Below, piece after piece: positions 1 through 64,000 of a stretch of DNA of 64,000 nt. The DNA comes from a phage. Below the pieces are notes generated by a model, which saw only the letters and a program-made list of their open reading frames with translations, had not been told where the DNA came from and did no database searches. Numbering within the stretch: the stretch's first letter is position 1; every line of letters starts with the position of its first letter. The stretch lies in assembly GCA_025677605.1 (NCBI GenBank), contig GCA_025677605.1_4110.1; one strand, written 5' to 3'. Position numbers and translations under genes: made by a program.

Positions 1-203
1 ACTTGATGCATAACTTCCCAAAGTTCAACAGAAGCTTGTCCACGACCCATAACTAAATCGGTTACAGCAGATACATATGCTTCTGGAAGTGAGTCACGAT
101 ACACAACAAGACAATGATCATGATCATCTGGAAGTGAACGCCAAACAACGAAAACACGAGAACCAGTATTACGAATTACACCTGTGTGACGAATAGCAGC
201 CAT
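1..203 (-). CDS. hypothetical protein, 5' part only (gene runs off the window start)
   Basis: ATG at 203-201 overlaps the stop of the upstream gene (TAATG coupling); frame stays open to position 1. Not in the ORF track because truncated. Confidence 0.3.
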   Translation of the reverse strand, partial: MAAIRHTGVIRNTGSRVFVVWRSLPDDHDHCLVVYRDSLPEAYVSAVTDLVMGRGQASVELWEVMHQ

Positions 204-445
204 TATTCTTCCCCTTCTGTACCAGCGGTATCTTGTGCTTGAGCAGCAGCTTCTTCACGTTCTTTGATATCAGCAAGTGCTTTATCAGCAAATTTAACGA
301 ACTTGGAAACAATTGGTGCTACGTTCACTAGTTCATCAACTTGAAACGCATTACGTGCAACCGCAGATTCCATAATACGAGCAGCGTTGATTAGGTCAAC
401 TAGGTCTAGGATTACTTCGTCTTGTGCATTGTTTTCAGTACTCAT
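203..445 (-). CDS. hypothetical protein (80 aa)
   Basis: ORF in track; ATG at 445 preceded by GGAGAG RBS; promoter-like element just upstream. Confidence 0.5.
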   Translation of the reverse strand: MSTENNAQDEVILDLVDLINAARIMESAVARNAFQVDELVNVAPIVSKFVKFADKALADIKEREEAAAQAQDTAGTEGEE

Positions 446-478
446 ATATTACTCTCCATGTATGTTATTACAATTTCC

Positions 479-506
479 ATTATATCATAGTTAATTGGGT
501 TGTCCC
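479..506 (-). promoter_or_regulatory. sigma70-like promoter: -35 GGGACA (501-506), 16-nt spacer, extended -10 TGaTATAAT (479-487)
   Basis: Read on the minus strand as AATTGGGACA-N16-TATAAT; sits between the terminator at 511-542 and the ATG at 445. The same AATTGGGACA/TATAAT arrangement recurs at 30396-30423. Confidence 0.45.
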
Positions 507-510
507 AATT

Positions 511-542
511 ATAAAATAAAAGAGAACGACGAATCGTTCTCT
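511..542 (-). terminator. rho-independent terminator
   Basis: Perfect 8-bp stem AGAGAACG/CGTTCTCT with 6-nt loop (521-542), followed on the minus strand by a U-rich run (plus 511-520), about 10 nt after the stop of the VWA gene. Confidence 0.6.
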
Positions 543-552
543 ATATTTATTT

Positions 553-1956
553 TTACGAACGTTGGCGTTTTTTGTCCGCTTCATATTCGTAGTGAACAGT
601 TTCACCAAATGGTGCTACTTTGTTCGGGTTACTGTGAATCACAAACAGTGTTTTACAGTAGTTAGGATCACCCCATGACTGCCACGGTTCACCATCGGTA
701 AACATGATAAGCTGTTTAGGCTTATAATTGTCATGCTTCATGTGAACCCAAACTGCTTCAAAGTCAGTACCGCCACCACCTTTTACTGGATATTCAAGAA
801 TCTTACGTTCTTCACCAGTTTTATAATCCATCACAGTATAAACTTCAGTATCAAATGTCATGATACGAATTTTAAACTGCTTGAATTGTTTAGTGATGCC
901 TAGTACTTCACTGATGAAATCACGAAGCATATCTTCACTGATAGAGCCTGATGCATCGAGTGCAATTGCAATATCAATATCGTCATCTGGTTTCATGCCT
1001 GGGAAGATTGGATTCCCGTAGAATGAACCGTTAGAACCAAAACCAGCACCCCACGAACGGCGGCTTGGGCTTTGATAGGTCGCATCGGACTTCAACCAGC
1101 TACGAAGAGTACGTTGAAGTTTAGAACGCCAGTCAATTTTTGGTTCTTTAAAGTTATTGATCATACGAGCGATTTCAGCAGGAGTACCACCTGCACGAGC
1201 AGCATTCATCATTGCTGTTTTGAAATCGTCCATGTATTCACGTTTTTGTGCTTCAGATGCACCACCTTCACCATCTTGTGGTACATCGTGTTGGTCAATG
1301 GTAGTGCCTTTGCCTTTACCATTTTGGATATCACCAAAAGTACCGCGTGATTTACCTTCACCTTCACCACTACCAGATTGTGGTTGTCCTTCACCTTCAC
1401 CTTGTTCTTGTTTATCTTCTTCTTCTAGAAGAATATAAATCTCTTCTGCGGTCATACCATCATACTTCTTATCATACAACCATTGACTTTGAATCTTACC
1501 AATTTTTTCACGAACAATAATTTGGTTGATTGCATAGTCTGCTGCACGGTTGTATCGTTGTGGATCACGCATCCCACGACGAAGGAAGTGATCGTATGCA
1601 CAGTGAAGAATTTCATGACAGATAACTGCAATCAGGTTTTCATCAGTCAAACCTTCGGTCATTTCTTTCAATTGTTCTTCAGTTACTTCAGGATGCTTCT
1701 CACGAATTGCTTCTTCGTATGCTTCTTTCTTGCTTGGGTCTTGAATACCCATGATAAATTCTACGTTATAGAATAAATGTTTACCATCTACTGCTAAGGT
1801 ACGACACCATGTATTGTTTGCAACTGGACGCAGACGTGAAGCCAGTACACCAAAGAATGGAGCAGTTAACATCAGAGAAGTACGAGCAAGAATCAAACGG
1901 TCTTGGCATTCTTTCTGGAGTTGTGGTGTTACGTCGCTAAATTTCTTATCGGACAT
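553..1956 (-). CDS. VWA-domain protein with N-terminal HExxH metallopeptidase-like domain
   Basis: HEILH zinc-protease motif in the N-terminal half; C-terminal MIDAS-like motif (DIAIALDASGSISEDM). ATG at 1956 has a GAGGAAA RBS; the track's longer start at 2019 lacks one. Confidence 0.7.
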   Translation of the reverse strand: MSDKKFSDVTPQLQKECQDRLILARTSLMLTAPFFGVLASRLRPVANNTWCRTLAVDGKHLFYNVEFIMGIQDPSKKEAYEEAIREKHPEVTEEQLKEMTEGLTDENLIAVICHEILHCAYDHFLRRGMRDPQRYNRAADYAINQIIVREKIGKIQSQWLYDKKYDGMTAEEIYILLEEEDKQEQGEGEGQPQSGSGEGEGKSRGTFGDIQNGKGKGTTIDQHDVPQDGEGGASEAQKREYMDDFKTAMMNAARAGGTPAEIARMINNFKEPKIDWRSKLQRTLRSWLKSDATYQSPSRRSWGAGFGSNGSFYGNPIFPGMKPDDDIDIAIALDASGSISEDMLRDFISEVLGITKQFKQFKIRIMTFDTEVYTVMDYKTGEERKILEYPVKGGGGTDFEAVWVHMKHDNYKPKQLIMFTDGEPWQSWGDPNYCKTLFVIHSNPNKVAPFGETVHYEYEADKKRQRS

Positions 1957-2030
1957 GATATTTCCTCGTTTAGTTAAGATAAAAGAAGGATACCATGTGG
2001 CATCCTTCTTGTCAAACATTCTTTTAGTTA

Positions 2031-3356
2031 TTAACCAAGAGAACGTGCTTTGCGTACTAGGTCAGAGTACTTCATAACGAAGTCTTTGAACGCTGGAACA
2101 TCTTTGTACGCAATCGCTACCTTATGTTGAGTGATGGTACGAATTGCTAGTACTGCCAGTTCTGCCTGAGTTTCGGAGAAGTTACGGTCCAGGAAGGTGA
2201 TGAAGTTGTTGCACAGCTTGCCCCACTCTTCAACTGGAAGACGTTGTTCTTGCTTCTCATTGTACAGGTCGATAATTTTATAAACCAGATTCAGAGAGAT
2301 GAAGTAGTTCGCAGAAATATCCAGCGTTGCATCAATCTCTTTAATCTCACCCTGTAGGATGGACATAGTATCTGGTAGTTTAGATACGTTTTCTACGTAT
2401 TCGATATATTCAGTTGCTACACCTTCACCAACACGACCAGCGATTAGAGCACGGAACACTTCTTTATCAATGTTGTTGCCTTTCTTCAGGTCTTCGTAGC
2501 GTGCTACTGCTTCCCATGAACGTGGAGAAGTACCACCACTGTGAGAAGGATCTTGTGGGCTAAGGGTGTTGAAGTACTTAGCACCAGTGTTGTTGATGAA
2601 CGCAACAGTACCTGGGTTCAAACGCTTAGCAATCGCGTAATCGTCAATCCAATCTTGATGGTAAGGAACCATTTCGATGTGGGTCATACGGTCACGTAGT
2701 GGCGTTGCCAGAGAGAACGTTACGCCGCCATCAGTTTCACGGTTACCTGCTGCGAGAATCAGTGCAGTCTTAGGTAGCTTCATCTCACCAACACAACGGT
2801 CGAGGATTAGCTGATAAGACGCTGCCTGTACAATCGGCATAGCAGAGTTAATTTCGTCAAACAGGATAACACCTTTCCAATCTGGAGACAGTTTCAGTAC
2901 TTTAGGTGCTGCCCATACAACTGCTGTTTCAGCGATATAATCTTTAGCTGTTTCCAGTTCAGATTCAATCAGTTGTTTGCCATCCATATCCAGGAACACT
3001 TTTTCAGGGACTGGGATACCACGTAGGTCACTTGGTTCAATCTGTGACAAACGGAAGTCGATGAAGTTAGTGTCTTGGTCAATCAGTTTTGCTTCAAACG
3101 CTGCCAGTTCGCGGCGAAGTGCATCAGCATTTTCAGTATCAACTTCAATTTGTTGTTTCATGAACTCGATTTTAGCCAAGTTATCCTTACGAAGAGGATA
3201 GTTCTCGTCAGCGTATTGACGTGCAATCGCAGACTTACCGATACCAGGGCTACCCCAAATCATCAGACTATCCTGAATTTTATCTGCCAGAGCCATAGCC
3301 ATTTTTGCTTTCTTAGGAGTCAGTTTTACGTTCAGGATATCTTGTTGTTCGCTCAT
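2031..3356 (-). CDS. MoxR/CbbQ-like AAA+ ATPase
   Basis: Walker A GSPGIGKS and Walker B ILFDEINSA; 441 aa; RBS AAAAGGAAAA before ATG at 3356; immediately upstream of, and co-oriented with, the VWA gene. Confidence 0.8.
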   Translation of the reverse strand: MSEQQDILNVKLTPKKAKMAMALADKIQDSLMIWGSPGIGKSAIARQYADENYPLRKDNLAKIEFMKQQIEVDTENADALRRELAAFEAKLIDQDTNFIDFRLSQIEPSDLRGIPVPEKVFLDMDGKQLIESELETAKDYIAETAVVWAAPKVLKLSPDWKGVILFDEINSAMPIVQAASYQLILDRCVGEMKLPKTALILAAGNRETDGGVTFSLATPLRDRMTHIEMVPYHQDWIDDYAIAKRLNPGTVAFINNTGAKYFNTLSPQDPSHSGGTSPRSWEAVARYEDLKKGNNIDKEVFRALIAGRVGEGVATEYIEYVENVSKLPDTMSILQGEIKEIDATLDISANYFISLNLVYKIIDLYNEKQEQRLPVEEWGKLCNNFITFLDRNFSETQAELAVLAIRTITQHKVAIAYKDVPAFKDFVMKYSDLVRKARSLG

Positions 3357-3523
3357 GTGTATTTTCCTTTTGTTGGATAAAAAACTAGGTTTATATTATA
3401 ACCAATCCGTTGGCAAAAGTAAAGGAACTGTGTTAAAAGTATTTTAACTTATCAGTTCCTTATCTTCAGTGAATCATCCGTGTGTTTAAAAAGGTCAATC
3501 TTGTTTGCCGTCTTGATGTGGTC

Positions 3524-3551
3524 ATTATATCACATCGTTCAGGCTTGTCAA
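3524..3551 (-). promoter_or_regulatory. consensus sigma70 promoter P-A1: TTGACA-N16-TGaTATAAT
   Basis: Minus strand: -35 TTGACA (3546-3551), 16-nt spacer, -10 TATAAT (3524-3529) with extended TG; A-rich UP-like tract upstream; about 170 nt upstream of the AAA+ ATPase start. Confidence 0.6.
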
Positions 3552-3616
3552 CAACTTTTTTTCTTTCTTTTTCAATCTCACATCTTGTGATTTTGAAATC
3601 TTGCTTCGTGACGTTC

Positions 3617-3644
3617 ATTATATCACGTTAATCTGTACTGTCAA
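3617..3644 (-). promoter_or_regulatory. consensus sigma70 promoter P-A2: TTGACA-N16-TGaTATAAT
   Basis: Minus strand: -35 TTGACA (3639-3644), 16-nt spacer, -10 TATAAT (3617-3622); shares the 12-mer GTGATATAATGA with P-A1, 93 bp away. Confidence 0.6.
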
Positions 3645-3708
3645 CATCTTTTTCATTTTTATTTTCGAAGCGTTCTACATATGCATCGAAAATAACTGCT
3701 TGAAATCA

Positions 3709-4053
3709 TCACCGACACAATGTTAATTCAGTAACTACCATTGCGTCGGAGAGATATATGTAGTAGCCATCAACATAATAAGGACTTCTACATATTCTAT
3801 CAAGCGATGTAAATATTATAGAGCTTTTGAACTCTCTTAGCAAGGGGATTTTTGTAAATTCATAAAGATTATTTTCTTCACAAATCATAAATCCATACTT
3901 ACTAAGCCTCAAACCACCACCAGTTCTGAAGTTTTCAAAAATAGACATCAGAAGCATTCTGTCAGTGATTTCAGCGTCCGATTCATGTACTTCTTTAACT
4001 TTTATAAGTACTTCATTTTGAAATTCAGTGCTGTTAGTGGGTTGTGGTATCAT
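3709..4053 (-). CDS. hypothetical protein (114 aa)
   Basis: ORF in track; co-oriented and tightly packed with neighbours. Confidence 0.45.
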   Translation of the reverse strand: MIPQPTNSTEFQNEVLIKVKEVHESDAEITDRMLLMSIFENFRTGGGLRLSKYGFMICEENNLYEFTKIPLLREFKSSIIFTSLDRICRSPYYVDGYYIYLSDAMVVTELTLCR

Positions 4054-4055
4054 AA

Positions 4056-4457
4056 TTACATCCCCACAAAACCTTGTCTGGCAGCATAAGAAGGAGCATC
4101 TTTAACTTTATAGCTACGATGACCTTCACTGTCAACTTTAGGAGCCATATCTTCAGTACCGAAATCTTCTTCAATTTCTTTAGTACTGTCTTTTGCTTCT
4201 AAGTCATCATTATATTCCACATCTGCCAAAATGTCACATGCTTTTTTAAGTTTTTCTGCGATTTCTTTATGGTCAGAACCTTCTTCTTTTGCTTTATCAA
4301 CTAAAGCAACTAAAGATGTAGTGATTTCCTTTAGTAAATCAACGATAACGTTGTCCGAATCTTCTTGGACAACGATACCATTTTCTTCTTGAGGAACTTC
4401 TTCTTCTGCCATAATCGCATCTAGTGATTCCACTAGTTCACGATAGTTGTATGACAT
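4056..4457 (-). CDS. acidic hypothetical protein (133 aa)
   Basis: ORF in track; strongly D/E-rich composition. Confidence 0.5.
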   Translation of the reverse strand: MSYNYRELVESLDAIMAEEEVPQEENGIVVQEDSDNVIVDLLKEITTSLVALVDKAKEEGSDHKEIAEKLKKACDILADVEYNDDLEAKDSTKEIEEDFGTEDMAPKVDSEGHRSYKVKDAPSYAARQGFVGM

Positions 4458-4458
4458 A

Positions 4459-5403
4459 TTACTTATCTCCTAGAAACTTATTGTACTTACTTTGGAGACT
4501 TTCAAAAATGTCTTCTACAGATTCGTCTTCTTCAGACTCTTCTTCTTCAGCTTCGTAAACATTAAGTGGGTTATCACCTAGAGCAGTACCAGGTGCTTTT
4601 GGCTTGAATTCATGTACACGATGTACATTGCCTTCATTATCATATTCTTCTGGATTTGGAACATTGTCAAGTTCTTCTTGAACAACACGTCTCCAGTAGA
4701 ATTGGTTTCCTTTAGGAACTACGATGAAGTTATCACCTTCAACACCATTGGTTTTAGCTTGACCATCTTGAACAGCATCGTATTCAGAACGGAAAGGACC
4801 AAAATCAGTTGTGTCAAGTGCTGGACTCTCTTCTTCTAGACTTAGGTCAGGAAGGATTTGAGATTCAGTAACTTCTTCTTCAATTTCTTCTTCATCTTCA
4901 TCTACTGCTTCAGTAACAGGAAGACCAGCTAGAGACATCATACGACCGAAATCGAATTCTTCTTCAATAACTTCTTCGTCTTCATCTGATAGAGTAGATT
5001 CTAGCTTAGGTTGACCACTCATGTCAAGAGAAAGTTCATCTTCTTCACCAGGAGCTTCAACATCGATAACTGGAATGTCAGCTTCACCTTCTGCATCAGC
5101 ACCGAAATCAGTTACTGAACCAGATAGATCATCAACAGCTTGTGCTAGTGGGTCTTCTTCACCAATTTCTGGAACAGGTGCTACATCAGCACCCATTTCT
5201 GGAGCAACAACTTCTGGTTCTTCCGCTGAACCACCAAAAGAACCGAAGTCAAGTGGAGCGATTGGAGAAACAGTAGGTGCTACGGATGATTGCTTTTCAG
5301 CTTGACCAGCTAGTGCAAGCATACGGGATAGTGCTTCTAGATCATCAGATTCTAGACCAGCAATATCAATTTTAACCTGTGCTTCATTAATTTTTTTTGC
5401 CAT
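4459..5403 (-). CDS. highly acidic protein (about 314 aa)
   Basis: Extremely D/E-rich with long acidic runs; ATG at 5403 (the track's 5409 start is TTG); AAGGA upstream. Confidence 0.5.
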   Translation of the reverse strand: MAKKINEAQVKIDIAGLESDDLEALSRMLALAGQAEKQSSVAPTVSPIAPLDFGSFGGSAEEPEVVAPEMGADVAPVPEIGEEDPLAQAVDDLSGSVTDFGADAEGEADIPVIDVEAPGEEDELSLDMSGQPKLESTLSDEDEEVIEEEFDFGRMMSLAGLPVTEAVDEDEEEIEEEVTESQILPDLSLEEESPALDTTDFGPFRSEYDAVQDGQAKTNGVEGDNFIVVPKGNQFYWRRVVQEELDNVPNPEEYDNEGNVHRVHEFKPKAPGTALGDNPLNVYEAEEEESEEDESVEDIFESLQSKYNKFLGDK

Positions 5404-5422
5404 TTTCAATAAATCCTTTTAG

Positions 5423-6895
5423 TTATTCATCATTATTATTTAATGATTTTAAAATCTGCACTACTTCATCTTTATTACCAGCTAATAGAATGTCAGCGGC
5501 TAGTAAAGAAACCTTATCACCACGGGTTAGCAGTACTGTAATCTTTTTCGCATAAGGAGAAGATTTAATTTGTGATGCAAGTGCTTCCATACCATTCCCT
5601 TGCTCAACTTCTGGTTCAGGGGTCGGTTCTGGTTTAGGCTCTTCCTTTGGTTCTTCTTTCGGTTCAGCCTGTGCTTCAGGTTTAGGTTCTTCTTGTGCTT
5701 TTGGTTCTTCTTGTGGTGCGTCATTTGGTTTAGGTTCATTCTCTGATTTAGAAGATTCAAAACGATCCAGAATAGCTTGTGCAGCACTTTTTGGAATCAT
5801 TTTACCATCTGGACCAATGAATCGATCACCACCAACGTATACATATTCTTTACCTTTCTTAGAAGTAACTTTTGTTCCGATTTTCATTGCACCGGATTCG
5901 TTATGTTTAAGAATAGCTTGTTGTGCAGCACGCTCAATACTTTGTGCAGCACCTGAATTTAATTGTTTTTTAGTTTCAACATCAAACCAAGCACCACGTT
6001 GTTTAGCATAAGTTTTGTTTTTACCAGAAGTAAAACGGTATCCATCTGGTACACCAACTGCTGGTTCATCTTCAGCTTCGGTAACTTTTTCTGGCTTCTG
6101 TACAGAACCAAAACGTTGTTCTTCACCAGTACTAGCACCAGTTAAAGAAGGGAAATCTTCAGGATTTGCCTTAACGAACTGTGAATATGCTTGGAAAATA
6201 GCTTTCGAGCCTTGTTCAGATACTACCACATTACCGTCATTATCGCAAAATTCTTTACCGTTCCATTCAGAACGAACATTACCTTGAATCAATACAGATT
6301 TCAATGGGATTAGCTTATTGTTTGTAGATAATTGGCGAGCAATGCGAAGACCTTCTTCACTTAGCTTACGTGTCATTTCTGGGCTTACAGGGCGACCGCT
6401 TTTTAGTTCAACAAAGCGATGACTGTTAGGAATAAACTTATATCCTTGAACTACCATACCTGCTGGGATAGAAATATCTTGTGCATGTGGGGGTAGAATA
6501 TAAAATTTCAAAGTACTCCACTCTTTTTGTAGAGTTTCTTTGGAAACTTGATATACACGTTGTTCATCACCCATTAGTTCTGTAATCACTTCACTTTCAG
6601 AAAGAATAGTACCGTCATCACTATGGAAGCGGCTTTCACCGATGAACGTACACTCTTTTCCATTGTGAAGATAGTTTTCGCCAATTTTAAATGCAGTGTT
6701 TGATTTATTGTTGTGCTCAACAATTTGTTGTCGAGCACAAGCATACATATTTGGATATTTTTGTGGATCAACCATCATCATATTACTATCATTGAACCAC
6801 ATACCTTCTAAGAAGACATATTTTGCTCCAGTATGGGAAGTATAGATATACCCATTAGGAACTACCGTACTTTCAGTACTGAATAATTTAAGCAT
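5423..6895 (-). CDS. hypothetical protein with internal repeats and an EPK-rich linker (490 aa)
   Basis: RBS AAGGGGA before ATG at 6895; four copies of a G-K-x-Y/T-x(3)-G-x(2)-F-x(2)-DG-like motif; low-complexity P/E/K linker near the C-terminus. Confidence 0.5.
   Translation of the reverse strand: MLKLFSTESTVVPNGYIYTSHTGAKYVFLEGMWFNDSNMMMVDPQKYPNMYACARQQIVEHNNKSNTAFKIGENYLHNGKECTFIGESRFHSDDGTILSESEVITELMGDEQRVYQVSKETLQKEWSTLKFYILPPHAQDISIPAGMVVQGYKFIPNSHRFVELKSGRPVSPEMTRKLSEEGLRIARQLSTNNKLIPLKSVLIQGNVRSEWNGKEFCDNDGNVVVSEQGSKAIFQAYSQFVKANPEDFPSLTGASTGEEQRFGSVQKPEKVTEAEDEPAVGVPDGYRFTSGKNKTYAKQRGAWFDVETKKQLNSGAAQSIERAAQQAILKHNESGAMKIGTKVTSKKGKEYVYVGGDRFIGPDGKMIPKSAAQAILDRFESSKSENEPKPNDAPQEEPKAQEEPKPEAQAEPKEEPKEEPKPEPTPEPEVEQGNGMEALASQIKSSPYAKKITVLLTRGDKVSLLAADILLAGNKDEVVQILKSLNNNDE
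5590..5720 (-). repeat. low-complexity coding repeat (E-P-K rich)
   Basis: Reiterated gaa/cca/aaa-type codons encoding EEPKPE-like units inside CDS 5423-6895. Confidence 0.4.
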
Positions 6896-6907
6896 TGTAT
6901 TATCCCC

Positions 6908-7459
6908 TTACGAAATCATTCGAAGTAGTTGCTCACGTTCAGCAGGACTTAGACCTTGTAGAATACCAGCAATACCTTGTGATTGGGTAGATGGATTCGC
7001 CGCTGGTTGTGGTGGTTCATTTGAAGCTTGTGGTGCTGCTGCTGGTTCACTTTGTGGTTTAGCTGGTGCTGGCTCTTCTTGATCACGATATGTGTTCATG
7101 TATTCACGAGCAGCCTGTAATAGAGCGTTACCAACATCTTTTGGTGTAAAAGAACGGCGTTGATTATTACCGAGGAATTTCACATCCAATTGATTACCTT
7201 TGAAGAATTGTGCAACATCAGCATATGGAACAGAGCTTTGTGCTTTGCCATATTTTTTACCAATATATCGTTTAAATTCAGCCCATAGGCGGTTAGCTTC
7301 TGCACCAACTTCCTGTGCACCTTGCTCAATCTGCCCACTACCGAACATACCTTTTACTTTCCCTTTAGCACTATCAATAGCACTTTGAGAACGACTATAA
7401 GGACGAGCTTCATTCAGTTCATTGTCCTCATACTCAAACATTTCATTAAGTATACTCAT
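6908..7459 (-). CDS. hypothetical protein (183 aa)
   Basis: ORF in track; ATG at 7459. Confidence 0.45.
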   Translation of the reverse strand: MSILNEMFEYEDNELNEARPYSRSQSAIDSAKGKVKGMFGSGQIEQGAQEVGAEANRLWAEFKRYIGKKYGKAQSSVPYADVAQFFKGNQLDVKFLGNNQRRSFTPKDVGNALLQAAREYMNTYRDQEEPAPAKPQSEPAAAPQASNEPPQPAANPSTQSQGIAGILQGLSPAEREQLLRMIS

Positions 7460-7462
7460 CGT

Positions 7463-7993
7463 TTATTCCTTTTTACCAAAACCAGCACTCATATATTGAG
7501 AGTATTTATTATCACGTTTAATCTCTTCTTTTGCGTCTTCAACTGCTTTATCAGCACGTTCTTGACCAGAAATACCAGTACTATCTACTGCATCACCGAA
7601 ATCTTTTCCGATAACACGAATTTCGTCAAAATCAACGTCATCTTCACTGATTGACATTTCGATTTGACGTGGTTCATCTTTACCGCGAACACGAATAAGT
7701 GCTTCAGTAACAGATAGAAGGTTTCCAATTTCATACATTAGTACATTAGACTGTACACCACGATTACATTTGAAATCAAACATCCAGATTTCACCACAAT
7801 CTAGTTCATAAAAGTCTAGTGGTTTTTCCATGAAAATAGTTTTCTTCAGAGCACCAACTTCGAAAGCATCATAGCGATCTACTAGACGTTGGGTAACTTT
7901 ACTCAATTGTTCAGTACTAGGTTCAAATGCAAATTTGACACGATATTCATATACAGGTTTATTTTCTGTTAGAATTTGTTGTAGTTTGTTCAT
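7463..7993 (-). CDS. hypothetical protein (176 aa)
   Basis: ORF in track; 3-nt spacing to the downstream gene. Confidence 0.45.
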   Translation of the reverse strand: MNKLQQILTENKPVYEYRVKFAFEPSTEQLSKVTQRLVDRYDAFEVGALKKTIFMEKPLDFYELDCGEIWMFDFKCNRGVQSNVLMYEIGNLLSVTEALIRVRGKDEPRQIEMSISEDDVDFDEIRVIGKDFGDAVDSTGISGQERADKAVEDAKEEIKRDNKYSQYMSAGFGKKE

Positions 7994-8021
7994 TTAATAA
8001 CTCCATTAATGGTCGTTTAAG

Positions 8022-10135
<2,114 letters not shown>

Positions 10136-10146
10136 AGTACTTCTCC

Positions 10147-10923
10147 TTAAAATCCTATATTACCGAATACACGGTCAATGATATCTAGTCCTTGATTAAC
10201 TTTTTCTGGTAGTAATGAATTAATGCGAGTACTATACATTTCTTCAATATTATCAAATTGAATACAATTATCAGGCTTAATTGTAATATCCATAGTTACT
10301 GGTGCACTAGAGCTATATTCCAATGTATCGTAACTGATATTGGTGATGATACACCCTGTAAGAACAAAGTATTCCATTACACCAGCACTGTTATAGTTTG
10401 AGCCACCAATGAACTGATCTACTGCATTAACTAACCCACCATTATTTGTCACAGCGGTTGCAGCAGAAACAGCCGTATTTCTTGCCAAATCTTCAATACT
10501 ATCATCTGTGTTACGTCCATTTAGCATTTGAATAACCATACCAAATTTATACGAACCATAGTCTTGTTCACTTCTGGAGGTAATACGTCTTTGAAAATCT
10601 AATTGTTTTTGTAACTGTCTAGACAATGCTTTAGCACTTTCATTGCCAATTGAATCACGAATTGTTAGTGTGATGGGTTCCCAGTTATGATTACCAATAT
10701 ATGTAGTATTGGTAGTAAAATGGTTCAATTTATGAGTACTGAATGTTACTGTTGGTCTATCAACTTTATCAACATCTAATGCGATGTGATCACGCTCATC
10801 AATATCAGTACCGAAATTATAAACAATAACTCTAAATTTGTACTTCGCTTTAGGTTGTAGCATTGTTTTATTTCTTCCTGATGGTAATGGAACGCCATAT
10901 TTACTAATCATGTTTTTTGCCAT
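10147..10923 (-). CDS. tail tube protein paralogue (258 aa)
   Basis: N-terminus (M..YGVPLP.G...M.QPKAKYKFRVI) is paralogous to the adjacent tube protein; RBS AAAGAGG before ATG at 10923. Confidence 0.55.
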   Translation of the reverse strand: MAKNMISKYGVPLPSGRNKTMLQPKAKYKFRVIVYNFGTDIDERDHIALDVDKVDRPTVTFSTHKLNHFTTNTTYIGNHNWEPITLTIRDSIGNESAKALSRQLQKQLDFQRRITSRSEQDYGSYKFGMVIQMLNGRNTDDSIEDLARNTAVSAATAVTNNGGLVNAVDQFIGGSNYNSAGVMEYFVLTGCIITNISYDTLEYSSSAPVTMDITIKPDNCIQFDNIEEMYSTRINSLLPEKVNQGLDIIDRVFGNIGF

Positions 10924-10965
10924 AGCAACCTCTTTTAATTTAAGGTATTATACTTTATTTAGCAT

Positions 10966-10993
10966 AAAAAAAGCCCCGAAATAGTTTCGAGGC
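10966..10993 (-). terminator. rho-independent terminator
   Basis: Minus-strand hairpin GCCUCGAAA-CUA-UUUCGGGGC (one G-U pair) followed by UUUUUU; lies between the two tube paralogues. Confidence 0.5.
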
Positions 10994-11010
10994 TTTAGAA
11001 GTATCTTTAA

Positions 11011-11694
11011 TTAATCAAAGAAGTTTGTATCAGGTAGTGTAGTACTACTAATGTTGGTTTGTGCACCACTAATAGAAGATGCAGTACTTGGATTACCGAA
11101 ACCAGTAACTTCATCACCGAATGCTTCACCGTTTGGACCCAACTTAGCACAACCATCTGGTTGAACAGTCATAGTAATAACTTGTGCTTCGCTTGAAGAA
11201 TAATCCCAATCACCAAAGTTGCTGGATTCAATAAAGCAACCCTGACAAACCCAAGTACTTAGAGTACCTTCAAAAAGGTTTGTTGCATTTTCGCTATTAG
11301 AACCATCTAGTTCTTGAATCCACATTTCAAATTTAAACTGGGAATCAGTCATACGTGATTCTTGACTATAGTAGTTGAATTCTTTACGCATTTGGTTGTA
11401 AAGTGCTTTTGCTGAAGCATTACCAACTGAATCACGGAAAGCAACTTCAATCGCATCCCAAGTATATTTGCCTTTATAGTGTGCGGAACTGTTATAACTA
11501 TGAACAGTTACGTTTTCATGCGATACAGATACTGCACCAACAGTGTTTGTATCTAGTGTAATCATGTTGCCATCATCATTGGCACCAAAACCAAAGAAAA
11601 TTACACGGAATTTATATTTTGCTTTTGGTTGTTTCATTGAAATACGACCACCACCAGCAAGCGGAACGCCATATCGATCTAGCATAGTAGCCAT
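11011..11694 (-). CDS. tail tube protein (227 aa)
   Basis: Immediately downstream of the sheath gene; size and position typical of a myovirus tube protein; strong RBS AGGAGAA before ATG at 11694. Confidence 0.6.
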   Translation of the reverse strand: MATMLDRYGVPLAGGGRISMKQPKAKYKFRVIFFGFGANDDGNMITLDTNTVGAVSVSHENVTVHSYNSSAHYKGKYTWDAIEVAFRDSVGNASAKALYNQMRKEFNYYSQESRMTDSQFKFEMWIQELDGSNSENATNLFEGTLSTWVCQGCFIESSNFGDWDYSSSEAQVITMTVQPDGCAKLGPNGEAFGDEVTGFGNPSTASSISGAQTNISSTTLPDTNFFD

Positions 11695-11840
11695 TAATTA
11701 ATTCTCCTATTAGGAAATGAGATCTTTATATTATTTATAAAAATTAACATACTTTATGTAGTACTTAATGATATGTTTTATCTATAGGGAACCAATCCAT
11801 ATTAATACAATATGTGTACTGGAATTCACCAGTATATAGC

Positions 11841-12011
11841 TTAAACCTTACACCGAACTGACCATCTGCCATTTGTATAAGCAGAAAAATCACTCACAAT
11901 ACCCACATCTTTTAATACTTCCATTAAGGCTTCTATAAGATTTTGGGCTTCTTCTTGTGATTCTGAATTAAAGGCCAATTCTTGCAGGATACTTTTAATT
12001 ATTTCGTCCAT
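11841..12011 (-). CDS. small hypothetical protein (56 aa)
   Basis: Unlisted ORF (below track size cutoff): ATG at 12011 with GAGAGGGA RBS, in the 395-bp gap between sheath and tube genes. Confidence 0.3.
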   Translation of the reverse strand: MDEIIKSILQELAFNSESQEEAQNLIEALMEVLKDVGIVSDFSAYTNGRWSVRCKV

Positions 12012-12054
12012 ATATCCCTCTCACCTTACTGAATATATGGTATTTAATTTAAAC

Positions 12055-12081
12055 AATAAAAAAGGGAACCATATGGTTCCC
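12055..12081 (-). terminator. rho-independent terminator after the sheath gene
   Basis: Perfect 7-bp stem GGGAACC/GGTTCCC with ATAT loop, 8 nt after the sheath stop, followed by UUUUUU on the minus strand. Confidence 0.6.
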
Positions 12082-12089
12082 TTAGTGTG

Positions 12090-14753
12090 TTATTGAGTCT
12101 TTTCAATACGAATCGGTACGTAAATGAAGTTGATAGACTTAGTAGGTTGGATTGCGATATCCATCCAAAGTTCGTTACGGTCAATACGCTCGGAGGTGTT
12201 GTTACTTTCATCACAAACAACTGCGAAGTTATATAGACCTTGTTGTTGAACGATTTCAGCTAGGAAGCTATTAACTACACCACTGAATTCCTGACGAGTA
12301 CTTGGAGTATTCAAACGGAATAGGAATGGTTCAGAAATAATTTCTAGTTGACGACGAATATAAACAACTAAACGTGCAACGTTAACACGGCTTAATGCGG
12401 AAGTTTGGTTAGGAGATAGTGTTTTATCACCATATACTAGCAAACCACGATTTGGACGCATTGCAATTGGGTTAATGTTGTTGGTGTACATTACATCACG
12501 TTGACCTTGGTTATAAACTACTGGCTGATATTCACCTTCATCATTGATGAAGCCAACAGATGCAGCGTTTGTTACAACACCACGAGTAGTACCAGCAGGT
12601 GGATACCATACATAACTTACGCTGTCGCTGTATGCATAGGTACGCATTGCAATAGTACTGCCAGGAACTGCAACTTCTTCACCATCAACGTTAGTACTTA
12701 AGCACCAGCCCATATATTGAGCAGCATAATCATATGCAGTAGTACGACCAACATCACCATTACTTGGTGCGTTATTTGCGTTAGTTGCCCATTGTTGAAC
12801 AGCATTACCGTTACCAGTTGGGTTCAAACGTGCTGGAACATCAGTTACGATGAAAGCAGTTTCTTTACGGTCGGTGTTTAGGGTCACACACTCATCTAAA
12901 CATTCAACATAACCAGGAACAGAAATTAGGTTAAAGTCAATGAATTCAGAACGGATATCATCGTTTCCAACGATAACTGCATTTAGTGCTTCTACAACCA
13001 ATTGGCGTTGAGCAGCACGACCAAACAAGCCATTCCCATCAAGACCAACACCACTGACAACATGCCAAAATCCATCGATCATTTTCTTAACCACACCTTC
13101 AGTATTTCCAAGGTCGATTGCGAGCATACCGTTTTGGTATAGAGCAGCCGCTGGAACTTGTTCAGGGAAGTTAAAGTCTTTGAAGATCATACCGTTTAGT
13201 GTACTTTGATCAGTACTGTCAAGTTTAACCCACTCACCATTAACATTACGATAGAAATCGTAGCCATCAATACCTTGTGATTTAGGAGAAACCCAGATTG
13301 TACGGTCAGCAGCAGGTTCGTCAACTTGCACATATTTGTTAGCTTCGTCAACTTCAACCCATTTGTCATTAGCAACATCAGCTAGATACATGGTAACATT
13401 TAGATTATCAGAATTACTGAAATCATACCATAGAGTACCTTCTTTAGCGATACTACGTGGAACGTTACTATCAACACGGAAATTGTTAACGTTAATCAAA
13501 GCATAGTTATTACTATCAACAGTTAGTTTTGCAAATTCATCTTCATCAAATAGTACACTACCACTTTGTGCAGTTTTGAAACTATAACCTTTAGAACTAT
13601 TAATTACTAGGCCACCATTACTTTCTCTTTTAAATTTAAAGCCATCATTGATTAGTTCAGATGAAGCATTTAGATTGTCAAGAATAGTTTGGGTGTTGAT
13701 AACACCACCTAGTGCAACTGCTAGTACTTTAACAGTTTTGGTCAAATAAGAGAAAGTCAAGTAAGAATCTTGGTCTGCTTGAACAACTACAGTTTCACCA
13801 ACTGGAATCGCTGGAGCACTTAGTGCTGGTAGTTTTGCACTTTGAATATAGAAAGAGAAACTCTTACTATCCCAGTCAAAACGAGTAGCGATGAAGCTGT
13901 TATTTAGAACACCACTTTTGGATTCAATTTCTTGGAAACTGTTACCAGTGAATGCTTGTACTTGATTCCAAACTTGAGTTAGGGATGCATAACGTTTAAT
14001 AACAAAACGAGTACCGAAGTAATTAGCACCATTTTGAGTGTAACCATCACGAATCCAGATATTACCTTTCTCAACTGTATTACCTACTGGTACTTTGTTG
14101 ATTGGTGAAAGGTAAGTTTCAACTTGAACTAGACCAGATGCTGCACGTTTGTACATTAGCATTTGACCATTGCTTGGCTTATAACGTAGTACTAGATCGT
14201 CAACGTTAATACCAACTAGGCTAACATCACTAACTTCTTCAGCACTAACAATAGTTACTGGTTTTAGTTGCCAGTCATAGAAACTGGTTGGTGAATCCAC
14301 TTTAGAAACATATGCTTCAACTTGTGATTGAGCAACATCTAGCCACAATGTACCGTTTGGTACTGGACCAGTTGGAGCAGTAGCAGAAGGTGATAGTTGT
14401 GCCAAGTCGATATCTGCACGTACAACATAAGCACGGTTAGTAATACCAAGGTAAGAATAAGCAGCATGTAGGCCGTATTCGTTTAGTTCGTCACCTTGAA
14501 CAACTGAACCATTACTTGATTGAAAAATCGGTGTGCCGTAAGTGTCTAGTGAACTTTTCTGAGAAGTTAGAAGTTGCAACTTACCAGCATTTGCTTTTGT
14601 GGTTCCAGCAGCGATTGTGTTGCTACCTGGTACTAATTTATCTTCTGCGGTAGCAATGATGAATAGTGGTACTGTTCCAGGTGCGGAAGCAGTGCTCATA
14701 CTTTCATCAGTAACTGAAATGGAAACGCCAGGCGATAGGAGTTCTCCTGCCAT
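12090..14753 (-). CDS. tail sheath protein (887 aa)
   Basis: C-terminal domain (SRVNVARLVVYIRRQLE...FAVVCDES...IQPTKSINFIYVPIRIEK) matches the conserved contractile-sheath C-terminus as recalled from T4 gp18; strong RBS GGAGGA; tube gene follows. Confidence 0.85.
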   Translation of the reverse strand: MAGELLSPGVSISVTDESMSTASAPGTVPLFIIATAEDKLVPGSNTIAAGTTKANAGKLQLLTSQKSSLDTYGTPIFQSSNGSVVQGDELNEYGLHAAYSYLGITNRAYVVRADIDLAQLSPSATAPTGPVPNGTLWLDVAQSQVEAYVSKVDSPTSFYDWQLKPVTIVSAEEVSDVSLVGINVDDLVLRYKPSNGQMLMYKRAASGLVQVETYLSPINKVPVGNTVEKGNIWIRDGYTQNGANYFGTRFVIKRYASLTQVWNQVQAFTGNSFQEIESKSGVLNNSFIATRFDWDSKSFSFYIQSAKLPALSAPAIPVGETVVVQADQDSYLTFSYLTKTVKVLAVALGGVINTQTILDNLNASSELINDGFKFKRESNGGLVINSSKGYSFKTAQSGSVLFDEDEFAKLTVDSNNYALINVNNFRVDSNVPRSIAKEGTLWYDFSNSDNLNVTMYLADVANDKWVEVDEANKYVQVDEPAADRTIWVSPKSQGIDGYDFYRNVNGEWVKLDSTDQSTLNGMIFKDFNFPEQVPAAALYQNGMLAIDLGNTEGVVKKMIDGFWHVVSGVGLDGNGLFGRAAQRQLVVEALNAVIVGNDDIRSEFIDFNLISVPGYVECLDECVTLNTDRKETAFIVTDVPARLNPTGNGNAVQQWATNANNAPSNGDVGRTTAYDYAAQYMGWCLSTNVDGEEVAVPGSTIAMRTYAYSDSVSYVWYPPAGTTRGVVTNAASVGFINDEGEYQPVVYNQGQRDVMYTNNINPIAMRPNRGLLVYGDKTLSPNQTSALSRVNVARLVVYIRRQLEIISEPFLFRLNTPSTRQEFSGVVNSFLAEIVQQQGLYNFAVVCDESNNTSERIDRNELWMDIAIQPTKSINFIYVPIRIEKTQ

Positions 14754-14847
14754 ATTAAATCCTCCAAAAATAATTGGTTATTCGAATATATTTCGTATAG
14801 TCTTATTTATTGGTGGATTTAATTGACTTGAGCTAATTGATTTTTTA

Positions 14848-15474
14848 TCAGTTTTTCGTATAAATAATATCCAGTGCTTTGTTTTCTAGGTCTTTTATAG
14901 TTCCATTATTCTTGATAATATAATGTGGGTTGTTAATACCAATCCATGCCCATTCAGATTCATGTACTGATTCCAGTTCAACTGGTTTCATTTGGATATC
15001 ACCTTTATTGTATGATGCTGCTAGACCATACCAGAATGGTAAATTGCGTTGAACTTCAATGATGATACCGTTATTTTCACGAATCATTTTCAATTCATTT
15101 GGAAAACGACAATCAGTAATGATAATGTTACCTTCTATGTCCATCATAGAACGTTCTAAACTGAATACCCAAATGTCATTATGCAAATAACGACGAACTA
15201 CATTAGTACCGTAATTTTGCAGTACCCAACGTGGTGAAACATCATCACGTCCTAATTTATTACACCAGTACTGATCCGGTTGTTCACGAATAGCACGACC
15301 TTCTTTAGTAGTTCCTTCTAGCATTTCCCTGTCCCAGCCAAAAATAGCTGCAACTGAATCTTTCAGGTTCTTTGCAAACGACATACGGGTATATCCATTA
15401 TCGATGAATGTTTTAGCGTATGTATCTTTACCACTTCCTATTGAGCCATTGATGGCTACGATTTTTCTTTCCAT
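14848..15474 (-). CDS. deoxynucleoside monophosphate kinase (T4 gene 1-like)
   Basis: P-loop GSIGSGKDT at the N-terminus and overall resemblance to the T4 dNMP kinase pattern; 208 aa. Confidence 0.65.
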   Translation of the reverse strand: MERKIVAINGSIGSGKDTYAKTFIDNGYTRMSFAKNLKDSVAAIFGWDREMLEGTTKEGRAIREQPDQYWCNKLGRDDVSPRWVLQNYGTNVVRRYLHNDIWVFSLERSMMDIEGNIIITDCRFPNELKMIRENNGIIIEVQRNLPFWYGLAASYNKGDIQMKPVELESVHESEWAWIGINNPHYIIKNNGTIKDLENKALDIIYTKN

Positions 15475-15476
15475 AG

Positions 15477-15734
15477 TTACACTTCCTTCATATATTCATC
15501 ACCAACTAAGCTTCTAACTATATCAATAATAGTTTCATTACCGTTGTATACTGACACATATACAACATAAAATGTTTTTCCATTATCATCCCTGCATATA
15601 CTTGCCCATGCGTTAATTACATCCCTGGTGAATACATCAACTAATGCATTTTTGATAAATCGCCAGTACTGTTCTGATTCGAAATAATTGTCGCTTAATT
15701 TTCCACATCTGAATTTTGCATATTCAATTGTCAT
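15477..15734 (-). CDS. hypothetical protein (about 85 aa)
   Basis: ORF in track trimmed to ATG at 15734, because the longer version would run through a terminator hairpin; the ATG sits inside a GTGATATAATG motif, so the start is uncertain. Confidence 0.35.
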   Translation of the reverse strand: MTIEYAKFRCGKLSDNYFESEQYWRFIKNALVDVFTRDVINAWASICRDDNGKTFYVVYVSVYNGNETIIDIVRSLVGDEYMKEV

Positions 15735-15750
15735 TATATCACCGTATATG

Positions 15751-15779
15751 AAAAAAGACCCCAACATGGAGTCTTTTTT
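15751..15779 (-). terminator. rho-independent terminator
   Basis: Minus-strand hairpin AAAGACUCC-AUGUU-GGGGUCUUU followed by UUUUUU, just after the stop of CDS 15784-16575. Confidence 0.5.
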
Positions 15780-15783
15780 TATT

Positions 15784-16575
15784 TTAACCAATAATCATAC
15801 CAAGTGGTTCACCACCATCTTTGTATCTCTTCAACTGTTCTTTAAGTTGTTCCTGGAGTTGCATACCTTCATTACGAAGTGTATCACCATCCATTGAAAA
15901 TGTTCCTTGTGGTCCTGGTAAAGAAGCAAACTTAGCACGGTTGCGACCTAACATAATCATCGCTTCCGATAAAGCCCAATCACGAAGCCACGGATAACTC
16001 ATTTGACGTTGGAATAGTAGTGGTTCTGGGATGTTATGATACACATGAACCAGTACTTCTTCTGTGCCGCGAATATCACGGTCAATAACCAGTTTCTTAG
16101 TCATAGGGTTAAACTGGAAAATAATCTCACGTCCAAACATACGTCCTACTAATTCCTGAAACTGGAAACTGAAGTCATAGGTTGTTAAATCATAACCACC
16201 AGCGTTGCGAGCAGACGTTAGTAGATATGTGTTTGTAAATGCAATTGAAAATGGATCAACTGAGTTACCACTACCAGAACTCAAATAACCATTACCATAA
16301 CGATAAATTTTCTTAACAATTTCCACTTCAGTTGGTAACATGTAAACTGATTGAGAATCATAGAATTTCATGCTTAAAAAAGCTTCTTCTTTTGATGCAG
16401 AACTCCATGCTCTGTAGTTTGATACCGCATTATCGATTGCGATTTCTAATTGTCCATCAGTAATTTCAACTTCAACAGCACCAGCACCCAACATTTGTGT
16501 AATCACATCTTTTAATTTTTCACGGTGATCGTAATTTGGGGCATCTGGATTTCCACCCATATAGTCATATGACAT
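15784..16575 (-). CDS. hypothetical protein, possibly virion-associated (263 aa)
   Basis: ORF in track; ATG at 16575 with the SD AGAGGTG lying in the 3' arm of the upstream terminator hairpin. Confidence 0.5.
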   Translation of the reverse strand: MSYDYMGGNPDAPNYDHREKLKDVITQMLGAGAVEVEITDGQLEIAIDNAVSNYRAWSSASKEEAFLSMKFYDSQSVYMLPTEVEIVKKIYRYGNGYLSSGSGNSVDPFSIAFTNTYLLTSARNAGGYDLTTYDFSFQFQELVGRMFGREIIFQFNPMTKKLVIDRDIRGTEEVLVHVYHNIPEPLLFQRQMSYPWLRDWALSEAMIMLGRNRAKFASLPGPQGTFSMDGDTLRNEGMQLQEQLKEQLKRYKDGGEPLGMIIG

Positions 16576-16620
16576 AAAAAAGCACCTCTTTAATGTTTAT
16601 ATACATTATTTAGAGGTGCT
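16576..16620 (-). terminator. terminator/attenuator hairpin embedding the downstream SD
   Basis: 9-bp perfect stem AGCACCTCT/AGAGGTGCT with 22-nt loop, followed on the minus strand by UUUUUU then AUG at 16575. Confidence 0.45.
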
Positions 16621-16626
16621 ATTGAT

Positions 16627-16839
16627 TTAGCTTAGTCTATCGTACCAACAACGCAAATAAACTAAGTTAACAAAGTGTTCAGTATCTATCATATCAAGGA
16701 AACCAAATATACTAACTGAATATATATGTTTCCCATCATGATAGTATATTATATAGTCTTGATTTGGCTCAATCCAGTAATGAGTATTTCCGACTATTAA
16801 TTTATGATTATAAACACCTGTTAAAAGATGATCGCTCAT
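16627..16839 (-). CDS. hypothetical protein (70 aa)
   Basis: ORF in track; TAATG overlap with the upstream gene. Confidence 0.4.
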   Translation of the reverse strand: MSDHLLTGVYNHKLIVGNTHYWIEPNQDYIIYYHDGKHIYSVSIFGFLDMIDTEHFVNLVYLRCWYDRLS

Positions 16840-17216
16840 TAACTTATCTTTGTACAGTTAGTGACAATGTGTTCAATATCTTTTTTAGTGAAGGGGCCGA
16901 GTACTAGAACCTCTTCCCCATTACCAAACATACTTAGTGGTACTGACTGCTGATTCGCAAGATATTCAATCTGCATCATTTCATCCATGTCATCTGCTTC
17001 ATAGACAACTTGTTCCAGTTCATTGTCTTTAATCCATGAATCCCAATGAGCTTTAAACTGTTTGGCTTCATATTCTTGAACATAGTTAGGGGATGCTGGG
17101 TTGTACTGATGTAGCATAGTCATGCCAGCCATAACCAATTCTTTTGGTGATGGGGTTTTACCTTTCAGTACTACGATAGCTTGAATAGTTTTTGCTTTCA
17201 CTTCATTAGCAGCCAT
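16839..17216 (-). CDS. hypothetical protein (125 aa)
   Basis: ORF in track; ATG at 17216. Confidence 0.45.
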   Translation of the reverse strand: MAANEVKAKTIQAIVVLKGKTPSPKELVMAGMTMLHQYNPASPNYVQEYEAKQFKAHWDSWIKDNELEQVVYEADDMDEMMQIEYLANQQSVPLSMFGNGEEVLVLGPFTKKDIEHIVTNCTKIS

Positions 17217-17228
17217 TTTATACCTCTA

Positions 17229-17537
17229 TTATAGGATGATTTTGTTGTCAGGGACAATCAACGCTGGCTTATCTTCTAGAGTCTTAATTGCTTCAACATA
17301 AGCATCAACCAGTGCAGGGTTTGCATCACTGATACTGATGATGTTAGATTTGAAGAAAATAACACCTTTTTCTGAACTAATAAATTCTAGATAATCACGT
17401 AGAATGATTTCACCTTTTTCGTCAGTACCTAGCTGTGCTGGGTAGTTAACTACTACTGCTTCTGGAGCATCGGTTTGTAGAACTGCTAGTACTGGGCCAA
17501 CGTTGTTGATGTTTAGTAGTTTAACGGTAATAGTCAT
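17229..17537 (-). CDS. hypothetical protein (about 103 aa)
   Basis: Track ORF trimmed to internal ATG at 17537 (RBS AAAAGGA) to remove a 130-nt overlap with the macro-domain gene. Confidence 0.4.
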   Translation of the reverse strand: MTITVKLLNINNVGPVLAVLQTDAPEAVVVNYPAQLGTDEKGEIILRDYLEFISSEKGVIFFKSNIISISDANPALVDAYVEAIKTLEDKPALIVPDNKIIL

Positions 17538-17556
17538 TTTTGTCAAGTCCTTTTGT

Positions 17557-18033
17557 TTATTTGAGAATATATAAATGTTTTTCAGCATTAACCAGCCTGT
17601 GGTCAATGATTTCTTTGATAACGTTCCAGTTACCACCGCCCAAATCGGCTCCAATTTTCGGAAAGTGTACATGAACATTTCGTTCAATTTTACAGAAAAA
17701 ATTCAAATGCATGAAAACGTCATCAATGGCATCATAGCTTACGTATTTTGCACCATCAGTTCCGTACCATTTTTGAGTAATGCAGTTTGCGATAATCAAA
17801 TCATCATTAATTGCTGAATATGCAATTTGTCCGGTTCTTAGAAAACCCATTCTCTTTTCATATTCTTTATAATCATCATATGCCTTTGGGTACTGCATTC
17901 TGAGTTCTTTTGCAAAACCAGAACCCATTTTACCTTGAGCATTACAACCATGAGCTATAATATGTAATGCAGTATGATCATCAGTTACAGTACTGAATAA
18001 TTCAAACAGATTACCGTGATGTTCATGTATCAT
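17557..18033 (-). CDS. macro domain protein (ADP-ribose binding/processing)
   Basis: Macro-like motifs HIIAHGCNAQGKMGSGFA and C-terminal FPKIGADLGGGNW; ATG at 18033 with GGAG RBS (the track start at 18069 is TTG). Confidence 0.6.
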   Translation of the reverse strand: MIHEHHGNLFELFSTVTDDHTALHIIAHGCNAQGKMGSGFAKELRMQYPKAYDDYKEYEKRMGFLRTGQIAYSAINDDLIIANCITQKWYGTDGAKYVSYDAIDDVFMHLNFFCKIERNVHVHFPKIGADLGGGNWNVIKEIIDHRLVNAEKHLYILK

Positions 18034-18087
18034 GTGTTCTCCGAAAAGAAAAGGACTCGAATATATCAAGTCCTTTATATTATTAGG

Positions 18088-18330
18088 TTATTCTTCTTCA
18101 CCGAAACGAATTTTCTTCAATTCTTTTCGATGCTTTCTTGCTATTGTACTTTTGTGAAGTCTATTACTACGTTTTGTGTCTTTTTCAATATACCAGCTAT
18201 CTTCTGGTGGATTGAAGTCACAATAACCATCTTCCGTAATTGTTCCTAAGAATGCAGATTTTTTAGGAATATTTGTTTGAGCTTTAGTCTGAAATTGACC
18301 TTTTGCTAATTGTTCACGAAAACTGAGCAT
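18088..18330 (-). CDS. hypothetical protein (about 80 aa)
   Basis: ORF in track; ATG at 18330 with GGGAGA RBS. Confidence 0.4.
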   Translation of the reverse strand: MLSFREQLAKGQFQTKAQTNIPKKSAFLGTITEDGYCDFNPPEDSWYIEKDTKRSNRLHKSTIARKHRKELKKIRFGEEE

Positions 18331-18380
18331 AATAGTATCTCCCAAATTGTTAAGAAGAACTTGTTGTTCTTCAATATTAT

Positions 18381-18620
18381 TTAGGGGTTTTTTACAACCT
18401 CATGTGAAGCAATAAATGCTAAAATATCATCTTTACTAAACACTTCAATAATGTGAGAAATAGCAGCATCGTATTCTTCACGTCTTGATGTGTATTCTTT
18501 CATTTCATGAATTTTCTTTTGAGCTTTTTGTTTTGATTGGTTGATATCTGGAGTTTCAAATTTAACTCCCAAACTGTCAGCCAATGCACGTGCTCGTGAT
18601 GATACCTTATCGATATTCAT
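18381..18620 (-). CDS. hypothetical protein (79 aa)
   Basis: ORF in track. Confidence 0.4.
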   Translation of the reverse strand: MNIDKVSSRARALADSLGVKFETPDINQSKQKAQKKIHEMKEYTSRREEYDAAISHIIEVFSKDDILAFIASHEVVKNP

Positions 18621-18868
18621 TAGTTCCAGCGACCTTCTTTTAGCCCGTTAACAAAACCAGTACATCCACCAGGAACATACTCATCATTTACGAAAATTTG
18701 TGGAACTTGACGAACTGGCTCACCGCAAATTTCTGATAGTTTAGCACCATCAATACCTTCAGAAACCACATCGATAAAATCCATTTCAAATGAATTGTTC
18801 TCACAAATTGCTTTTGCTGTATCACAGAAATTACAACCAGTCGTGCGACCATAAATTTTCACTTTCAT
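18620..18868 (-). CDS. glutaredoxin/NrdC-like thiol-disulfide oxidoreductase
   Basis: CxxC active site (CNFC) near the N-terminus, 82 aa, C-terminal VPQIFVNDEYVPGG pattern typical of phage glutaredoxins. Confidence 0.65.
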   Translation of the reverse strand: MKVKIYGRTTGCNFCDTAKAICENNSFEMDFIDVVSEGIDGAKLSEICGEPVRQVPQIFVNDEYVPGGCTGFVNGLKEGRWN

Positions 18869-18872
18869 ATAA

Positions 18873-19289
18873 CTATCCTTTATTTTTTTGAAACAATTTA
18901 ACAGCTTTAATTATACTGTTACACATTCGTTCGGTCAAATACTTTTGACAATCTTGAACATCAATGTACATGAATTTATCCAATTCTGGATGGCTTTTAC
19001 CATATCGATTGGTATAAGTACTGTTACACTTCAGTTCATCCGGTTCGGGTTTGTATTTAGCTGTATAGAAAAATAAAACTAATCTTTTCCCTTTCCTGTA
19101 TGATACATCACCTAATAAGAGAAGATCCTTTTCATCAATCTCAAATCCTGTTTCTTCATAGCACTCACGAACAGCAGCTTCAGCAAATGTTTCATTGCCC
19201 TCGGTTTTACCTTTTGGTAAATCCCAATGCTTCTGTCCGTGTTGTGTGTCCAACAAGTATCTGACCATCACGATAAAATATAATGCCAC
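18873..19289 (-). CDS. NUDIX hydrolase
   Basis: Canonical Nudix box GKTEGNETFAEAAVRECYEETGF (GX5EX7REUXEEXGU). Confidence 0.8.
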   Translation of the reverse strand: MALYFIVMVRYLLDTQHGQKHWDLPKGKTEGNETFAEAAVRECYEETGFEIDEKDLLLLGDVSYRKGKRLVLFFYTAKYKPEPDELKCNSTYTNRYGKSHPELDKFMYIDVQDCQKYLTERMCNSIIKAVKLFQKNKG

Positions 19290-19341
19290 AACTATAACGC
19301 ATAATCTTATCTCTTAATAGCAATGATGCCCAGATACAATT

Positions 19342-19350
19342 ATTATATCA
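19342..19350 (-). promoter_or_regulatory. extended -10 element TGaTATAAT (no clear -35)
   Basis: Minus-strand TGATATAAT about 50 nt upstream of the NUDIX ATG, in the 86-bp gap after the CCA gene; same 9-mer as the consensus promoters at 3524 and 3617. Confidence 0.3.
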
Positions 19351-19375
19351 GAAGTCGTTCTCTTTTCCCAGAGTT

Positions 19376-20488
19376 TTAAAACATTTGTTGAATTGCTTCA
19401 CAACGTAAAACTGAAACAAAATCACGGATTTCAGATGCTTCTAACTCACCGTCTTTTACCAGTTGTTGAATATCTGGAAGTACTACATCAGTGTAACGAT
19501 CATATACCTTAATGATTAAATCTTCAAGGTCTAAATCAATCTCTTTACGTAGAATAAAATATTCCAGTACTTTGTAAAGGAATTCTTCACCGCCGTTATT
19601 CTTGATATTCATATCCAGTAATAATTGTCCCATTTCATTTGGGGTCTTTTTACGGAATGCCTTGATATCATCACGGAAACGTTTGATGTAATTACTGAAT
19701 TTAACGTACTTAACGGGCATTTTAATAGCACCATTCAGTACTGAATCCTCACCAATTTCTTCTTTCTCAAGAAGCACAGACCATAAGAAATATGGCTTAT
19801 ATGCTTCAGTACAATTATCAGAGATATGATCAATGAGTTCCAATGACTTTTTGGTTAATGTAGCATTAAATGCTTTTTCATAGTAACCAAACTTACTTAG
19901 TGTTTTAAGGAACTTAGCTGGCTTTTCTTCTGACAGTGCTTTTTCAAATTCAACATAAACACGGTCTGGAACAAGGTGATTTAGCTCACCAGACGCTACC
20001 ATATCGATTGCAAGTGCTTCAGTAGTCTCGTGTATAGAGAAATCAGAATAACGCGTAGCAAAGCGAGCTAGACGTAATACACGCAATGGATCTTCTTTGA
20101 AGTGTTCGGATACATGACGTAGTACTTTATTCTTGATATCAGCTTTACCACCGTATGGGTCGATGTGAATTTGCAGTACTGGATCATACGCGATTGCATT
20201 AATTGTAAGATCACGACGATACAAATCTTGTTCCAGTGTTACACCTTTTGTATCCACTTCGAAGCCACCGTATCCAGTACCAGTTTTTCGTTCAGTACGG
20301 GCTAATGCGTGTTCGTTACCTTCTGGGCTTAGATAAACTGGAAAATCTTTACCAACCTGTTTATATCCAATACTTTCTAAGTATTTGATATCAGATTCAG
20401 TTGCACCAACAATGACATAATCTTTGTCCTTTGCACGAATGCCCATTAGACGGTCGCGGCAGTATCCACCAACAAGGTATTTTTTCAT
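19376..20488 (-). CDS. cca: tRNA nucleotidyltransferase (CCA-adding enzyme)
   Basis: N-terminal LVGGYCRDRLMG with DxD-type nucleotidyltransferase motif; about 370 aa; ATG at 20488 with GGGAGAA RBS. Confidence 0.8.
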   Translation of the reverse strand: MKKYLVGGYCRDRLMGIRAKDKDYVIVGATESDIKYLESIGYKQVGKDFPVYLSPEGNEHALARTERKTGTGYGGFEVDTKGVTLEQDLYRRDLTINAIAYDPVLQIHIDPYGGKADIKNKVLRHVSEHFKEDPLRVLRLARFATRYSDFSIHETTEALAIDMVASGELNHLVPDRVYVEFEKALSEEKPAKFLKTLSKFGYYEKAFNATLTKKSLELIDHISDNCTEAYKPYFLWSVLLEKEEIGEDSVLNGAIKMPVKYVKFSNYIKRFRDDIKAFRKKTPNEMGQLLLDMNIKNNGGEEFLYKVLEYFILRKEIDLDLEDLIIKVYDRYTDVVLPDIQQLVKDGELEASEIRDFVSVLRCEAIQQMF

Positions 20489-20624
20489 TCTTATTCTCCC
20501 ATCAACCAATCACGCAGACTTTCCCAGAAGCCTTTTGGCTTGTATTCTGGAACTTGATATTCGTCGGTTCCTTGTTCAGAAACACCCCAATCTTCTTCTA
20601 ACATTGCAATCATAAAGCCTCCAA

Positions 20625-21047
20625 TTAAATTAATCTGTCACGCAAGCGGGATTCATATTGTTTATGTATAGATAGTATATACTGAAATGAAGAATAGTCA
20701 ATACCAAATGTGTCATCAATGAACATATACTGGGCCAGTACTTCAGGTCCATCATCAACTACAGGCAATGAACCTGCTTTTTTTTCTAACACATTCCATG
20801 CAAACTCATCGGAAGTATCAAATCTATGGTATTGTAGTTCTATCTTACTTTTTCTTAGTATAATTAATAATTCATCACCATCATCATATGCATTACGGAT
20901 TTTAATACGTACTGTTCCTTGTAACTGGTTAGTATACATTACGCGATATTGGTTGTATGTGACTAAACCACGTCTTTCAGTACTGAACTCTTGTTCAGAA
21001 AAGTACTTTAACGTTTCGTTGAATTTGGGTATTTTAGTAACGTCCAA
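20625..21047 (-). CDS. hypothetical protein, tandem paralogue A (140 aa)
   Basis: C-terminal region (QYMFIDDTFGIDYSSFQYILSIHKQYE) is paralogous to the next gene; apparent TTG start at 21047 with GAGGA RBS. Confidence 0.45.
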   Translation of the reverse strand: MDVTKIPKFNETLKYFSEQEFSTERRGLVTYNQYRVMYTNQLQGTVRIKIRNAYDDGDELLIILRKSKIELQYHRFDTSDEFAWNVLEKKAGSLPVVDDGPEVLAQYMFIDDTFGIDYSSFQYILSIHKQYESRLRDRLI

Positions 21048-21444
21048 TTACGTAATCCTCATACTGTTCGTATACACGCATTATACTCTGATATGTCACA
21101 AAGTCAATACCAAAGGTATCATCAATGAACTGATATTGCATAAACTCTTCCTCGGTAGCACCAATAGGAAGTGTGCCGTTTCGTTGATCGTTTGATTGAA
21201 CATCTTCAATGTACATCAAACCTATACTTTCATCTAAAGTGATATCTATCATAAAAACATCTTCACTATAAAACATGTTATATGAACGGATGAAAAGATT
21301 ACCAGTTCTATCAAAACTTGATACATGTGTTTCAACGTAGGTTCTATCTAAACTAAAGAATAAACCAGTACCATCGGGTTTTCGTTGGTCTTTCAATTTA
21401 ATTTCGATAGCATCAAATATCGGTTTAATATTAAACTTTTTCAT
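21034..21444 (-). CDS. hypothetical protein, tandem paralogue B (about 136 aa)
   Basis: Paralogue of 20625-21047; ATG at 21444 overlaps the stop of the upstream gene (ATGA). Confidence 0.45.
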   Translation of the reverse strand: MKKFNIKPIFDAIEIKLKDQRKPDGTGLFFSLDRTYVETHVSSFDRTGNLFIRSYNMFYSEDVFMIDITLDESIGLMYIEDVQSNDQRNGTLPIGATEEEFMQYQFIDDTFGIDFVTYQSIMRVYEQYEDYVIGRY

Positions 21445-21629
21445 AAGCAAATCACATACTTATTACTATGTGGATCGTAACAGTAAGAGTCGTTCACCTT
21501 AATGCCAGGTTTGAGTTCCAGGGTTGTACCCATTTCAGTACTGGGTTCTGCATCAAAGTAAATCATCACACCAATGCCACCGAGTAAGGCTATGATACAT
21601 ATAACTGCACCTATTGTATATTCCATCAC
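21441..21629 (-). CDS. small membrane protein (62 aa)
   Basis: One predicted TM helix (IGAVICIIALLGGIGVMIYF); ORF in track. Confidence 0.4.
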   Translation of the reverse strand: MMEYTIGAVICIIALLGGIGVMIYFDAEPSTEMGTTLELKPGIKVNDSYCYDPHSNKYVICL

Positions 21630-21643
21630 TATACCTCTGTTAT

Positions 21644-21729
21644 AAAAAGTAATTATACATTTTATTGTACAATATAAAAAGGTCTTAAAAAGTAATTATA
21701 CATTTTATTGTACAATATAAAAAGGTCTT
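21644..21729. repeat. perfect 43-bp tandem direct repeat (2 copies), each with the 12-bp palindrome TATTGTACAATA
   Basis: Copy 1 at 21644-21686 and copy 2 at 21687-21729 are identical; the repeat overlaps the 3' end of CDS 21662-22075. Confidence 0.8.
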
Positions 21730-22075
21730 TCACATTATCATAAGTAATGTTAGATAGATCATAAATCAATGATAACTGAAAAAATGAAGCTTCGTCTATA
21801 TCTACTGGGATTATAACATCATCATCTTCTGCCATTTTATTATCGTAGTATTTTATGTGGTCTTCATTAAACTCAATAGAGATTGATACTGCGTTGGATT
21901 TCATATCTTCAATTAATCCAATCAAATTAGATTTATCATTAATAAAAAATCCAATTCCAACCCTACGGTCCTCTGGATATGGATAGTACCATCTATTAAA
22001 TACTAGACTATCTGGTAAATCAACATCATGTGTTGATACGAGAGATTTTACAATTTCCATCCAAGCATAATTCAT
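21662..22075 (-). CDS. hypothetical protein (137 aa; C-terminus encoded by the tandem repeat)
   Basis: ORF in track; the last approximately 22 codons lie inside the duplicated 43-bp unit. Confidence 0.4.
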   Translation of the reverse strand: MNYAWMEIVKSLVSTHDVDLPDSLVFNRWYYPYPEDRRVGIGFFINDKSNLIGLIEDMKSNAVSISIEFNEDHIKYYDNKMAEDDDVIIPVDIDEASFFQLSLIYDLSNITYDNVKDLFILYNKMYNYFLRPFYIVQ

Positions 22076-22089
22076 AATTAAAACTCCAT

Positions 22090-22117
22090 AAGAAAAGGGA
22101 CAGAATTAATCTGTCCC
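22090..22117 (-). terminator. putative terminator hairpin after hpf
   Basis: 7-bp perfect stem GGGACAG/CTGTCCC with 7-nt loop directly after the HPF stop; the U-run is short. Confidence 0.35.
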
Positions 22118-22126
22118 TTTATTATA

Positions 22127-22459
22127 TTACTCTTCTTCGTCAGTTACATCAACTACAACTGGACGGTCTGGATGGTTTCGGCGGTGCAATTTAATGCTTT
22201 TGTCTTTACTGAATACAGTTTCCATTTTTTCGAATGAATCGACAATCGCCTTGTATAAATCTGCATCATCGGCAGTAACAGACTTACCACCTGATGTTAA
22301 AGTTACTGCGTACTGTGTCTTATGCTCTTTTTTCACATGAACACCAATATTCAGTACTGAAGAATCACTAAATTTATTTAGAGTGTTTGCTTCTTGATGA
22401 ATTGCGTCATGGATTGCTGGAGTAATATCAACATTACCTTGAATAACTAGATTTAGCAT
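22127..22459 (-). CDS. hpf: ribosome hibernation promoting factor (HPF/YfiA/RaiA family)
   Basis: 110 aa; N-terminus MLNLVIQGNVDITPAI and the DLYKAIVD core align with the bacterial HPF pattern as recalled; RBS AAGGAAGG. Confidence 0.75.
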   Translation of the reverse strand: MLNLVIQGNVDITPAIHDAIHQEANTLNKFSDSSVLNIGVHVKKEHKTQYAVTLTSGGKSVTADDADLYKAIVDSFEKMETVFSKDKSIKLHRRNHPDRPVVVDVTDEEE

Positions 22460-22473
22460 ACTTCACCTTCCTT

Positions 22474-23400
22474 TTAGATTGAGCTTAACAAAGTATCCGC
22501 TCTGTTTGTTACTTGCCTATACCATAAGGAATTTTTGATTTCTCTTTTAAACTTCTTATGATTTTCAGCTTCAGCACTTCTCCATAGTTTATTAAATGAG
22601 GCCAACTTATCAACACCCATCGTGTAAGCCATGTCAAAGAGAATACGTTGTTGGTCTTTTGTAAGATTTACTGCATTTTTTTTCTTCATTAGAGTTGTAA
22701 AGTCATTATATGTCCTTTTCAAATCTTGAAGTAATAGTTTATGTGCTTGTGCGTTGGTAATACCGTTTCTGTACTTAATTGCATCAGATTCTTTCTTACC
22801 TAAGTAATGTCCATAACCTATTGTATAATTACCTTTCATATCCTTATAAGGATGAAATTTTGAATTGTAGAAAGGAACTCCAACTTTTCCCCCAAGTAAA
22901 CGTCTTTTGTTCTTGGACTGAAATTCAATTGAACCTTCAGCTTCTTTGATGTGTGCTACTATTTCAGGATCATTATAATCGAAAAGTACTACCACATCAG
23001 GTAACAGTACGTCTTTCAAATCCTCTTTTGTTGGGATAAAGATACCCTGCGATGTATGAAGTTTAGCATTAAGATTGATATTCTTCAATACTGTAACGTA
23101 ATCTTCAAACAACACATTATGCGGTTTAAACTTCTTAGCTATCGAATGATAACTATCACCGTATTCAACAGTATAATGTTTCTCGCTGCCTGGAACTACT
23201 TTAGGTGTATACCCTTTAGGTAATTCCTGCTTTTGAATTTGTGTAACTTGCGGTTTTAAATTGTGCACCTGACTTTCGCCCGATGATGATGCACGATCAT
23301 GTTGAGAAAAACCATAAAATCCAAACGCAGCGATGATAACAAGTGAAACTAATAAGCCTATAGCTGTCTTAGTTTTAGGTGTTTGTATCGCTATTGTCAA
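22474..23400 (-). CDS. membrane-anchored lysozyme (T4-type GH24 fold) with LysM-like segment
   Basis: N-terminal TM/signal-anchor (LLVSLVIIAAFGFYGF), LysM-like YTVEYGDSYHSIAKKF, lysozyme motif NYTIGYGHYL; strong RBS AAGGAGG before a TTG start at 23400. Confidence 0.7.
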   Translation of the reverse strand: MTIAIQTPKTKTAIGLLVSLVIIAAFGFYGFSQHDRASSSGESQVHNLKPQVTQIQKQELPKGYTPKVVPGSEKHYTVEYGDSYHSIAKKFKPHNVLFEDYVTVLKNINLNAKLHTSQGIFIPTKEDLKDVLLPDVVVLFDYNDPEIVAHIKEAEGSIEFQSKNKRRLLGGKVGVPFYNSKFHPYKDMKGNYTIGYGHYLGKKESDAIKYRNGITNAQAHKLLLQDLKRTYNDFTTLMKKKNAVNLTKDQQRILFDMAYTMGVDKLASFNKLWRSAEAENHKKFKREIKNSLWYRQVTNRADTLLSSI

Positions 23401-23647
23401 AAACGCCTCCTTTGTTTGCGTGTTATGATGAGCAATTACAAAGAGGGCTTATGAGGCCATTTGCAAAAGCCTCATCGGACTTTCTACAATACTTTCAGTA
23501 CTGAAAAGGTAACTTTCATTCTGTACATGTAAGTAGTATAGCATCTTTCAATTTCATATCAAGTAAAATCTTGATATTTCTTTTGGTTATAATTATGGGT
23601 ATATTAATACCCATTTTATTTAGCCAATTGTATGACAAACCTATAGG

Positions 23648-24058
23648 TTAGTCGTAGTACGTTCTCCCTACTGTGAGGTGATAACGTAAGTACTTTGATT
23701 GTAATCCTAGTTCATTGCGAATGTGTCCAATGAATTCATCATCGAACTCTATGATAAAGAACGAGCCTGGTTTCTTTTTATCTTTCACTTGAACAATATC
23801 AGGATTGAATTTTATTTTAATTTTTTGACCATCGTACTTTTTCCAGTACTCTGGATTTGGTGGCACTTCACCTCGAACAATACTGACGTGTGCTCCCCAT
23901 TGTGGGTCTTTAACATCAATGTGTAGATCAGTTCTGATGAAGTACTGGTAGTATCTAACCAACTGTAATGGAAGTTGCAGTACTAACCAGAAGTCCTTCT
24001 TCTTTTTCATAGTGCCACGGTCTGGATCATACACCAGAGTTCCTTCCATTTCAATCAT
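23648..24058 (-). CDS. 2H phosphoesterase superfamily protein (LigT/cyclic phosphodiesterase-like)
   Basis: Two H-x-S/T-x motifs (HVSIV near residue 57, HLTVG near residue 127) at the spacing typical of the 2H fold; 136 aa. Confidence 0.5.
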   Translation of the reverse strand: MIEMEGTLVYDPDRGTMKKKKDFWLVLQLPLQLVRYYQYFIRTDLHIDVKDPQWGAHVSIVRGEVPPNPEYWKKYDGQKIKIKFNPDIVQVKDKKKPGSFFIIEFDDEFIGHIRNELGLQSKYLRYHLTVGRTYYD

Positions 24059-24065
24059 ATTTTAC

Positions 24066-24269
24066 CTATAAATGTACATATATGTTTTTATTTTCAATAC
24101 GAACATATGTTTCCAAAACATCTTTTGGAATTTTATTACTTGTTTTGTACCATGTAGTATTATCTACTAAAACAAAAGTTTCACCGTCAGTTTCACCAAA
24201 TGTACTCAATGCATAAATGAAGTAATTTGGTGCTGCACTACAATAGATATCAGCATTAATTTCAATCAT
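24066..24269 (-). CDS. hypothetical protein (67 aa)
   Basis: ORF in track. Confidence 0.35.
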   Translation of the reverse strand: MIEINADIYCSAAPNYFIYALSTFGETDGETFVLVDNTTWYKTSNKIPKDVLETYVRIENKNIYVHL

Positions 24270-24272
24270 ATT

Positions 24273-24407
24273 TTACACCACTACAAAGCTTAACACAACT
24301 AATGTAATAAACACACCGACAATGGCGGTCATTTCTGGATTTGCATCATAAGTGTAGCGAATACACTTAACAAAATCCGATCCAAATTTCTTTAATCCTT
24401 TCATCAT
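24273..24407 (-). CDS. small membrane protein (44 aa)
   Basis: Unlisted ORF: ATGATG at 24407 with AAGGAAAAA RBS; hydrophobic C-terminal helix. Confidence 0.3.
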   Translation of the reverse strand: MMKGLKKFGSDFVKCIRYTYDANPEMTAIVGVFITLVVLSFVVV

Positions 24408-24456
24408 TTTTTTCCTTTTTTAACATCAAACATAAAGACTTCTACGTATACCACGG

Positions 24457-24843
24457 TCAATTCCCCAAATCTGATAAGATATCTAAGATTATATCATGAA
24501 TTTCGAAATCTGTGTAAGAAAAGTTTCGTGTGAGCTTATCATTAACTTCATCAATGGACAACATTTGATATCCGACTAGTACACCCTGAACACGACTGCG
24601 TTTAACTCTTGAGTACAGGTAAGAAGGTACTGAAATACGAGTCCCAAGAAATGTAGTACCTTCCCCATATAACTCTACTGTATATCGGTTCTTACTTTTG
24701 TTTCTTACATTAACATAGCATTGTGGATAACGTCTAGGTGTAATACTTTCATACAACATAGATGCAAAACTATCTTTAGAATTATAATACTTTTTGACGA
24801 TCTCAGTAAATCGTTTAGTATGTCTTTTTTTCCATCTCATCAT
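24457..24843 (-). CDS. hypothetical protein (128 aa)
   Basis: ORF in track. Confidence 0.4.
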   Translation of the reverse strand: MMRWKKRHTKRFTEIVKKYYNSKDSFASMLYESITPRRYPQCYVNVRNKSKNRYTVELYGEGTTFLGTRISVPSYLYSRVKRSRVQGVLVGYQMLSIDEVNDKLTRNFSYTDFEIHDIILDILSDLGN

Positions 24844-25301
24844 TTAGATCCTATAAAAACTAATGGAAAATATATCTCATCATAAGTTGAGAGTGATTTA
24901 CATTTCTGAATCATCTCATAATGGATAATTTCAGATTCAATATTAGGATATGGAACAGGTGTAGGTGTGGATGGTTGTAATGCATAAAATGTATCTAATC
25001 TATTATATTCACCCATTGGTGTATTACTCCCATCTGGATATCTAACTTCGATCATAACCTGACAATTCGTTGTGTCATCCCACACATAAAATAACTCTTG
25101 TGCTACGCATTGGACTGAATAATTACCATCAAATGCACTAAACATCGCACCGTCATAGTATCGGAATTGAGGATTTGTATATCCAAGAATTTCAGCTAAT
25201 ATATTAGCTTTGTGTTCATAAAAATCCATTTTCAATAGATTAGTATCTTTACAAACATCAACCAAACGATACAAGCATTGCAATATTTCACGATTAATCA
25301 T
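24840..25301 (-). CDS. hypothetical protein (153 aa)
   Basis: ORF in track; 4-bp overlap with the downstream gene. Confidence 0.4.
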   Translation of the reverse strand: MINREILQCLYRLVDVCKDTNLLKMDFYEHKANILAEILGYTNPQFRYYDGAMFSAFDGNYSVQCVAQELFYVWDDTTNCQVMIEVRYPDGSNTPMGEYNRLDTFYALQPSTPTPVPYPNIESEIIHYEMIQKCKSLSTYDEIYFPLVFIGSK

Positions 25302-25347
25302 AATATTACCTTAAAAATATTCCCCACATAGTGAGGAATATAAAGTT

Positions 25348-25581
25348 TTAGTCATCTTTATCAAGCAACTCTTGCAATTCTTCACGATATGTGAAATACG
25401 AGATGATGATAAGTAGAACGACAATTGCAGTAATTACAATCCATACTGGTACAAAATGTAATACTAATGCGAACATCAATATTACTAAAATGCTCATTGC
25501 AGTACTGAATAGTAGTTTCACTGTATCAACAAAACCATCCAACAAGCGTACTGCAATATTTTTAAGTAGTTTATCAACCAT
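25348..25581 (-). CDS. small membrane protein with two TM helices and charged C-terminus (holin-like topology)
   Basis: 77 aa; two hydrophobic helices then EELQELLDKDD tail; overlaps the tdk stop by 8 nt. Confidence 0.4.
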   Translation of the reverse strand: MVDKLLKNIAVRLLDGFVDTVKLLFSTAMSILVILMFALVLHFVPVWIVITAIVVLLIIISYFTYREELQELLDKDD

Positions 25582-26158
25582 TTTTATTCCTCATATAGTT
25601 TTTATAACATTTTCTACACAGGCTCTTATATGATTCATCACCACCAATAAACACTTTATCAGTACTATCTACGATGCGAGCATTCATTATGGCATTTCTT
25701 CCGCACTTTTGATTTTCACATACGTTCTTTAATTCATGGATCTCATCTGCTATTTCAAATAACCTTTGAGAACCTTCAAATGTATTTGATTCAAAATCGG
25801 TTTTAATACCATAACAATATACATCAACCATATGCTCATCAGCAATATCGGCTAATAAATCAATTTGTTTTCGATTTAAAAACTGACATTCATCAACGTA
25901 GATACTATTATAATCATTGTCAACCTGTAATAGTTTTATTACGTCATGAATAACGCTTAGGTCATCTTTTGGAATAACTTGAGCTTCAGATTCTATACCG
26001 ATTCTCGATGTTATTTTACCAGTACCATAACGATCATCTAATGCACTCGTTAAGTAGATGACTTTCATCCCGTTCTTCTTGTGGTTATATGCGTTCTGTA
26101 AAAGATGTGTACTCTTTCCTGATGACATACTCCCACTAAAGAAAATAAGTTTACCCAT
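25574..26158 (-). CDS. tdk: thymidine kinase
   Basis: P-loop GSMSSGKST, C-terminal zinc-ribbon cysteines (CENQKC...CRKC); ATG at 26158 with AAGGA RBS. Confidence 0.85.
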   Translation of the reverse strand: MGKLIFFSGSMSSGKSTHLLQNAYNHKKNGMKVIYLTSALDDRYGTGKITSRIGIESEAQVIPKDDLSVIHDVIKLLQVDNDYNSIYVDECQFLNRKQIDLLADIADEHMVDVYCYGIKTDFESNTFEGSQRLFEIADEIHELKNVCENQKCGRNAIMNARIVDSTDKVFIGGDESYKSLCRKCYKNYMRNKNG

Positions 26159-26335
26159 AACCAATCCTTAGTTTATAAACTTGTTTCTGTTGTACTAATT
26201 ACACTACCTCCGTATAGTAATTTTACAGTAATGCGTTTATGTGGTGAAGTACTACCATCACTATTCCACAGTTCTACATCTTCTGATTCTATTTCTACAC
26301 TAAGATTATTTCGAATTAGTAATTCTATATCTGTT

Positions 26336-26671
26336 TCATCCATTTTTAATTCTCAAAAAAGTATGTTTACATTTTACTCTTTGTCCGTAATAAGAAACAC
26401 CTTCATTGAACATTTCAATCTTACCTTCTTTAAGAAGACGTAAGATATCAGGGTCATTCTTCGTTTGAACACAATGTTTTCCATTAACCTGTAATTCTGC
26501 ACCGCTTTTCAGAATTTCATAAATCAATTTGCGGCGTTTCCCGCCATAAGGTGCATCACGCACTGTATCAAGTAATACCTTACATTCAGGCTTTAAATCT
26601 CGGTGTAGTTTTCCATCTTTCGAAACGTATGTTTCAAAAGCATTATAGTTCTTACTACCTCTAAGTGCCAT
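26336..26671 (-). CDS. hypothetical protein (111 aa)
   Basis: ORF in track. Confidence 0.4.
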   Translation of the reverse strand: MALRGSKNYNAFETYVSKDGKLHRDLKPECKVLLDTVRDAPYGGKRRKLIYEILKSGAELQVNGKHCVQTKNDPDILRLLKEGKIEMFNEGVSYYGQRVKCKHTFLRIKNG

Positions 26672-27158
26672 AATTTTTCACCATATCAGGATACTTTTCC
26701 ATTAGTTCAGTAAGACGTTTACGTTCTTGTTCTTCAAGTAAGCTATTAGAATATAGTGTTTTTAACTTTATACCTAATACATTTTCTTCGTTTTTAATTC
26801 GCTCACAGAAAACATAATTTTTTGAGAATTTCTTACTTTCTGATAACATTATATCACCAACATCGAAAATGTACTTTTCTTCTTCAGTACTGAATTCTGG
26901 TGCTTCAGCAACTATATAGATATCTTCAGAATATTGTGGGTACGTACTAAAAACTTTACCATTATACAAGGCAGTGATTGCAATATCAGCAAATACATTC
27001 GTTGGTTCAGAACGTACACGGTAATGTTCAGTTCGTACAATCTCTTTAATGGTATCAATCGCATCTGATGTACTATGTGCGTAATCAAAACTCATTATAC
27101 CATCAGTTGCACAATCAGATTCACCATATGAACTACGCAATAATATAATTGTATACAT
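26661..27158 (-). CDS. hypothetical protein (165 aa)
   Basis: ORF in track. Confidence 0.4.
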   Translation of the reverse strand: MYTIILLRSSYGESDCATDGIMSFDYAHSTSDAIDTIKEIVRTEHYRVRSEPTNVFADIAITALYNGKVFSTYPQYSEDIYIVAEAPEFSTEEEKYIFDVGDIMLSESKKFSKNYVFCERIKNEENVLGIKLKTLYSNSLLEEQERKRLTELMEKYPDMVKNYGT

Positions 27159-27165
27159 AAAACCT

Positions 27166-27447
27166 CTACATTGCTGGTACTGTACTCAACATTAGAAGTA
27201 CTGCATTTTCATCAAGGGACTCTGCTGAATCCATAATTACAGAGTTAAACAAATCAGAATCATACTCAAATGCTTCGTAGTCTGTGTCATTAGGGATAAG
27301 CTGGTACGTATAGACGATATCGAATGTATCATCGTCAGTGGTTTTCTTGAAATGCTTTAAATCATTTACATTTTCAAGGATTGCATATTCTTCAAAGCCT
27401 TTAGTACCATCATTCATCAACATCCATGCTACGCCAACAATTTTCAT
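27166..27447 (-). CDS. hypothetical protein (93 aa)
   Basis: ORF in track. Confidence 0.4.
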   Translation of the reverse strand: MKIVGVAWMLMNDGTKGFEEYAILENVNDLKHFKKTTDDDTFDIVYTYQLIPNDTDYEAFEYDSDLFNSVIMDSAESLDENAVLLMLSTVPAM

Positions 27448-27462
27448 ATATTTGAATCCTTA

Positions 27463-28032
27463 TTATTTGTTTACAAAGAAATTACGTGCTTCTTCAAAGG
27501 TCATTGAAGTATATACTGGATTCCACGCATCGTCAACAGAAGTCAGTACTTTAACTTCCATTACATCTTGTGGTGTATAGAATTGCCATGTATTGTGATC
27601 TGGCTCATAGTTAGGGTCCAGAACAAAAACTGTTCCATCCTGACCATAAACTTGACCATCCTCGAATAGCTCACGGAAGAAGTCTTCCCCAGTAGTTGGG
27701 TCTTCGTATGCATTATAAAAACGAAAAACAACATTCTCAACATCAGTTCTGGTAGTACCATCGTCTTCATCATATTCTACCAAACGGTCCTGATGAAATA
27801 CGAGGTCAATAGCACCAATGCGAGGTTTATTATGTGGAGTTTTGATTTCTTGCTGGGAATTGAAATCAACACGTTCAGTACTGATGAATACACCACTTGG
27901 AGTAATTTCAATACCAGTGACATTTTCAGCAGAATAGTAAACCTCACACATATCATCAATGTGCATGTGCTCATGATACACTTCCATTTCAGGATTCTGC
28001 ATCAACAGTGCTGCTAAGTCTTTTGCTTTCAA
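27463..28032 (-). CDS. hypothetical protein (189 aa)
   Basis: ORF in track. Confidence 0.4.
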   Translation of the reverse strand: MKAKDLAALLMQNPEMEVYHEHMHIDDMCEVYYSAENVTGIEITPSGVFISTERVDFNSQQEIKTPHNKPRIGAIDLVFHQDRLVEYDEDDGTTRTDVENVVFRFYNAYEDPTTGEDFFRELFEDGQVYGQDGTVFVLDPNYEPDHNTWQFYTPQDVMEVKVLTSVDDAWNPVYTSMTFEEARNFFVNK

Positions 28033-28421
28033 TCTTCAATCTCCATAGAATTATCATCATCATAATCGTCACTTGTGTACTTAGTTTTTACCTCAATACC
28101 ATTCTCGTGAAGGTATGTGATAAAACCATTACCATAAACGAATTGATTATAGTAAATGTTTTCTTCCACATGAGTGTCATATTCATCTTCATAATATGTG
28201 GGCATTGTAACATCATGCCCTGCACTTTGCAAGTACTGGAACAACTCTTTCAGTACTACTTCAATATCACCTTCTTCTGTACCATAACAATACGCAGGTT
28301 CACCATGTGTGAATTTGAATCCTTTACAGGAAACTGTAAAAATATCACTCATACACATACCACAGTCATCACATTCATGAATTGAGCAATGCTGATGGAA
28401 TTTAATTTTTTTGATTTGCAT
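28029..28421 (-). CDS. hypothetical cysteine/histidine-rich protein (130 aa)
   Basis: ORF in track; N-terminal HQHCSIHECDDCGMC cluster suggests metal binding. Confidence 0.4.
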   Translation of the reverse strand: MQIKKIKFHQHCSIHECDDCGMCMSDIFTVSCKGFKFTHGEPAYCYGTEEGDIEVVLKELFQYLQSAGHDVTMPTYYEDEYDTHVEENIYYNQFVYGNGFITYLHENGIEVKTKYTSDDYDDDNSMEIED

Positions 28422-28755
28422 TCAGGAAATCACCGATTTCAGTAGTTGACATTGGACTATCAGCACCATCATACCATAAAGATACATAAGGCTTAATAGA
28501 AGAAGTATCAATGCAAAGACCTTCTCGTTCACATTTAGTACTGAATTCTGTACTGTCACTTGGTTCTCCAATGAGAATATCAAACTCGTACATTGTAACA
28601 TCTTTATCAGTACTGTACACTAGCATACCATCATAAGAAATATGAAGGTTTACATCTGCTTGAAACAGACGGTCAGTGATAGATTCCCAATCTTCTCGTG
28701 GTACTGGATCTACTAAACGTGCAATAAGACCTGCTGTTATGCGATAATCACTCAT
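28402..28755 (-). CDS. hypothetical protein (about 117 aa)
   Basis: ORF in track; ATG at 28755 with GAGG RBS; terminator upstream. Confidence 0.4.
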   Translation of the reverse strand: MSDYRITAGLIARLVDPVPREDWESITDRLFQADVNLHISYDGMLVYSTDKDVTMYEFDILIGEPSDSTEFSTKCEREGLCIDTSSIKPYVSLWYDGADSPMSTTEIGDFLNANQKN

Positions 28756-28775
28756 AGTCAACCTCTTTTTTATAG

Positions 28776-28806
28776 TAAAAGAAAAGGAGAGTCAAAATGA
28801 CTCTCC
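28776..28806 (-). terminator. rho-independent terminator
   Basis: Perfect 9-bp stem GGAGAGTCA/TGACTCTCC with AAA loop, followed on the minus strand by UUUUCUUUU; 10 nt after the stop at 28816. Confidence 0.6.
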
Positions 28807-28815
28807 ATGTTTATA

Positions 28816-29277
28816 TTATTCAAGATACTTAAGTTTATATAAAGTACCCTCAATGAAACTCATTATATCTTCAAGGGTATTAGTACTGCCATAGTCTTCA
28901 GCTTCTTCAAGCATAGCATGAACGTACTTACATTGTTCACAGTATTCTTCAAGAATCGGAATACACTGTTCAATTGGTGTGAACTTATAACTGTGTCCAG
29001 TACCAATTTGTAAAGCACCACGAGTGTTCATAATTCCTTCAATGAACGCATCGACATATTCTGGTAACTCTTTATACAACTCATCTAATTGTAGATGTTT
29101 TGTGTAGTGTTTACTTTGTAAATGCCAGCTATGTGCAATTGCTGGTAGTATAATGCTGTTTTCAATAAATGTCAATAGTACTTCATCATAAGCACTGTCT
29201 TCTTCAGTACAGCCAATGAAGTCCATAACATGTCGCAAGTCGTTAATATTTTCCATAAAATCTCTCCAGGGAGTCAT
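28816..29277 (-). CDS. hypothetical protein (153 aa)
   Basis: ORF in track. Confidence 0.4.
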   Translation of the reverse strand: MTPWRDFMENINDLRHVMDFIGCTEEDSAYDEVLLTFIENSIILPAIAHSWHLQSKHYTKHLQLDELYKELPEYVDAFIEGIMNTRGALQIGTGHSYKFTPIEQCIPILEEYCEQCKYVHAMLEEAEDYGSTNTLEDIMSFIEGTLYKLKYLE

Positions 29278-29288
29278 TCTATGTCTAT

Positions 29289-29705
29289 TTATTTGATCAG
29301 AAATGTAAATTCGGGATTCATATCTCTTATTACTGAATTACGTCTTCTATCCCATACAACTTTACTAAAATACTCGGAGTCATCACATACTATCAGTATA
29401 CAATTCCTAAGAGAACTCGTTGTGTAAGTACTTAAATCATTTTCTGTAATGAAATGAACATTCCTGTTGACTTGTACTGGATAATCTCGTTTAAAAAACA
29501 AAACTACTATAGGTCTTTCAGTACTCAATGCATTAATAAATTCAATTACACTATCATAGATTTCAGTACGGATATTATTAGTTTTTATTGTACTTATGTA
29601 ATTCTGTTTAATTCCGTACTCTTCATTGATTTGATACTCAAAAAACTTTTTAAACAATTCTTTGGTTAAATCAGATGAATTTTTAATATTCGTTGCGTTA
29701 CTCAT
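29289..29705 (-). CDS. hypothetical protein (138 aa)
   Basis: ORF in track. Confidence 0.4.
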   Translation of the reverse strand: MSNATNIKNSSDLTKELFKKFFEYQINEEYGIKQNYISTIKTNNIRTEIYDSVIEFINALSTERPIVVLFFKRDYPVQVNRNVHFITENDLSTYTTSSLRNCILIVCDDSEYFSKVVWDRRRNSVIRDMNPEFTFLIK

Positions 29706-29846
29706 TCACTTCGTTCTCTCGTAACTCAAGAATTCGTTTCGTTATCTACGATAACTCACTCATTCATATTAATTAATATTGTATTGTACTTTTAAAGATT
29801 GACGGGATTTGTTGAGGACATTTTCATCCCCCCGCAGGGGAATGAT

Positions 29847-29872
29847 ATTAAAAAAGAACCAATGAAGGTTCT
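29847..29872 (-). terminator. rho-independent terminator
   Basis: Minus-strand hairpin AGAACC-UUCAUU-GGUUCU followed by UUUUUU. Confidence 0.45.
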
Positions 29873-30389
29873 TGATTTTGACGCTGATGGCATCGGAATT
29901 TATCGAATTGCGAATTTCTCCATATTTTGGACGGATCAAGGGTGTCCAATTTTTGGAGAACGAAAGCGGGTTGCTCTGTTTCTCTCTATCGCAGTCATAT
30001 GCAACGGTCGCAGGTATTTTCATCCCCTGCACTAAAGTACTGGAACTATTCGATCAATTCAGTACTCGTTTTACTCAAATTTTGGGTGCAACTTTCCCGT
30101 AGAAAAATTGACCGCTTGTTTTAAGTAAAACTCCCTTAGCAAATCTGGTAAGGTGCGATCCTTATACATCTATCGAGGAACTCTCTGTATGCTTATCGGA
30201 GTTCTTTATTGAGCCGTGTCGCCGTGTGATCCGTGTCTTATTTCGCGTTTGTATGAATGCACTTGGATGGTACTAACGGGTTTCTTTTGCTCATCGCCTC
30301 AGTGGGAAGGCTCATCTATCCTTTACATTTTCAAGAGAAGTAGGTTCTTCTTGTCCGTTGTTAAAACGTCCACTGACATTTTCCATTAC
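29847..30389 (-). ncRNA. candidate promoter-to-terminator transcript without a convincing ORF (structured RNA or leader)
   Basis: Bounded by the promoter at 30396-30423 and the terminator at 29847-29872; GC-richer than flanks; strong hairpin 29824-29845; three ACACGG repeats (minus strand) at 30203-30228; only short or overlapping ORFs. Confidence 0.3.
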
Positions 30390-30395
30390 AATATA

Positions 30396-30423
30396 ATTAT
30401 AGCACAATATAAAGTATTGTCCC
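30396..30423 (-). promoter_or_regulatory. sigma70-like promoter: AATTGGGACA-N16-TATAAT
   Basis: Minus strand: -35 GGGACA (30418-30423), 16-nt spacer, -10 TATAAT (30396-30401); begins right after the stop of CDS 30426-30839 and points into the ORF-poor region. Confidence 0.45.
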
Positions 30424-30425
30424 AA

Positions 30426-30839
30426 TTACATATAAACTTTTTTCAATTCTTTGCTGCTTCGTTCAAATACTGTTTCAATGAACTCAATATCCTGAAGAAG
30501 CTGAAGAGTACTGGCATCTGTCTCATTGCGTGACACATTTCTGTACTTTTGTTCAGGGTGATTGAATACCACCTTGACTACACTATTTAGGTCTACAAAA
30601 TTTGACGTTTTTTTCGTATAGGAAGCCTGAAGCTTAATATACTTCCCATTATCTTGTAGATTAGTTTTATGAATTAGTTCTTCAATACCTGTAAGATGTA
30701 AATAACTATCTTCTTCTTTGACAAATGTAATAGTTAACAGTACTGTCTTTTCGTCTCCCATGTCAGAGATATTTTTCACAGCACTAACAATTTCTAAGTT
30801 TGAAAAATCTAAATCTTTAAGCATTACACATATTTCCAC
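30426..30839 (-). CDS. hypothetical protein (137 aa)
   Basis: ORF in track. Confidence 0.4.
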   Translation of the reverse strand: MEICVMLKDLDFSNLEIVSAVKNISDMGDEKTVLLTITFVKEEDSYLHLTGIEELIHKTNLQDNGKYIKLQASYTKKTSNFVDLNSVVKVVFNHPEQKYRNVSRNETDASTLQLLQDIEFIETVFERSSKELKKVYM

Positions 30840-31180
30840 AAAGTTCTATAAGTGATAATTTCTTCTCTGGTAACAGAAACTTCATTGCACTTAACACCAT
30901 CCGTTTCATACTCGAATGGTCGTTGTGGTCGATATTCTGTTAAACCTCGTTCATACGTACAATGATAATACTTGTTCTCGTTCATGTCAAGAAAAACAAG
31001 ATCAAATTCTTCAGTAAATCGTCTATGCCCTTTACTTTCATTGCAAATGATTTTGTACTGCACATCTGGACCAAAGGTTTCAGTACTGTCATCCCATGTA
31101 CCATAGTCAGTATACACATCATCTTCATCTAACTCTGCAAGATGCCACATTAACTGTGGTAAAAAGATTTTTGATTTCAT
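30824..31180 (-). CDS. hypothetical protein (118 aa)
   Basis: ORF in track. Confidence 0.4.
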   Translation of the reverse strand: MKSKIFLPQLMWHLAELDEDDVYTDYGTWDDSTETFGPDVQYKIICNESKGHRRFTEEFDLVFLDMNENKYYHCTYERGLTEYRPQRPFEYETDGVKCNEVSVTREEIITYRTLWKYV

Positions 31181-31233
31181 TTATTTTCTCCATTAAAAAA
31201 GGACTTGATTTCTCAAGTCCCTATTATAACATA

Positions 31234-31845
31234 TTACTCATGTTTATCCAACAGCTTTTGTGCCTTTTTTAATGCTTTCATGTGTCGCCCGTACTCACGA
31301 ACATGCCACAGATGATCGTTATCCCATAGCTCTTGACGCAATCTACGTTCTTCGAGCATTTCTGGTGTAGGACGTTTACTTTCCTTCTCAATCTTATTGA
31401 AATAACGATTCATATGTTCTTCAAGAAGATTACGTCCCTTCACTTTATCAAGAAATTCATCAACTGTTTCAGTTTTATTTGAACGCAACTGATTACATCT
31501 CGCACACATAGTATTGAAGTTTGACTCCAAATCAGCACCACCTTTAGATGCAAGATGATTATGATCTACAGTCATCATAACTTCATAAAGACCACATACT
31601 GCATACACATTTAAATGCGGTTTACCATATACCGGATCACTACAGTTAGAACGTTCGATTCGAACTTCTGTAGCCTCGATGCCACAAGCAACGCACTTAC
31701 AATTCTTAACGAATGTTAGTACTTTTTGTGGAAAGTATCTGAAAGTAATACCATTATAAGTATAACGTTTCATTTTGGTACTAGTATGATTGAGTTCATC
31801 TAGTAAACTCAATTTGGTTACATAATAAACATGATATTTAGACAT
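31234..31845 (-). CDS. HNH endonuclease (free-standing, homing-endonuclease-like)
   Basis: HNH core TVDHNHLASKGG...NFNTMCARCN with a Cys-rich zinc-binding region; 203 aa. Confidence 0.7.
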   Translation of the reverse strand: MSKYHVYYVTKLSLLDELNHTSTKMKRYTYNGITFRYFPQKVLTFVKNCKCVACGIEATEVRIERSNCSDPVYGKPHLNVYAVCGLYEVMMTVDHNHLASKGGADLESNFNTMCARCNQLRSNKTETVDEFLDKVKGRNLLEEHMNRYFNKIEKESKRPTPEMLEERRLRQELWDNDHLWHVREYGRHMKALKKAQKLLDKHE

Positions 31846-31846
31846 A

Positions 31847-32161
31847 CTATTCCTTAACTTTTATGTTAACACGAATATTTTGGTCTTGGAGTTTGCGAAT
31901 TGTATCAATTAGTGCATCATATCTCAGTGCACATTCATTGTACATGGAATCCCAACGCGTCAGAACGTTAAGAATTTCATCACCAGCATATCCTCTATTA
32001 CCATGTGAGTCAACAACAATTTTTTTAGGAATTGGTGTATCTTCTTCGCATCGTTCTAATAAGATTTCCTGGGTGATTATTGGTGACGCTTGAACTGGAA
32101 CCTTATTAGAACACCCAGTGATAAACATAAAAGTAATCAAGAATGTTAATATGTATTTCAT
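31847..32161 (-). CDS. lipoprotein, o-spanin-like
   Basis: Signal peptide with lipobox FITGC; 4-bp overlap with the upstream membrane protein gene. Confidence 0.45.
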   Translation of the reverse strand: MKYILTFLITFMFITGCSNKVPVQASPIITQEILLERCEEDTPIPKKIVVDSHGNRGYAGDEILNVLTRWDSMYNECALRYDALIDTIRKLQDQNIRVNIKVKE

Positions 32162-32532
32162 TTAAATTTCTCTCTAGCTGCAAGTGAATTTTGTTTTAGA
32201 TCATTCAAAAGTTTTACCCCTTCTTCATCTAAACATACATTTCTATACACTTCACGCTCAATAATAACTGGTACTTTAGTTTCTATTACCTTTGCATTAT
32301 TTTGCATTATCTGTTTAGTTTCTACATAGTTTTTAGTATTTTGGCTTTCAATTTTACTTAAAGCCGCATCTACTTTCTTCTCTATTTTTAATTCAATACT
32401 TTCTTTATACCCAGTATAAAAAGTATTAGCCTTCCAGCCACCAAAAGTACATGATGCCATCAGGAGAACAAACGCAATTGGTTTCCAGAACGGTATCAGT
32501 ACTTTTGAAACAATAATATCTAGTACACTCAT
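32158..32532 (-). CDS. type II membrane protein, i-spanin-like
   Basis: N-terminal TM helix then charged coiled-coil periplasmic domain; 124 aa; overlaps the lipoprotein gene. Confidence 0.45.
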   Translation of the reverse strand: MSVLDIIVSKVLIPFWKPIAFVLLMASCTFGGWKANTFYTGYKESIELKIEKKVDAALSKIESQNTKNYVETKQIMQNNAKVIETKVPVIIEREVYRNVCLDEEGVKLLNDLKQNSLAAREKFK

Positions 32533-32577
32533 AATAATATCTCCTATAGATGATGATATTATTTAGAGTGCTGAAAA

Positions 32578-33003
32578 TTATCGTTTATCGATCATTGTTT
32601 GTACATGTGCTACGAGATGTACGATTCTGGTATCACCTGATTCATACTTATCTTCGATCTCAACCTTAAATTCATCTTCAAGTTCCATGATCATTTCTAC
32701 CCAGTCCAGTGAATCAAATTTGAATTTTTCTTCAATTTCTAAGGAGGTTAAATGTAAATTCATCAGTACATCTTTCTCTGATACATCACTATAACGACCA
32801 GAAATGAATTTTGCAATTGCTTTTTCAACGTCAGATGGTTCACGTGTACGGTATTCTGGTTCAAGGAACCATTCACCCTTATTGATAGCTTCTAATTCTA
32901 GTTTAATTTCATGCATTACTTTATAACGATCAGTACTTTTATGGATGCGACTAACTTCGCGATTCAGTACACGTAGTGCGTCTTTGATTTGTTCGTTTAG
33001 CAT
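32578..33003 (-). CDS. protein with C-terminal acyl-carrier-protein-like (phosphopantetheine attachment) domain
   Basis: C-terminal FDSLDWVEMIMELEDEFKVEIED matches the ACP DSL motif around the 4'-PP serine; ATG at 33003 with AAGGTGA RBS. Confidence 0.5.
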   Translation of the reverse strand: MLNEQIKDALRVLNREVSRIHKSTDRYKVMHEIKLELEAINKGEWFLEPEYRTREPSDVEKAIAKFISGRYSDVSEKDVLMNLHLTSLEIEEKFKFDSLDWVEMIMELEDEFKVEIEDKYESGDTRIVHLVAHVQTMIDKR

Positions 33004-33015
33004 TTTTTTCACCTT

Positions 33016-33048
33016 ATAAAAAAAGAGAACCTCTCATGAAGTTCTCTT
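33016..33048 (-). terminator. rho-independent terminator
   Basis: 8-bp stem AAGAGAAC/GTTCTCTT with 10-nt loop, followed on the minus strand by UUUUUUAU; about 30 nt after the stop of the 927-aa gene. Confidence 0.5.
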
Positions 33049-33078
33049 AGTTTATATCACTGTTTGTTGGTTGTCAAC

Positions 33079-35862
33079 TTATAATTCACTATAACGATTG
33101 TGTGAGTTCAGTCTGTACATTGAGTACAAACCAAGACCACGCATGATTTCACCAGCCCAAAATCCAAAGAACATCCCATTGTCTGAATCTTCTCGAACTG
33201 CTGGACTCCATGAGCCGTTCATCGGTGAACCTGGTTTTGTTATTACATAGTTATTTTGCAATTCATCAACCAATCTGTCAACCATTTCTGGTAAGCGTTC
33301 AATCTTGCACCCAGCTAAGCCACATGCACTACCACCTGCCAACCACAATCCACACATATGTCCTGTGAAATCCCATGCTGGGCCTTCAACTGTTCCATCT
33401 TTATTAAAGATTGTTGGTGAACGACCTTCATTTTCATCCTGGAATTGAATTAAAAAGTTAATCCAGTTCTCACAGAACTCAACCAATTCAACTGGTGGTT
33501 CTTCACCACGCTCTGCTAATTCTTGCCAGCAACGAGCCGCCCCAAAGAATGCACGTGGTTCATATCCACTCCATGCTTCATCACCCCAGTGTAACATTGT
33601 AAACGTATCAGGTTCACCATATTTGAGGTTGTCCCAGCGGTTCCATACATATGCCTGTGCACAAGGACCAACTGTACCGAATTGGTTTGTAAACCATTCT
33701 TGTGAATCTTTCATAAAATCCAACATATTACCCATTCTTGTATGGTCTACTGGTTCGTCTTTAAAGCAGTAAATTACTGGGTATTGGTATCCAGGATATG
33801 GTAGTCCACGCCACCCACCGTACTGATTTGCATATGGGTCAGTAATATTTGAAAATGGAATAGTACCAGGAGTGTAACGTAACGAATTTAATTCATAATC
33901 TTTAATTACACAATCCCCCAAATACGCCGAATATGCTGCTGTTCCAGAAACAGTAATAGAGAATGTCATTGTATAGTCATCGCCATTTTCGGATGTATAT
34001 AGTGGTGGAATATCATTTATACAATACCATTGGATTTTAGCAGTCCCATTGATTGGTGTTGTATCGGGTAATAGAGTGAAATCTTCCAATTCACTATATA
34101 CTGGGGCTTCTGGGTCAGGATCATCGCTGTGATTTGGCTGATACCCAGAAAGATGTAAATCCTCTGGTTTCAATTCTATTGTGGTCCATTCGCCATGTGT
34201 AGCAGGAATCATCCACCACCAACGCCATCCATTATCATCTTCGATTCTGATATTAAAATCATCATCATATGAACGATATGTAAAAGAATTAATAGGTGCT
34301 TTTTCTGAATCCAGTAGCCAGAATCCAACAACTATACCACCATCTTCACCAGTACTGATATCGCATATAGTATCAACTCTGGAACCAAGAATATCAGTAC
34401 TATATTCCATTTTATATATAGCCCCACCATAATCCACTACTGAACGACTGTCAGCCATAATATAAGAGCTACCATCATCTTTCTTCTCACGGACAAAAAC
34501 ACTTAATGGAGTTTCAGAGTGTTTAATTTCAGTACTGGTACTCAGTGGTAAACCACAACGGTATCTTATAGCATCATTATCACTTTTTGTTTTTGATAAG
34601 TCAAGTACTGGCTTAAATGTTAATGGAGAACCATCATCACATATTCCACCATAATCAACAACCAATTTCGAATCAGAATTTAGTCTGAACCATATTGCTT
34701 GCTGTTCAAGAGTACTTTGTGCACTTTGTTCCTGGCGTATTCTGATATAACCATCAACGTTGCGGGAATATGTAGCAATCGCATCACTTGGATAAAAATA
34801 ATCATATGAAATACCATCAGTAAATGGCGTAGATACTTTAGTACTTTGTCTGAAGAATTTATCAAATGCATCAATGTCACCATATGCATAACAAGTAAGT
34901 AAAGAACATTTCCATCCAAGATAATGTTTTCTTTCCTTTGTTATTTTATATAACAAGTAAGAAGCATCACTGAACCATAATTCAGCATCAGATGCGTTAT
35001 CAGCAAAGTCAAGCGTAATAGGAACATGTAATGGACGGTTGTGTTGCATCTGATTACGTGCGATGTACGTACCACCAAATTCAACAGGTTGTCTATTAGC
35101 GAAGTTTAATTTATAAACACCATTTAATGTTCTGTCTTTTACCTGTACTGTTCCTTTTTCTGACTCATAGTGTCCAGTACTGATAATATCCCCATTATAA
35201 TCTACTTTACGTCCTAAGTAATCAATTACCCAATCAACATCATATTGTTCACCAGGGTTATCCCAGTCAGTACTACCATCTGGTAATATTGCCTGTACTG
35301 ACGCGTTAATCTGATTCCATGCAAGTGCACCTTTGAATGCAAAAGTAACTTTATCAAGGAATTGACCATAATACGGCTCATCATGTGGAATACGACATTG
35401 ACCATCTATGAAATTAAATTCTACGCCTTTGAATCCACCGTGAGTAGGCCAATCATCATCTGACAAAGGCCAGTTAGCAAGTATTGGTTCTTTAGCATTC
35501 ACAATCCAGTTACATTGTAATGGACGTGGTGGATCTGGAAACTGTCTATTAGCATAAAAATATTTGTGATATGCGTCCCAATAATACTTAGCTTTATCCA
35601 AAAACATTTCATCATTAGTTGCAAGATAAGCATAGATATAACCAATGATCAAAAGACTTTGACCCTCAGTTGTCCCGTCACCATTTGGTTGACCTTCCAT
35701 TGCACTGAAATTAATAAAATGACGGTTATTTGCTAATACACCTTGATCGTTTATTACGTAATGCTGTTTTGTTGGATCTACTGTATCACCTGTATTTCTT
35801 TCTAAAAATCTATGATGACCATAAAGTAATTGTATAACGTTATCTATGTTATATTTTGTCAT
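33079..35862 (-). CDS. large virion-associated protein, possible polysaccharide-degrading enzyme (about 927 aa)
   Basis: ORF in track; ATG at 35862 removes a 50-nt overlap with the upstream gene; W/Y/G-rich C-terminal half reminiscent of glycoside hydrolase folds (inference only). Confidence 0.45.
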   Translation of the reverse strand: MTKYNIDNVIQLLYGHHRFLERNTGDTVDPTKQHYVINDQGVLANNRHFINFSAMEGQPNGDGTTEGQSLLIIGYIYAYLATNDEMFLDKAKYYWDAYHKYFYANRQFPDPPRPLQCNWIVNAKEPILANWPLSDDDWPTHGGFKGVEFNFIDGQCRIPHDEPYYGQFLDKVTFAFKGALAWNQINASVQAILPDGSTDWDNPGEQYDVDWVIDYLGRKVDYNGDIISTGHYESEKGTVQVKDRTLNGVYKLNFANRQPVEFGGTYIARNQMQHNRPLHVPITLDFADNASDAELWFSDASYLLYKITKERKHYLGWKCSLLTCYAYGDIDAFDKFFRQSTKVSTPFTDGISYDYFYPSDAIATYSRNVDGYIRIRQEQSAQSTLEQQAIWFRLNSDSKLVVDYGGICDDGSPLTFKPVLDLSKTKSDNDAIRYRCGLPLSTSTEIKHSETPLSVFVREKKDDGSSYIMADSRSVVDYGGAIYKMEYSTDILGSRVDTICDISTGEDGGIVVGFWLLDSEKAPINSFTYRSYDDDFNIRIEDDNGWRWWWMIPATHGEWTTIELKPEDLHLSGYQPNHSDDPDPEAPVYSELEDFTLLPDTTPINGTAKIQWYCINDIPPLYTSENGDDYTMTFSITVSGTAAYSAYLGDCVIKDYELNSLRYTPGTIPFSNITDPYANQYGGWRGLPYPGYQYPVIYCFKDEPVDHTRMGNMLDFMKDSQEWFTNQFGTVGPCAQAYVWNRWDNLKYGEPDTFTMLHWGDEAWSGYEPRAFFGAARCWQELAERGEEPPVELVEFCENWINFLIQFQDENEGRSPTIFNKDGTVEGPAWDFTGHMCGLWLAGGSACGLAGCKIERLPEMVDRLVDELQNNYVITKPGSPMNGSWSPAVREDSDNGMFFGFWAGEIMRGLGLYSMYRLNSHNRYSEL

Positions 35863-35863
35863 T

Positions 35864-36493
35864 TTATACCCCTGCTCGAATAAGAGCACCGTACCATGTA
35901 ATACCACCATCATAGGTTTCTAGGGAAATTATATCTTTTTGGGATTGTTCATATGAAAGAAGAACTTGACGATTGAATGACCATTTCACATTAGAACTCC
36001 AGCTTACAAGATTTGAACCTGTGCCTTGTTCTATGATAACAGTGCAATCATATACTTGAGTTTTAGCATTAGGAAGGATATTAATTGTAGTGTTTGGTTT
36101 GTTTAGAGTTAAATTAAAAACTTTATTACCAGTACTGGTATCTATATCGTAACTATCAGCTTGTGGTAATACTGTCACAGTACTGTTGGAGCTATCATAT
36201 AATGTAACCCATTCAGTACTGTTTGTGTCATTTGTTGTGCGTGCTTGTATTTTAACACCGTTATTAGTCTCTGTCATCCCAGCCCACGCAGCAATCTGTA
36301 ACGATTGGTTGCTATCTGTTCCTAGTGTTGTAATCACTGAATTACTTAAATGATTATCTGCACCAGAAATTTCGTGTGTTCTGATAATATTAAAAGACGA
36401 TGTATCAAATGTTAATATTGGTTTTTTAAATTCAGCTTTCGAGAATTTAACAACACCAGTAACTTCCATTGTGGTGTAAAAGGAAATAGCCAT
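35864..36493 (-). CDS. hypothetical structural protein (209 aa)
   Basis: ORF in track; T/S/N-rich beta-type composition typical of fibre or adhesin proteins. Confidence 0.4.
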   Translation of the reverse strand: MAISFYTTMEVTGVVKFSKAEFKKPILTFDTSSFNIIRTHEISGADNHLSNSVITTLGTDSNQSLQIAAWAGMTETNNGVKIQARTTNDTNSTEWVTLYDSSNSTVTVLPQADSYDIDTSTGNKVFNLTLNKPNTTINILPNAKTQVYDCTVIIEQGTGSNLVSWSSNVKWSFNRQVLLSYEQSQKDIISLETYDGGITWYGALIRAGV

Positions 36494-36577
36494 AATCCAT
36501 CCTTAAATTAGTTATTATTGGGTATTTATTGGTCTAAGTGGATTTTTTAGACCCATTTAGACCAATATTCAATAATA

Positions 36578-37819
36578 CTATTTCTTACCGTACCACTGCA
36601 TTTCTCGAATATCGATTAGAACTTTTGCAGCTAGTTGAATGTTTGGTTTCTTTGGTAGAACTGACTTAGGATACACCACATTGCGGATATAGTCAACCTT
36701 TTCATTGAAATAATCCATGACTTCTTCATACTTCCATTTACCGTTGCGGATATCCATTAGCATATCAGCATCAGGACGTTTAACAAGGATAATACCGCTT
36801 TGTAATGCTTCTTCGGCACTATTTAGCAGCCTGATCGTATGCATAGCATGTTTTAGATCGAAGCCGTGCTGTGATTCCATAAGAGCACGTTTAGCATTAC
36901 GATTCTCTTTCCATTTGTGATAACTTTTACGGTTCTCACTGTTCTCACTGTATTCTTTTTCATTGAATTTGACAATGAGTTCAGGTCGTACTTTCAATTC
37001 TTCAGTACTGCGTTCTTTGTTGAAATAACGTAAAGAACCATCAGCGTTAATTGTACTTTCATTAGGATTGATAATAACACCAAAGATATTTTCACCGTAA
37101 TGAATTAATTCGTACCCATTGTTATAATCCAATAAGTTGAAATCACGGTCTAGTACTTTATCAGTACTGTAATTATGTACTAAACGTACAAAATGATACT
37201 GTTTCAACGGATGAGTTGAAACTAACTGCAATGAAGTATCACGCATGTATTTTTCAAAATCTATTTTCTTAGCATTAAATGGATGTAGTTTAGAAGTATC
37301 TAAACGTTCTACCAAATAGTGTGGGAAGTTTTCATACATCCATGCTAAAGTTTCATCTACTGGAAAATCTTCTAAGATTTCATTTAGACGTTTTTCAGCA
37401 ATACGCTCTTTATCCATCCACCCGTGGTGATTGGACATACGCTTAACCTGATTATATGCATAACCGGTATAAGAGAATGCAATCTTAGAACTAAGTAATT
37501 GTTGATTGAATGTACGTAGATAATCATAGATTTCAGTACTTTCTACGATGTGTTCAGGATCAACCCATAGTGATTCAAGGATATTTGGGTTAGCCTCTGT
37601 GTATAGTCTTAAGTACTGATTTAGTTCATAGAATTTAGTATCTTCTTCTCTTGAATCAGAAACTTCTTTTACATTATAAAAAGGTGTCAGAATGAACTCT
37701 TTGTTAGCAAGAAAAATACCACGATAATCCGTATCACTTTCAGGTGTACTGGTTCCATACGCTTGTGAACCTGCTAAGTGCTTCACAATTGTTTGTTCAA
37801 GAAATTTGTTATTATTCAT
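36578..37819 (-). CDS. polymerase-beta superfamily nucleotidyltransferase (413 aa)
   Basis: N-terminal hG[GS]x9-13Dh[DE]h motif (LAGSQAYGTSTPESDTDYRGIF); ATGA overlap with the upstream gene. Confidence 0.55.
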   Translation of the reverse strand: MNNNKFLEQTIVKHLAGSQAYGTSTPESDTDYRGIFLANKEFILTPFYNVKEVSDSREEDTKFYELNQYLRLYTEANPNILESLWVDPEHIVESTEIYDYLRTFNQQLLSSKIAFSYTGYAYNQVKRMSNHHGWMDKERIAEKRLNEILEDFPVDETLAWMYENFPHYLVERLDTSKLHPFNAKKIDFEKYMRDTSLQLVSTHPLKQYHFVRLVHNYSTDKVLDRDFNLLDYNNGYELIHYGENIFGVIINPNESTINADGSLRYFNKERSTEELKVRPELIVKFNEKEYSENSENRKSYHKWKENRNAKRALMESQHGFDLKHAMHTIRLLNSAEEALQSGIILVKRPDADMLMDIRNGKWKYEEVMDYFNEKVDYIRNVVYPKSVLPKKPNIQLAAKVLIDIREMQWYGKK

Positions 37820-38217
37820 AGATGTAATGTTAGCTCCTTAAGAAACCCATTATAGTACTTCATGAAATCTTTATGAAGAACTTTGTATTCTGATAAACTA
37901 AAACCTAGATTGATTATAGTATCTTCTTGAAAGAACTTTTCTTCTTCGGATAAATCCAGAGAAATAGATTGTTTGCCACCATTTAATATTTTAGTAAAGT
38001 GTAAACCATCATTATTGATTTCAACGTACATGAAGTTATTTTCACGGTCACGAGGGCAAACAATATTAATGGAACTTTCACCAGTATCATCGTATTCGAA
38101 TGATATTACATCATACTCCCCGATTCCATAAAATTGTTTATCACTCTTGTAACCACTATATACTTTTTTATACGAATCCATCTGTCTTATGGTGCTATAC
38201 ACATCATCAAGATCCAT
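37816..38217 (-). CDS. hypothetical protein (133 aa)
   Basis: ORF in track. Confidence 0.4.
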   Translation of the reverse strand: MDLDDVYSTIRQMDSYKKVYSGYKSDKQFYGIGEYDVISFEYDDTGESSINIVCPRDRENNFMYVEINNDGLHFTKILNGGKQSISLDLSEEEKFFQEDTIINLGFSLSEYKVLHKDFMKYYNGFLKELTLHL

Positions 38218-38220
38218 ATA

Positions 38221-38724
38221 TTAACTCCTGTAATATTGTAAGTATTCGTTCTTTGCATCATCCAATTCTTTTTGTTCCTGAATTTTATTGTCGATATCTT
38301 TCACGTTAGTAATACTGTTATATAGTGCGTGAAGTACAAGAAAATCAGATACAGAAGTTGAAAAATCCTTCCACCCAACCGATATTTTAATACGCACACG
38401 TATATCACGTCCGTCCATCCAGAACATGAACCCTCGATTCCCACGTAAATCATTAATCATATACACTTTAAAACAAGAATCTCGTGTGCTGCTTTCTAGT
38501 CTTTCAAAATCTACATGAATACTGAACAAGTTTTTTGAACAGTACTTACAAAATGCATAGATAACAGGATCACATTTTGAAAGAAGATATTTGTTTTGGA
38601 TAATTTCTCTGCGATCTTTGTCTGATTTAATATTAGGTACTAATAAAGTACTTTTGTTTAAAATCAACGCAACTAAGTACTGAATAATATCATTATCTTT
38701 TACTTTATGTTTACCGAAGATCAT
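38221..38724 (-). CDS. hypothetical protein, member 3 of a tandem paralogue trio (167 aa)
   Basis: Shares N-terminal (…SD/TD-x-D/E-R-R/K…LS-K/S-H/C) and C-terminal (L-x-L/F-H-x-L…) blocks with the two adjacent genes. Confidence 0.45.
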   Translation of the reverse strand: MIFGKHKVKDNDIIQYLVALILNKSTLLVPNIKSDKDRREIIQNKYLLSKCDPVIYAFCKYCSKNLFSIHVDFERLESSTRDSCFKVYMINDLRGNRGFMFWMDGRDIRVRIKISVGWKDFSTSVSDFLVLHALYNSITNVKDIDNKIQEQKELDDAKNEYLQYYRS

Positions 38725-39224
38725 TAGTATAATCCTTTTAGTTTATTAAATTCATTAAGTTTATGCTGCTCGTATTCTAACTTCTTGTACTTTGTTTCAA
38801 GCTCACGAAGTGCAACGAGTAAATGAAACAAAAACATTTGTTCATGTTTAGGTAGAATATTCGCATCTCCGTTAATATAAACAAATGTATGTTTTTCATC
38901 ATAATCTTTAGATGAATATGTTACTGCATTAAAATCAACCTTAGTTTCGGTATCAAACAATTTTACACGGTTGATATGATTACCATATATGAATACTGGT
39001 TCATATAACCAACGTTCACCGTATGGTTCTTTAACTAGGTCTGTGATTAGTTTCATTAGAGAATGAGAACTTAACATTTCTTTAATTTTAAGTATAGTTC
39101 TACGATCTTCATCAGTACGGATAATTTCTTTTAAAGAATAGCTTTTCATCAGTACTGGAAGAATTAATGTACACCACTCTACATTTTCTCTTTTGTGATC
39201 ATTATTTTTCTTTTTGAAAAACAT
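38724..39224 (-). CDS. hypothetical protein, member 2 of a tandem paralogue trio (166 aa)
   Basis: SLKEIIRTDEDRRTILKIKEMLSSH and MFLFHLLVALRELE blocks paralogous to neighbours. Confidence 0.45.
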   Translation of the reverse strand: MFFKKKNNDHKRENVEWCTLILPVLMKSYSLKEIIRTDEDRRTILKIKEMLSSHSLMKLITDLVKEPYGERWLYEPVFIYGNHINRVKLFDTETKVDFNAVTYSSKDYDEKHTFVYINGDANILPKHEQMFLFHLLVALRELETKYKKLEYEQHKLNEFNKLKGLY

Positions 39225-39233
39225 AGTAACCTC

Positions 39234-39794
39234 TTAATATAAATCAGTTATTCTCTTTTGGATTTTGAATTTACGCTGTTCTTCTTCAATTTGTGATAAC
39301 TTTTCTTTAATATCTTCAGCACCAATAATCACATGGAACAGGATCATTAACTCATCGTCATCAAGCATATCATAATGAACACCGAAGTTTGAAGAAACAA
39401 CACATGATAAATCTCTTGATTGAATGATAGTTTCTTCGGTTCTGTGTTCAATCCCTGCTGGTGTATAATCGACCTTAAACATGATTGCATTTTTTAAATC
39501 ACGTAGTGTGAATTCTTCATCACCACCCCACAGTTTTTTTTGAACCATAGACCAACGATCACTGAATGGATTTTGGGTGTATTCTGCCAGTAATCCATAT
39601 AGTTTATGCTTACTTAACTTGTACTTAAGTTCGATAAGTGATTTACGTTCATTATCGGTTTTCACAAAATCTTTAAGAGTTACACTTTTGCATAGCAAAC
39701 GAACTACTAGGGTATTCTGAAAGTGCTGCTCTTTTTCTTTTAAACGTTGTAACTGTGCTGGTGACAGCGGTGGTCTAAAACGTGATTGTACCAT
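39234..39794 (-). CDS. hypothetical protein, member 1 of a tandem paralogue trio (186 aa)
   Basis: TLKDFVKTDNERKSLIELKYKLSKH and LMILFHVIIGAEDIKE blocks; strong RBS AGGAGGA; consensus promoter immediately upstream. Confidence 0.45.
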   Translation of the reverse strand: MVQSRFRPPLSPAQLQRLKEKEQHFQNTLVVRLLCKSVTLKDFVKTDNERKSLIELKYKLSKHKLYGLLAEYTQNPFSDRWSMVQKKLWGGDEEFTLRDLKNAIMFKVDYTPAGIEHRTEETIIQSRDLSCVVSSNFGVHYDMLDDDELMILFHVIIGAEDIKEKLSQIEEEQRKFKIQKRITDLY

Positions 39795-39816
39795 AGTTTC
39801 CTCCTAGTTTTTTAGC

Positions 39817-39845
39817 ATTATACGGATAAAAGAAAAGCCTGTCAA
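39817..39845 (-). promoter_or_regulatory. consensus sigma70 promoter TTGACA-N17-TATAAT
   Basis: Minus strand: -35 TTGACA (39840-39845) inside the terminator hairpin, 17-nt spacer, -10 TATAAT (39817-39822), about 20 nt upstream of the ATG at 39794. Confidence 0.55.
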
Positions 39846-39866
39846 TAGACAGGCTTAATTTTTTTA
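39835..39866. terminator. bidirectional rho-independent terminator
   Basis: Perfect 9-bp stem AAGCCTGTC/GACAGGCTT with AATA loop; T-runs on both sides; overlaps the tail-fibre stop codon. Confidence 0.6.
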
Positions 39867-42605
39867 ACTCCAACGAGTACCAGATTGTGATGGTAACCCA
39901 GAACTAGCTGGGATAGCAGAACCACGATTGTAGGTACTTGGGCGGTATAGCAAGAATCTGGACACTTTTTCAGACTCGATTGATGCAATACCATTAGCAT
40001 CAGTTACTATCTTACCAATGTAGGTTGATGTCATAGTTTCTGATAATTGATATAGTGATATCTGATACGAAGCTGTAGATGTACCTCTATCCATAACCGC
40101 ATATATGTAGAATGTTGAATTATCTGGTGTAGTACTTATGGTAGATAAGTCTATCATAGTCGGTGGTATCTTTGCAAACTTTCCACCCAAGAAAACTGGT
40201 ACTTCTTGTGAAAAGTACACGTTGAACCCTTGTGCCACATCCTGTGAAGCAACAACTAAGTACTGTGATATCGTTTCATTACCAGATATTAGTTTATCCA
40301 TATCTGCTTCAGTAGTACCACATACAGCAAAAACTGATTTAGTTTGATAATCGTTTTTGTTCATTTGGTAATATCCAAACCCAATCCCTGGAATTGTACC
40401 TATATCAAATTGTGCGTTTGAAATATAAGTTGTTTCCATATATCGTTGACTTGAAATAATACCATTTTTCACTTTAGCAATCATGTTAGGATAACGAGTC
40501 CAACCTGGGGTATCAATGCCATATAAAATGTTCACACCTAAGTAGTTAAAACCACTAAACTTAGCAACAGTCATACCAGCCCAACGTTTGATCATTTCAT
40601 TTGGTGAAATTTGGAATGTATTCGTGATTGATGTATATCTTGCTGTATCAACACTAATACCACGTAAAATTATAGTACCACTTGTACCCAGTGCACTACA
40701 TGATATTTCGGAAAAAATAATATAACACACGTTGGTAGTACCGTTTAGTGCAGAAGTGACTGCAATAGATTTAGAATATGTAGTATCAGGTACATAATAA
40801 AAAACAGTTTTATGTTCAGTTATTCCAGTCAATCCGGCTTTAGCAACGGCATTATAACCTATACCTGATAATGTAGTTCCTGAAATTTCATATCTATCAC
40901 TGTTAAAGTCCATTGTAACAGGGTCGAATTTTCCATAAGCTGGTTTATCGATACCTTCTATTAAAGAAGATCCATAAGTGCTGACATTTCCATTGGCATC
41001 AACCAATGTTACCATACCTGCATATTTGTAATCAGTACTTAAATAGTGTCTATTACCTGATGGTGCAAAACCATTCATTGTGGTATTTTGTTCCAAGTTT
41101 TTATAACTATAAGTTGGATTCTCACCTATTTCAGTAAAAACTGTACTATCATAACCATAAGAAATTCCATCAGCAGTACCAGAACATGCAACAAGTATCT
41201 TACGTTTATCTACGAAACGAACACCTATTAAGTTTTCACCGACAGGGGAGCCATAAACTGGCATTACTTCTACACGTTTTAAATTACTACCAGTACGTGT
41301 TTTAGCAACCCAACTATCATAAGGTGTACCAGAAACTTTGTATGTTTGTACTGCATAGGTCGGCATGGATGACCATCTTGCTTTGGTAGTGAAAACAAAA
41401 CCATCAGAAGTTTGACAGATTGAACCATAGTTACCAAGTGCACCATCATAAAACCCTGTAAAGTTTTCCATATTGATTGAAAACGGGTTACTCACTGTTA
41501 TACTACCAGTTGATGTATTAGCTGATACTCTGATTGGACCACGTTCAGAACCGTCAAGTGTCATTGTTTTAGTACTGATATCATATGTAAAGCTGATACC
41601 AAGTGCATATACACCAGATGTTTTTGTTGCGGTAAAGACACGAAACCCTGGATATATCGCTACTCTTATTTTTGTACCATCAGGACTGATAACTGCTTGT
41701 GTATTAAATGCGTTATTTTCCCAATAATCTATTCTGGAAACACCATTATCATATGCTATTAGTGCATCACCACCTGAACCCAACACTGAATAACTATCAT
41801 AAACACGAATATTATTAGATGCAGTGTATGTTACATTTCTTATAGTTCTTCCTGAATAACCACTAATCTGTGTTACTGTCGAAACTGAACCAGTATTAAA
41901 TGCAGTTAAAGGTACTGTGTATATGATAAATGCACACCCGCGAACACTACTCAATACACTTGAATCCATACACCATATATAAACTGAATCATTTACGATG
42001 TGTGCATAGATTGGTTTATTTGTTATTGCTGTTTTTGGAATTCTGCAATGTTTGTGTGCTGATTCATTTAATGTTTCATTTGTTAATGTAAGGTAGTATG
42101 ATGCTCTATCAGTTGATTCCCAAAATAGTAATTCATATGCATTTGACCCATAAAATTCATAAATGTAATCAGTGCTTGGTAGCACAGAAGGTCTATACAT
42201 CGTGTTGGTTGTAATTATATTATCTTGAGTTAGTGTTTCTATATCTCTTATATTTTTAATATAAGCATAATAGTAACCATACGAACTTCCATTTGTACCT
42301 GCACGTAAAATTACACCAGTACCATCATTTTCAATGATACAAGGTTGCATTATTTTTGCAAATGAAAAGGAAGAAGCACCTTCAAATGTACCGTTAATAC
42401 TCATCGGTAGGTAATCTTGATCACCTACCCTTGAAACTGGAAGCATATCAAACATCTGATCTACTTCCGCTTTGTCATAATATTGGTAAGTGATTTTACC
42501 AGCAGAATCAGCAGGGAATCCATTAAAGGAACGTAATGCATACTTTCCATTAATTTTCAAATTCCCTAGTATTTCTGCGTTTCCTATAATTCGTCTCGAA
42601 GCCAT
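39864..42605 (-). CDS. tail fibre protein (about 913 aa)
   Basis: N-terminal and C-terminal domains paralogous to the 894-aa fibre; C-terminal approximately 190 aa shared with two other genes and ending in a Trp; ATG at 42605 with AAAGGAA RBS. Confidence 0.6.
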   Translation of the reverse strand: MASRRIIGNAEILGNLKINGKYALRSFNGFPADSAGKITYQYYDKAEVDQMFDMLPVSRVGDQDYLPMSINGTFEGASSFSFAKIMQPCIIENDGTGVILRAGTNGSSYGYYYAYIKNIRDIETLTQDNIITTNTMYRPSVLPSTDYIYEFYGSNAYELLFWESTDRASYYLTLTNETLNESAHKHCRIPKTAITNKPIYAHIVNDSVYIWCMDSSVLSSVRGCAFIIYTVPLTAFNTGSVSTVTQISGYSGRTIRNVTYTASNNIRVYDSYSVLGSGGDALIAYDNGVSRIDYWENNAFNTQAVISPDGTKIRVAIYPGFRVFTATKTSGVYALGISFTYDISTKTMTLDGSERGPIRVSANTSTGSITVSNPFSINMENFTGFYDGALGNYGSICQTSDGFVFTTKARWSSMPTYAVQTYKVSGTPYDSWVAKTRTGSNLKRVEVMPVYGSPVGENLIGVRFVDKRKILVACSGTADGISYGYDSTVFTEIGENPTYSYKNLEQNTTMNGFAPSGNRHYLSTDYKYAGMVTLVDANGNVSTYGSSLIEGIDKPAYGKFDPVTMDFNSDRYEISGTTLSGIGYNAVAKAGLTGITEHKTVFYYVPDTTYSKSIAVTSALNGTTNVCYIIFSEISCSALGTSGTIILRGISVDTARYTSITNTFQISPNEMIKRWAGMTVAKFSGFNYLGVNILYGIDTPGWTRYPNMIAKVKNGIISSQRYMETTYISNAQFDIGTIPGIGFGYYQMNKNDYQTKSVFAVCGTTEADMDKLISGNETISQYLVVASQDVAQGFNVYFSQEVPVFLGGKFAKIPPTMIDLSTISTTPDNSTFYIYAVMDRGTSTASYQISLYQLSETMTSTYIGKIVTDANGIASIESEKVSRFLLYRPSTYNRGSAIPASSGLPSQSGTRWS

Positions 42606-42615
42606 ATATATTCCT

Positions 42616-43206
42616 TTACCATTCTGTCCCACTATTCACATCTGGTGTACCAGAACTGATAGGGATAGCTGAACCAATTTTTGTAGCACTTACTCTGAAG
42701 TCGTCAAATCTTGACACTTTATTTATACTGACCCCTGTAATGCCATCTGGGAAAACTGTCAGTTGTCCTATGTACATATTAACACTACTTTCAGGGCGTT
42801 GAGTTTTAGAAATGAGGTAGTCAGCTACCCCAACATCTAATATAACATATACATAATGTGTTTCAATATTAGTACCAGTAACTCCTGGGTCCGTTATTGT
42901 TTTAGCAGGGAGGGTATAAACCGCTCCCGCCATGAACAATGGTAATTCTTTACTGAAAGTCAATTTGAATCCAGCGGCAGTAATACCTAATGGTTCATTA
43001 CTGTAAAGTGAACCAAATTGTGATAACGGAAAGGAACTGGTAATGTAATTCACATCATCTGTACTCATGAGTGGTACATCAACATTCCCATTAGCATCAG
43101 CTTGATACACATTACCAGAACGATCAGTTATCGTGGTCCCAGTATTTTTTCCTTGTGATTTAACGGAAGCATACGCTTCCACATCAGATCTAAATTTATA
43201 AGCCAT
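42616..43206 (-). CDS. tail fibre C-terminal-domain paralogue (196 aa)
   Basis: Aligns with the last approximately 190 aa of both long fibre proteins (…KVSRFDDFRV…SSGTPDVNSGTEW); GGAG RBS. Confidence 0.5.
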   Translation of the reverse strand: MAYKFRSDVEAYASVKSQGKNTGTTITDRSGNVYQADANGNVDVPLMSTDDVNYITSSFPLSQFGSLYSNEPLGITAAGFKLTFSKELPLFMAGAVYTLPAKTITDPGVTGTNIETHYVYVILDVGVADYLISKTQRPESSVNMYIGQLTVFPDGITGVSINKVSRFDDFRVSATKIGSAIPISSGTPDVNSGTEW

Positions 43207-43216
43207 ATTATCTCCA

Positions 43217-45901
43217 TTACCAATTCACATTACCAGAACTTGAAGGGAACCCAGAACTAACTGGGAAGGAACTTCCGGCAGCGTCGAATGATGAACCAAA
43301 CAGGTCTAAACGCGAACGTTTTGCTATATTAATTTCGGTTATTTGTAAATTATCAGTTTTCACTGTACCAATCCAGAATATTGAATGAGTTTCAGCTAAT
43401 TCAGTTGTTGATATATGATAGTTTGCAATACCCTGTACTAATTTAATATACACATAAAATGTAGTATTGGCAGGATTTGCTTTCACAGTTGTTAAATCTA
43501 TATTTGATATTGGTAATGTATAGTGTTTACCGGATATCAGTACTGGTGTCTCTTCGGTGAAGTATATAATAAAACCTTGAGCAACATCTTGGGAAACAAG
43601 ACATATAAATGGATTTCCTTTATCAGTCCATGCATTATAATCCGCTAATGTTGTACCATATGTTCTAAAAATTGTTTTGTTATTATTATCTATACTTTGA
43701 AGAATACCAAACCCAATGTTAGGTAAAGCGAATGGTTGACCATCTAATGCATAGATCGGACGTGCACCAGCTATATGGAAATTATTAAATTGGGCTGTCG
43801 CTTTATCCACTGTAGCACGGAAAAATGGAGAGTTTGTATTACCAACTGTATTAAAGAAACCAGGAATACCACCACCAATGAAGTAGAAAGAACCCGCATC
43901 ATATATAGTAATACCAATACTTCCACTATCAAGATGATATGCGGTATCTGTTTTGTAATCCCCAGCTTGAACACTTTCATGTACTAAACGTTTGAACGAC
44001 CATGTTGTAATATCACCAGTTCTTGTATTGACATTCAATTCAACAACTCGAATATATAGACCACGGGCTGTAGTAGATGCTGCAAGAACACCAAAAACAG
44101 GAATATCAGTTTGTTGTGGAACAAATACAGATAATGTTTTTATTGATGCTGGTGATATATTCCATGAACTAGCAACTTTAGCAAATTCGGAATTTCTAAT
44201 GGAATTCATTATATCTTGTGACATACTGATTGTACCATTATTCAGTACATTACCTTTATAATCAAAACTAATTGGCGTTGATGTTCTATTATCAGCCACC
44301 AAAACACCACCATTAGTCGTTACCGTTGAACCAGAAATTGAACTTATAAAAATTCTAGATTCTGGTGTAGTTATAAACGCTCGGTCTGGTGTTGGTTCAT
44401 AGCCAAGAACATTACCATAGTCTAGAGACTTAAATGTAAAGTTCGGGGTAGCTTTATGTACAGCATAGGATGGATAAAAACGACCATCACCTGAACGTCT
44501 TGAATATTGCTTAGTACTGTTATTTGGTAATAACTCCACACCCACTTGGAATGAACCAACTGCTGAACCAAATCTTGGTGATACGACACCATTAATAAAA
44601 TCAGTTGCCGATACACTTCTAACATCCATTAAATCAAATAATGATTTGGGTGGGTATTTTGCATATGATATATTCAATGCTTCTGCAAGGTTTGGTGAAA
44701 ATGAGCAAAACGCATCCCCAGTTGATGGAACATAGCAATAATTACTGAAAATGTTACGTCCACCTGCGTGAAGATAAAACGGGTCAGTTGTTAAACATGG
44801 ACCAGATTCATTCATGCTTGTACCATTATCATAAACAGCAACTGGTGTAGTAGTTGTCATATTATCCAATGCACATTGCTTAGTAGCAATATCAAAAGTC
44901 ATACTAAAACTGTGTTGTGGTCGTATATCATATCTGCCGTTAGTCATCCACATATCGCCACATAATCTAAATTTAAATGTAGTTGTACCTGATTTCTGTG
45001 CAACATATAAATCTGGATCTGTCATATAAATACCAAACCCAATAATACCACTTGGAATTAAAACGTATGGATTATCATTGGTATTTGTTGAATTTATTTT
45101 CATAGTTGGAACAATATTGTCATCATATACCATTGCATTATAAAAAGTTCTTGTGGCCCAACCAGTAATTCTAGTAACACTATAAGTACCACCACCTGGG
45201 TTATTACTTGGACTAAAAGTAACTTTAACCACTGATATTTTAAGAGTATTGCTTGGTGTATCTAAACTGAAAAAGTATAATGCACCATCTTCTGCACGAA
45301 TAACAAATTGTACTTCACCAATTGGCCTAACTGAAGCATAGTCATCAATTAAAATTCCGGTATGCATTGCATCGTTCATTGTGCCATTATTAACGGATAC
45401 AAAAAGTTTATTAATTGAACCATTACTTGCCATACCACATGTAATATCATCACTACATGAATATAAATGGTATGCATAATAATCACCAAAATAATTTGGT
45501 TTATATGCACGAGTAGTATTAACCATACGACTTGTATTTGTTGTACCAACCGCCTGGGTCATATAACTATAATAAACCCCTTGTGTACTCCCATTTGTAC
45601 CAGGACGTAGCATTACTAAAGTGTTATCATCTTCCAAAAATAATTTTGTATTTCTGGATTTAGTATTTTCTGAAGAACCAACTGTTGTACCATTGACACC
45701 AGCAGGTAGATAGTTTTGTGTACCATAACGAGAAATGGGTAACATACCAACCATTTCCAGCATATCATCTTGTGTATATGCATCTATTGTGAGATTGCCA
45801 TTTTCATCAAATACGTTATCATTGATGCTCTGAACACTTCTCTTACCTTTGACTGTTACATTATGTGTAACATCAATGCCACCATATATTTTCTTTGCCA
45901 T
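43217..45901 (-). CDS. tail fibre protein (894 aa)
   Basis: Paralogue of the 913-aa fibre; 5' UTR AAAGGGATATAT-ATG nearly identical to that of the paralogue. Confidence 0.6.
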   Translation of the reverse strand: MAKKIYGGIDVTHNVTVKGKRSVQSINDNVFDENGNLTIDAYTQDDMLEMVGMLPISRYGTQNYLPAGVNGTTVGSSENTKSRNTKLFLEDDNTLVMLRPGTNGSTQGVYYSYMTQAVGTTNTSRMVNTTRAYKPNYFGDYYAYHLYSCSDDITCGMASNGSINKLFVSVNNGTMNDAMHTGILIDDYASVRPIGEVQFVIRAEDGALYFFSLDTPSNTLKISVVKVTFSPSNNPGGGTYSVTRITGWATRTFYNAMVYDDNIVPTMKINSTNTNDNPYVLIPSGIIGFGIYMTDPDLYVAQKSGTTTFKFRLCGDMWMTNGRYDIRPQHSFSMTFDIATKQCALDNMTTTTPVAVYDNGTSMNESGPCLTTDPFYLHAGGRNIFSNYCYVPSTGDAFCSFSPNLAEALNISYAKYPPKSLFDLMDVRSVSATDFINGVVSPRFGSAVGSFQVGVELLPNNSTKQYSRRSGDGRFYPSYAVHKATPNFTFKSLDYGNVLGYEPTPDRAFITTPESRIFISSISGSTVTTNGGVLVADNRTSTPISFDYKGNVLNNGTISMSQDIMNSIRNSEFAKVASSWNISPASIKTLSVFVPQQTDIPVFGVLAASTTARGLYIRVVELNVNTRTGDITTWSFKRLVHESVQAGDYKTDTAYHLDSGSIGITIYDAGSFYFIGGGIPGFFNTVGNTNSPFFRATVDKATAQFNNFHIAGARPIYALDGQPFALPNIGFGILQSIDNNNKTIFRTYGTTLADYNAWTDKGNPFICLVSQDVAQGFIIYFTEETPVLISGKHYTLPISNIDLTTVKANPANTTFYVYIKLVQGIANYHISTTELAETHSIFWIGTVKTDNLQITEINIAKRSRLDLFGSSFDAAGSSFPVSSGFPSSSGNVNW

Positions 45902-45946
45902 ATATATCCCTTTTATCTAGATATCCATAGTGTATTTATAATAGTA

Positions 45947-45970
45947 TAAAAAAAGCACCCAAAGGGTGCT
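45947..45970 (-). terminator. rho-independent terminator
   Basis: Perfect 7-bp stem AGCACCC/GGGTGCT with AAA loop, followed on the minus strand by UUUUUUU; 8 nt after the small ORF stop. Confidence 0.6.
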
Positions 45971-45977
45971 TCTTCAT

Positions 45978-46137
45978 ATTAACCGCCGTGTTTAGAAAAT
46001 TCAACTGCTCTTAATTGTTTAAGTGCTTCTTTTCTGGTTGGGTGACGACCGAGAACTTTCTTCCCTGTGTGGTCAGTAACAACCCACTCATTTCCACGTT
46101 TCTGTATCTTTTCAGAAATAATATCAAGATAACGCAT
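45978..46137 (-). CDS. small hypothetical protein (52 aa)
   Basis: Unlisted ORF with strong RBS AAAGGAG before ATG at 46137; followed by the terminator. Confidence 0.35.
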
Positions 46138-46603
46138 AATCTACTCCTTTACGAAGAATACGTTGATTATTAGAGCCTCTAAATGGTAATTCTAAATTCT
46201 TTTCTTCAAGAATAAATTTACCATCAACTAATACATCAATGTACTCTAGTATTGCGGAGGCATGATTATTTATTATTTCCTCTAAAGTATAACCACTCCA
46301 GCACCAAATATCTTTATTTGGATATTTTTCTTTTACTACTTTACATAACTCAATAACAGTACTGATATTCTTTGGCATCAATGGATCACCACCTAAAAGG
46401 GATAATCCTTGTACATATGGCTTGTTAAGTTCATTCAGGATGATTTCAACTGTTTCAGTACTGAATACTTCCCCACTGCGATAATCCCATGCTTTTTCGT
46501 TGAAGCATTCTTCACATCCGTGGCTACACCCTGAAACAAAAAGGGAGCATCTAACTCCCTCCCCATTAACTAAATCATCCTTGATTATCGTTTGGTAATT
46601 CAT
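46124..46603 (-). CDS. nrdG: anaerobic ribonucleotide reductase activating protein (radical SAM)
   Basis: Radical-SAM cysteine motif CSHGCEEC near the N-terminus; 159 aa; in the nrdD cluster. Confidence 0.85.
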   Translation of the reverse strand: MNYQTIIKDDLVNGEGVRCSLFVSGCSHGCEECFNEKAWDYRSGEVFSTETVEIILNELNKPYVQGLSLLGGDPLMPKNISTVIELCKVVKEKYPNKDIWCWSGYTLEEIINNHASAILEYIDVLVDGKFILEEKNLELPFRGSNNQRILRKGVDYALS

Positions 46604-46910
46604 CTAATATTGCACTCACTATTTCCACAAGAACATCACCATGACATGATTTTGGCTTACAAAAGCACCCAAGACGCTTCCCAGCCAATTCAAGTAGTTC
46701 TTCGATAGTAACCTCACCATTTTCAATTCTTTGGATAAGATACTCTCTGAACTTCTCAATCGACTCTTCTCGTGTCGGAACTATAAACTCTGCCTTTGTT
46801 TGTTTGTCATTAATGTGGGTAAATGGATTTCCCCATTTGGACCCACGACCAATATACACATCATATGGTTCTTTATATTTGTTAACTACAATTGGTTTTA
46901 AGTCCATCAT
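46575..46910 (-). CDS. conserved hypothetical protein with G-x-W-G-N-P-F and C-x-C-x-P-x-x-C-H-G-D motifs
   Basis: 111 aa; motifs [12 protein letters not shown] and [14 protein letters not shown]; sits between grcA-like and nrdG. Confidence 0.45.
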
Positions 46911-47269
46911 AGACCTTTAGTAAAAGTACGATTGATTACATCATCTTGTTGTTCTTTTGTTAGTGAATTGAAACGAACTGCATAACCACTAACACGAATT
47001 GTAAGTTGCGGATACTTTTCTGGATTATTTTGTGCATCAATGAGTTGTTCTTTAGATAGAACATTTACATTCAAGTGCTGACCACCTTCAATATTCGGTG
47101 CGTGTTGAATTTCCACATCACGCAGTACCTCGCCATCAAAAGTACTCAAAAGTACTTCATCATCTTCGGAAAAGGTCTTTGATACAATAATACGTGCAAT
47201 ATCATTTTCTATTAGCATGATAGTTCCACGGTGCTCACCTGACATGACTTGTTTACCTTGAATTGACAT
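46907..47269 (-). CDS. grcA: autonomous glycyl radical cofactor (GrcA/YfiD-like)
   Basis: C-terminal half ([11 protein letters not shown]…[32 protein letters not shown]) closely matches E. coli GrcA as recalled, including the RVSGYAV glycyl-radical motif. Confidence 0.85.
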
Positions 47270-47278
47270 AATATCTCC

Positions 47279-49084
47279 TTACATGTGTTGTATACGTTGA
47301 ATAACTTCAGCTTGTTTACCTTTATTGAACGGGCGACTATTTGGTGCACTAAGATATCCTGATACTCTGCGAATAACCGACATTGTACGTTCATTGCGGT
47401 TGTCACATACCGGACAATGGAAACCATTTTTATCTACACTAAATTCACCCTCAAAATCACATTCAAAACACTTATCGACCTTCTGATTAATACCAAAATA
47501 TGGAATTTTAGTATAAGCAAAATTTATTAATGTTTCAAGTGCTTGTATATTATTAGCTAGATTTGGTGTTTCGACATAGCTAATATTACCACCATTGCTT
47601 AGATAAGCAAAGTTTTCCTCATAATCCCATTTAGCAAAAGGTGTACTTTCAACCCATACTGGTTGATGGAATGAGTTAGTGATAAAGTCACGTTTCAGTA
47701 CTGAAGGATGTTTTGCCTCAATACAACGTGCAAATTTATAACATAGTGATTCTGCTGGTGTACCGTAAAGACTAAATGCAATGTTACTCTCTTTTTTGAA
47801 TTCATCACATTTTGCTTTCATGTAGTTCAAAATACTCATACAGAACTCTTTACTAATTGAACCAGTGAGGATCTCTGAGCACTCAGATAACCCAACATAA
47901 CCAATACTGATACTAGCATAACCATTATAAAATAAATGGTCAATAGTGTCTTCAGGATCAAGACGTGCAATCGCACCTTCAGCGAAAAGTATAGGGTTTT
48001 GTTTTGCCTTTGTACCTTTTAAACGTTCTACACGGTTCATCTGTGCTCTGTAAGCAATATTCATGTGCTCGTCAATCTTATCAAAGAAATCACCATCAGA
48101 CTCACTCTCAAGAGCAATTAGTGGTAAGTTGATAGACACAACGCCAAGGTTGAATCTACCATTGTATTTTTCTTCTCCTTGTATATTTTCCCATTTCCCT
48201 AAGAAACTTCTGCATCCCATAGGAGTAACAGGAATAGTTGTGCTTCCAGTAACTTTTTGATTCAAAGGTACTGATACAAAATCAGGATAGATGCGTTTAG
48301 CTGCACAACGCATAGCTAATTGTTTTAAGTCATAATTACAATCAGTACTGTTCATATTAATTCCATCCTGAAGAAAGAATATTACTTTAGGGAATACTGG
48401 AGTAATCTTATCTTTACCTAGTCCATTTTCATGTACTTTCAAATATTGTTCAGTGATTAGTTTTTCAAATTTAGATGTACCTAATCCTAAACTCAAAGAA
48501 ATGAACGCAGCCTGACCATTAGTACTGATCATTGAGTTTGTTTGATATAGAATTGTTTGACAACCGTCATAAACTTCCTTACGCAACTCATCTTCGATGA
48601 ATTCAGTACTAAGATTGTATTTCTTTTGTTTTTCTAGAAGTTTATCCCATGACTTTTGTACATATGGTGCAAGGCCAGTGTCAATGTGAGCCAACGACTG
48701 ACCACCGTACTGTGAACTTGCCACAGCCTGAACAATCTGTGTTAGTACTGTACAAGCTACCCCAAAGCTTTTTGGTTCTTCAATCTTGGCACAACCAATC
48801 ATGAAGCCATTAGCAAGCATATCAGGATAATTAACTAAACAACAGTTTGTTAATGGGCTAATGTAATAGTCTAAATCATGAATATGACCGTAACCTTCAT
48901 TATGCCACTTCATCAATTCATCAGGAATCACATCTTGGGAATAATGTTTAGAAAGAATACCTGCCAATAAATCACGATGTGTATTAACACATTTAGCGTC
49001 TTTATTTGCATTTTCGTTTGTTAAATCAGCGTTACTCTGGTTGAGGAAGTTAGTTACGTCCGTATATAATTTATCTATTTGCAT
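47279..49084 (-). CDS. nrdD: anaerobic ribonucleoside-triphosphate reductase (class III)
   Basis: 601 aa; C-terminal zinc ribbon (CFECDFEG…CPVCDN) followed by the glycyl-radical motif RRVSGYLS. Confidence 0.9.
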   Translation of the reverse strand: MQIDKLYTDVTNFLNQSNADLTNENANKDAKCVNTHRDLLAGILSKHYSQDVIPDELMKWHNEGYGHIHDLDYYISPLTNCCLVNYPDMLANGFMIGCAKIEEPKSFGVACTVLTQIVQAVASSQYGGQSLAHIDTGLAPYVQKSWDKLLEKQKKYNLSTEFIEDELRKEVYDGCQTILYQTNSMISTNGQAAFISLSLGLGTSKFEKLITEQYLKVHENGLGKDKITPVFPKVIFFLQDGINMNSTDCNYDLKQLAMRCAAKRIYPDFVSVPLNQKVTGSTTIPVTPMGCRSFLGKWENIQGEEKYNGRFNLGVVSINLPLIALESESDGDFFDKIDEHMNIAYRAQMNRVERLKGTKAKQNPILFAEGAIARLDPEDTIDHLFYNGYASISIGYVGLSECSEILTGSISKEFCMSILNYMKAKCDEFKKESNIAFSLYGTPAESLCYKFARCIEAKHPSVLKRDFITNSFHQPVWVESTPFAKWDYEENFAYLSNGGNISYVETPNLANNIQALETLINFAYTKIPYFGINQKVDKCFECDFEGEFSVDKNGFHCPVCDNRNERTMSVIRRVSGYLSAPNSRPFNKGKQAEVIQRIQHM

Positions 49085-49210
49085 TTCACATTCCTTGTAT
49101 GTTATTCGTTTGGGTGAATTTATTTAACTTCAACAAAGAGCATTATAGCCTCATATTGGCCTTTTTCTCTTGACCTAAATCAAGGAAAAGTGCAATTGAT
49201 TAAGTACTGT

Positions 49211-49240
49211 ACAAACACAAAAAGCACCACTTGGGTGCTT
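49211..49240 (-). terminator. rho-independent terminator
   Basis: 7-bp stem AAGCACC/GGTGCTT, followed on the minus strand by UUUUGUGUUUGU; between CDS 49319-49504 and nrdD. Confidence 0.45.
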
Positions 49241-49318
49241 TTATAGAATAGACAAAATAACAACTGACCAGATTAGCATAACATATAAATTGCAATTGCA
49301 CTGCAACCAATGAATAGT

Positions 49319-49504
49319 TTAATTAGTCTCATCTGGACTCCATGTAATAGTTACAGTAAATGTACCTTCCTGGAATCCATACTCATCTTGTGGAATTTGA
49401 GCAACTAATGGATTGAATCTGGAATTAAACGCTTCATGTACATCACGTTGGATATCACAGATACTTTCACCATCATATTCTTTTTTAAAAATTTCAATCT
49501 GCAT
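49319..49504 (-). CDS. hypothetical protein (61 aa)
   Basis: ORF in track. Confidence 0.35.
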   Translation of the reverse strand: MQIEIFKKEYDGESICDIQRDVHEAFNSRFNPLVAQIPQDEYGFQEGTFTVTITWSPDETN

Positions 49505-49904
49505 TTAAACGTAATGACCCTCGTATTGTCTCTGGATAACTGTCTAATAGATCGATTAGCCTATTAAACGCATGAGTACTGATGAATGGATGTTTCTTCG
49601 CGAGTTCGATGCGTTTCTCAAAATCCATTAATGTAATCTCGGTTCTATTGAAACTACCTTTACGTCTGTACGTTAGTAAACGCTCTTTGTGTCCATTAAG
49701 CTGGAAATCAAAATATGTTGTTGCAGTATAATCACTATCATCACTGATAGGCTTTGAAATATCCAGATTATACGTAGATCCAAATGCGAAAAAGAAACCA
49801 CCATCTTCCAATGGGATATCTTTATCGCTTAGATTGAAATCTGTTTCATCACCTAGTATATCAAATATCTTTCTACTTAATTTTAGAAACTCATCTTCTA
49901 ACAT
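49494..49904 (-). CDS. hypothetical protein (136 aa)
   Basis: ORF in track. Confidence 0.4.
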   Translation of the reverse strand: MLEDEFLKLSRKIFDILGDETDFNLSDKDIPLEDGGFFFAFGSTYNLDISKPISDDSDYTATTYFDFQLNGHKERLLTYRRKGSFNRTEITLMDFEKRIELAKKHPFISTHAFNRLIDLLDSYPETIRGSLRLNAD

Positions 49905-49906
49905 AG

Positions 49907-50128
49907 TTATTCCTCGTTTTCATTTGGAATACAATATACAAATACTAAATGCTTAAAGTGATCAGTACTGGAATATAATGCCAATTCATGTAATGGGAAA
50001 TTGGTATCTTTAAATTTACCATTTTCGTATATAGTTATTTGTAACGAATGTTTTGGCTCAAAAATATAATAGTACATTATTGATTCACCAAACAGTACAG
50101 TATGGTGCTGATATCGTTCAATTTTCAT
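49907..50128 (-). CDS. hypothetical protein (about 73 aa)
   Basis: Track ORF trimmed to ATG at 50128, which overlaps the deaminase stop (ATGA). Confidence 0.4.
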   Translation of the reverse strand: MKIERYQHHTVLFGESIMYYYIFEPKHSLQITIYENGKFKDTNFPLHELALYSSTDHFKHLVFVYCIPNENEE

Positions 50129-50493
50129 GTATGGATAATCTCTTTTACCCCGTACTCCTGAATTGCTAATGTACAAATCTCACAAGGTTTTGCTGAAACT
50201 GGAATTCCATCTTTACTTACACGAGCGATAAGAAGAGTATGTACTTCAGCACGAGCAGCAAGAAGACACGAAATTTCAGCGTGTAAAAATTCCCCTTGAG
50301 GGCGACCAGCACGAATTGCAAAGCCTTTCTGCTTAGGGTGAGTCTGTGTGTAAGAGTTGGTACGAGTAGCCAGTACTCGACCTTTCTTATCCAGTGCACG
50401 AGCAATTACTCTATACCGTTTGTAATTGCCAACTTGTTCAATCGGCGGCATCTCACGGAGTTCTTCTACCAGTTTAAGCAATTTCGGGTTCAT
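50125..50493 (-). CDS. zinc-dependent nucleoside/nucleotide deaminase (CDA fold, TadA/dCMP-deaminase-like)
   Basis: HAE…PCxxC zinc-binding signature (HAEISCL … PCEICTLAI); 122 aa; ATGA overlaps on both sides. Confidence 0.6.
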   Translation of the reverse strand: MNPKLLKLVEELREMPPIEQVGNYKRYRVIARALDKKGRVLATRTNSYTQTHPKQKGFAIRAGRPQGEFLHAEISCLLAARAEVHTLLIARVSKDGIPVSAKPCEICTLAIQEYGVKEIIHT

Positions 50494-51107
50494 ATGTTGT
50501 AGTCTATGCCTTTTCTAAGTGATTCCTCAAGCACCCATAGTTTACATTCCTCGGATTGTAAATGTTTGTTTGCCTCTTCTTGTTCTTCTATTGTACAAGT
50601 TTTGAGGAATTCTTTCAAGGCTTTTATTGTACCTTTAATGTTTTCAATATCACCTGGAATATAATCAAGTTCAATTTCAGATAATTTTGAGTTCTCCCAT
50701 GTGTTACGAAGTTCTGCTGGTTGGAACATTGATGAAGGAAAAGCACTTTTCGTCACTACACGCTGATGTACAGCATCATACTTAGCTTCCGCTTCTTCTT
50801 GTGTGTAATCACCGTACTTTTCTAGGATCTTGGTGTATAAATTATCAATTGCTTCTTCATATGTATCACCACCACAATCCAACTCGTACTCATGTCCACG
50901 AACGAACTTCCCTTCGTCTTCATCGAAAAACGGAGTTAGCATTTCGATCCAGTACTGTGTTTTTGTATTCAGTGCCGGATAATCTTCAATACGATTGGTG
51001 ATAGGACATACATCGTGTGGCTCAACATCAATGCGAGCATCAACGTAGTCTTTATTGATAAATTCAGGGTGTCCCAAAATCCACCAGTACTTTTGTGATG
51101 TTGTCAT
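50490..51107 (-). CDS. hypothetical protein (205 aa)
   Basis: ORF in track. Confidence 0.4.
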   Translation of the reverse strand: MTTSQKYWWILGHPEFINKDYVDARIDVEPHDVCPITNRIEDYPALNTKTQYWIEMLTPFFDEDEGKFVRGHEYELDCGGDTYEEAIDNLYTKILEKYGDYTQEEAEAKYDAVHQRVVTKSAFPSSMFQPAELRNTWENSKLSEIELDYIPGDIENIKGTIKALKEFLKTCTIEEQEEANKHLQSEECKLWVLEESLRKGIDYNI

Positions 51108-51114
51108 GATATCC

Positions 51115-51474
51115 TCAAATGTAACGTTTCTTTTTATAATCGTACCCTATTGCTTTGTAAAAGTCAAATAACGAAGCATGTTCAAACGTAGGTAATAGAT
51201 CATATGGGTGCTGATAGTTTGCAATGCCAACAATTTTAAGCATTGATACCGCAGTTCTTGCATTCTCTTCATCCCATTCGTCTAAACGCCAAAGGGAACA
51301 AAGTACTGCTCGTTCATGTTGCTTACCGAGAAAGAATTCAGCTTCACGGTCACGGAATGCACCTACGCTGATAGTACTTTTGTACCAGTCTTTCTCACCA
51401 TAAGCTGGTAGACGAATGATGTGCTTTTCTTCAGCTTTACCAAAACGATGTAGGAATGCAACATAATCACTCAT
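51115..51474 (-). CDS. hypothetical protein (119 aa)
   Basis: ORF in track. Confidence 0.4.
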   Translation of the reverse strand: MSDYVAFLHRFGKAEEKHIIRLPAYGEKDWYKSTISVGAFRDREAEFFLGKQHERAVLCSLWRLDEWDEENARTAVSMLKIVGIANYQHPYDLLPTFEHASLFDFYKAIGYDYKKKRYI

Positions 51475-51496
51475 AGTTTATATCCCATTACGTCTT

Positions 51497-51730
51497 TCAT
51501 TGAGCATCCTTTGGGACTGTTGTTAAGCGTTTGCGGTTAACAATTTTGCGACACATAAGATTTAGATCCTGTCCGTGACGCATCTCATGACAGGCATAGA
51601 GTGTGCCATTATGATTCAGTTTAGTTAAGTCCTTACGGATCATTTCTGCATCCATCTCGTTAACTTTAGGTGCACAGCCTACGAGTAAGGTTGCCCCAGC
51701 AACTAAACAAGAAATGATAATCTTTTTCAT
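51497..51730 (-). CDS. small lipoprotein (77 aa)
   Basis: Signal peptide with lipobox LVGC. Confidence 0.45.
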   Translation of the reverse strand: MKKIIISCLVAGATLLVGCAPKVNEMDAEMIRKDLTKLNHNGTLYACHEMRHGQDLNLMCRKIVNRKRLTTVPKDAQ

Positions 51731-51733
51731 GAA

Positions 51734-51919
51734 TTAATCCTCTTTGCAAATGTATTGTAATTTTGTTTCACCATTAATGACATACATCTGATTACTTTCT
51801 AGTAAACAGTTATCTGGTGCTTCTTCAAACACTGAATAGTATTGTGTACTGTATTTAAAGTCCATTAGTGAACAAGATGATATTAACATTAATACTAATA
51901 CATATGCAAGTCTTTTCAT
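51734..51919 (-). CDS. small lipoprotein (61 aa)
   Basis: Signal peptide with lipobox ISSC. Confidence 0.4.
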   Translation of the reverse strand: MKRLAYVLVLMLISSCSLMDFKYSTQYYSVFEEAPDNCLLESNQMYVINGETKLQYICKED

Positions 51920-51937
51920 GATTATTTTCCAATGTTT

Positions 51938-52588
51938 TTAAGTTTTGGTCTTAGCTAATGCAATCTGGATTCGTGTAATGAACTCACGCTCAATTTCATC
52001 GGCATTTGTACCTTGGTATTGCGTCTTGAATAGTTCCATAGCTTTAAGTGCCATTTGTACTGAAATGTCAGCAATGCTCTCAGTACTGGAATTGTCAAAT
52101 ACACATTTGAGGCTTAGTTCACCGTCACTTACATCATCTACTAAAATTGGCGTTTTGTTCTGTTCATCAATGTAACGCAACGCTTTGAACTCTGCTTTGG
52201 TTAGATTTTCATACCAACGTGGATGGTTGAACAAATCATACATTGTAACTTTCGCTGATTCCATGAGAAGCAATAGCTCTTCATTTCTGCGAATATGTTT
52301 TTCTTCACCTTTGTGATTTTTGTAAGCATATGCACAACGCATAATGGCTAAACGAACTTCACCTGCTTTGGTGATAGTATATGAATGTGTTGCATTATCA
52401 TAATCACTTTCCCATTGCTGTCCAGCGTATTCATACCAAAGAACATTAGTTTCCCATTTCAGGAAATCAAATTCCAATAAATTATCAATCAACTTAGCCA
52501 TATGACCAACGTATTCTCGGCTAATAATATTGAAAGAACCGTTATGTTTAGCGTGATACAGAATCTTTTCTTGAGTTACATTTTTCAT
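51938..52588 (-). CDS. hypothetical protein (216 aa)
   Basis: ORF in track. Confidence 0.4.
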   Translation of the reverse strand: MKNVTQEKILYHAKHNGSFNIISREYVGHMAKLIDNLLEFDFLKWETNVLWYEYAGQQWESDYDNATHSYTITKAGEVRLAIMRCAYAYKNHKGEEKHIRRNEELLLLMESAKVTMYDLFNHPRWYENLTKAEFKALRYIDEQNKTPILVDDVSDGELSLKCVFDNSSTESIADISVQMALKAMELFKTQYQGTNADEIEREFITRIQIALAKTKT

Positions 52589-52917
52589 TACATGTAATCC
52601 TTGATATATTTTAGAAGTTTAGATTTCTCTTCAGTACTTAATGATTTCTTGTTCATTAAATGTTTCATTTCTTGACGTTCAATTTCTTCGCGACGTTGTG
52701 ATTCTAACTGCAAACGGATATTGTATTCTTCATCCGTTTCTTCTCGTGTCCAAATTACATTGTATCCATCGAAACCGCCGTAACCACCGTCTGGTGAAAG
52801 ACTAATGTGTCCCTTGTACTCTGCACGGTACTTATTAAGAGTGTCAATCAATGTATCAATACAACACTGTTCAATTTCAATATAGCCAATAACTACATCA
52901 ACATCAACTTTGCTCAT
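52588..52917 (-). CDS. hypothetical protein (about 109 aa)
   Basis: Track ORF trimmed to ATG at 52917 to remove the overlap with the upstream gene. Confidence 0.4.
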   Translation of the reverse strand: MSKVDVDVVIGYIEIEQCCIDTLIDTLNKYRAEYKGHISLSPDGGYGGFDGYNVIWTREETDEEYNIRLQLESQRREEIERQEMKHLMNKKSLSTEEKSKLLKYIKDYM

Positions 52918-52945
52918 AACGTTTAACCTATAAAAATAGGGAGCA

Positions 52946-53503
52946 TTAGCTCCCTTTGTATTGTTTTTTACGCTTAGTACTGTATTTCCAGCCAGTACTG
53001 TGTCTTGTTCTAAAATCGTCCCAATATGTCGGTAGTGAACGCATCTTGCGTTTTCCACGAATATCAGGTTCACCATCATCCTTCAGTACTACACACGCCA
53101 TACGACGCTCTTGTTGGGTCTTAGGACGTTTGTAGCGAGAATGGTTATGCTTGTACATGTAAGAGCGTTTGTGTCGCCATTCGGTGTCACGGGCCTTACG
53201 TTTATGTTCCCAGTACTCATTATAGAGAACCATGTATTCACCCATAAGTAAATCAGGCGATACTAATAAACCTTTTTCAGTACAGAGATAATAACCGACA
53301 AACTTTTCAGGATACATTTCGTAATAGAAACGATTTTTCCAGAATGATTCACGATTCTTCTTGTTGAACTCGGATAAATCAAATTTCATTTTGCTGTGAA
53401 ATAGTTCAACCCCTTCGTGGTCAGCAATATATTGTAGAAGATTATCAACAATCTCTACTTTTCCAGAATCATGGTACAACGTAAATGTTTGGTCAAAGAA
53501 CAT
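52946..53503 (-). CDS. hypothetical basic protein (185 aa)
   Basis: ORF in track; K/R-rich C-terminal third. Confidence 0.4.
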   Translation of the reverse strand: MFFDQTFTLYHDSGKVEIVDNLLQYIADHEGVELFHSKMKFDLSEFNKKNRESFWKNRFYYEMYPEKFVGYYLCTEKGLLVSPDLLMGEYMVLYNEYWEHKRKARDTEWRHKRSYMYKHNHSRYKRPKTQQERRMACVVLKDDGEPDIRGKRKMRSLPTYWDDFRTRHSTGWKYSTKRKKQYKGS

Positions 53504-53566
53504 ATTATTTTCTCCATTAAGTTAAAGTTCCTTAATGGAAAGTCATGCGACCTCTGAAAGTATCTT

Positions 53567-54313
53567 TCATACATCCTCCTTGGGGTATAATTTTCTAAAT
53601 TCAGTCATCAGTTTGTTACGAATCGGTTTCGCATAATCAATAACAGCTTGTGCTTTTACATGATAATCACCATATGTTTCATCATATATCTTATAGATGT
53701 TGTCGCGAATGTTCAGCATTTCAAGCACATCAAACTCTTGTTTCATTGACGCAATATTCATTTCATGTTCAGTATTGGATCTGTACAGATTGTAATAATG
53801 CGTAATGATATAGATGAAGTGAATGCTATGCCAGATGTTCTTCAGTCCTAACATCTTATCGTAATCTTCCAGTACTGTCAACTTCTTTTTTCCTTTATTA
53901 AAGGCTTTATCTGATGCAGTACTGCAAATTTTACGAATCTCACTGTTACGGCGTGTCATCATAACCGAACCGATATGACCAAGGTACATCAAAAGATGAT
54001 TTGCACATTTCGGTACAATAGTACCAAAACCGATGGTATAGTATTTAACATCACCACGCATTAATTCGACACGAAGATGATTGAGAGTCATACATTCAAT
54101 ATTGACAGGTATATCAATACAATCTAATTTTACAGAGAACTCACCTTCTTCAAACTCTTCTGGTACTATATTAATAACATCAATATCATTTGGTAATTTG
54201 TCATCATACTTATACAAACAAAAAGTATTCCACGAACCATAGATAAATGGGCATTTATAACCAATTTTGATTAGTTCGGTGATGATTGCTTCGGTTTGTT
54301 TTTCAAGATCCAT
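53567..54313 (-). CDS. hypothetical protein with possible nucleotidyltransferase-like motif (248 aa)
   Basis: N-terminal FIYGSWNTF…DIDV resembles the G[SG]…DxD NTase pattern (weak); GGTGG RBS before ATG at 54313. Confidence 0.4.
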   Translation of the reverse strand: MDLEKQTEAIITELIKIGYKCPFIYGSWNTFCLYKYDDKLPNDIDVINIVPEEFEEGEFSVKLDCIDIPVNIECMTLNHLRVELMRGDVKYYTIGFGTIVPKCANHLLMYLGHIGSVMMTRRNSEIRKICSTASDKAFNKGKKKLTVLEDYDKMLGLKNIWHSIHFIYIITHYYNLYRSNTEHEMNIASMKQEFDVLEMLNIRDNIYKIYDETYGDYHVKAQAVIDYAKPIRNKLMTEFRKLYPKEDV

Positions 54314-54326
54314 AGTTTACCACCAA

Positions 54327-54354
54327 TAAAAAATCCCTGCCAATTGACAGGGAT
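54327..54354 (-). terminator. rho-independent terminator
   Basis: Perfect 7-bp stem ATCCCTG/CAGGGAT with 8-nt loop, followed on the minus strand by UUUUUUAUUGG. Confidence 0.5.
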
Positions 54355-54457
54355 GAAAAACTTACTGAAATAACACATGGAGTTCTTTTTAAATTCATAA
54401 AAAGTATTATTATTCTTATGAAAGTATTTATTAAGAACTCCAAAAAAACGCGTTAAA

Positions 54458-54646
54458 TCAAAAACCTTTTTGTGCAACCAGTTCACGATATTGTGCACGT
54501 GTTAGTACACCTTGCTTACGTAGAGACTGAAGCCCACTTAAAGTTTCAGCTTTACGTAGCTCATAAGTGCGTTGTTCTTTGGATTGAATAACTTTCACTT
54601 TTTTAACTTTAACTTCTGGTTCTTTTTTCTTAGGTTGTTTAGCCAT
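54458..54646 (-). CDS. small basic protein, possible nucleic-acid binding (62 aa)
   Basis: K/R-rich N-terminus (MAKQPKKKEPEVKVKKVKV); RBS GAAGGAAG before ATG at 54646. Confidence 0.45.
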   Translation of the reverse strand: MAKQPKKKEPEVKVKKVKVIQSKEQRTYELRKAETLSGLQSLRKQGVLTRAQYRELVAQKGF

Positions 54647-54714
54647 GATTTACTTCCTTCTTCGATAATGGTGTGTTCATTATAGCAATGAACACATTTA
54701 ATGTCAATAATAGA

Positions 54715-56154
54715 TTACATATTTTCTTCTGCAAACTCTGCAAGTGCAGAACGTACAACACCTTCCAATTCAATGATACGACACCCTTCCCAATCTTTGA
54801 ATTTTTCAGTTACATATGTCAAACCACTATTAACTGGACTAATAAACTTACTATCAATCTGTGCTAAGTTACCCATAATGATAACCTTACAGTTTTGACC
54901 TGCACGGGTAAGAATAGTTTTTGCCTGTGCAGGGGTGATGTTCTGGAATTCATCAACAATTAGAATTGTATTAGTAAAAGAACGACCACGAATAAAGTTC
55001 AATGCTTTAAACTGCATTACGTTACGTTTGAGAATCTCTTCAATGCTACCTTGTGGGTTAGCATCATCTTTGTGTAGATACTCTAGAGCATCGATTGCAG
55101 CCCCACAGAATGGGATGACCTTTTCAGCTTCAGAACCGGGTAAGAAACCAATTTCTTCAAATTGTGAATCTTGTGTTTTGGAGAAGATGATACGATCGTA
55201 TTTACGCTTCTCTAGTACTAATTCGAGTGAAGTAGCAACAGTAATCAATGTTTTACCAGTACCTGCTGAACCAAGTAGTACTGTCAAATGTACATCAGGG
55301 TCAAGAATACTGTTAATTGCTAGTGCCTGTTGAATATTCTTTGCTTTAATATCCCAAACTTTAGCACGAAGAGCGATACTTTGACCAATATCCTGGAATA
55401 CCAAAATATCTTCAGGTGTTAGTGAACCGTCTTCTTCTTCGATAGCAGATTGACCTTCGTATACGAATAGTACATCAGCATTATCATATAGATAATCACC
55501 AATACATAGATTATCTGGAAGAACATCTTGAATCAATGCGGTTGGAATATAGTGATATAGACGGCGACCTTCTTGTTGGGATTTAATTTCAGCATTGTTA
55601 ACTTCACTGAATGTTTTCCAGAAATCAATATCAAGGTGGTGCTGCCCAATATGAATCAACTCACTATCTTCGATTGCAACGTCATGACGGTAATCTTGTA
55701 CCTCAACACCGTAGCTCATTGCTTTGATACGCATGTTAATGTCGCGAGTTACCAGTACTGATTGTGATGCCAAAGCCACTAGAATGATTTTGTCATCTGG
55801 TACAGTACTTTTAAGTAGAGTTTCTACTTTATCTTCACTGCCGCCCATACGAATAAGTGCTTCAGCTTCTTCATTCGTCATAACGAATAGCTTACTGGAT
55901 GCATCCATATTTTTGTGGATATTGGCAATATTAACACCAGTACTGCTGATTTCTTCATGAGTAGCATCTTTCAAAATTGCATCGATGTTACGGATTGCGA
56001 AACGTGCATCACGTGATACGTCAACATTACGGCTCTTGATTGAATCAAGTTCTTCAAGAACAGTGAATGGTAGAATCACTGCTGCCCCATCAAATGCTAC
56101 GGTTGCATTTGGATCGGATAGTAGTACGTTTGTGTCAATTGTGTATTTTTTCAT
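54715..56154 (-). CDS. phoH: PhoH-like ATPase with N-terminal PIN domain (PhoH2-type)
   Basis: N-terminal PIN-like segment (YTIDTNVLLSDPNA…), Walker A GSAGTGKT, Walker B ILIVDEFQN; ATG at 56154 with AAGGA RBS (the track start at 56178 is GTG). Confidence 0.8.
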   Translation of the reverse strand: MKKYTIDTNVLLSDPNATVAFDGAAVILPFTVLEELDSIKSRNVDVSRDARFAIRNIDAILKDATHEEISSTGVNIANIHKNMDASSKLFVMTNEEAEALIRMGGSEDKVETLLKSTVPDDKIILVALASQSVLVTRDINMRIKAMSYGVEVQDYRHDVAIEDSELIHIGQHHLDIDFWKTFSEVNNAEIKSQQEGRRLYHYIPTALIQDVLPDNLCIGDYLYDNADVLFVYEGQSAIEEEDGSLTPEDILVFQDIGQSIALRAKVWDIKAKNIQQALAINSILDPDVHLTVLLGSAGTGKTLITVATSLELVLEKRKYDRIIFSKTQDSQFEEIGFLPGSEAEKVIPFCGAAIDALEYLHKDDANPQGSIEEILKRNVMQFKALNFIRGRSFTNTILIVDEFQNITPAQAKTILTRAGQNCKVIIMGNLAQIDSKFISPVNSGLTYVTEKFKDWEGCRIIELEGVVRSALAEFAEENM

Positions 56155-56218
56155 AAAACATCCTTGAGTTATGAGCACATCCTTGTGCTCTACGGTAGAT
56201 TATAGACTCAGACACTTC

Positions 56219-56518
56219 TTATTGTGGCTCATAGTCAACGTAGCAGCGGTGACCGCGAGCCTTTTCTGTCCAGCATTCATTGTAAACAATTTGCCCAACT
56301 GAAACTGGTTTCCTTGATGCTCCATACTTAATAGACCCATCTTCAGTCTTATAAGTAAATGAACATGTATTTTCTTCACACTGCCCTATGTCAGTAACAA
56401 CAGCAGTACGGTAGTATATATCTCTGTGTTTGGTTTGATCTTGATGATAAAAGAACCAAAACCCAATAAGAAATATAATACTTGTGATTATAAAGCTTTG
56501 TATATGATGTTTTGTCAA
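56219..56518 (-). CDS. small membrane protein (99 aa)
   Basis: N-terminal TM helix (FIITSIIFLIGFWFFY), Cys-rich C-terminal part. Confidence 0.4.
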   Translation of the reverse strand: MTKHHIQSFIITSIIFLIGFWFFYHQDQTKHRDIYYRTAVVTDIGQCEENTCSFTYKTEDGSIKYGASRKPVSVGQIVYNECWTEKARGHRCYVDYEPQ

Positions 56519-56847
56519 TTGTCCCCTCTCAAAAATCTAAAACCATTCTGTAAGTACGTGTCAATGTTGACCTTCCCTACAGGATTACTGCTATGGATGA
56601 TATAATCGAATTCAGTACTGATATTGTTTTCGACCATATAATCAATTAGAAATTTTGCAAATGAATACCCTGTCTTTTCATCCTCCCCAACATCACCTAA
56701 GTCATGATCGAAGCTAATAAATTGTGGTAAACCATGTTCATTTACATAAGCACATGCACTTTCATAATCACGACATAAAACCATGTTTTGATTTGGATAA
56801 TACTTTTCAGGATCACGAATATCATCCAGAAACATTGAGTAAGACAT
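56515..56847 (-). CDS. hypothetical protein with FLDDIRDP and FDHDLGD motifs (110 aa)
   Basis: ORF in track; co-transcribed immediately downstream of the NUDIX-like and SIR2 genes. Confidence 0.4.
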   Translation of the reverse strand: MSYSMFLDDIRDPEKYYPNQNMVLCRDYESACAYVNEHGLPQFISFDHDLGDVGEDEKTGYSFAKFLIDYMVENNISTEFDYIIHSSNPVGKVNIDTYLQNGFRFLRGDN

Positions 56848-56858
56848 TATAATTCACC

Positions 56859-57407
56859 TTATAAGTAACTAATCAGTAAATTCTCGGATTGAACAAGATG
56901 TTCTAATTCCATTTTAGCAGTTCCTATGAAGTTTTGTGTCATAAGATTATTATATCCTGCTTCTCGGTTTTGTCCCTTTGAATAACGAGAAATGTGACAT
57001 AAATTAACACCAGCCACTTCTGCACTTGCATGTTTAGCAGTACTGTATCCATCGCGAATCGCTTTCAATTCTTCGTAAGTAACTTCATAACTATAGCTAT
57101 GGGTATGTGCTCCTAGATATAGTTCGTAAGTTTTCAATGGTTTCAATTGTTCGATGAAAATATTATAATTCATCTCTTCCTGAATTTCACGGAATAGTGC
57201 ATCTTCTAAGGTGGCATCGGTATCTTCGACTGTTCCACCACAACCACCCAGTAAACCATCCCAACGAAGCTGGAGTAATACCAGATTCACAACAGGGATA
57301 TCATTTAATTCATAACCTTTATATGGGTTACAATTTCGAGCAAAGAAGTAACAGAATACAAAGTTTGCTCGTTTACCATACTCACCTAGAGGTACTTCTC
57401 GAATCAT
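56859..57407 (-). CDS. NUDIX-like hydrolase (degenerate Nudix box)
   Basis: Segment GGCGGTVEDTDATLEDALFREIQEEM contains the REUxEE core with non-canonical spacing and no trailing Gly; ATG overlaps the SIR2 stop (ATGA). Confidence 0.5.
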   Translation of the reverse strand: MIREVPLGEYGKRANFVFCYFFARNCNPYKGYELNDIPVVNLVLLQLRWDGLLGGCGGTVEDTDATLEDALFREIQEEMNYNIFIEQLKPLKTYELYLGAHTHSYSYEVTYEELKAIRDGYSTAKHASAEVAGVNLCHISRYSKGQNREAGYNNLMTQNFIGTAKMELEHLVQSENLLISYL

Positions 57408-58156
57408 TTCATTCTATCCTTAATGATAGTTTCCAGTACTGGAATCGCTTTTGTAGCTGGTTTTATAATTTTTTCATTGAACATGAAATCGTTATCATTT
57501 TTTCTGATGTTGATATTAATACTAAAGCATGGCAAACAAGCAACCAGATGTGACCATTTCAGTACTGTGTCACTGCTACCAATGACTACAACTGTATCAT
57601 CTTCTGTTAAGGATTGCAATACTAAATTACGCTCATCGTATATTGGGAGTTTTTCACCATCAACATAACGATAATATTCACCAATGAACACTACGTTTGG
57701 TTTCGCAAAGACACCTTCTTTCGGAATGTACGGTTCATAACCACAATCCACAATACTATAATCGTCACCACCAATTGTAAAATTCTCAATAACTTCTTTT
57801 AAATTACCATGTAACTTTAATTCATTGCCACCAATACGAGTATAGAGATCATCCATATTCGAAGTCATATGTAAAAAGTTATCACCGTATGTATCTTCTA
57901 GAGATTTGATATAATAATGCATATCATTAGGAACACAATCTTTCATTTTAACACGTAATGTGTTATAGAAAGTATGCACTAAATGGTACTTAGTACTAAG
58001 ACGTGCAATGTTACATACATCATTTATTTGAAATTGATCCCATAGGCCATCGTCCATGCGAAACGGTTCCATCCCACTTTCAACGGATAGACCTGCACCG
58101 GAAATAACCAATACACGTTTATTACCTTTATTTTTTATAAAAGAGTCAGAAATCAT
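57404..58156 (-). CDS. SIR2-family (sirtuin-like) NAD-dependent protein
   Basis: Sirtuin catalytic motifs in order: GAGLSVESGMEPFR, TSNMDDL (NID-like), LHG (catalytic His), GSSDTV; no zinc-ribbon cysteines seen; 250 aa. Confidence 0.7.
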   Translation of the reverse strand: MISDSFIKNKGNKRVLVISGAGLSVESGMEPFRMDDGLWDQFQINDVCNIARLSTKYHLVHTFYNTLRVKMKDCVPNDMHYYIKSLEDTYGDNFLHMTSNMDDLYTRIGGNELKLHGNLKEVIENFTIGGDDYSIVDCGYEPYIPKEGVFAKPNVVFIGEYYRYVDGEKLPIYDERNLVLQSLTEDDTVVVIGSSDTVLKWSHLVACLPCFSININIRKNDNDFMFNEKIIKPATKAIPVLETIIKDRMK

Positions 58157-58365
58157 AGCTTACCTACTGTACCTAATGAACTCAAATCGTATACAAATAA
58201 GATACACACAACCGAGATGACAATGTGATATATCATCCATCCATTGAATTTCTCTTTGTTTTTGATAATTTTATATATACATTTAATATTATTGTACGCT
58301 ACAACTGCTAGAAATACAACAACAAAATAAACAAAGCATAGTGAAAAGTAATTGATAGTTATCAT
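58153..58365 (-). CDS. small membrane protein (70 aa)
   Basis: Two predicted TM helices; ATGA overlap with the SIR2 start. Confidence 0.4.
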   Translation of the reverse strand: MITINYFSLCFVYFVVVFLAVVAYNNIKCIYKIIKNKEKFNGWMIYHIVISVVCILFVYDLSSLGTVGKL

Positions 58366-58425
58366 AGTTATAATACTCTCCTTATTAAATTAATATAGGG
58401 GATTATAAGAATCCCCTTTTTTGTA

Positions 58426-59028
58426 TTACAGCTTAGGATAGCTTAGTAAATCATACTCAGCACTAACGCTGGTAACATTATCACTTACAATTTTGAAGAT
58501 AGAATCGGTGCGATCAACCATCTTAACACCTGTTTCTTTTTGAACTTCAATATATGCTTGCATAGCTGCAATTGCATGATATGTACCACTACCAACAGAT
58601 GTAATTTGTGTCTTAGGTTGGAGTACTGAAAAATCCTCTTGAACTTCATAAATTGTATGATTATGAAGAATAATAAACTGTCCACCACCAACGTCTTGAG
58701 TTGTATCACGAGCACCCCATTCTTCTTTAAATAGTGTGCGAATACGTGGGATTACCTCAAGTACTAAGTACTGTGAGAATGTTTGGTTTGATTGCTGTTC
58801 AGGTAAATCAAGTTTATACGTCAGCAATTGTCCCATGCGGAAGCTCGACGTGTATCCCATTGCCATAACTTCTTTGGTGCGATTCAATCCACTTTCATCG
58901 ATTTTGATGAATTCTTTTTCAAACACTTTTGGTTCAGTTTGAATTGCTTTAGTGAAACCATTACTACCCAGTTTGTCACCCGCGATAAAAGATGTGTTAC
59001 CATCAGTGTAAGCAATAATACAAGTCAT
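58426..59028 (-). CDS. Ntn-hydrolase, proteasome beta/HslV-like peptidase
   Basis: Thr at position 2 (MTCIIAYTDGNTSFIAGDK) and later SVGSGTYHAIAAMQA follow the HslV/proteasome-beta pattern; GGAG RBS. Confidence 0.5.
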   Translation of the reverse strand: MTCIIAYTDGNTSFIAGDKLGSNGFTKAIQTEPKVFEKEFIKIDESGLNRTKEVMAMGYTSSFRMGQLLTYKLDLPEQQSNQTFSQYLVLEVIPRIRTLFKEEWGARDTTQDVGGGQFIILHNHTIYEVQEDFSVLQPKTQITSVGSGTYHAIAAMQAYIEVQKETGVKMVDRTDSIFKIVSDNVTSVSAEYDLLSYPKL

Positions 59029-59039
59029 TGATATCTCCG

Positions 59040-59336
59040 TTATAAAAGATGCATTACATCTAAGATTGTGTACATGAAATACAATAGTAAACCCAAAATT
59101 ATGAGTAAAATTGTATACGAAATTTTAAAGAAATAATAAAAGTACTTTTCAGTTTTAGAAGAAAACTCACCATTTTCTTCAAGAAAACCACTCTTGAAAT
59201 CACTTGCCATAATCACTGATAAAAGAACAATGATTCCATATGTAACTATAGTAGCATAGAAGATGAACTCTGTCCAGCCTTGAAGATGTGATAATTCTGT
59301 CATTTTTTGTTTCCTTGGTTGATAATGTACAACCAT
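59040..59336 (-). CDS. small membrane protein (98 aa)
   Basis: Two to three predicted TM helices. Confidence 0.4.
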   Translation of the reverse strand: MVVHYQPRKQKMTELSHLQGWTEFIFYATIVTYGIIVLLSVIMASDFKSGFLEENGEFSSKTEKYFYYFFKISYTILLIILGLLLYFMYTILDVMHLL

Positions 59337-59430
59337 TATATCTTAAAATCGGGTGGCAGTACACCACCCTTAACCAAAATCATGAATTAGTATTAGGATT
59401 ATATCATTGCTTCATAAAAAATACAACTTT

Positions 59431-60036
59431 TTATTGAATGATTCCCCATTTAACGAGATCTGATCTTCGTAATACAACGATATCCTCACCATGTTTAGTA
59501 CTGATATCAATGAGTGTTTCAGCGGGGATACCGTTATGTGCGTACAGTGTAAAAAGATACCCAACTTTAGTTGAGACTTGATGTGTAAACTCCATCAACT
59601 GTCTAACTGAAACGAATGTCGTATCTGGATCTGCACCATTCGTAGATACTAGTGAGATGTTATGTAAACCCATCACTGCGGTATCACTCATATCCCTACG
59701 TTCAGATGATGCAGAGAAAAAAACCAGACTACAAGACGAATTACATTGCTTTGGGACATAAACAGTTAACTTTTTAGCAGCCACAAAAAATCCCAAATCT
59801 AATCCTGCATCAAAATCTCCACCAGGTGATGTTATTGTTATAATTTTAAATCTTGTTTCTTTCCACAACTTCTTCACTTCTTGTACAGTTTCATCATTTA
59901 GTTCACCATCAATTGACACAACATGTTCATTTAATAGAAAAACAGATGATTTTTTTGAAACTTCTGCCGCTGCCGGAAAGTTTAATGCAGCGATTAAAAC
60001 AACGGTTTGTACAATCTCTTTCAAGATTCGTTTCAT
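59431..60036 (-). CDS. exported ClpP/S49-like serine peptidase
   Basis: Signal peptide (…LIAALNFPAAA-EV) then ClpP-like ITITSPGGDFDAGLDLGFF block; GAGG RBS before ATG at 60036. Confidence 0.5.
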   Translation of the reverse strand: MKRILKEIVQTVVLIAALNFPAAAEVSKKSSVFLLNEHVVSIDGELNDETVQEVKKLWKETRFKIITITSPGGDFDAGLDLGFFVAAKKLTVYVPKQCNSSCSLVFFSASSERRDMSDTAVMGLHNISLVSTNGADPDTTFVSVRQLMEFTHQVSTKVGYLFTLYAHNGIPAETLIDISTKHGEDIVVLRRSDLVKWGIIQ

Positions 60037-60164
60037 TGATTACCTCGGATTTGAGTTAAGGAACATAAATAATAGTACAATAATTGATCAATTATGTCAA
60101 GTGCAAAACTGAACAATTATGACTGTAGTATCAAGTGTTTTTGTTAAGTTCATTGATTTACCAA

Positions 60165-60193
60165 TTGACCATTTGAACTATGGTATCATATTG
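60165..60193 (+). promoter_or_regulatory. candidate promoter for the plus-strand island (TTGACC-N16-CATATT)
   Basis: Good -35 but weak -10, in the divergent intergenic region; low confidence. Confidence 0.25.
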
Positions 60194-60234
60194 GGAGGCA
60201 GTTTACAATCCCATTTTTAAGGTAAGGAGATGTT

Positions 60235-60750
60235 ATGAAACCAATAGCTGGCTTAGATCAATTTCCATTTGTTATAGGTGGATTGCAGGTTACTGCTGCA
60301 AAGATAGAAGGGCAAGTATTTGTTAAAGAATTGTATGTTATAAAACAAAGAACATTCGATTCATATGATTTAATATCTGAAAATTTCAAGATTTACAAAG
60401 ATATAAAAATCACAGGTAGAAATAAAGATAAATCAACATTGTTGTATGATGATGACGATGCTGAAATTGCTAAATCTTTAGCAAATAATACATTTTGCAT
60501 AAAAGAAGCTGATGCTATTAATAATAAGTATGGTTTTGGTATTCAATATCAAAGTAATAAAATAAAATTACATAATGGTGAAATAATTTTCAGAAGAACG
60601 AACGTGGAGCCAAATTCGTTGTCTAAAGTTATAATAAAGCCAGATGATTTTGTTCTTTATTCAAATGATAAAATGCAATTCACTGCTTACTTCTCTCCGA
60701 AAGATTGGCCTGACCAAACCAGATTTCCACCGTATGCTCGTTTCCAATAA
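60235..60750 (+). CDS. hypothetical protein, paralogue 1 of the plus-strand island (171 aa)
   Basis: RBS AAGGAG 6 nt before ATG; N-terminal approximately 130 aa paralogous to 60855-63023 and 63081-63455; followed by a terminator. Confidence 0.55.
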   Translation: MKPIAGLDQFPFVIGGLQVTAAKIEGQVFVKELYVIKQRTFDSYDLISENFKIYKDIKITGRNKDKSTLLYDDDDAEIAKSLANNTFCIKEADAINNKYGFGIQYQSNKIKLHNGEIIFRRTNVEPNSLSKVIIKPDDFVLYSNDKMQFTAYFSPKDWPDQTRFPPYARFQ

Positions 60751-60761
60751 CTTTATATTTT

Positions 60762-60788
60762 AAGGAGTCTTCGGACTCCTTTTTTTAA
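60762..60788 (+). terminator. rho-independent terminator
   Basis: Perfect 8-bp stem AAGGAGTC/GACTCCTT with TTCG loop followed by TTTTTTT. Confidence 0.7.
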
Positions 60789-60811
60789 TCCTAAAATACT
60801 TTTGGTATAAT
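60783..60811 (+). promoter_or_regulatory. extended -10 promoter (TTTTAA-N17-TGgTATAAT)
   Basis: TGgTATAAT at 60803-60811, about 40 nt upstream of the ATG at 60855. Confidence 0.4.
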
Positions 60812-60854
60812 ATAAATAATATAACACTACAATACAATTTATAAAGGAAAGTAT

Positions 60855-63023
60855 ATGAAAGCAATATCTAGTGAAGGTAAATTGCCTTTTGGTATTGGTG
60901 GTATTAAAGTTTCTGTCGCTAAAATCGATGGTAAGGTGTTAACCGAAACTTTATATATTAACCGTCAACGTTCCGGTAACGTGTATGATCTCATCAATGA
61001 TAATGGTGATATCTATTACAAAGTTTCCATGCGTTGGTATGATACTCGTGGTATCGACATTCCAAATTCTGTTGAACCAGCAGACGCAATTAATATGGTT
61101 CAAGACAATTCATTCATGATCTATGTTGATGATGGTATTAGCATGGGATATACTATGCTTTATATGGGTCGTGTTATTAAATTAAATAATGGTCGCATCG
61201 TAAAACGCGATTATGTTAATGCTGATATCCCCGTAACTGGTGTTGTAATTACACCCAAAGATGCATCTCTTAAAGTTGGTGCAACAAAACAACTATCAGC
61301 CCAAGTAGTTCCATCTAATGCAAAAGACAAGGCAGTAACCTACTCTTCATCTGCTCCTACAATCGTTGAAGTTGATGCTCAAACAGGTCTAGCAACTGCA
61401 CTTGCAAATGGCAATGCTGATGTAACCGTAACAACTCACGATGGTGATTTCACAGATGTGTGTTCTATCGTTGTCAGTACTGGTGTTACAGGTGTTACTG
61501 TTTCTCCTAAAACTGCAACGGTGAATGTTGGAGAAACTCAACAATTGTTAGCTGAAGTTTCTCCTGCATCTGCAACTGATAAGAAAGTTACATGGGCTTC
61601 ATCTGCTCCATCCGTTGCAACAGTTGATAAAGATTCTGGGTTGGTAACAGGTGTATCCAATGGTGATGTTACTATTACTGCAACAACTGAAGATGGTTCA
61701 TTGACTGATACTTCTTCTATTAAAGTTCAAACAGCAGTAACTGGTGTTACGTTAACACCTGAAACATATACATTCACTACTATTGGTGCAAATGAACCAT
61801 TAACAGCAACGGTACTACCAAGAACTGCATCAAATCAGGAAGTTCGTTATGAATCTTCTGCACCTACAGTAGCAGAAGTTGATGATGACGGTTTAGTAAC
61901 TTCTGTTAATAATGGTACTGCCACTATTACCGTAACAACTATTGATGGTGAAAAAACCGCACAATCAATTATTGATGTGACGATCCCAGTAACTGGTATT
62001 AACCTAACACCTGCAACCGCTTCATTAACTTCTGTTGGTGCAACACAGCAATTAACTGCAACTGTTCTACCAGCTAATGCTCGTAACAAAGCAGTAACAT
62101 ACGCAACTTCTGCTGCTGGTGTTGCAACCGTTAGTACAAGTGGTTTAATCACTGCGGTAGCGAATGGCACTGCTAATATCACGGCTACTACTGCTGATGG
62201 TGGCTTTAGTAAAGTTTGTGCAGTAACTGTAGCAATTCCAGTTCCAGTAACAACTATTAATGTTACTCCAGCAACTAAAACATTGACTGCTGTTAACGCA
62301 ACTCAAGCAATGGCTGCTGAAGTTCTTCCAGCTAACGCAACTAATAAAGCTGTAACATGGTCTTCTAGTGCACCTGCTGTAGCGAAAGTTGATGCTAGTA
62401 CTGGTGTTGTAACTGCGTTAACTAACGGTACTGCAAACATTATCGCAACTGCCGCTGATGGAAGTGGTAAAACAGGTCAAGGTGTCATTACTGTGTCAAT
62501 CCCAGTTCCTGTAGCTAGTGTTTCTGTTTCTCCAACAACAGCAACATTAACATCTGTTGGTGCAACTCAACAACTAACACCAACTGTACTACCAGCTAAT
62601 GCTACTAACAAAGCAGTAACTTATAGTACTTCTGCTGCTGGGGTCGCAACTGTTAGTGCAAGTGGTTTAATCACTGCTGTTGCAAACGGTACTGCTGATA
62701 TCACTGTAAAAACTACTGATGGTGCAAAAACTGCAAAATGTGCTGTAACTGTTAATATTCCAGTACCAGTATCCAGCGTTGGTTTAACACCTAAAGCCAC
62801 TGATCTTTCACTATCAGGTACTAAAACAGTTCAACTAGTTCCAGAAGTTCTTCCAGCTAACGCAACTAACAAATCAGTAACTTATAGTGCAGATGAACCT
62901 ACTAAAGTATCTATTAGTGATGATGGATTAGTAACTGCTCTAGAAGAAGGTACTGTAGTCATTACAGTGACTACTGTGAATGGCAATAAAACTGATACTG
63001 CAACTGTAACAATCAGTGCTTAA
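60855..63023 (+). CDS. Ig-like (Big_2) repeat protein with paralogue N-terminal domain (722 aa)
   Basis: N-terminal approximately 130 aa paralogous to neighbours; then about seven tandem approximately 80-aa repeats with the Big_2-type pattern (VTGVTVSP…VTWSSSAP.VATVD..GLVT.V.NG.A.ITATT.DG); RBS AAGGAAA. Confidence 0.7.
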   Translation: MKAISSEGKLPFGIGGIKVSVAKIDGKVLTETLYINRQRSGNVYDLINDNGDIYYKVSMRWYDTRGIDIPNSVEPADAINMVQDNSFMIYVDDGISMGYTMLYMGRVIKLNNGRIVKRDYVNADIPVTGVVITPKDASLKVGATKQLSAQVVPSNAKDKAVTYSSSAPTIVEVDAQTGLATALANGNADVTVTTHDGDFTDVCSIVVSTGVTGVTVSPKTATVNVGETQQLLAEVSPASATDKKVTWASSAPSVATVDKDSGLVTGVSNGDVTITATTEDGSLTDTSSIKVQTAVTGVTLTPETYTFTTIGANEPLTATVLPRTASNQEVRYESSAPTVAEVDDDGLVTSVNNGTATITVTTIDGEKTAQSIIDVTIPVTGINLTPATASLTSVGATQQLTATVLPANARNKAVTYATSAAGVATVSTSGLITAVANGTANITATTADGGFSKVCAVTVAIPVPVTTINVTPATKTLTAVNATQAMAAEVLPANATNKAVTWSSSAPAVAKVDASTGVVTALTNGTANIIATAADGSGKTGQGVITVSIPVPVASVSVSPTTATLTSVGATQQLTPTVLPANATNKAVTYSTSAAGVATVSASGLITAVANGTADITVKTTDGAKTAKCAVTVNIPVPVSSVGLTPKATDLSLSGTKTVQLVPEVLPANATNKSVTYSADEPTKVSISDDGLVTALEEGTVVITVTTVNGNKTDTATVTISA
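61230..62990 (+). repeat. tandem coding repeats (approximately 240-bp period) encoding the Big_2 Ig-like domains
   Basis: Reiterated Ig-like domain units within CDS 60855-63023; copies are diverged, not identical. Confidence 0.6.
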
Positions 63024-63037
63024 TTTTTAATAATATA

Positions 63038-63059
63038 GTGCATGAAAATTATCATGCAC
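63038..63059 (+). promoter_or_regulatory. inverted repeat (GTGCATGA-N6-TCATGCAC) between paralogues 2 and 3
   Basis: Perfect 8-bp inverted repeat in the 57-bp intergenic spacer; possible operator or RNA hairpin. Confidence 0.3.
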
Positions 63060-63080
63060 TTTACTTGGAGAAGTATAATA

Positions 63081-63455
63081 ATGGGTAAACCAATTGCATT
63101 AACCGGAAGACTTCCTTTTTCTATTAATGGTATCGAAATTACTGGTGCTAAAATTAATGGAGCAGCTATTCTTGGTAAACTATATATTTTAAAACAACGT
63201 TCAGCACATACTTATGATCTAATCGATGAAAGCGGTAAGGTTTATGAATATGTTCAGATGGTGTATAGAAATAAAGATTCATATATCATGAATTTCGAAG
63301 ATTCAGATGAAAGCCTTGTAGAAAGCCTAAGAGATAATACTTTCTTCATTAAATTGAAAGATGAAGAAGCAGGTATTGAAGGGTTTTGCACTATGTACAT
63401 GATTCACAAAATTAAATTACATAATGGACAATACATCCTACGTAAAAAAGCATAA
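63081..63455 (+). CDS. hypothetical protein, paralogue 3 of the plus-strand island (about 124 aa)
   Basis: ATG at 63081 with GGAGAAG RBS; paralogous to the N-terminal domains of 60235-60750 and 60855-63023. Confidence 0.5.
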   Translation: MGKPIALTGRLPFSINGIEITGAKINGAAILGKLYILKQRSAHTYDLIDESGKVYEYVQMVYRNKDSYIMNFEDSDESLVESLRDNTFFIKLKDEEAGIEGFCTMYMIHKIKLHNGQYILRKKA

Positions 63456-63460
63456 TAAAA

Positions 63461-63487
63461 AAGGAGCCATAGGCTCCTTTTCTCATT
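63461..63487. terminator. bidirectional rho-independent terminator between convergent genes
   Basis: Perfect 8-bp stem AAGGAGCC/GGCTCCTT with ATA loop, A-run upstream and T-run downstream. Confidence 0.65.
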
Positions 63488-63743
63488 TATTTAACTTTTC
63501 AACAACATAATCAACATCAATTTGGTTATCATAGTAAATTGTAAAGCCAAATCTACCAGTTACTTTCATTTCACGACCAGTAGTGTGGCTAACATTCACA
63601 ATGTAGTACTTGTTATTATGCGGGGAAAAACGTACTTGATAATTCTTATTACCACGCATTGAATAATCAGTATCAACTAAACAATAGATAGCAAACAATA
63701 CAAATATAACAATACAACCTAGAAACAAATATACCATTGTCAT
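63483..63743 (-). CDS. small membrane protein (86 aa)
   Basis: N-terminal TM helix (VYLFLGCIVIFVLFAIYCLV); ORF in track. Confidence 0.4.
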   Translation of the reverse strand: MTMVYLFLGCIVIFVLFAIYCLVDTDYSMRGNKNYQVRFSPHNNKYYIVNVSHTTGREMKVTGRFGFTIYYDNQIDVDYVVEKLNK

Positions 63744-64000
63744 TTATTGAGTCCATTATCATAGATACAATTTACAATAATCCCAGCATCTTCCAGTACT
63801 TTAATAGCTTCTGGTGGAGTGCGAGGATACGATTTTTCGTAAATTACACGAGAAATACCACTACCAGCGATTAACTTAGAACAAGTATAGCACGGTTGGA
63901 GTGTGGTGTAAAGTGTTGCACCCTGACGTTCTTGTGGTGAACTATATAGTAATGCATTCATTTCCGCATGGATCTCATGAATGTTGCTCCACTCGTGATG
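63740..64000 (-). CDS. dCMP deaminase, 3' part only (N-terminus beyond the window end)
   Basis: C-terminal zinc motif LYTTLQPCYTCSKLIAGSGISRVIY; frame stays open to the window edge and reads …IHAEMNA… (the HAE motif) just upstream. Confidence 0.75.
   Translation of the reverse strand, partial: HHEWSNIHEIHAEMNALLYSSPQERQGATLYTTLQPCYTCSKLIAGSGISRVIYEKSYPRTPPEAIKVLEDAGIIVNCIYDNGLNK

Follow-up and report, generated by a model that had tools for sequence, protein, structure and literature searches.

A predicted RaiA-like ribosome-binding protein encoded beside a lysozyme gene in a clade of jumbo phages

Genes and expression signals at the locus

The stretch of phage DNA analysed here at its full length (64,000 nucleotides, hereafter the window) carries a minus-strand open reading frame (ORF) of 110 codons that starts with ATG and encodes a protein resembling hibernation promoting factor (HPF). 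Escherichia phage A4 (ON286972, 355.5 kb, Asteriusvirus, 121Q/PBECO4 group) matches this region at 99.3% identity, and the HPF-like protein is 100% identical to A4_529 (ON286972 133644-133973). The genes and signals that define the locus are as follows.

23535..23562, minus strand: candidate sigma-70-like promoter with an extended -10 element (TTGATA-N16-TGCTATACT), found by a scan with 10/12 matches plus TG
22474..23400, minus strand: LysM/lysozyme gene, 308 aa (Pfam Phage_lysozyme, 47.6 bits)
22463..22473, minus strand: Shine-Dalgarno sequence AAGGAAGGTGA of the HPF-like gene, seen in the sequence within the 14-nt gap past the lysozyme stop codon
22127..22459, minus strand: HPF-like coding sequence, 110 aa, stop codon included (ORF list, Pfam PF02482)
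22088..22120, minus strand: terminator-like hairpin, a GGGACAGA/UCUGUCCC core AU-extended to 11 bp, plus a U-run (scan, folding)

The initial annotation placed the HPF-like gene just upstream of lysozyme, which holds for plus-strand coordinates only. Because both genes reside on the minus strand, with the HPF-like gene at the lower coordinates, it is located immediately downstream of lysozyme with respect to transcription, which proceeds through lysozyme, the HPF-like gene and then the hairpin. Only 14 nt separate the lysozyme stop codon from the HPF-like gene, which is preceded by a strong Shine-Dalgarno sequence, and the two genes are probably co-transcribed. Their adjacency is kept in Asteriusvirus, fENko-Kae01 and Hallingskeid.

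The hairpin that had been noticed after the gene is real, as evident from its folding energy (-20 kcal/mol, z = -4.3 relative to shuffled sequences) and from compensatory changes in distant phages. Its 11-bp stem spans 22094-22120 with a GC core at 22097-22117, followed on the minus strand by UUUUCUUAU. The stem is kept in eight phages whose HPF-like proteins are as little as 36% identical, with 86% of the cells in the alignment paired, and four of the 11 pairs carry compensatory changes on both sides. By these patterns the hairpin behaves like a genuine intrinsic terminator, and therefore the HPF-like gene is the last in its transcription unit.

Upstream of lysozyme, the sigma-70-like sequence is conserved in five of the six aligned Asteriusvirus phages and is a candidate promoter for the lysozyme-HPF unit. 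The lysozyme 5′ UTR contains a conserved anti-Shine-Dalgarno sequence, GCCCTCTTTGT (23438-23448), that is complementary to the lysozyme Shine-Dalgarno sequence ACAAAGGAGGC (23405-23415). This potential pairing suggests translational control of lysozyme, and the arrangement is reminiscent of that of T4 gene e. An exposed Shine-Dalgarno sequence of its own precedes the HPF-like gene, which therefore could be translated where lysozyme is silent; that transcripts with silent lysozyme yield the HPF-like protein is offered solely as a hypothesis.

The same 5′ UTR also carries a small hairpin (23453-23473) and an invariant 12-mer, TGTAGAAAGTCC, at 23477-23488. We considered whether TGTAGAAAGTCC might be a phage-specific promoter and rejected this idea, since TGTAGAAAGTCC has a single exact occurrence in the window and its approximate matches do not exceed the chance expectation.

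Family placement and the RaiA-like tail

According to the initial annotation, the ORF encodes a full-length HPF/YfiA-type protein of 110 amino acids, a description borne out by the ORF list, by Pfam and by the predicted fold. The profile search that had been set as its check gives a match to PF02482 (Ribosomal_S30AE) at 40.8 bits, compared to a gathering score of 23.7, with E = 3.8e-10 and coverage of profile positions 5-84 of 88. The same family is precomputed for all members of the jumbo-phage clade described below. A sequence search of the PDB with the HPF-like protein returned exclusively hibernation factors (best E = 5e-7).

The AlphaFold2 model of the protein (pLDDT 79) assigns secondary structure as E2-8, H14-30, E36-44, E50-56, E59-65, H68-85 and H87-95, with the order E-H-E-E-E-H. 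When this model was compared to the PDB by using Foldseek, the best 35 matches were all HPF/YfiA/pY/RaiA or RafH structures (TM up to 0.78), many of them solved on ribosomes. Weaker matches at ranks 36 to 50 include dsRNA-binding domains. Assignment to the HPF/YfiA/pY superfamily is therefore solid on the basis of both profile matches and the predicted fold.

More specific models do not claim the protein. It scores 34.8 bits against the HPF/YfiA equivalog TIGR00741 of NCBIfam (cut-off 40.9), 17.3 bits against the RaiA equivalog NF007654 (cut-off 158) and 20.1 bits against the short HPF equivalog NF007780 (cut-off 125). It also differs from long HPFs of the Firmicutes type in that PF02482 is the sole domain of its 110 amino acids, and the dimerisation domain PF16321 is absent from it in the Pfam search. 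By these scores, the protein is a divergent phage-lineage member of the family and is orthologous to neither HPF nor RaiA of E. coli.

Two portions of the coding region can be distinguished.

22184..22459, minus strand: segment before the tail (AlphaFold2 model and Foldseek)
22130..22183, minus strand: RaiA-like C-terminal tail, residues 93-110 (alignment with RaiA and AlphaFold2 disorder)

The C-terminus reads ...HRRNHPDRPVVVDVTDEEE. Within the tail, an R93-R94 anchor is followed by a linker containing proline and then by the acidic end VDVTDEEE. R93 and R94 align with R95 and R96 of E. coli RaiA, and the stretch after the arginine pair, which ends in acidic residues, is 16 residues long compared to 17 in RaiA. 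Residues 99-110 are predicted to be disordered by AlphaFold2, and the RaiA tail is likewise disordered on ribosomes (bioRxiv 10.1101/2025.10.07.680626). The acidic tail that had been noted at the outset is both real and conserved, as evident from the invariance of D104, E109 and E110 in 12 relatives. Together, the alignments and the model reveal a C-terminal extension with a basic anchor, a flexible and acidic terminus, and no dimerisation domain of the long-HPF type, which is the architecture of RaiA.

Structural data on the K. quasipneumoniae YfiA protein provide a reference for these residues (bioRxiv 10.1101/2025.10.07.680626). Its R95, R96 and A97 are strong ribosome interactors, with R96 also touching uS7, and Arg83 contacts the modified nucleotide m4C1400. 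The acidic end, although not resolved, progresses toward the RMF site; the blocking of RMF by the RaiA tail itself rests on partly unresolved density (bioRxiv 10.1101/2025.10.07.680626). We mapped the contact residues from this source onto the phage protein by alignment and measured conservation over 24 sequences of the phage clade, down to about 27% identity. The E. coli HPF and RaiA sequences used for comparison were translated from MG1655.

RaiA K29, phage K29: 100% conserved in the clade
RaiA W30, phage F/Y30: aromatic; F in 54%
RaiA I40, phage H41: His in 54%, as His42 of A. baumannii YfiA
RaiA K80, phage K78: 71%
RaiA R83, phage T81: Thr in 79%, contact lost
RaiA K87, phage position 85: 96% basic
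RaiA R95, phage position 93: 100% basic
RaiA R96, phage R94: 100%
RaiA C-terminal Glu (E112), phage E110: 96%

As judged from this alignment, most residues that RaiA uses for ribosome contact are retained in the phage clade. Phage K87, which lies beside the basic track of alpha-2, is conserved in all 24 clade sequences. The clade-invariant residues K29, K87 and [KR]93-R94, together with the basic position 85, coincide with or adjoin RaiA contacts, and this provides indirect evidence that the protein may bind in the decoding channel. R83, which is common to E. coli RaiA and HPF, is replaced as listed above, and N75 and K91 of RaiA are also not kept in the clade.

The tail is the most informative part of the protein, and it makes the protein resemble RaiA/YfiA rather than HPF. 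Therefore, formation of inactive 70S monomers is predicted, not 100S dimers. The net charge of the HPF-like protein is -5. We had also considered net charge or pI as a discriminator for ribosome binding, which proved to be uninformative, given that both E. coli proteins are acidic as well.

Distribution, selection and genomic context in jumbo phages

A profile search of 1.84 billion cluster representatives recovered no more than 62 proteins with E <= 1e-3, of which six reached E <= 1e-10. When the profile was broadened to the clade, scores above 100 bits were obtained for 22 full-length clusters (90% identity), and a Salmonella phage contributed a truncated copy that scores 84. Below the clade, scores fall to 63 bits and then to about 53 bits for cellular proteins. 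Those members that can be traced belong to Asteriusvirus coliphages, to the Munch/7t3/SE_PL/fENko-Kae01 group and to Erwinia phage Hallingskeid. By sequence, these HPF-like proteins form an isolated and distinct jumbo-phage clade, conserved among phages of Escherichia, Salmonella, Klebsiella and Erwinia with genomes of roughly 350 kb. The nearest cellular matches (about 53 bits) are long HPFs aligned through their N-terminal domain only, two of them named as Peptococcaceae (Firmicutes), and these probably constitute long-branch noise.

Within Asteriusvirus, dN/dS values for the HPF-like gene range from 0.12 to 0.27 (pairwise Nei-Gojobori, unsaturated dS). Lysozyme gives comparable values (0.11-0.19), and those for the next downstream gene are higher (0.26-0.70). 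The HPF-like gene thus shows a clear signature of purifying selection in these sequence comparisons. This ratio, orthologs in 43 phage records and the Pfam E value place the ORF far beyond chance.

All three groups of phages share a common block composed of lysozyme, the HPF-like gene, small ORFs, a CCA-adding enzyme and a NUDIX gene. The last two of these are located in the window as follows.

19376-20509, minus strand: CCA-adding enzyme (Pfam)
18873-19289, minus strand: NUDIX hydrolase (Pfam)

Genes for a glutaredoxin (or ‘redox enzyme’) and a macro-domain protein come next in A4 and fENko-Kae01, an RNA ligase gene lies upstream in fENko-Kae01 and Hallingskeid, and a Pth-like protein is encoded nearby in fENko-Kae01. 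Synteny around the HPF-like gene holds down to 36% protein identity. Since the block is conserved in all three groups, the gene is old and vertically inherited, and not a recent capture from a host. Recent capture is also contradicted by the low identity of the protein to E. coli HPF and RaiA (24-26%), and by tblastn searches with these E. coli proteins that miss the clade at E <= 1e-3.

Several additional observations were made in this region. Near the HPF-like gene, the A4 record lists genes for a glutaredoxin, a macro-domain protein and a thymidine kinase. Downstream of the HPF-like gene are two adjacent paralogous ORFs of about 140 aa (20625-21450 and 21662-22075, minus strand) that share the C-terminal motif QY.FIDDTFGID (BLASTP E = 2e-11); they match no Pfam family and, among PHROGs, only groups of unknown function. 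The ORF directly past the terminator is at best marginally related to these two paralogs (E = 0.046). No tRNA genes, and no Rfam families at gathering threshold, were found in the 64-kb window, and relatives such as Sharanji carry tRNA clusters elsewhere (PMC11895373). A 1605-aa predicted protein that was met as a database match and is not encoded in the window (P0015) consists of tandem repeats, about 29 in number, that each show a weak match to positions 45-81 of the HPF-like profile; it is probably an artefact of assembly or gene calling or an unrelated repeat protein. A 111-aa protein with a similar KSIKLAQRH segment (P0020) was not found in any deposited phage.

Alleles of the gene can be exchanged locally. 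In the lysozyme and downstream genes on either side, phages slurp01 and 121Q show about 100% identity (dS about 0.01). Over roughly the first 80 codons of the HPF-like gene itself, 15-27% of nucleotides differ between them (dS 0.55, dN/dS 0.15). This patch, at locus positions of about 1490-1740, reflects local recombination in which the core domain has been exchanged and the tail has stayed the same.

Outside the window, the same clade also encodes IF3-like proteins (PBECO4 250378-250728, Munch, 7t3, fENko-Kae01 and others) that are 30-40% identical to E. coli InfC, and such a protein has been noted for Sharanji (PMC11895373). Co-occurrence of IF3-like and RaiA-like genes hints at a coordinated grip on translation initiation.

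With regard to expression, the fENko-Kae01 ortholog has been detected as a protein by LC-MS/MS (six peptides). These data do not support packaging into virions or injection, as the preparation held many enzymes. The phAPEC6 virion proteome (62 proteins) lists neither the HPF-like ortholog nor the adjacent lysozyme.

Database names for these proteins vary. The A4 record (ON286972) labels A4_529 as ‘putative sigma factor / putative sigma 54’, which is a mis-annotation that arose by corruption of the legacy family name ‘sigma-54 modulation protein’, and several relatives carry the same sigma error or the name ‘hypothetical protein’. Orthologs in RefSeq (121Q gp533, PBECO4), UniProt (L7TII8) and several GenBank records already bear the names HPF/RaiA family, ribosome-associated inhibitor or ribosomal subunit interface protein. 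Mizuno et al. 2019 reported phage HPFs, among them one from the jumbo phage GAP32 (PMC6375957), and the paper describing the Sharanji genome counts an ortholog of the HPF-like gene among translation factors (PMC11895373). Given these published phage HPFs and database names, the finding is already known at the level of annotation.

Possible roles during infection and relation to known hibernation factors

What the protein does for the phage must be judged against the biochemistry of RaiA/pY, which binds strongly to free 30S subunits and promotes idle 70S monomers (PMC3633353). RaiA/pY cannot displace fMet-tRNA from initiation complexes that have already formed, its inhibition varies with the mRNA such that efficiently initiating mRNAs escape, and a protective role for unused subunits has been proposed (PMC3633353). 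In S. aureus, HPF protects ribosomes from RNase R (PMC8406268).

By analogy, we consider it somewhat probable that, during infection, the HPF-like protein keeps vacant host ribosomes parked in the form of protected 70S monomers. Like RaiA/pY, it would occupy the decoding channel of the 30S subunit between head and body, where it would overlap mRNA plus the A- and P-site tRNAs, and it would bind only to free 30S subunits and vacant 70S ribosomes. Binding would drive ribosomes into idle, nuclease-protected 70S monomers, and the tail would run toward the RMF pocket, thereby disfavouring 100S dimers driven by RMF and HPF. In an infected cell, ribosomes set free by the decay of host mRNAs would be preserved as a pool, and phage mRNAs with strong Shine-Dalgarno sites would initiate efficiently and still be translated. 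The HPF-like gene would then be part of a conserved block devoted to upkeep of the translation apparatus. The suggestion in the initial annotation that a phage copy could silence or preserve ribosomes of the host is thus plausible, although the benefit of such a protein to the phage is conjecture.

The position of the gene among those for tRNA and RNA maintenance fits this mechanism, as do the IF3-like genes elsewhere in related genomes. Several facts count against it, namely the change of R83 to Thr in most of the clade, the loss of N75 and K91, the scores below the NCBIfam equivalog cut-offs, and a precedent from another lineage: the rV5 phage HPF was absent from high-salt-washed ribosome preparations, and levels of 100S particles were unchanged (PMC6375957). 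We take the rV5 result as a caution, even though it concerns a different lineage and stringent washes. With both sides weighed, our confidence is moderate that the ORF is a functional phage gene encoding a divergent ribosome-binding protein of the HPF/YfiA(RaiA)/pY family with RaiA-type architecture.

Among the alternatives, we regard as unlikely, though better placed than the others, a role as a competitor of hibernation. The protein would take the HPF/RaiA site and, via its tail, the RMF site, and would be easily displaced, perhaps by an IF3-like protein, so that ribosomes of starved or stationary hosts are kept out of 100S particles and recruited for phage translation. This idea was proposed by Mizuno et al. 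(PMC6375957), and it is consistent with the strictly conserved RaiA-like tail, with the co-occurrence of IF3-like genes in the clade, and with loss of the R83 contact, which would fit weaker and reversible binding. However, the argument is purely inferential, and it overlaps largely with the parking of vacant ribosomes that we favour.

It is rather doubtful that the protein instead shuts off the host by blocking the A and P sites of its ribosomes and silencing translation generally, which could occur early, to prevent host defence proteins from being made, or late, to terminate the programme of infection. RaiA/pY does inhibit translation initiation in vitro in an mRNA-dependent manner (PMC3633353), and early expression would be possible from the sigma-70-like promoter that precedes the operon. 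However, with a single ribosome pool a general block would also stop phage translation, and the sequence offers nothing to suggest discrimination between host and phage mRNAs. Moreover, RaiA in vivo is not responsible for the bulk shutdown of translation after cold shock and inhibits only partially (PMC3633353).

Still less credible is a repurposed fold that has lost ribosome binding and presents its dsRBD-like surface to some other RNA or protein target. The sub-threshold NCBIfam scores, the lost R83, the net charge of -5, the dsRNA-binding domains among weaker fold matches and the rV5 precedent (PMC6375957) could each be read in this way. However, the residues that are invariant in the clade (K29, the alpha-2 lysines and the RR anchor) are those that coincide with ribosome contacts of RaiA, E. 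coli HPF and RaiA likewise have a net acidic character, and each of the 35 best structural matches is a hibernation factor bound to ribosomes.

Finally, a dodecin-like flavin-binding protein, prompted by weak matches to Pfam Dodecin (PF07311, 20.5 bits, below the gathering score of 22.5) and to NCBIfam dodecin models (E = 0.02-0.03), is effectively refuted because sequence and structure matches are all to the HPF family with dodecin absent among the listed PDB fold matches, and a spurious ORF is equally negligible given conservation under purifying selection.

A bolder reading, which we hold to be a long shot, treats these proteins as a RaiA-like jumbo-phage family of its own. The invariant [KR]-R anchor and T-[DE]-x-[DE]-E tail would be a device adapted to the phage that acts at the RMF/anti-Shine-Dalgarno side of the 30S subunit, and the resulting protected 70S pool would be reopened for phage mRNAs by the IF3-like factor of the phage. 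If true, the pool could be rapidly re-used, drawing on ribosomes of starved or defence-stressed hosts, and the phages would possess a two-component system for seizing control of ribosome hibernation.

The sequence finding itself adds little, and its practical output is a corrected annotation for A4. Phage hibernation factors have been catalogued, and the sole experiment, conducted with the rV5 HPF, was negative; beyond that test, no functional work on any phage RaiA or HPF was found in the searchable literature, which otherwise consists of papers describing genomes. Purifying selection and the RaiA-like tail make this protein well suited to, and tractable for, a study of whether ribosome hibernation is manipulated by phages, a question that bears on infection of slow-growing or stationary bacteria and hence on phage therapy.

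Among known systems, E. coli RaiA (YfiA, protein Y) has the same fold as the phage protein and a similar length (113 versus 110 aa). The two share an equivalent RR anchor, tails of 17 and 16 residues that end in FVEEVEEE and VDVTDEEE, respectively, and the conserved K29, an aromatic residue at position 30 and lysines of alpha-2. However, they are only 24% identical, R83, N75 and K91 are not conserved, and the phage gene resides downstream of lysozyme in a virulent jumbo phage rather than at the host raiA locus. E. coli short HPF (YhbH, 95 aa) shares the S30AE core (hhalign probability 94%, identity 26%), but lacks the RR anchor and the acidic tail, whereas the phage protein has a tail of about 18 residues. 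In addition, E. coli HPF makes 100S dimers with RMF, and the phage tail predicts the opposite, RaiA-like behaviour.

Other phages carry further HPF copies, as found by tblastn. The rV5-like (Vequintavirinae) HPF is likewise an S30AE protein of E. coli phages larger than 130 kb, but it represents an independent lineage that is 42-44% identical to E. coli HPF. Searches by tblastn with E. coli HPF or RaiA did not retrieve the A4 clade at E <= 1e-3, and the A4 protein did not retrieve rV5-type phages. The S30EA protein of Cronobacter phage GAP32 (K4F6Q6, 111 aa), which is listed as a phage HPF (PMC6375957), also comes from a jumbo phage and has a similar length and the same predicted fold, but is 21% identical to the A4 protein in a structural alignment and was not retrieved by tblastn. 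The jumbo-phage orthologs 121Q gp533, PBECO4 L7TII8, phAPEC6, Sharanji, Munch, 7t3, fENko-Kae01 gp218 and Hallingskeid (36-88% identity) share synteny, the terminator and the tail motif with the A4 gene, and alleles differ through local recombination.

What the first reader, a model, noticed from the sequence alone, without database searches (positions are those of the whole stretch)
23648..24058. 2H phosphoesterase-family protein: candidate cyclic-nucleotide or RNA 2',3'-cyclic phosphodiesterase
The 136-aa protein has two H-x-S/T-x motifs (HVSIV, HLTVG) at the spacing expected for the 2H fold. Phage 2H enzymes include the anti-CBASS nuclease Acb1 as well as RNA-repair-type phosphodiesterases. 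Alongside the macro, NUDIX and SIR2 genes, an anti-signalling role is plausible, but the sequence cannot distinguish it from an RNA-end-healing role.
Basis: partly seen in the sequence, partly recalled or inferred. Interest (0 to 1): 0.5.

Follow-up and report, generated by a model that had tools for sequence, protein, structure and literature searches.

The report
Phage 2H phosphoesterase linked to tRNAs
This small jumbo-phage gene does encode a two-histidine (2H) phosphoesterase, but it belongs to a virus-only clade distinct from the anti-CBASS enzyme Acb1, and in other phages its relatives sit inside tRNA gene arrays or beside RNA ligases, so it most likely repairs cut tRNA ends rather than destroying immune signals.

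Summary

The family is Pfam PF22547 (2H-SAK): 26 of 27 relatives hit it, several above threshold, though the window protein itself does not. It is not Acb1. T4 Acb1 hits PF23474 at 2.7e-60 and no family member does; profile comparison gives 1.8%; the protein ends 9 residues after the second His, leaving no room for Acb1's C-terminal lid.

Context favours tRNA/RNA end healing:
- In close jumbo-phage relatives the gene follows an RNA ligase and precedes a CCA-adding enzyme.
- One relative is fused to a YqeY domain.
- In more distant phages the gene lies within 1 kb of same-strand tRNA genes in 29/49 loci, against 0/41 for two control genes.

The RNA-repair role was already predicted from comparative genomics (Iyer et al. 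2021, 2022). This is a new member of a known but biochemically untested kind. The macro/NUDIX/SIR2 'anti-signalling' framing is weak.

The parts
23648..24058 (-). 2H phosphoesterase gene (136 aa; ortholog of A4_527), member of the virus-only clade that Pfam calls 2H-SAK (PF22547)
23879..23890 (-). First catalytic motif H57-V-S59-I (followed by R62-G63-E64), on predicted strand 56-62
   Evidence: Read from the sequence. H57 invariant in 115 sequences, G63 at least 90% conserved. Strand assignment.
23669..23680 (-). Second catalytic motif H127-L-T129-V (followed by G131-R132-T133), on predicted strand 126-132; only 9 residues remain to the C-terminus
   Evidence: Read from the sequence. H127 invariant, T129 at least 90% conserved. 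Strand assignment.
23401..23647 (.). 247-bp non-coding gap between the 2H gene and the lysozyme gene; in 15/17 close relatives this position holds a 170-204-aa gene (phrog_25951) that overlaps the 2H stop codon
   Evidence: No trace of that gene in the window or the A4 genome. No promoter or terminator signal above chance.
19376..20509 (-). Context only: CCA-adding-type tRNA nucleotidyltransferase (A4_536), 3.1 kb downstream on the same strand; conserved with the 2H gene in 16/17 close relatives and one far locus
   Evidence: PolyA_pol + PolyA_pol_RNAbd. Counts.
22127..22459 (-). Context only: ribosome hibernation factor-like gene (Ribosomal_S30AE in relatives; annotated 'putative sigma 54' in A4), two genes downstream
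18873..19289 (-). Context only: NUDIX hydrolase (A4_537)
17557..18069 (-). Context only: macro-domain protein (A4_541); weak Pfam match
   Evidence: Macro E=0.005, below cut-off.

Best explanation
The gene encodes an active, metal-independent 2H phosphoesterase. Its most likely substrate is the 2',3'-cyclic phosphate end of broken RNA, above all tRNA. Host anticodon nucleases and other metal-independent RNases leave 2',3'-cyclic-phosphate and 5'-OH ends. The two H-x-S/T motifs would hydrolyse the cyclic phosphate to a phosphomonoester. Established 2H chemistry predicts a 2'-phosphate, as with LigT/ThpR and Trl1-CPD. The end could then be dephosphorylated and resealed by phage RNA ligase, or extended by the CCA-adding enzyme if the break is at the acceptor end.

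Shown here: the motifs, their invariance, the 2H fold, exclusion from the Acb1 family, and the genomic linkage to RNA ligase, CCA-adding enzyme, YqeY and tRNA arrays in relatives.

Inferred: catalytic activity, the tRNA substrate, the product, and the counter-defence role.

For: (2) Family. 26/27 relatives hit Pfam PF22547 '2H-SAK'. From my own knowledge, not checked here because the source paper was not held, the model was defined on RNA-repair proteins. Scores reach 38.9 bits against a cut-off of 27.

(3) Close clade. In relatives of 50-60% identity the gene order is RNA ligase (PHA02142 + RNA_ligase), DUF2828/DUF7788, 2H, unknown partner, lysozyme, HPF, CCA-adding enzyme, NUDIX, Grx, YqeY. 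Across 17 loci: ligase 14, DUF2828 15, CCA 16.

(4) Domain fusion. P0042 is 2H-SAK + YqeY at 63 bits. From my own knowledge, YqeY is a GatB-tail-type domain implicated in tRNA binding.

(5) tRNA arrays. In 49 loci of 26-42% identity:
- 37 have tRNA genes within 8 kb, 29 within 1 kb and 23 within 500 bp.
- 15 are flanked by tRNA genes on both sides, almost always on the same strand.
- The ORF often starts 31-49 bp after the last tRNA.
- A separately found locus has tRNA-Gly 23 bp after the stop codon.
- Control genes NrdB and ThyA from the same collection: 0/41 within 1 kb. Fisher p = 9e-11 by locus, and 7e-4 to 7e-7 after collapsing lineages.
- The linkage survives turnover of the protein-coding neighbours.

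(6) The nearest sequenced genome (A4) encodes T4-type Rnl1 and Pnkp, so a sealing pathway exists.

(7) The role matches published comparative-genomic predictions for jumbo-phage 2H proteins (PMC7824862; PMC9503650).
Against: - No member of this clade has been assayed, as far as the searchable literature shows.
- In the window's own lineage the 2H gene is not next to tRNA genes. These are ~170 kb away in A4. The adjacent RNA ligase, DUF2828 and partner gene have been lost from the whole genome, yet the 2H gene is retained.
- A4's Pnkp (kinase + HAD_PNKP) should itself remove 2',3'-cyclic phosphates, as T4 Pnkp does (my own knowledge). The 2H would then be partly redundant in canonical healing.
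- Phage tRNA regions are accessory-gene hot spots. T4-like Acb1, a proven anti-CBASS enzyme, lies 0.95-3.1 kb from the tRNA array, so proximity alone does not prove an RNA substrate.
- The window protein itself gives no Pfam hit.
Confidence: 0.55

Rival explanations
1. Anti-signalling nuclease working like Acb1. The enzyme would cleave host immune second messengers (CBASS cyclic di- or trinucleotides, type III CRISPR cyclic oligoadenylates, or 2',3'-cyclic mononucleotides released by RNA cleavage) and so blunt abortive-infection defences.
For: - Similar minimal size and His-His spacing: 70 residues here, 69 in Acb1.
- Standalone, virus-restricted and patchily distributed, as anti-defence genes usually are.
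- A4 has no detectable true Acb1, so the niche is open.
- Proven Acb1 also sits near tRNA arrays in T4-like phages.
- Iyer et al. raise this option for jumbo-phage 2H proteins.
Against: - Not in the Acb1 family: PF23474 negative for 27/27 members while T4 Acb1 scores 2.7e-60; hhalign 1.8%; the family profile finds no Acb1 in PDB sequences.
- Only 9 residues follow the second His, against 39 in T4 Acb1. The C-terminal lid (residues 145-152) that closes over the ligand has no counterpart.
- This reading does not explain the YqeY fusion, the RNA-ligase and CCA-enzyme linkage, or the position inside tRNA arrays at 31-90 bp.
Confidence: 0.2
2. [quoted passage not shown] It would be part of an NAD-dependent route in which a KptA/Tpt1-like or sirtuin enzyme removes RNA 2'-phosphates, and 2H, macro and NUDIX then degrade the by-product.
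For: - Macro, NUDIX and a Sir2-like gene are in the window, and macro and NUDIX are conserved with the 2H gene in 15-16 of 17 close relatives.
- Iyer et al. [quoted passage not shown]
- Some distant loci carry NAMPT and NADAR genes.
Against: - No KptA/Tpt1 is annotated in the A4 record.
- Sir2 is ~33 kb away, and macro and NUDIX are 4-6 kb away, separated by unrelated genes.
- Outside the close clade macro (0/49) and NUDIX (1/49) do not travel with the 2H gene, while tRNA genes do.
- The window macro match is below the Pfam cut-off.
Confidence: 0.1
3. tRNA-processing nuclease working like Usb1. It would be a 2H 3'-5' exoribonuclease or endonuclease that trims 3' trailers or spacers of the phage's own polycistronic tRNA precursors, or remodels tRNA 3' ends, rather than repairing damage.
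For: - The gene lies inside same-strand tRNA arrays, so it is probably co-transcribed with the precursors.
- Linked to the CCA-adding enzyme in the close clade.
Against: - Foldseek matches are not significant (E 0.035 at best).
- From my own knowledge, T4-type tRNA maturation uses host RNase P and 3' exonucleases without any 2H enzyme.
- The window's own lineage keeps the gene although it is far from the tRNA genes.
Confidence: 0.1

Closest known systems
Pfam PF22547, 2H-SAK ('Swiss Army Knife' 2H phosphoesterase domain; jumbo-phage 2H proteins discussed by Iyer et al. 2021, PMC7824862, and 2022, PMC9503650)
   Same: Orthologs at 48-68% identity exceed the gathering score (28.3-38.9 bits against 27). 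Same dual H-x-S/T motif. Same predicted role in clearing 2',3'-cyclic phosphate ends for RNA ligases. UniRef already names the Yersinia phage ortholog this way.
   Different: The window protein itself gives no hit and its nearest relatives fall just below threshold (20-26.8 bits). These are standalone ~140-aa proteins, not domains of a multi-domain repair protein. The family has a conserved N-terminal G-x-L-x-Y-D-P-x-R hairpin. No biochemical data were found for it.
Acb1 (T4 gp57B; Pfam PF23474), the anti-CBASS 2H nuclease
   Different: No sequence relationship detectable. No C-terminal lid: 9 residues after the second His against 39. An N-terminal extension takes its place. Much tighter and multi-lineage tRNA linkage, plus RNA ligase, CCA-enzyme and YqeY associations that Acb1 is not reported to have.
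LigT/ThpR and Trl1-CPD type RNA 2',3'-cyclic phosphodiesterases
   Different: About 40 residues shorter. No Pfam LigT/2_5_RNA_ligase2 match at E<=10. Virus-restricted as far as tested.
T4 Pnkp + Rnl1 tRNA repair pathway (counter to PrrC anticodon nuclease)
   Same: Same proposed biological purpose. The A4 genome carries both genes.
   Different: Pnkp uses a HAD phosphatase, not a 2H fold. Those genes are ~55 kb from the 2H gene. How the 2H enzyme would divide labour with Pnkp is unknown.

Membership tests
2H phosphoesterase superfamily | Two H-x-T/S-x motifs | tested here: met
   HVSI (57-60) and HLTV (127-130). The two His are the only invariant columns in 115 sequences.
2H phosphoesterase superfamily | Internally duplicated alpha+beta fold with each motif on a central beta-strand | tested here: met
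2H phosphoesterase superfamily | The two His side chains juxtaposed across the active-site cleft | not testable with these tools
2H phosphoesterase superfamily | Metal-independent hydrolysis of cyclic or linear phosphodiesters | not testable with these tools
   Needs an enzyme assay.
Pfam PF22547 (2H-SAK) | Match to the family HMM at or above the gathering score (27 bits) | tested here: inconclusive
   Window protein: no hit at E<=10. 26/27 family members hit. Orthologs P0015 38.9, P0018 35.6, P0024 32.4, P0008 32.1 bits pass; nearest relatives P0003 26.8, P0001 23.7, P0004 20.0 do not. Membership is by transitive homology (E 1e-34 to 1e-79 to those orthologs).
Pfam PF22547 (2H-SAK) | Association with RNA-repair components (ligase, kinase, phosphatase) | tested here: inconclusive
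   RNA ligase lies next to the gene in 14/17 close relatives and 2/49 distant loci. A HAD gene is in the cluster in L004, and Pnkp is nearby in L053. In the window's lineage the adjacent ligase is lost, and Rnl1/Pnkp lie ~55 kb away.
Acb1 (Pfam PF23474) | Match to the Acb1 HMM | tested here: not met
   0/27 members hit PF23474 at E<=10. Positive control T4 gp57B scores 2.7e-60. hhalign probability 1.8%.
Acb1 (Pfam PF23474) | C-terminal lid closing over the cyclic nucleotide (residues 145-152 in FBB1 Acb1; PMC9117128) | tested here: not met
   The protein ends at residue 136, 9 residues after H127. T4 Acb1 has 39 residues after H113.
Acb1 (Pfam PF23474) | Cleavage of 3'3'-cGAMP, cUA or cAAA 3' of adenosine | not testable with these tools
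   Needs an enzyme assay.
LigT/ThpR (Pfam LigT_PEase / 2_5_RNA_ligase2) | Match to the family HMMs | tested here: not met

The most novel reading that the evidence does not exclude
The 2H-SAK clade is a dedicated companion of phage tRNA gene arrays with a job not yet described for any 2H enzyme. Two examples: trimming or end-remodelling of the phage's own tRNA precursors in the manner of Usb1, or reversing a specific host attack on tRNA acceptor ends together with the CCA-adding enzyme. On this reading the A4-type jumbo phages keep it as a free-standing counter-defence enzyme after losing the linked ligase, DUF2828 and partner genes.
Probability: 0.15. Interest if true: 0.65.

Novelty: new member of a known kind. 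Interest (0 to 1): 0.35.

Why it matters
Taken alone, the result upgrades one 'hypothetical protein' in a jumbo coliphage to a 2H phosphoesterase and removes it from the list of Acb1-type anti-CBASS candidates. More broadly, it concerns a large virus-only clade: 909 clusters at 50% identity, with no cellular relatives found for the close clade. No member has been assayed, as far as the searchable literature shows.

The strong, lineage-spanning embedding of this gene in same-strand tRNA arrays, its fusion to a YqeY domain and its linkage to RNA ligase and CCA-adding enzyme together give a concrete, testable substrate hypothesis: broken or immature tRNA ends. That bears on how large phages defend their translation supply against tRNA-cleaving host defences. 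If confirmed, it would add an enzyme class to the phage tRNA-repair toolkit beside Pnkp, Rnl1 and Rnl2.

Tried and rejected
- Direct Pfam, NCBIfam and PDB-sequence searches with the window protein or the family profile gave nothing useful. PHROGs gave only an unknown-function family.
- Foldseek against PDB and BFVD gave only non-significant 2H hits that do not separate subfamilies. AFDB was unavailable.
- The Acb1 reading was tested and rejected as family membership.
- The idea that the 2H enzyme depends on the adjacent PHA02142-type RNA ligase, DUF2828 or the ~190-aa partner was rejected for this phage. All three are absent from the window and from the whole A4 genome.
- The partner gene's identity could not be established.
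- A broad 115-sequence alignment was too divergent to seed locus searches.
- The scan of cellular genomes found no relatives, but it used close-clade patterns only.
- Local promoter and terminator scans were at chance level.
- Burroughs & Aravind 2016, which defined the SAK proteins, is not held in the library. What I say about it rests on my own knowledge and on its citation.
- 'tRNA proximity proves an RNA substrate' was tempered by the finding that T4-like Acb1 lies 1-3 kb from tRNA arrays.

Full report
**1. The observation.** Window 23648..24058 (minus strand) is an intact ATG-to-stop ORF of 136 aa. The region is 99.7% identical to Escherichia phage A4 (ON286972.1, Asteriusvirus, 355.5 kb), where the ORF is A4_527, 'hypothetical protein'. 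The window as a whole is a ~99%-identical, colinear relative of A4 that lacks the 1.07-kb gene A4_535.

**2. The motifs are a family signature, not chance.** A search of 5.8 billion proteins returned 26 relatives. In their alignment both His are invariant, inside the blocks H-x-S/T-I/V-x-R-G-E and H-x-T-I/V-G-R-T. An exhaustive profile search of 1.84 billion cluster representatives found 909 proteins at E<=1e-3 and 340 at E<=1e-10, mostly standalone and 130-170 aa long. Of the best 150, 146 carry at least two H-x-S/T motifs. In a 115-sequence alignment with identity to the window protein down to 23%, H57 and H127 are the only invariant columns. G6, P12, G63, W72, R114, G118 and T129 are at least 90% conserved.

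- human Usb1, 6.2
- MHV ns2, 6.1
- LigT-type enzymes, 5.5-5.8
- CNPase, 5.6
- penguinpox cGAMP PDE, 5.5
- AKAP18, Arabidopsis Appr>p CPDase and ASCC1 lower down

Foldseek against PDB and BFVD returns only weak 2H hits. The fold assignment is therefore sound. The spread of about one Z unit cannot assign a subfamily. I could not measure the His-His distance, because coordinates are not exposed.

**4. Which 2H family?**
- The window protein itself gives no Pfam hit at E<=10. But 26 of 27 family members hit PF22547, '2H-SAK', and nothing else of note. Orthologs of 48-68% identity pass the 27-bit gathering score (P0015 38.9, P0018 35.6, P0024 32.4, P0008 32.1). The nearest relatives fall just short. 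UniRef already names the Yersinia phage ortholog 'Swiss Army Knife 2H phosphoesterase domain' protein.
- Pfam has a separate Acb1 family, PF23474. T4 gp57B (Acb1) hits it at 2.7e-60 and does not hit 2H-SAK. No member of the present family hits PF23474.
- Profile comparison with T4 Acb1 gives 1.8% probability. The family profile finds no Acb1, LigT or other 2H protein among PDB sequences.
- The published Acb1 structure needs a C-terminal lid (residues 145-152) that closes over the ligand (PMC9117128). The present protein ends 9 residues after the second His, against 39 in T4 Acb1, and carries a conserved N-terminal hairpin instead.
- Conclusion: this is a distinct 2H clade, not a member of the Acb1 family. 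It might still work like Acb1, which is kept as a rival.

**5. Genome context in the window's own lineage.** The gene lies in a long minus-strand block: thymidine kinase, four small ORFs, 2H, a 247-bp gap, lysozyme, HPF-like gene, five ORFs, CCA-adding enzyme, NUDIX, glutaredoxin, macro. The Sir2-like gene is ~33 kb away. There are no tRNA genes in the window; A4's tRNA genes are ~170 kb away. A tblastn search of the whole A4 genome shows:
- only one 2H-SAK gene;
- no Acb1 homolog;
- none of the three genes that flank the 2H gene in relatives.

A4 does encode a T4-type Rnl1 (RNA_lig_T4_1 + T4_Rnl1_C) and Pnkp (kinase + HAD_PNKP) about 55 kb away.

**6. Context in close relatives (50-60% identity; jumbo phages of Yersinia, Xanthomonas, Serratia-like and metagenomic origin).** The order is: RNA ligase (PHA02142 OB domain + RNA_ligase), small ORF, DUF2828/DUF7788, small ORF, 2H, a 170-204-aa ORF overlapping the 2H stop codon, lysozyme, HPF, CCA-adding enzyme, NUDIX, glutaredoxin, YqeY. 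One variant adds a HAD hydrolase, a ComF-like PRTase and PTH2. Across 17 IMG/VR loci of this clade the counts are ligase 14, DUF2828 15, partner 15, CCA 16, NUDIX 16, macro 15, YqeY 11. These phages are related to one another, so this may be inherited synteny.

**7. Context in distant relatives: the independent test.** Forty-nine further IMG/VR loci (26-42% identity) have largely unrelated protein-coding neighbours. tRNA genes, however, stay with the 2H gene:
- 37/49 loci have tRNA genes within 8 kb (up to 30 genes), 33 within 2 kb, 29 within 1 kb and 23 within 500 bp.
- The median distance to the nearest tRNA gene is 419 bp.
- 15 loci are flanked by tRNA genes on both sides, and the tRNAs are almost always on the same strand as the 2H gene.
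- In nine loci the ORF starts 31-49 bp after the last tRNA.
- A locus found by a different route has tRNA-Gly 23 bp after the stop codon.

Controls drawn from the same collection by the same procedure:

| Gene | tRNA within 8 kb | within 2 kb | within 1 kb |
|---|---|---|---|
| 2H-SAK (mid + far) | 37/49 | 33/49 | 29/49 |
| NrdB (identity <70%) | 1/15 | 0/15 | 0/15 |
| ThyA (identity <70%) | 8/26 | 1/26 | 0/26 |

Fisher's exact test for the 1-kb threshold gives p = 9e-11 by locus. After collapsing the 2H loci to 21 clusters at 70% identity (11 positive), p is 7e-7 against the 41 control loci, and 7e-4 against an assumed 15 control lineages, a conservative collapse I chose and did not derive from clustering.

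Sporadic further links in these loci:
- RNA ligase in L044 and L059, with a CCA-adding enzyme also in L059
- Pnkp in L053
- PTH2 and YqeY in L056
- in one far clade, EF-Ts (15/23), a histidine phosphatase (13/23) and GroES (13/23)

One family member, P0042, is a fusion of the 2H domain with a YqeY domain (63 bits). From my own knowledge, this is a GatB-tail-type domain implicated in tRNA binding.

**8. A caution on proximity.** T4-like Acb1 genes also lie near tRNA arrays: 34/36 loci, nearest distance 950-3110 bp. They form one lineage, and the single divergent Acb1 locus has no tRNA gene. Proximity on the kilobase scale is therefore not proof of an RNA substrate. The 2H-SAK linkage is tighter, multi-lineage and accompanied by a domain fusion.

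**9. Interpretation.**
- Most probable (about 0.55): an RNA, chiefly tRNA, 2',3'-cyclic phosphodiesterase that heals ends left by metal-independent host RNases, so that they can be resealed by a ligase or extended by the CCA-adding enzyme.
- Rivals: an Acb1-like anti-signalling nuclease (0.2), an Appr>p cyclic phosphodiesterase in an NAD-linked pathway with macro and NUDIX (0.1), and a Usb1-like tRNA 3'-processing nuclease (0.1).
- Against the favoured view: the A4 lineage has lost the adjacent ligase, DUF2828 and partner genes; it keeps the gene far from its tRNA genes; and it already has Pnkp.

**10. Novelty and score.** The fold and the general role were already predicted in databases and in the literature. 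No experimental work on the clade was found. The quantified embedding in tRNA arrays and the YqeY fusion were not in the passages of the papers I read, but they refine an existing hypothesis and do not overturn it. I rate this a new member of a known kind, with interest 0.35.

Noticed in passing
window 23401-23647; relatives L018-L033 (e.g. L026:8404-8982): In 15/17 close relatives a 170-204-aa gene (phrog_25951, unknown function, no Pfam/NCBIfam/PDB match) starts inside the last codons of the 2H gene. This suggests translational coupling. It is missing from the window and from the whole A4 genome, where a 247-bp non-coding gap sits instead.
   Followed up: partly
window ~20455-20482 versus ON286972.1 record 135622-136689 (A4_535): The window is colinear with phage A4 at 98.8-99.7% identity but lacks the 1.07-kb gene A4_535 between the CCA-adding enzyme gene and A4_534. 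The window therefore comes from a close relative of A4, not from that exact record.
   Followed up: partly
L063-L079 (far-clade IMG/VR loci), e.g. L064:1610-2731, L072:10002-10706, L069:9661-9996: One phage clade couples the 2H gene and its tRNA array with a phage-encoded elongation factor Ts (15/23 loci), a His_Phos_1 histidine phosphatase (13/23) and GroES (13/23). A histidine phosphatase next to a 2H enzyme could remove the monoester left after ring opening.
   Followed up: partly
P0042 (335 aa; metagenomic): Natural fusion of the 2H-SAK domain with a C-terminal YqeY domain (PF09424, 63 bits). Standalone YqeY genes also occur a few genes downstream of the 2H gene in 11/17 close relatives and in L056.
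   Followed up: yes
L010 (T4, AF158101.6) 13953-14411 and L083-L118: T4 Acb1 (57B) and its T4-like orthologs lie 0.95-3.1 kb from the phage tRNA array in 34/36 loci. T4 also shares a loose gene order (tk, lysozyme, nudix, dNMP kinase) with the A4 block that holds the 2H gene.
   Followed up: partly
L002:4296-7528, L003, L004 (jumbo-phage relatives): An RNA ligase with an N-terminal PHA02142 OB domain is paired with a DUF2828/DUF7788 protein just upstream of the 2H gene; L004 adds a HAD hydrolase and a ComF-like PRTase_3. The whole set is absent from A4, which instead has T4-type Rnl1 and Pnkp elsewhere.
   Followed up: partly
window 22127-22459 (-): The gene annotated 'putative sigma factor / sigma 54' in A4 corresponds to a Ribosomal_S30AE (ribosome hibernation/modulation factor) family protein in relatives. 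A phage-encoded HPF sits two genes downstream of the 2H gene in every close relative.
   Followed up: no
L064:7757-10057: An AAA ATPase gene near the 2H/tRNA cluster in the far clade is interrupted by an intein (Hint + LAGLIDADG homing endonuclease domains).
   Followed up: no
ON286972.1 record 345902-354619 (L016): Outside the window, the A4 genome carries seven tandem paralogs annotated 'putative DNA condensation protein' next to a kelch-like protein gene.
   Followed up: no

What the first reader, a model, noticed from the sequence alone, without database searches (positions are those of the whole stretch)
29706..30425. Promoter-to-terminator ORF-poor structured locus (candidate ncRNA)
In an otherwise gene-dense genome this 720-bp stretch has no convincing protein gene. 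It is framed by a promoter (AATTGGGACA-N16-TATAAT, 30396-30423) and a terminator (29847-29872), and is visibly GC-richer than its flanks. It contains a strong hairpin (minus strand CAUUCCCC-UGCG-GGGGGAUG, 29824-29845), a related repeat (TTTTCATCCCC at about 29820 and about 30018) and three ACACGG repeats at 30203-30228. The only long ORF (84 aa from ATG 30023) runs straight through the terminator hairpin.
Basis: seen in the sequence. Interest (0 to 1): 0.6.

Follow-up and report, generated by a model that had tools for sequence, protein, structure and literature searches.

The report
New large structured RNA, jumbo phages
The gene-free gap holds a gene for a large, intricately folded non-coding RNA from a previously undescribed family; every RaK2-like giant phage carries several copies and an E. 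coli defence island has captured one, but its function is unknown.

Summary
The window is an Escherichia phage A4-like jumbo phage (Asteriusvirus). The gap 29706-30425 encodes, on the minus strand, a ~540-nt RNA (domain D1). D1 has a conserved extended -10 promoter and an intrinsic terminator. An invariant 3' box and a second ~70-95-nt structured domain (D2) follow, so the element reaches ~29697.

I collected 35 non-redundant full-length homologs from phages of Escherichia, Salmonella, Klebsiella, Cronobacter, Pectobacterium, Erwinia, Serratia, Yersinia and Xanthomonas, plus metagenomes. Each genome has 2-5 dispersed paralogs in conserved slots.

A 55-pair model with a pseudoknot is 96.8% paired, against 82% in shuffles and 39-43% in slid controls. 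34 pairs show compensatory changes. No reading frame is conserved. No Rfam 15 family, tRNA/tmRNA model or searchable paper matches.

An intact copy is the sole cargo in a variable slot of an integrase-bearing defence island in 2 of 5,426 E. coli genomes.

Function is unknown. Best guess: an abundant trans-acting folded RNA (RNP scaffold, RNA-only assembly or ribozyme). Rivals: replication-origin primer RNA, or an anti-defence RNA. Expression has not been shown experimentally.

The parts
30418..30425 (-). -35-like element TTGGGACA, of the family consensus TGRRACR
   Evidence: site; all 35 members listed. It matches the 'TGAAACG' -35 promoter class described for CBB and GAP32 in PMC5259590.
30396..30404 (-). 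Extended -10 promoter element TGCTATAAT
   Evidence: TATAAT/TATACT is present in 35 of 35 members and the TGn extension in 31 of 35. TGNTATAAT is enriched in the window, 19 sites against 7.3 expected.
29850..30389 (-). Domain D1: predicted ~540-nt structured RNA. The transcription start (~30389) is inferred from promoter spacing; the 3' end is taken as the end of the terminator U-run.
   Evidence: HMM hit covers 30425-29784. Fold z = -3.15 on the minus strand against -1.75 on the plus strand. Covariation model.
30364..30381 (-). P1, a 5' hairpin (AAAUGUC-AGUG-GACGUUU). Predicted only.
   Evidence: Centroid fold. Most members have a 5' hairpin here, but the sequences cannot be aligned.
30316..30343 (-). 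P2 hairpin with a bulge and the conserved loop GAAAAYGUA
   Evidence: 8 pairs, 7 of them with changes on both sides, 95% of cells paired.
30296..30311 (-). P3 hairpin (GCC...GGC), preceded by the invariant junction AGAUGAG
   Evidence: 100% paired; pair types UA:18, CG:11, AU:6.
30210..30293 (-). Long-range helix P4 (30293-30289 with 30214-30210). It encloses P5 (30279-30276 with 30225-30222) and a variable insert.
   Evidence: P4 is 98.3% paired with 4 of 5 pairs compensated. In L030 and L019, P5 is closed by a UUCG tetraloop where other members have the insert.
30178..30204 (-). P6 hairpin (GAACUC...GAGUUC) with the conserved loop AUAAGCAUA
   Evidence: all pairs have changes on both sides, with 3-4 pair types per position.
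30149..30164 (-). P7 hairpin (UAAGG-AUCGCA-CCUUA)
   Evidence: UAAGG/CCUUA, UAAG/CUUA and UGAG/CUCA in different members.
30068..30139 (-). Invariant junction CUAAGGGAG (30139-30131) followed by the variable-length arm P8 (30131-30068)
   Evidence: P8 ranges from 4 bp plus a GAAA tetraloop, through 8 bp plus GAAA, to ~65 nt in A4. It always starts right after CUAAGGGA.
30035..30067 (-). P9 hairpin. Its loop bases 30054-30048 (AUCGAAU) form the 5' strand of pseudoknot PK1.
   Evidence: 7-13 bp stems of different sequence in all members. helix 7.
29902..29908 (-). 3' strand of pseudoknot PK1 (AUUCGAU)
   Evidence: 7 of 7 pairs have changes on both sides and 99.6% of cells are paired. Also compensated in RaK2.
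30010..30030 (-). P10 hairpin (GCAGG-GGAUGAAAAUA-CCUGC).
29961..30010 (-). Near-invariant core CGACCGUUGCAUAUGACUGCGAUAGAGAGAAACAGAGCAACCCGCUUUCG. It contains helix P11b (29986-29982 with 29966-29962) and the possible H-type pseudoknot PK2 (GUUGC 30005-30001 with GCAAC 29974-29970).
   Evidence: P11b is 99.4% paired, with A-U, G-C, C-G, U-G and G-U at one position. PK2 is invariant in 35 of 35 members and so cannot be tested.
29916..29960 (-). P12 (UCUC...GAGA) with the optional inserted hairpin P12a
   Evidence: 4 of 4 pairs compensated. Length varies from UCUC-GUAA-GAGA up to ~45 nt.
29880..29894 (-). P13 hairpin (GAUGC...GCGUC)
   Evidence: 91% paired; only one-sided U-G to C-G changes.
29850..29873 (-). 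Intrinsic-terminator-like hairpin AAGAACC-UUCAUU-GGUUCUU followed by a U-run
   Evidence: The stem covaries. Present in 28 of 35 members.
29799..29844 (-). Invariant 3' box: hairpin CAUUCCCC-UGCG-GGGGGAUG (29844-29825) plus tail AAAAUGUCCUCAACAAAUCCCGUCAA (29824-29799)
   Evidence: GGGGGAU and the AAAYSNCKUCA tail are present in 35 of 35 members. The box is unique in the window. 1-nt indels exclude a micro-ORF.
29697..29765 (-). Domain D2: hairpin GUUAUC-GUA-GAUAAC (29755-29741) and hairpin GUUAC...GUAAC (29725-29697). The second loop carries the conserved GAACGAAGUGA and overlaps the ATG (29705-29703) of ORF 29289-29705.
   Evidence: a conserved, covarying ~95-nt fold downstream of the 3' box in all syntenic slots. 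A4 has a rearranged variant.

Best explanation
The gap holds a stand-alone gene for a large structured non-coding RNA. The RNA belongs to an undescribed family that RaK2-like jumbo phages carry in 2-5 dispersed paralogs.

Shown here:
- The DNA is conserved across at least six genera, while flanking genes differ or are not conserved at the DNA level.
- No reading frame is kept.
- The minus strand folds into about 13 helices plus a pseudoknot. These are maintained by compensatory changes, helices of variable length, and GNRA or UUCG loop caps.
- Long unpaired stretches are invariant.
- A sigma70-type extended -10 promoter with a TGRRACR -35 precedes every copy. A hairpin with a U-run follows in most copies.
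- An invariant 3' box and a second small structured domain come next.
- The module is self-contained. An intact copy is the only cargo in a variable slot of an E. coli defence island.

Inferred:
- Host RNA polymerase transcribes the gene at the early or middle stage of infection, giving an abundant ~540-nt RNA. Read-through may give a longer form that includes the 3' box and D2.
- The RNA acts in trans as a folded molecule. It could be the scaffold or subunit of a ribonucleoprotein, an RNA-only assembly of the ROOL/GOLLD kind, or a ribozyme.
- The invariant single strands and the 3' box would be the contact or active sites.
- The island copy would then interfere with infecting phages as a decoy, or be used by the island in some other way.

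I put about 0.93 on 'genuine structured ncRNA gene family' and about 0.4-0.45 on the trans-acting mechanism. The score given is for the combined statement.
For: Identity and spread:
- The window is 99.4-99.9% identical to phage A4.
- The gap DNA matches 72 phage records, with 2-5 places per genome.
- 121Q copies lie at about 193, 247 and 327 kb.
- There are 35 non-redundant full-length members.

Structure:
- RNAalifold predicts 76 pairs, 24 of them compensated.
- A curated 55-pair model is 96.8% paired, against 82.0 +/- 0.5% in shuffles (0 of 500 reach it) and 39-43% in slid controls.
- 278 cells are changed on both sides against 76 in shuffles. The covariation score is 0.419 against 0.151.
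- PK1 is compensated at 7 of 7 pairs.
- Variable arms were checked copy by copy.
- Frequent G-U pairs and fold z-scores of -3.15 against -1.75 fix the strand.

Not coding.

Not a known family. No literature.

Not a cis-acting leader: in one syntenic slot the RNA converges on the baseplate hub gene.

Promoter and terminator statistics. Promoter class: PMC5259590.

Island copy:
- nhmmer E = 1e-135.
- 52 of 53 model pairs are formed at only 80.6% identity to the nearest phage copy.
- It is the sole cargo between backbone segments shared with a sister island.
Against: - There are no expression data for any member. The transcription start, the 3' end and the abundance are all inferred.
- Nothing identifies a protein partner. 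No gene family accompanies all copies.
- The invariant 3' box lies after the terminator. Its conservation is not explained by base pairing, so it could equally be a DNA-level site.
- Conserved genomic slots, several dispersed copies and an A+T-rich spacer after the box (78% against 64% for the window) would also suit a cis-acting role.
- The shuffle control ignores relatedness, and the structure was derived from these same sequences. The slid controls and the number of independent pair types are the stronger support.
Confidence: 0.6

Rival explanations
1. Cis-acting replication origin. The promoter makes a folded primer RNA, as with the ~555-nt ColE1 RNA II or the R-loop transcripts of T4 oriF/oriG. 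Its 3' part (U-run, G6 run, invariant box) forms a persistent RNA-DNA hybrid next to an A+T-rich unwinding region. The several copies are the phage's several origins. The E. coli island would carry one so that an infecting phage's replisome replicates it.
For: - There are 2-5 dispersed copies per genome in conserved slots. T4 has at least five dispersed origins that use early or middle promoters and R-loop primers (PMC3016281).
- The promoter belongs to the TGAAACG class, found mainly upstream of DNA-synthesis genes in CBB (PMC5259590).
- The invariant box after the U-run is conserved as sequence rather than as pairing, and is followed by a 78% A+T spacer.
- One slot lies beside the recombination endonuclease, endonuclease VII and baseplate hub genes, at a change of transcription direction.
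- The island copy sits where the sister island has a repeat-rich non-coding region, and it is followed by three TTATCGATCG repeats.
- D1's length (~540 nt) resembles that of ColE1 RNA II (from memory).
Against: - T4 origins share no sequence motif, and their R-loops need no specific sequence or RNA fold. Here about 13 helices, a pseudoknot and invariant loops are under selection.
- A hairpin with a U7 terminator directly upstream of the supposed hybrid site would stop most primer transcripts (28 of 35 members).
- The window copy lies in a uniformly minus-strand gene block with no change in skew.
- No initiator gene is linked to the copies.
Confidence: 0.12
2. Conflict RNA. The RNA's primary job is anti-defence: a decoy, sponge or mimic that neutralises a host immune or RNA-binding component. 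RNA anti-CRISPRs that mimic CRISPR repeats are one known example. Alternatively, the RNA is itself part of a bacterial defence that the phages have copied.
For: - An intact, structure-preserving copy is the only cargo in a variable slot of an island that carries the PADLOC candidate systems PDC-M45 and PDC-S16.
- The invariant 3' hairpin and its flank (UUCCCC...GGGGAUGAAA) resemble the base and 3' flank of the E. coli type I-E repeat (UUCCCC...GGGGAUAAAC, from memory).
- Weak CRISPR-DR hits overlap this hairpin.
- Several strongly promoted copies would suit titration of a target.
Against: - The CRISPR-DR hits are on the wrong strand, far below the gathering scores (17.8-23.1 bits against 39-40), and absent in eight other loci.
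- A 540-nt pseudoknotted RNA is far more than a repeat mimic needs.
- The family is universal and anciently duplicated in the phages but present in only 2 of 5,426 E. coli genomes. That argues for a phage origin and a core phage function.
- No partner defence gene is linked to it.
Confidence: 0.12
3. A ribozyme-type mobile element, for example a degenerate or free-standing group I-like intron or a self-cleaving RNA. It would have spread to several sites, helped by the homing endonucleases that are common in these genomes.
For: - The size, the pseudoknot, the GNRA loops and the invariant junctions are ribozyme-like.
- Several copies occur per genome, and an HNH endonuclease gene lies two genes upstream in the window.
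- The module has moved into a bacterial island.
Against: - No group I, group II, RNase P or small-ribozyme model matches, even at E <= 10.
- Every copy is intergenic with its own promoter and interrupts no gene.
- The paralogs are old and syntenic rather than recently spread.
- The GAUGAG...CGAA stretch departs from the hammerhead core at invariant positions (read directly from alignment A3).
Confidence: 0.05
4. A long cis-regulatory leader (attenuator or riboswitch) that controls the downstream genes through the terminator.
For: - The order promoter, structured RNA, terminator, co-oriented ORF holds in the window and in the GAP32/CBB slot.
- D2 overlaps the start codon of ORF 29289-29705 (and read directly from the sequence).
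Against: - In the endonuclease VII / baseplate-hub slot the element is followed by a terminator and a convergent gene.
- Downstream genes differ between slots.
- In E. coli the element stands alone.
Confidence: 0.03
5. A protein-coding gene, or the remnant of one: the 87-aa ORF 29769-30032, or the small ORFs that various records annotate.
For: - Open stretches of 79-97 codons cover the conserved core in several members.
- Many GenBank records annotate 'hypothetical proteins' here.
Against: - The frame anchored on the invariant core is broken by 1-nt indels in GAP32, CBB and L015.
- That frame closes right after the core in six members and lacks any start codon in eight.
- The annotated ORFs differ in strand, place and number between records.
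- Substitutions follow base pairing rather than codons.
Confidence: 0.02

Closest known systems
ROOL and GOLLD RNAs (large 'ornate' bacterial and phage RNAs; Rfam families)
   Same: - Size is 500-800 nt, with many conserved helices, pseudoknots and conserved unpaired nucleotides.
- Both are often carried by phages or prophages.
- Both are stand-alone genes with no known protein partner and unknown function. ROOL and GOLLD form RNA-only multimers in cryo-EM (bioRxiv 10.1101/2024.12.08.627333, listed).
   Different: - There is no sequence or structure match to either model.
- The hosts differ: enterobacterial and Xanthomonas jumbo myophages here.
- This family has 2-5 paralogs per genome, a bipartite D1 / 3' box / D2 layout, and no association with tRNA clusters (no tRNA in the window).
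- Multimer formation has not been tested.
ColE1 RNA II and the T4 oriF/oriG origin transcripts (primer RNAs)
   Same: - A sigma70-type early or middle promoter makes an untranslated RNA.
- The length is similar to RNA II (from memory).
- There are several dispersed loci per genome, as with T4's five or more origins. An A+T-rich stretch lies downstream.
   Different: - T4 origin transcripts have no conserved sequence or fold.
- This element has a terminator before the putative hybrid site, extensive covariation, and no linked initiator.
Group I introns of T4-like phages
   Same: These are phage-borne RNAs of a few hundred nt with a pseudoknotted core, GNRA loops, optional peripheral arms, and homing endonucleases nearby.
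   Different: - This element is not inserted in a gene and has its own promoter and terminator.
- No Intron_gpI hit appears at any threshold.
- The helix order does not give the P3/P7 arrangement (read from the structure).
ncRNA001-004 of Pseudomonas jumbo phage PA5oct (found by RNA-seq)
   Same: They are ORF-free transcripts of 236-619 nt in a jumbo phage distantly related to the RaK2 group. Two of them make up 1-5% of phage reads (PMC7318152).
   Different: - There is no detectable homology: nhmmer --max finds nothing and none of seven conserved core and 3'-box motifs of this family is present.
- No structure or family has been described for them.
RNA anti-CRISPRs (Racr; solitary CRISPR-repeat mimics in phages)
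   Same: They are phage-encoded, promoter-driven RNAs. The invariant 3' hairpin loosely resembles a type I-E repeat.
   Different: - Racrs are repeat-sized, while this RNA is about 20 times larger.
- The Rfam CRISPR-DR hits are sub-threshold and on the opposite strand.

Membership tests
Any Rfam 15 family (4227 covariance models, including ROOL, GOLLD, OLE, HEARO, raiA, RNase P, group I/II introns, 6S, tmRNA, riboswitches) | Match to the family's covariance model at or above its gathering score | tested here: not met
   0 matches in the whole 64-kb window. At E <= 10 on 29600-30500 there are only nine scattered hits of 15-23 bits, against gathering scores of 39-70. No hit under the element in eight ortholog and paralog loci at E <= 1.
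tRNA / tmRNA | Cloverleaf or tmRNA architecture detectable by ARAGORN | tested here: not met
   0 genes in the window.
Group I intron | Inserted in a host gene, so that splicing restores an ORF or RNA | tested here: not met
   Every copy is intergenic between complete ORFs and has its own promoter.
Group I intron | Conserved P3-P9 core with the P3/P7 pseudoknot and G-binding site | tested here: not met
   No Intron_gpI match. The supported pseudoknot joins the P9 loop to a strand 3' of P12.
Protein-coding gene | One reading frame maintained across homologs, with start and stop codons | tested here: not met
   Frame-breaking 1-nt indels in the most conserved block; open length varies from 14 to 97 codons; eight members have no start codon.
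Structured non-coding RNA gene (generic) | Base pairs maintained by compensatory substitutions, beyond controls | tested here: met
   96.8% paired against 82.0% (shuffled) and 39-43% (slid). 34 of 55 pairs have changes on both sides. Covariation 0.419 against 0.151.
Structured non-coding RNA gene (generic) | Own promoter and terminator, conserved in position | tested here: met
   -10 hexamer in 35 of 35 members, TG extension in 31 of 35, hairpin plus T5 in 28 of 35.
Structured non-coding RNA gene (generic) | A discrete transcript is detected | not testable with these tools
   No transcriptome for any RaK2-like enterobacterial phage was found.
Cis-regulatory leader / riboswitch | Always followed by a co-oriented regulated gene | tested here: not met
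   Copies in the endonuclease VII / baseplate-hub slot are followed by a terminator and a convergent gene.
Primer-RNA replication origin (ColE1 RNA II / T4 oriF-G type) | Persistent RNA-DNA hybrid and initiation of DNA synthesis at the locus | not testable with these tools
   Only circumstantial features are available: copy number, promoter class, and a 78% A+T spacer.
RNA anti-CRISPR (repeat mimic) | Recognisable similarity to a CRISPR repeat of the host's system, on the transcribed strand | tested here: not met
   The CRISPR-DR39, -DR37 and -DR57 hits score 17.8-23.1 bits (gathering scores 39-40) and lie on the plus strand only. They are absent in the other loci.

The most novel reading that the evidence does not exclude
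The RNA is an essential, RNA-only functional unit of giant phages: a new ribozyme, a self-assembling RNA architecture, or a structured replication primer. It is important enough that bacteria have turned it against the phage. In this reading the E. coli island's lone RNA gene is a protein-free 'decoy RNA' defence that poisons the phage's own RNA-dependent process. That would be both a new class of large functional RNA and a new kind of anti-phage immunity.
Probability: 0.15. Interest if true: 0.92.

Novelty: categorically new. Interest (0 to 1): 0.8.

Why it matters
- Large, highly structured RNAs are rare, and new classes have repeatedly revealed new biochemistry.
- This family is large: about 540 nt plus a ~95-nt second domain, with 13 or more helices and one proven and one possible pseudoknot.
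- It is found in every RaK2-like jumbo-phage genome searched, a group that includes phages being developed for therapy against E. coli, Klebsiella, Salmonella and plant pathogens.
- It is kept in several anciently duplicated copies. This implies a core function that protein-centred annotation of these ~350-kb genomes (mostly 'hypothetical proteins') has missed. Many records currently annotate spurious ORFs over it.
- Its capture as stand-alone cargo in a bacterial defence island makes the function directly testable, by expressing the RNA and challenging with phage. It also hints at RNA-level phage-host conflict.
- With 35 diverse sequences and a covariation-backed model, the family is ready for an Rfam entry, chemical probing and cryo-EM.

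Tried and rejected
- **A 5'-3' closing helix (GAUGAG with CUCGUC), suggested by RNAalifold.** Rejected: there are uncompensated changes in XbC2, L038 and RaK2 (alignments).
- **RNAalifold's outer stem AGAG/CUCU around the core.** Replaced by P12 (UCUC with the downstream GAGA) and P11b, both of which covary.
- **Homology to the PA5oct RNA-seq ncRNAs.** None found.
- **A micro-ORF after the G-run (GGGGGGAUGAAAAUG...).** Rejected: 1-nt indels shift the frame while the nucleotides stay conserved.
- **The 3' tail as a general promoter or operator motif.** It occurs only once in 64 kb. A T4-type late promoter box after it is weak: 7 of 8 positions match in only 5 of 34 copies.
- **Hammerhead-like GAUGAG...CGAA.** The positions that are invariant in hammerheads vary here, and there is no Rfam hit.
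- **GTAC enrichment as an RNA-specific motif.** It is genome-wide.
- **The 16-mer scan of genome contigs.** Most hits from the gapped-pattern metagenome scan were also chance.
- **The 303-aa island protein as a partner of the RNA.** It belongs to the island backbone and also occurs without the RNA.
- **Phage origin of the island's flanking genes.** None found.
- **Plasmids.** No copy.
Full report

The window is 99.4-99.9% identical to Escherichia phage A4, a ~355-kb jumbo myophage of the genus Asteriusvirus in the RaK2-like group. The finding's interval is exactly the gap between two minus-strand ORFs, 29289-29705 and 30426-30839. Nothing longer than 87 aa is open in that gap.

GC content rises to 0.41-0.425 across 29800-30400, against 0.25-0.36 in the flanks.
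- a -35-like TTGGGACA and a TG-extended TATAAT at 30425-30396;
- a hairpin with a T-run at 29873-29850;
- the hairpin CAUUCCCC-UGCG-GGGGGAUG at 29844-29825;
- the 12-nt repeat at 29820-29831 and 30016-30027;
- the ACACGG repeats.

In a single sequence, promoter-like and terminator-like matches are no more frequent than chance. The case therefore rests on comparison with homologs.

**The element is conserved well beyond its neighbours, and it is multi-copy**

The gap DNA alone matches 72 phage records. Identity is about 79% in 121Q/PBECO4-type coliphages. It is 68-75% over ~500 nt in phages of Yersinia, Cronobacter, Xanthomonas, Erwinia, Serratia and Pectobacterium. A ~115-nt core matches in Klebsiella phages RaK2 and K64-1. 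Each genome has 2-5 matching places.

In every case the match lies in a 700-900-bp unannotated gap, or under small 'hypothetical' ORFs that differ between records in number, place and strand.

Pattern scans of IMG/VR and metagenomes were filtered with an HMM of the family. Every true hit came from the RaK2-like phages or from long contigs, many of jumbo-phage size; 35 full-length members remain below 96% identity. 121Q carries copies at about 193, 247 and 327 kb. RaK2 carries two divergent copies, one of them annotated as ORF245.

The paralogs sit in at least three conserved slots. One slot, between endonuclease VII / recombination endonuclease and the baseplate hub gene, is shared by phages of several genera. 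The duplications are therefore old and each copy has been kept. No protein family accompanies all copies.

**It is not coding**

The longest ORF in A4 (29769-30032) covers the most conserved block, so I translated every homolog in the frame anchored on the invariant CGACCGTTGC.
- The open stretch varies from 14 to 97 codons.
- GAP32 has a 1-nt deletion inside the block.
- CBB and L015 have a 1-nt insertion there, which changes the 'peptide' while the nucleotides stay the same.
- Six members stop right after the core.
- Eight members have no start codon.

The AUG-containing stretch after the G-run likewise carries 1-nt indels.

**It is a structured RNA on the minus strand**

RNAalifold on 18 sequences gave 76 pairs, 24 of them with compensatory double changes. 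I corrected that model by hand. Variable hairpins were checked copy by copy between invariant anchors. The well-aligned helices were then counted on the 35-sequence alignment A3.

For 55 pairs in 12 helices:

| Measure | Observed | Shuffled | Slid |
|---|---|---|---|
| Cells forming a standard pair | 96.8% | 82.0 +/- 0.5% (0 of 500 reach it) | 39-43% |
| Pairs changed on both sides | 34 | 22.5 | 9-13 |
| Cells changed on both sides | 278 | 76 | 18-32 |
| Covariation score | 0.419 | 0.151 | <= 0.068 |

The architecture, with window coordinates in the parts list, is as follows:
- a 5' hairpin (P1);
- P2, with the conserved loop GAAAAYGUA;
- P3;
- the long-range helix P4, which encloses P5 and an optional insert (two members cap P5 with UUCG in place of the insert);
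- P6 and P7;
- the invariant junction CUAAGGGAG, leading into arm P8, which ranges from 4 bp plus GAAA to ~65 nt;
- P9, whose loop pairs with a strand ~150 nt downstream to form pseudoknot PK1 (7 of 7 pairs compensated, 99.6% paired);
- P10;
- a near-invariant 50-nt core containing P11b (A-U, G-C, C-G, U-G and G-U at one position), whose loop GCAAC is complementary to the invariant GUUGC upstream;
- P12, with an optional P12a;
- P13;
- a hairpin followed by a U-run.

The GUUGC/GCAAC pairing would make a second, H-type pseudoknot. It cannot be tested, because neither side ever varies.

The strand is fixed by three things. Promoter and terminator both point the same way. G-U pairs are frequent (for example 27 of 35 members at one P11b position) and would be C-A on the other strand. 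The fold z-score is -3.15 for the minus strand against -1.75 for the plus strand.

Two caveats apply. The shuffle control ignores phylogeny, and the model was derived from these same sequences. The slid controls and the many independent pair types are the more reliable support.

**The element is longer than promoter-to-terminator**

All 35 members have the -10 hexamer at the same position, and 31 have the TG extension. The -35 region follows TGRRACR. This is the 'TGAAACG' promoter class that Buttimer et al. described in CBB and GAP32, mainly upstream of DNA-synthesis genes (PMC5259590). TGNTATAAT sites are enriched in the window, 19 against 7.3 expected.

28 of 35 members have the hairpin plus U-run.

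Downstream of it, every member has an invariant box: a C4/G4-6 hairpin with a variable loop, then GGGGGAUGAAAAU and a ...AAAYSNCKUCA tail. In the window this box is found only in the element. Its conservation is not explained by pairing. An A+T-rich spacer follows (78% against 64% for the window).

Then comes a second structured domain, D2. It has an outer helix GAAUU...AAUUC around a variable helix, an inner hairpin with the conserved loop RAACGAAGUGAR, and a second hairpin that covaries (for example UA:13, AU:9, CG:3 at one pair).

D2 is present in all slots, including those where the next gene is convergent. It therefore belongs to the element and not to a downstream 5' UTR. In A4, D2 is a rearranged variant at 29765-29697, and its second hairpin contains the ATG of ORF 29289-29705.

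Whether D1, the box and D2 form one transcript or two cannot be decided without RNA data.

**Comparison with what is known**

- No Rfam 15 family reaches its gathering score anywhere in the window.
- Permissive scans of the locus and of eight other copies give only scattered sub-threshold hits.
- ARAGORN finds nothing.
- The RNA-seq-defined ncRNAs of the distantly related jumbo phage PA5oct are not homologous.
- Full-text searches, by topic, by phage name and by the invariant sequences themselves, found no description.

In kind, the closest things are the large 'ornate' RNAs ROOL and GOLLD, which are also often phage-borne and of unknown function. There is no homology to them.

**An unexpected copy in E. 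coli**

Two of 5,426 complete E. coli genomes (LR-29-1 and EEC_W5) carry a full copy, with promoter, D1, terminator, 3' box and a D2-like stretch (nhmmer E = 1e-135). It lies in a 1.4-kb unannotated gap of a ~10-kb island inserted next to ffs.

The island holds:
- a tyrosine integrase split by IS3;
- a resolvase;
- the PADLOC candidate systems PDC-M45 (DuOB at 1e-58, DUF488 at 1e-69, together with an mSLOG-DUF4326 protein) and PDC-S16.

The copy is only 80.6% identical to its nearest known relative (Serratia phage BF, copy 1). It still forms 52 of 53 model pairs, three of them changed on both sides. It is therefore intact rather than decaying.

The island's protein genes have no relatives in RaK2-like phages. 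A sister island shares the backbone: the integrase, a 303-aa gene, and the region around a 118-aa gene. Where the E. coli island has ~1.1 kb that is essentially only the RNA element, the sister island has a 5.5-kb gene block.

The RNA module is thus a self-contained unit that can be carried as sole cargo in a slot that otherwise holds a block of protein genes.

**Mechanism**

What is shown: this is a promoter-equipped, non-coding, heavily structured RNA gene family under strong purifying selection. It is independent of its neighbours, anciently duplicated, and transferable.

What I infer as most likely (about 0.4-0.45): an abundant, trans-acting folded RNA that works as an RNP scaffold or subunit, an RNA-only assembly, or a ribozyme. 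Its invariant single strands and 3' box would be the functional surfaces. The island copy would act as a decoy.

The main rivals are these:
- **A cis-acting origin whose primer RNA must fold (0.12).** Copy number, promoter class, the sequence-conserved box and the A+T spacer fit this. So does what is known of T4's five or more origins (PMC3016281). However, T4 origins need no specific sequence or fold, and a terminator precedes the putative hybrid site here.
- **An anti-defence or conflict RNA (0.12).** The island context and a loose resemblance of the 3' hairpin to type I-E repeats fit this. The only CRISPR-DR hits are sub-threshold and on the wrong strand.

Ribozyme-type mobile element, cis-regulatory leader and protein-coding readings are unlikely or contradicted.

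**Verdict**

The locus turns out to be one member of an undescribed, widespread family of large pseudoknotted RNAs. Function and expression remain to be shown experimentally.

Noticed in passing
whole window 1-64000: The tetranucleotide GCGC is completely absent: 0 occurrences against 43.7 +/- 6.0 expected from dinucleotide shuffles. It is also absent from all 35 RNA family members from other phages. This suggests strong avoidance of a GCGC-specific restriction or modification system in this phage group.
   Followed up: partly
whole window 1-64000: GTAC is frequent across the whole window (7.0 per kb) and recurs in many hairpin stems. Within the family sequences it is about twice the dinucleotide expectation (160 against 67). 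It is not specific to the RNA element.
   Followed up: partly
window 29697-29725 and ORF 29289-29705: The start codon (29705-29703) of the 138-aa ORF downstream of the element lies inside the loop and 3' strand of the second D2 hairpin, directly after the conserved GAACGAAGUGA. Translation of this gene may therefore be coupled to the fold of D2.
   Followed up: no
window 3357-3708, 11695-12089, 24059-24456, 49085-49493, 51475-51937, 54314-54714: These are further gaps of 350-460 bp with no ORF of 80 aa or more. The first holds two TGATATAAT sites on the coding strand, at 3524-3532 and 3617-3625. None is a copy of this RNA family. They were not examined for other ncRNAs.
   Followed up: no
L326:12950-13060 (E. 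coli LR-29-1 island, downstream of the RNA copy): Three closely spaced TTATCGATCG repeats, each containing GATC, lie in the non-coding stretch between the RNA element and the next gene. They look like iterons or operators.
   Followed up: no
L328:2197-2893 and 3719-4425 (sister island from a metagenome): Two ~700-nt non-coding gaps rich in AGTAC-containing repeats occupy the position where the E. coli island has the RNA element. They could be another non-coding element or the island's own origin or regulatory region.
   Followed up: no
L179:1367-1573 (RaK2 ORF245) and many GenBank records of this phage group: Annotated 'hypothetical protein' ORFs overlap the RNA gene and are probably spurious. 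Examples are RaK2 ORF245, 121Q gene 516, A4_511 and WPEC3 CDS461-464. In RaK2 the copy lies directly downstream of a putative sigma-factor gene.
   Followed up: partly
window 31234-31845: A free-standing HNH endonuclease gene lies two genes upstream of the element (Pfam HNH at 5e-5; annotated as HNH endonuclease in A4). No link to the RNA was found.
   Followed up: partly
window ~60100-60250: The coding strand switches from minus (nearly all ORFs from 203 to 60036) to plus (ORFs from 60235 onward). TGNTATAAT sites on both strands lie nearby, for example 59836-59844 (+) and 60803-60811 (+). This is a divergent transcription point.
   Followed up: no
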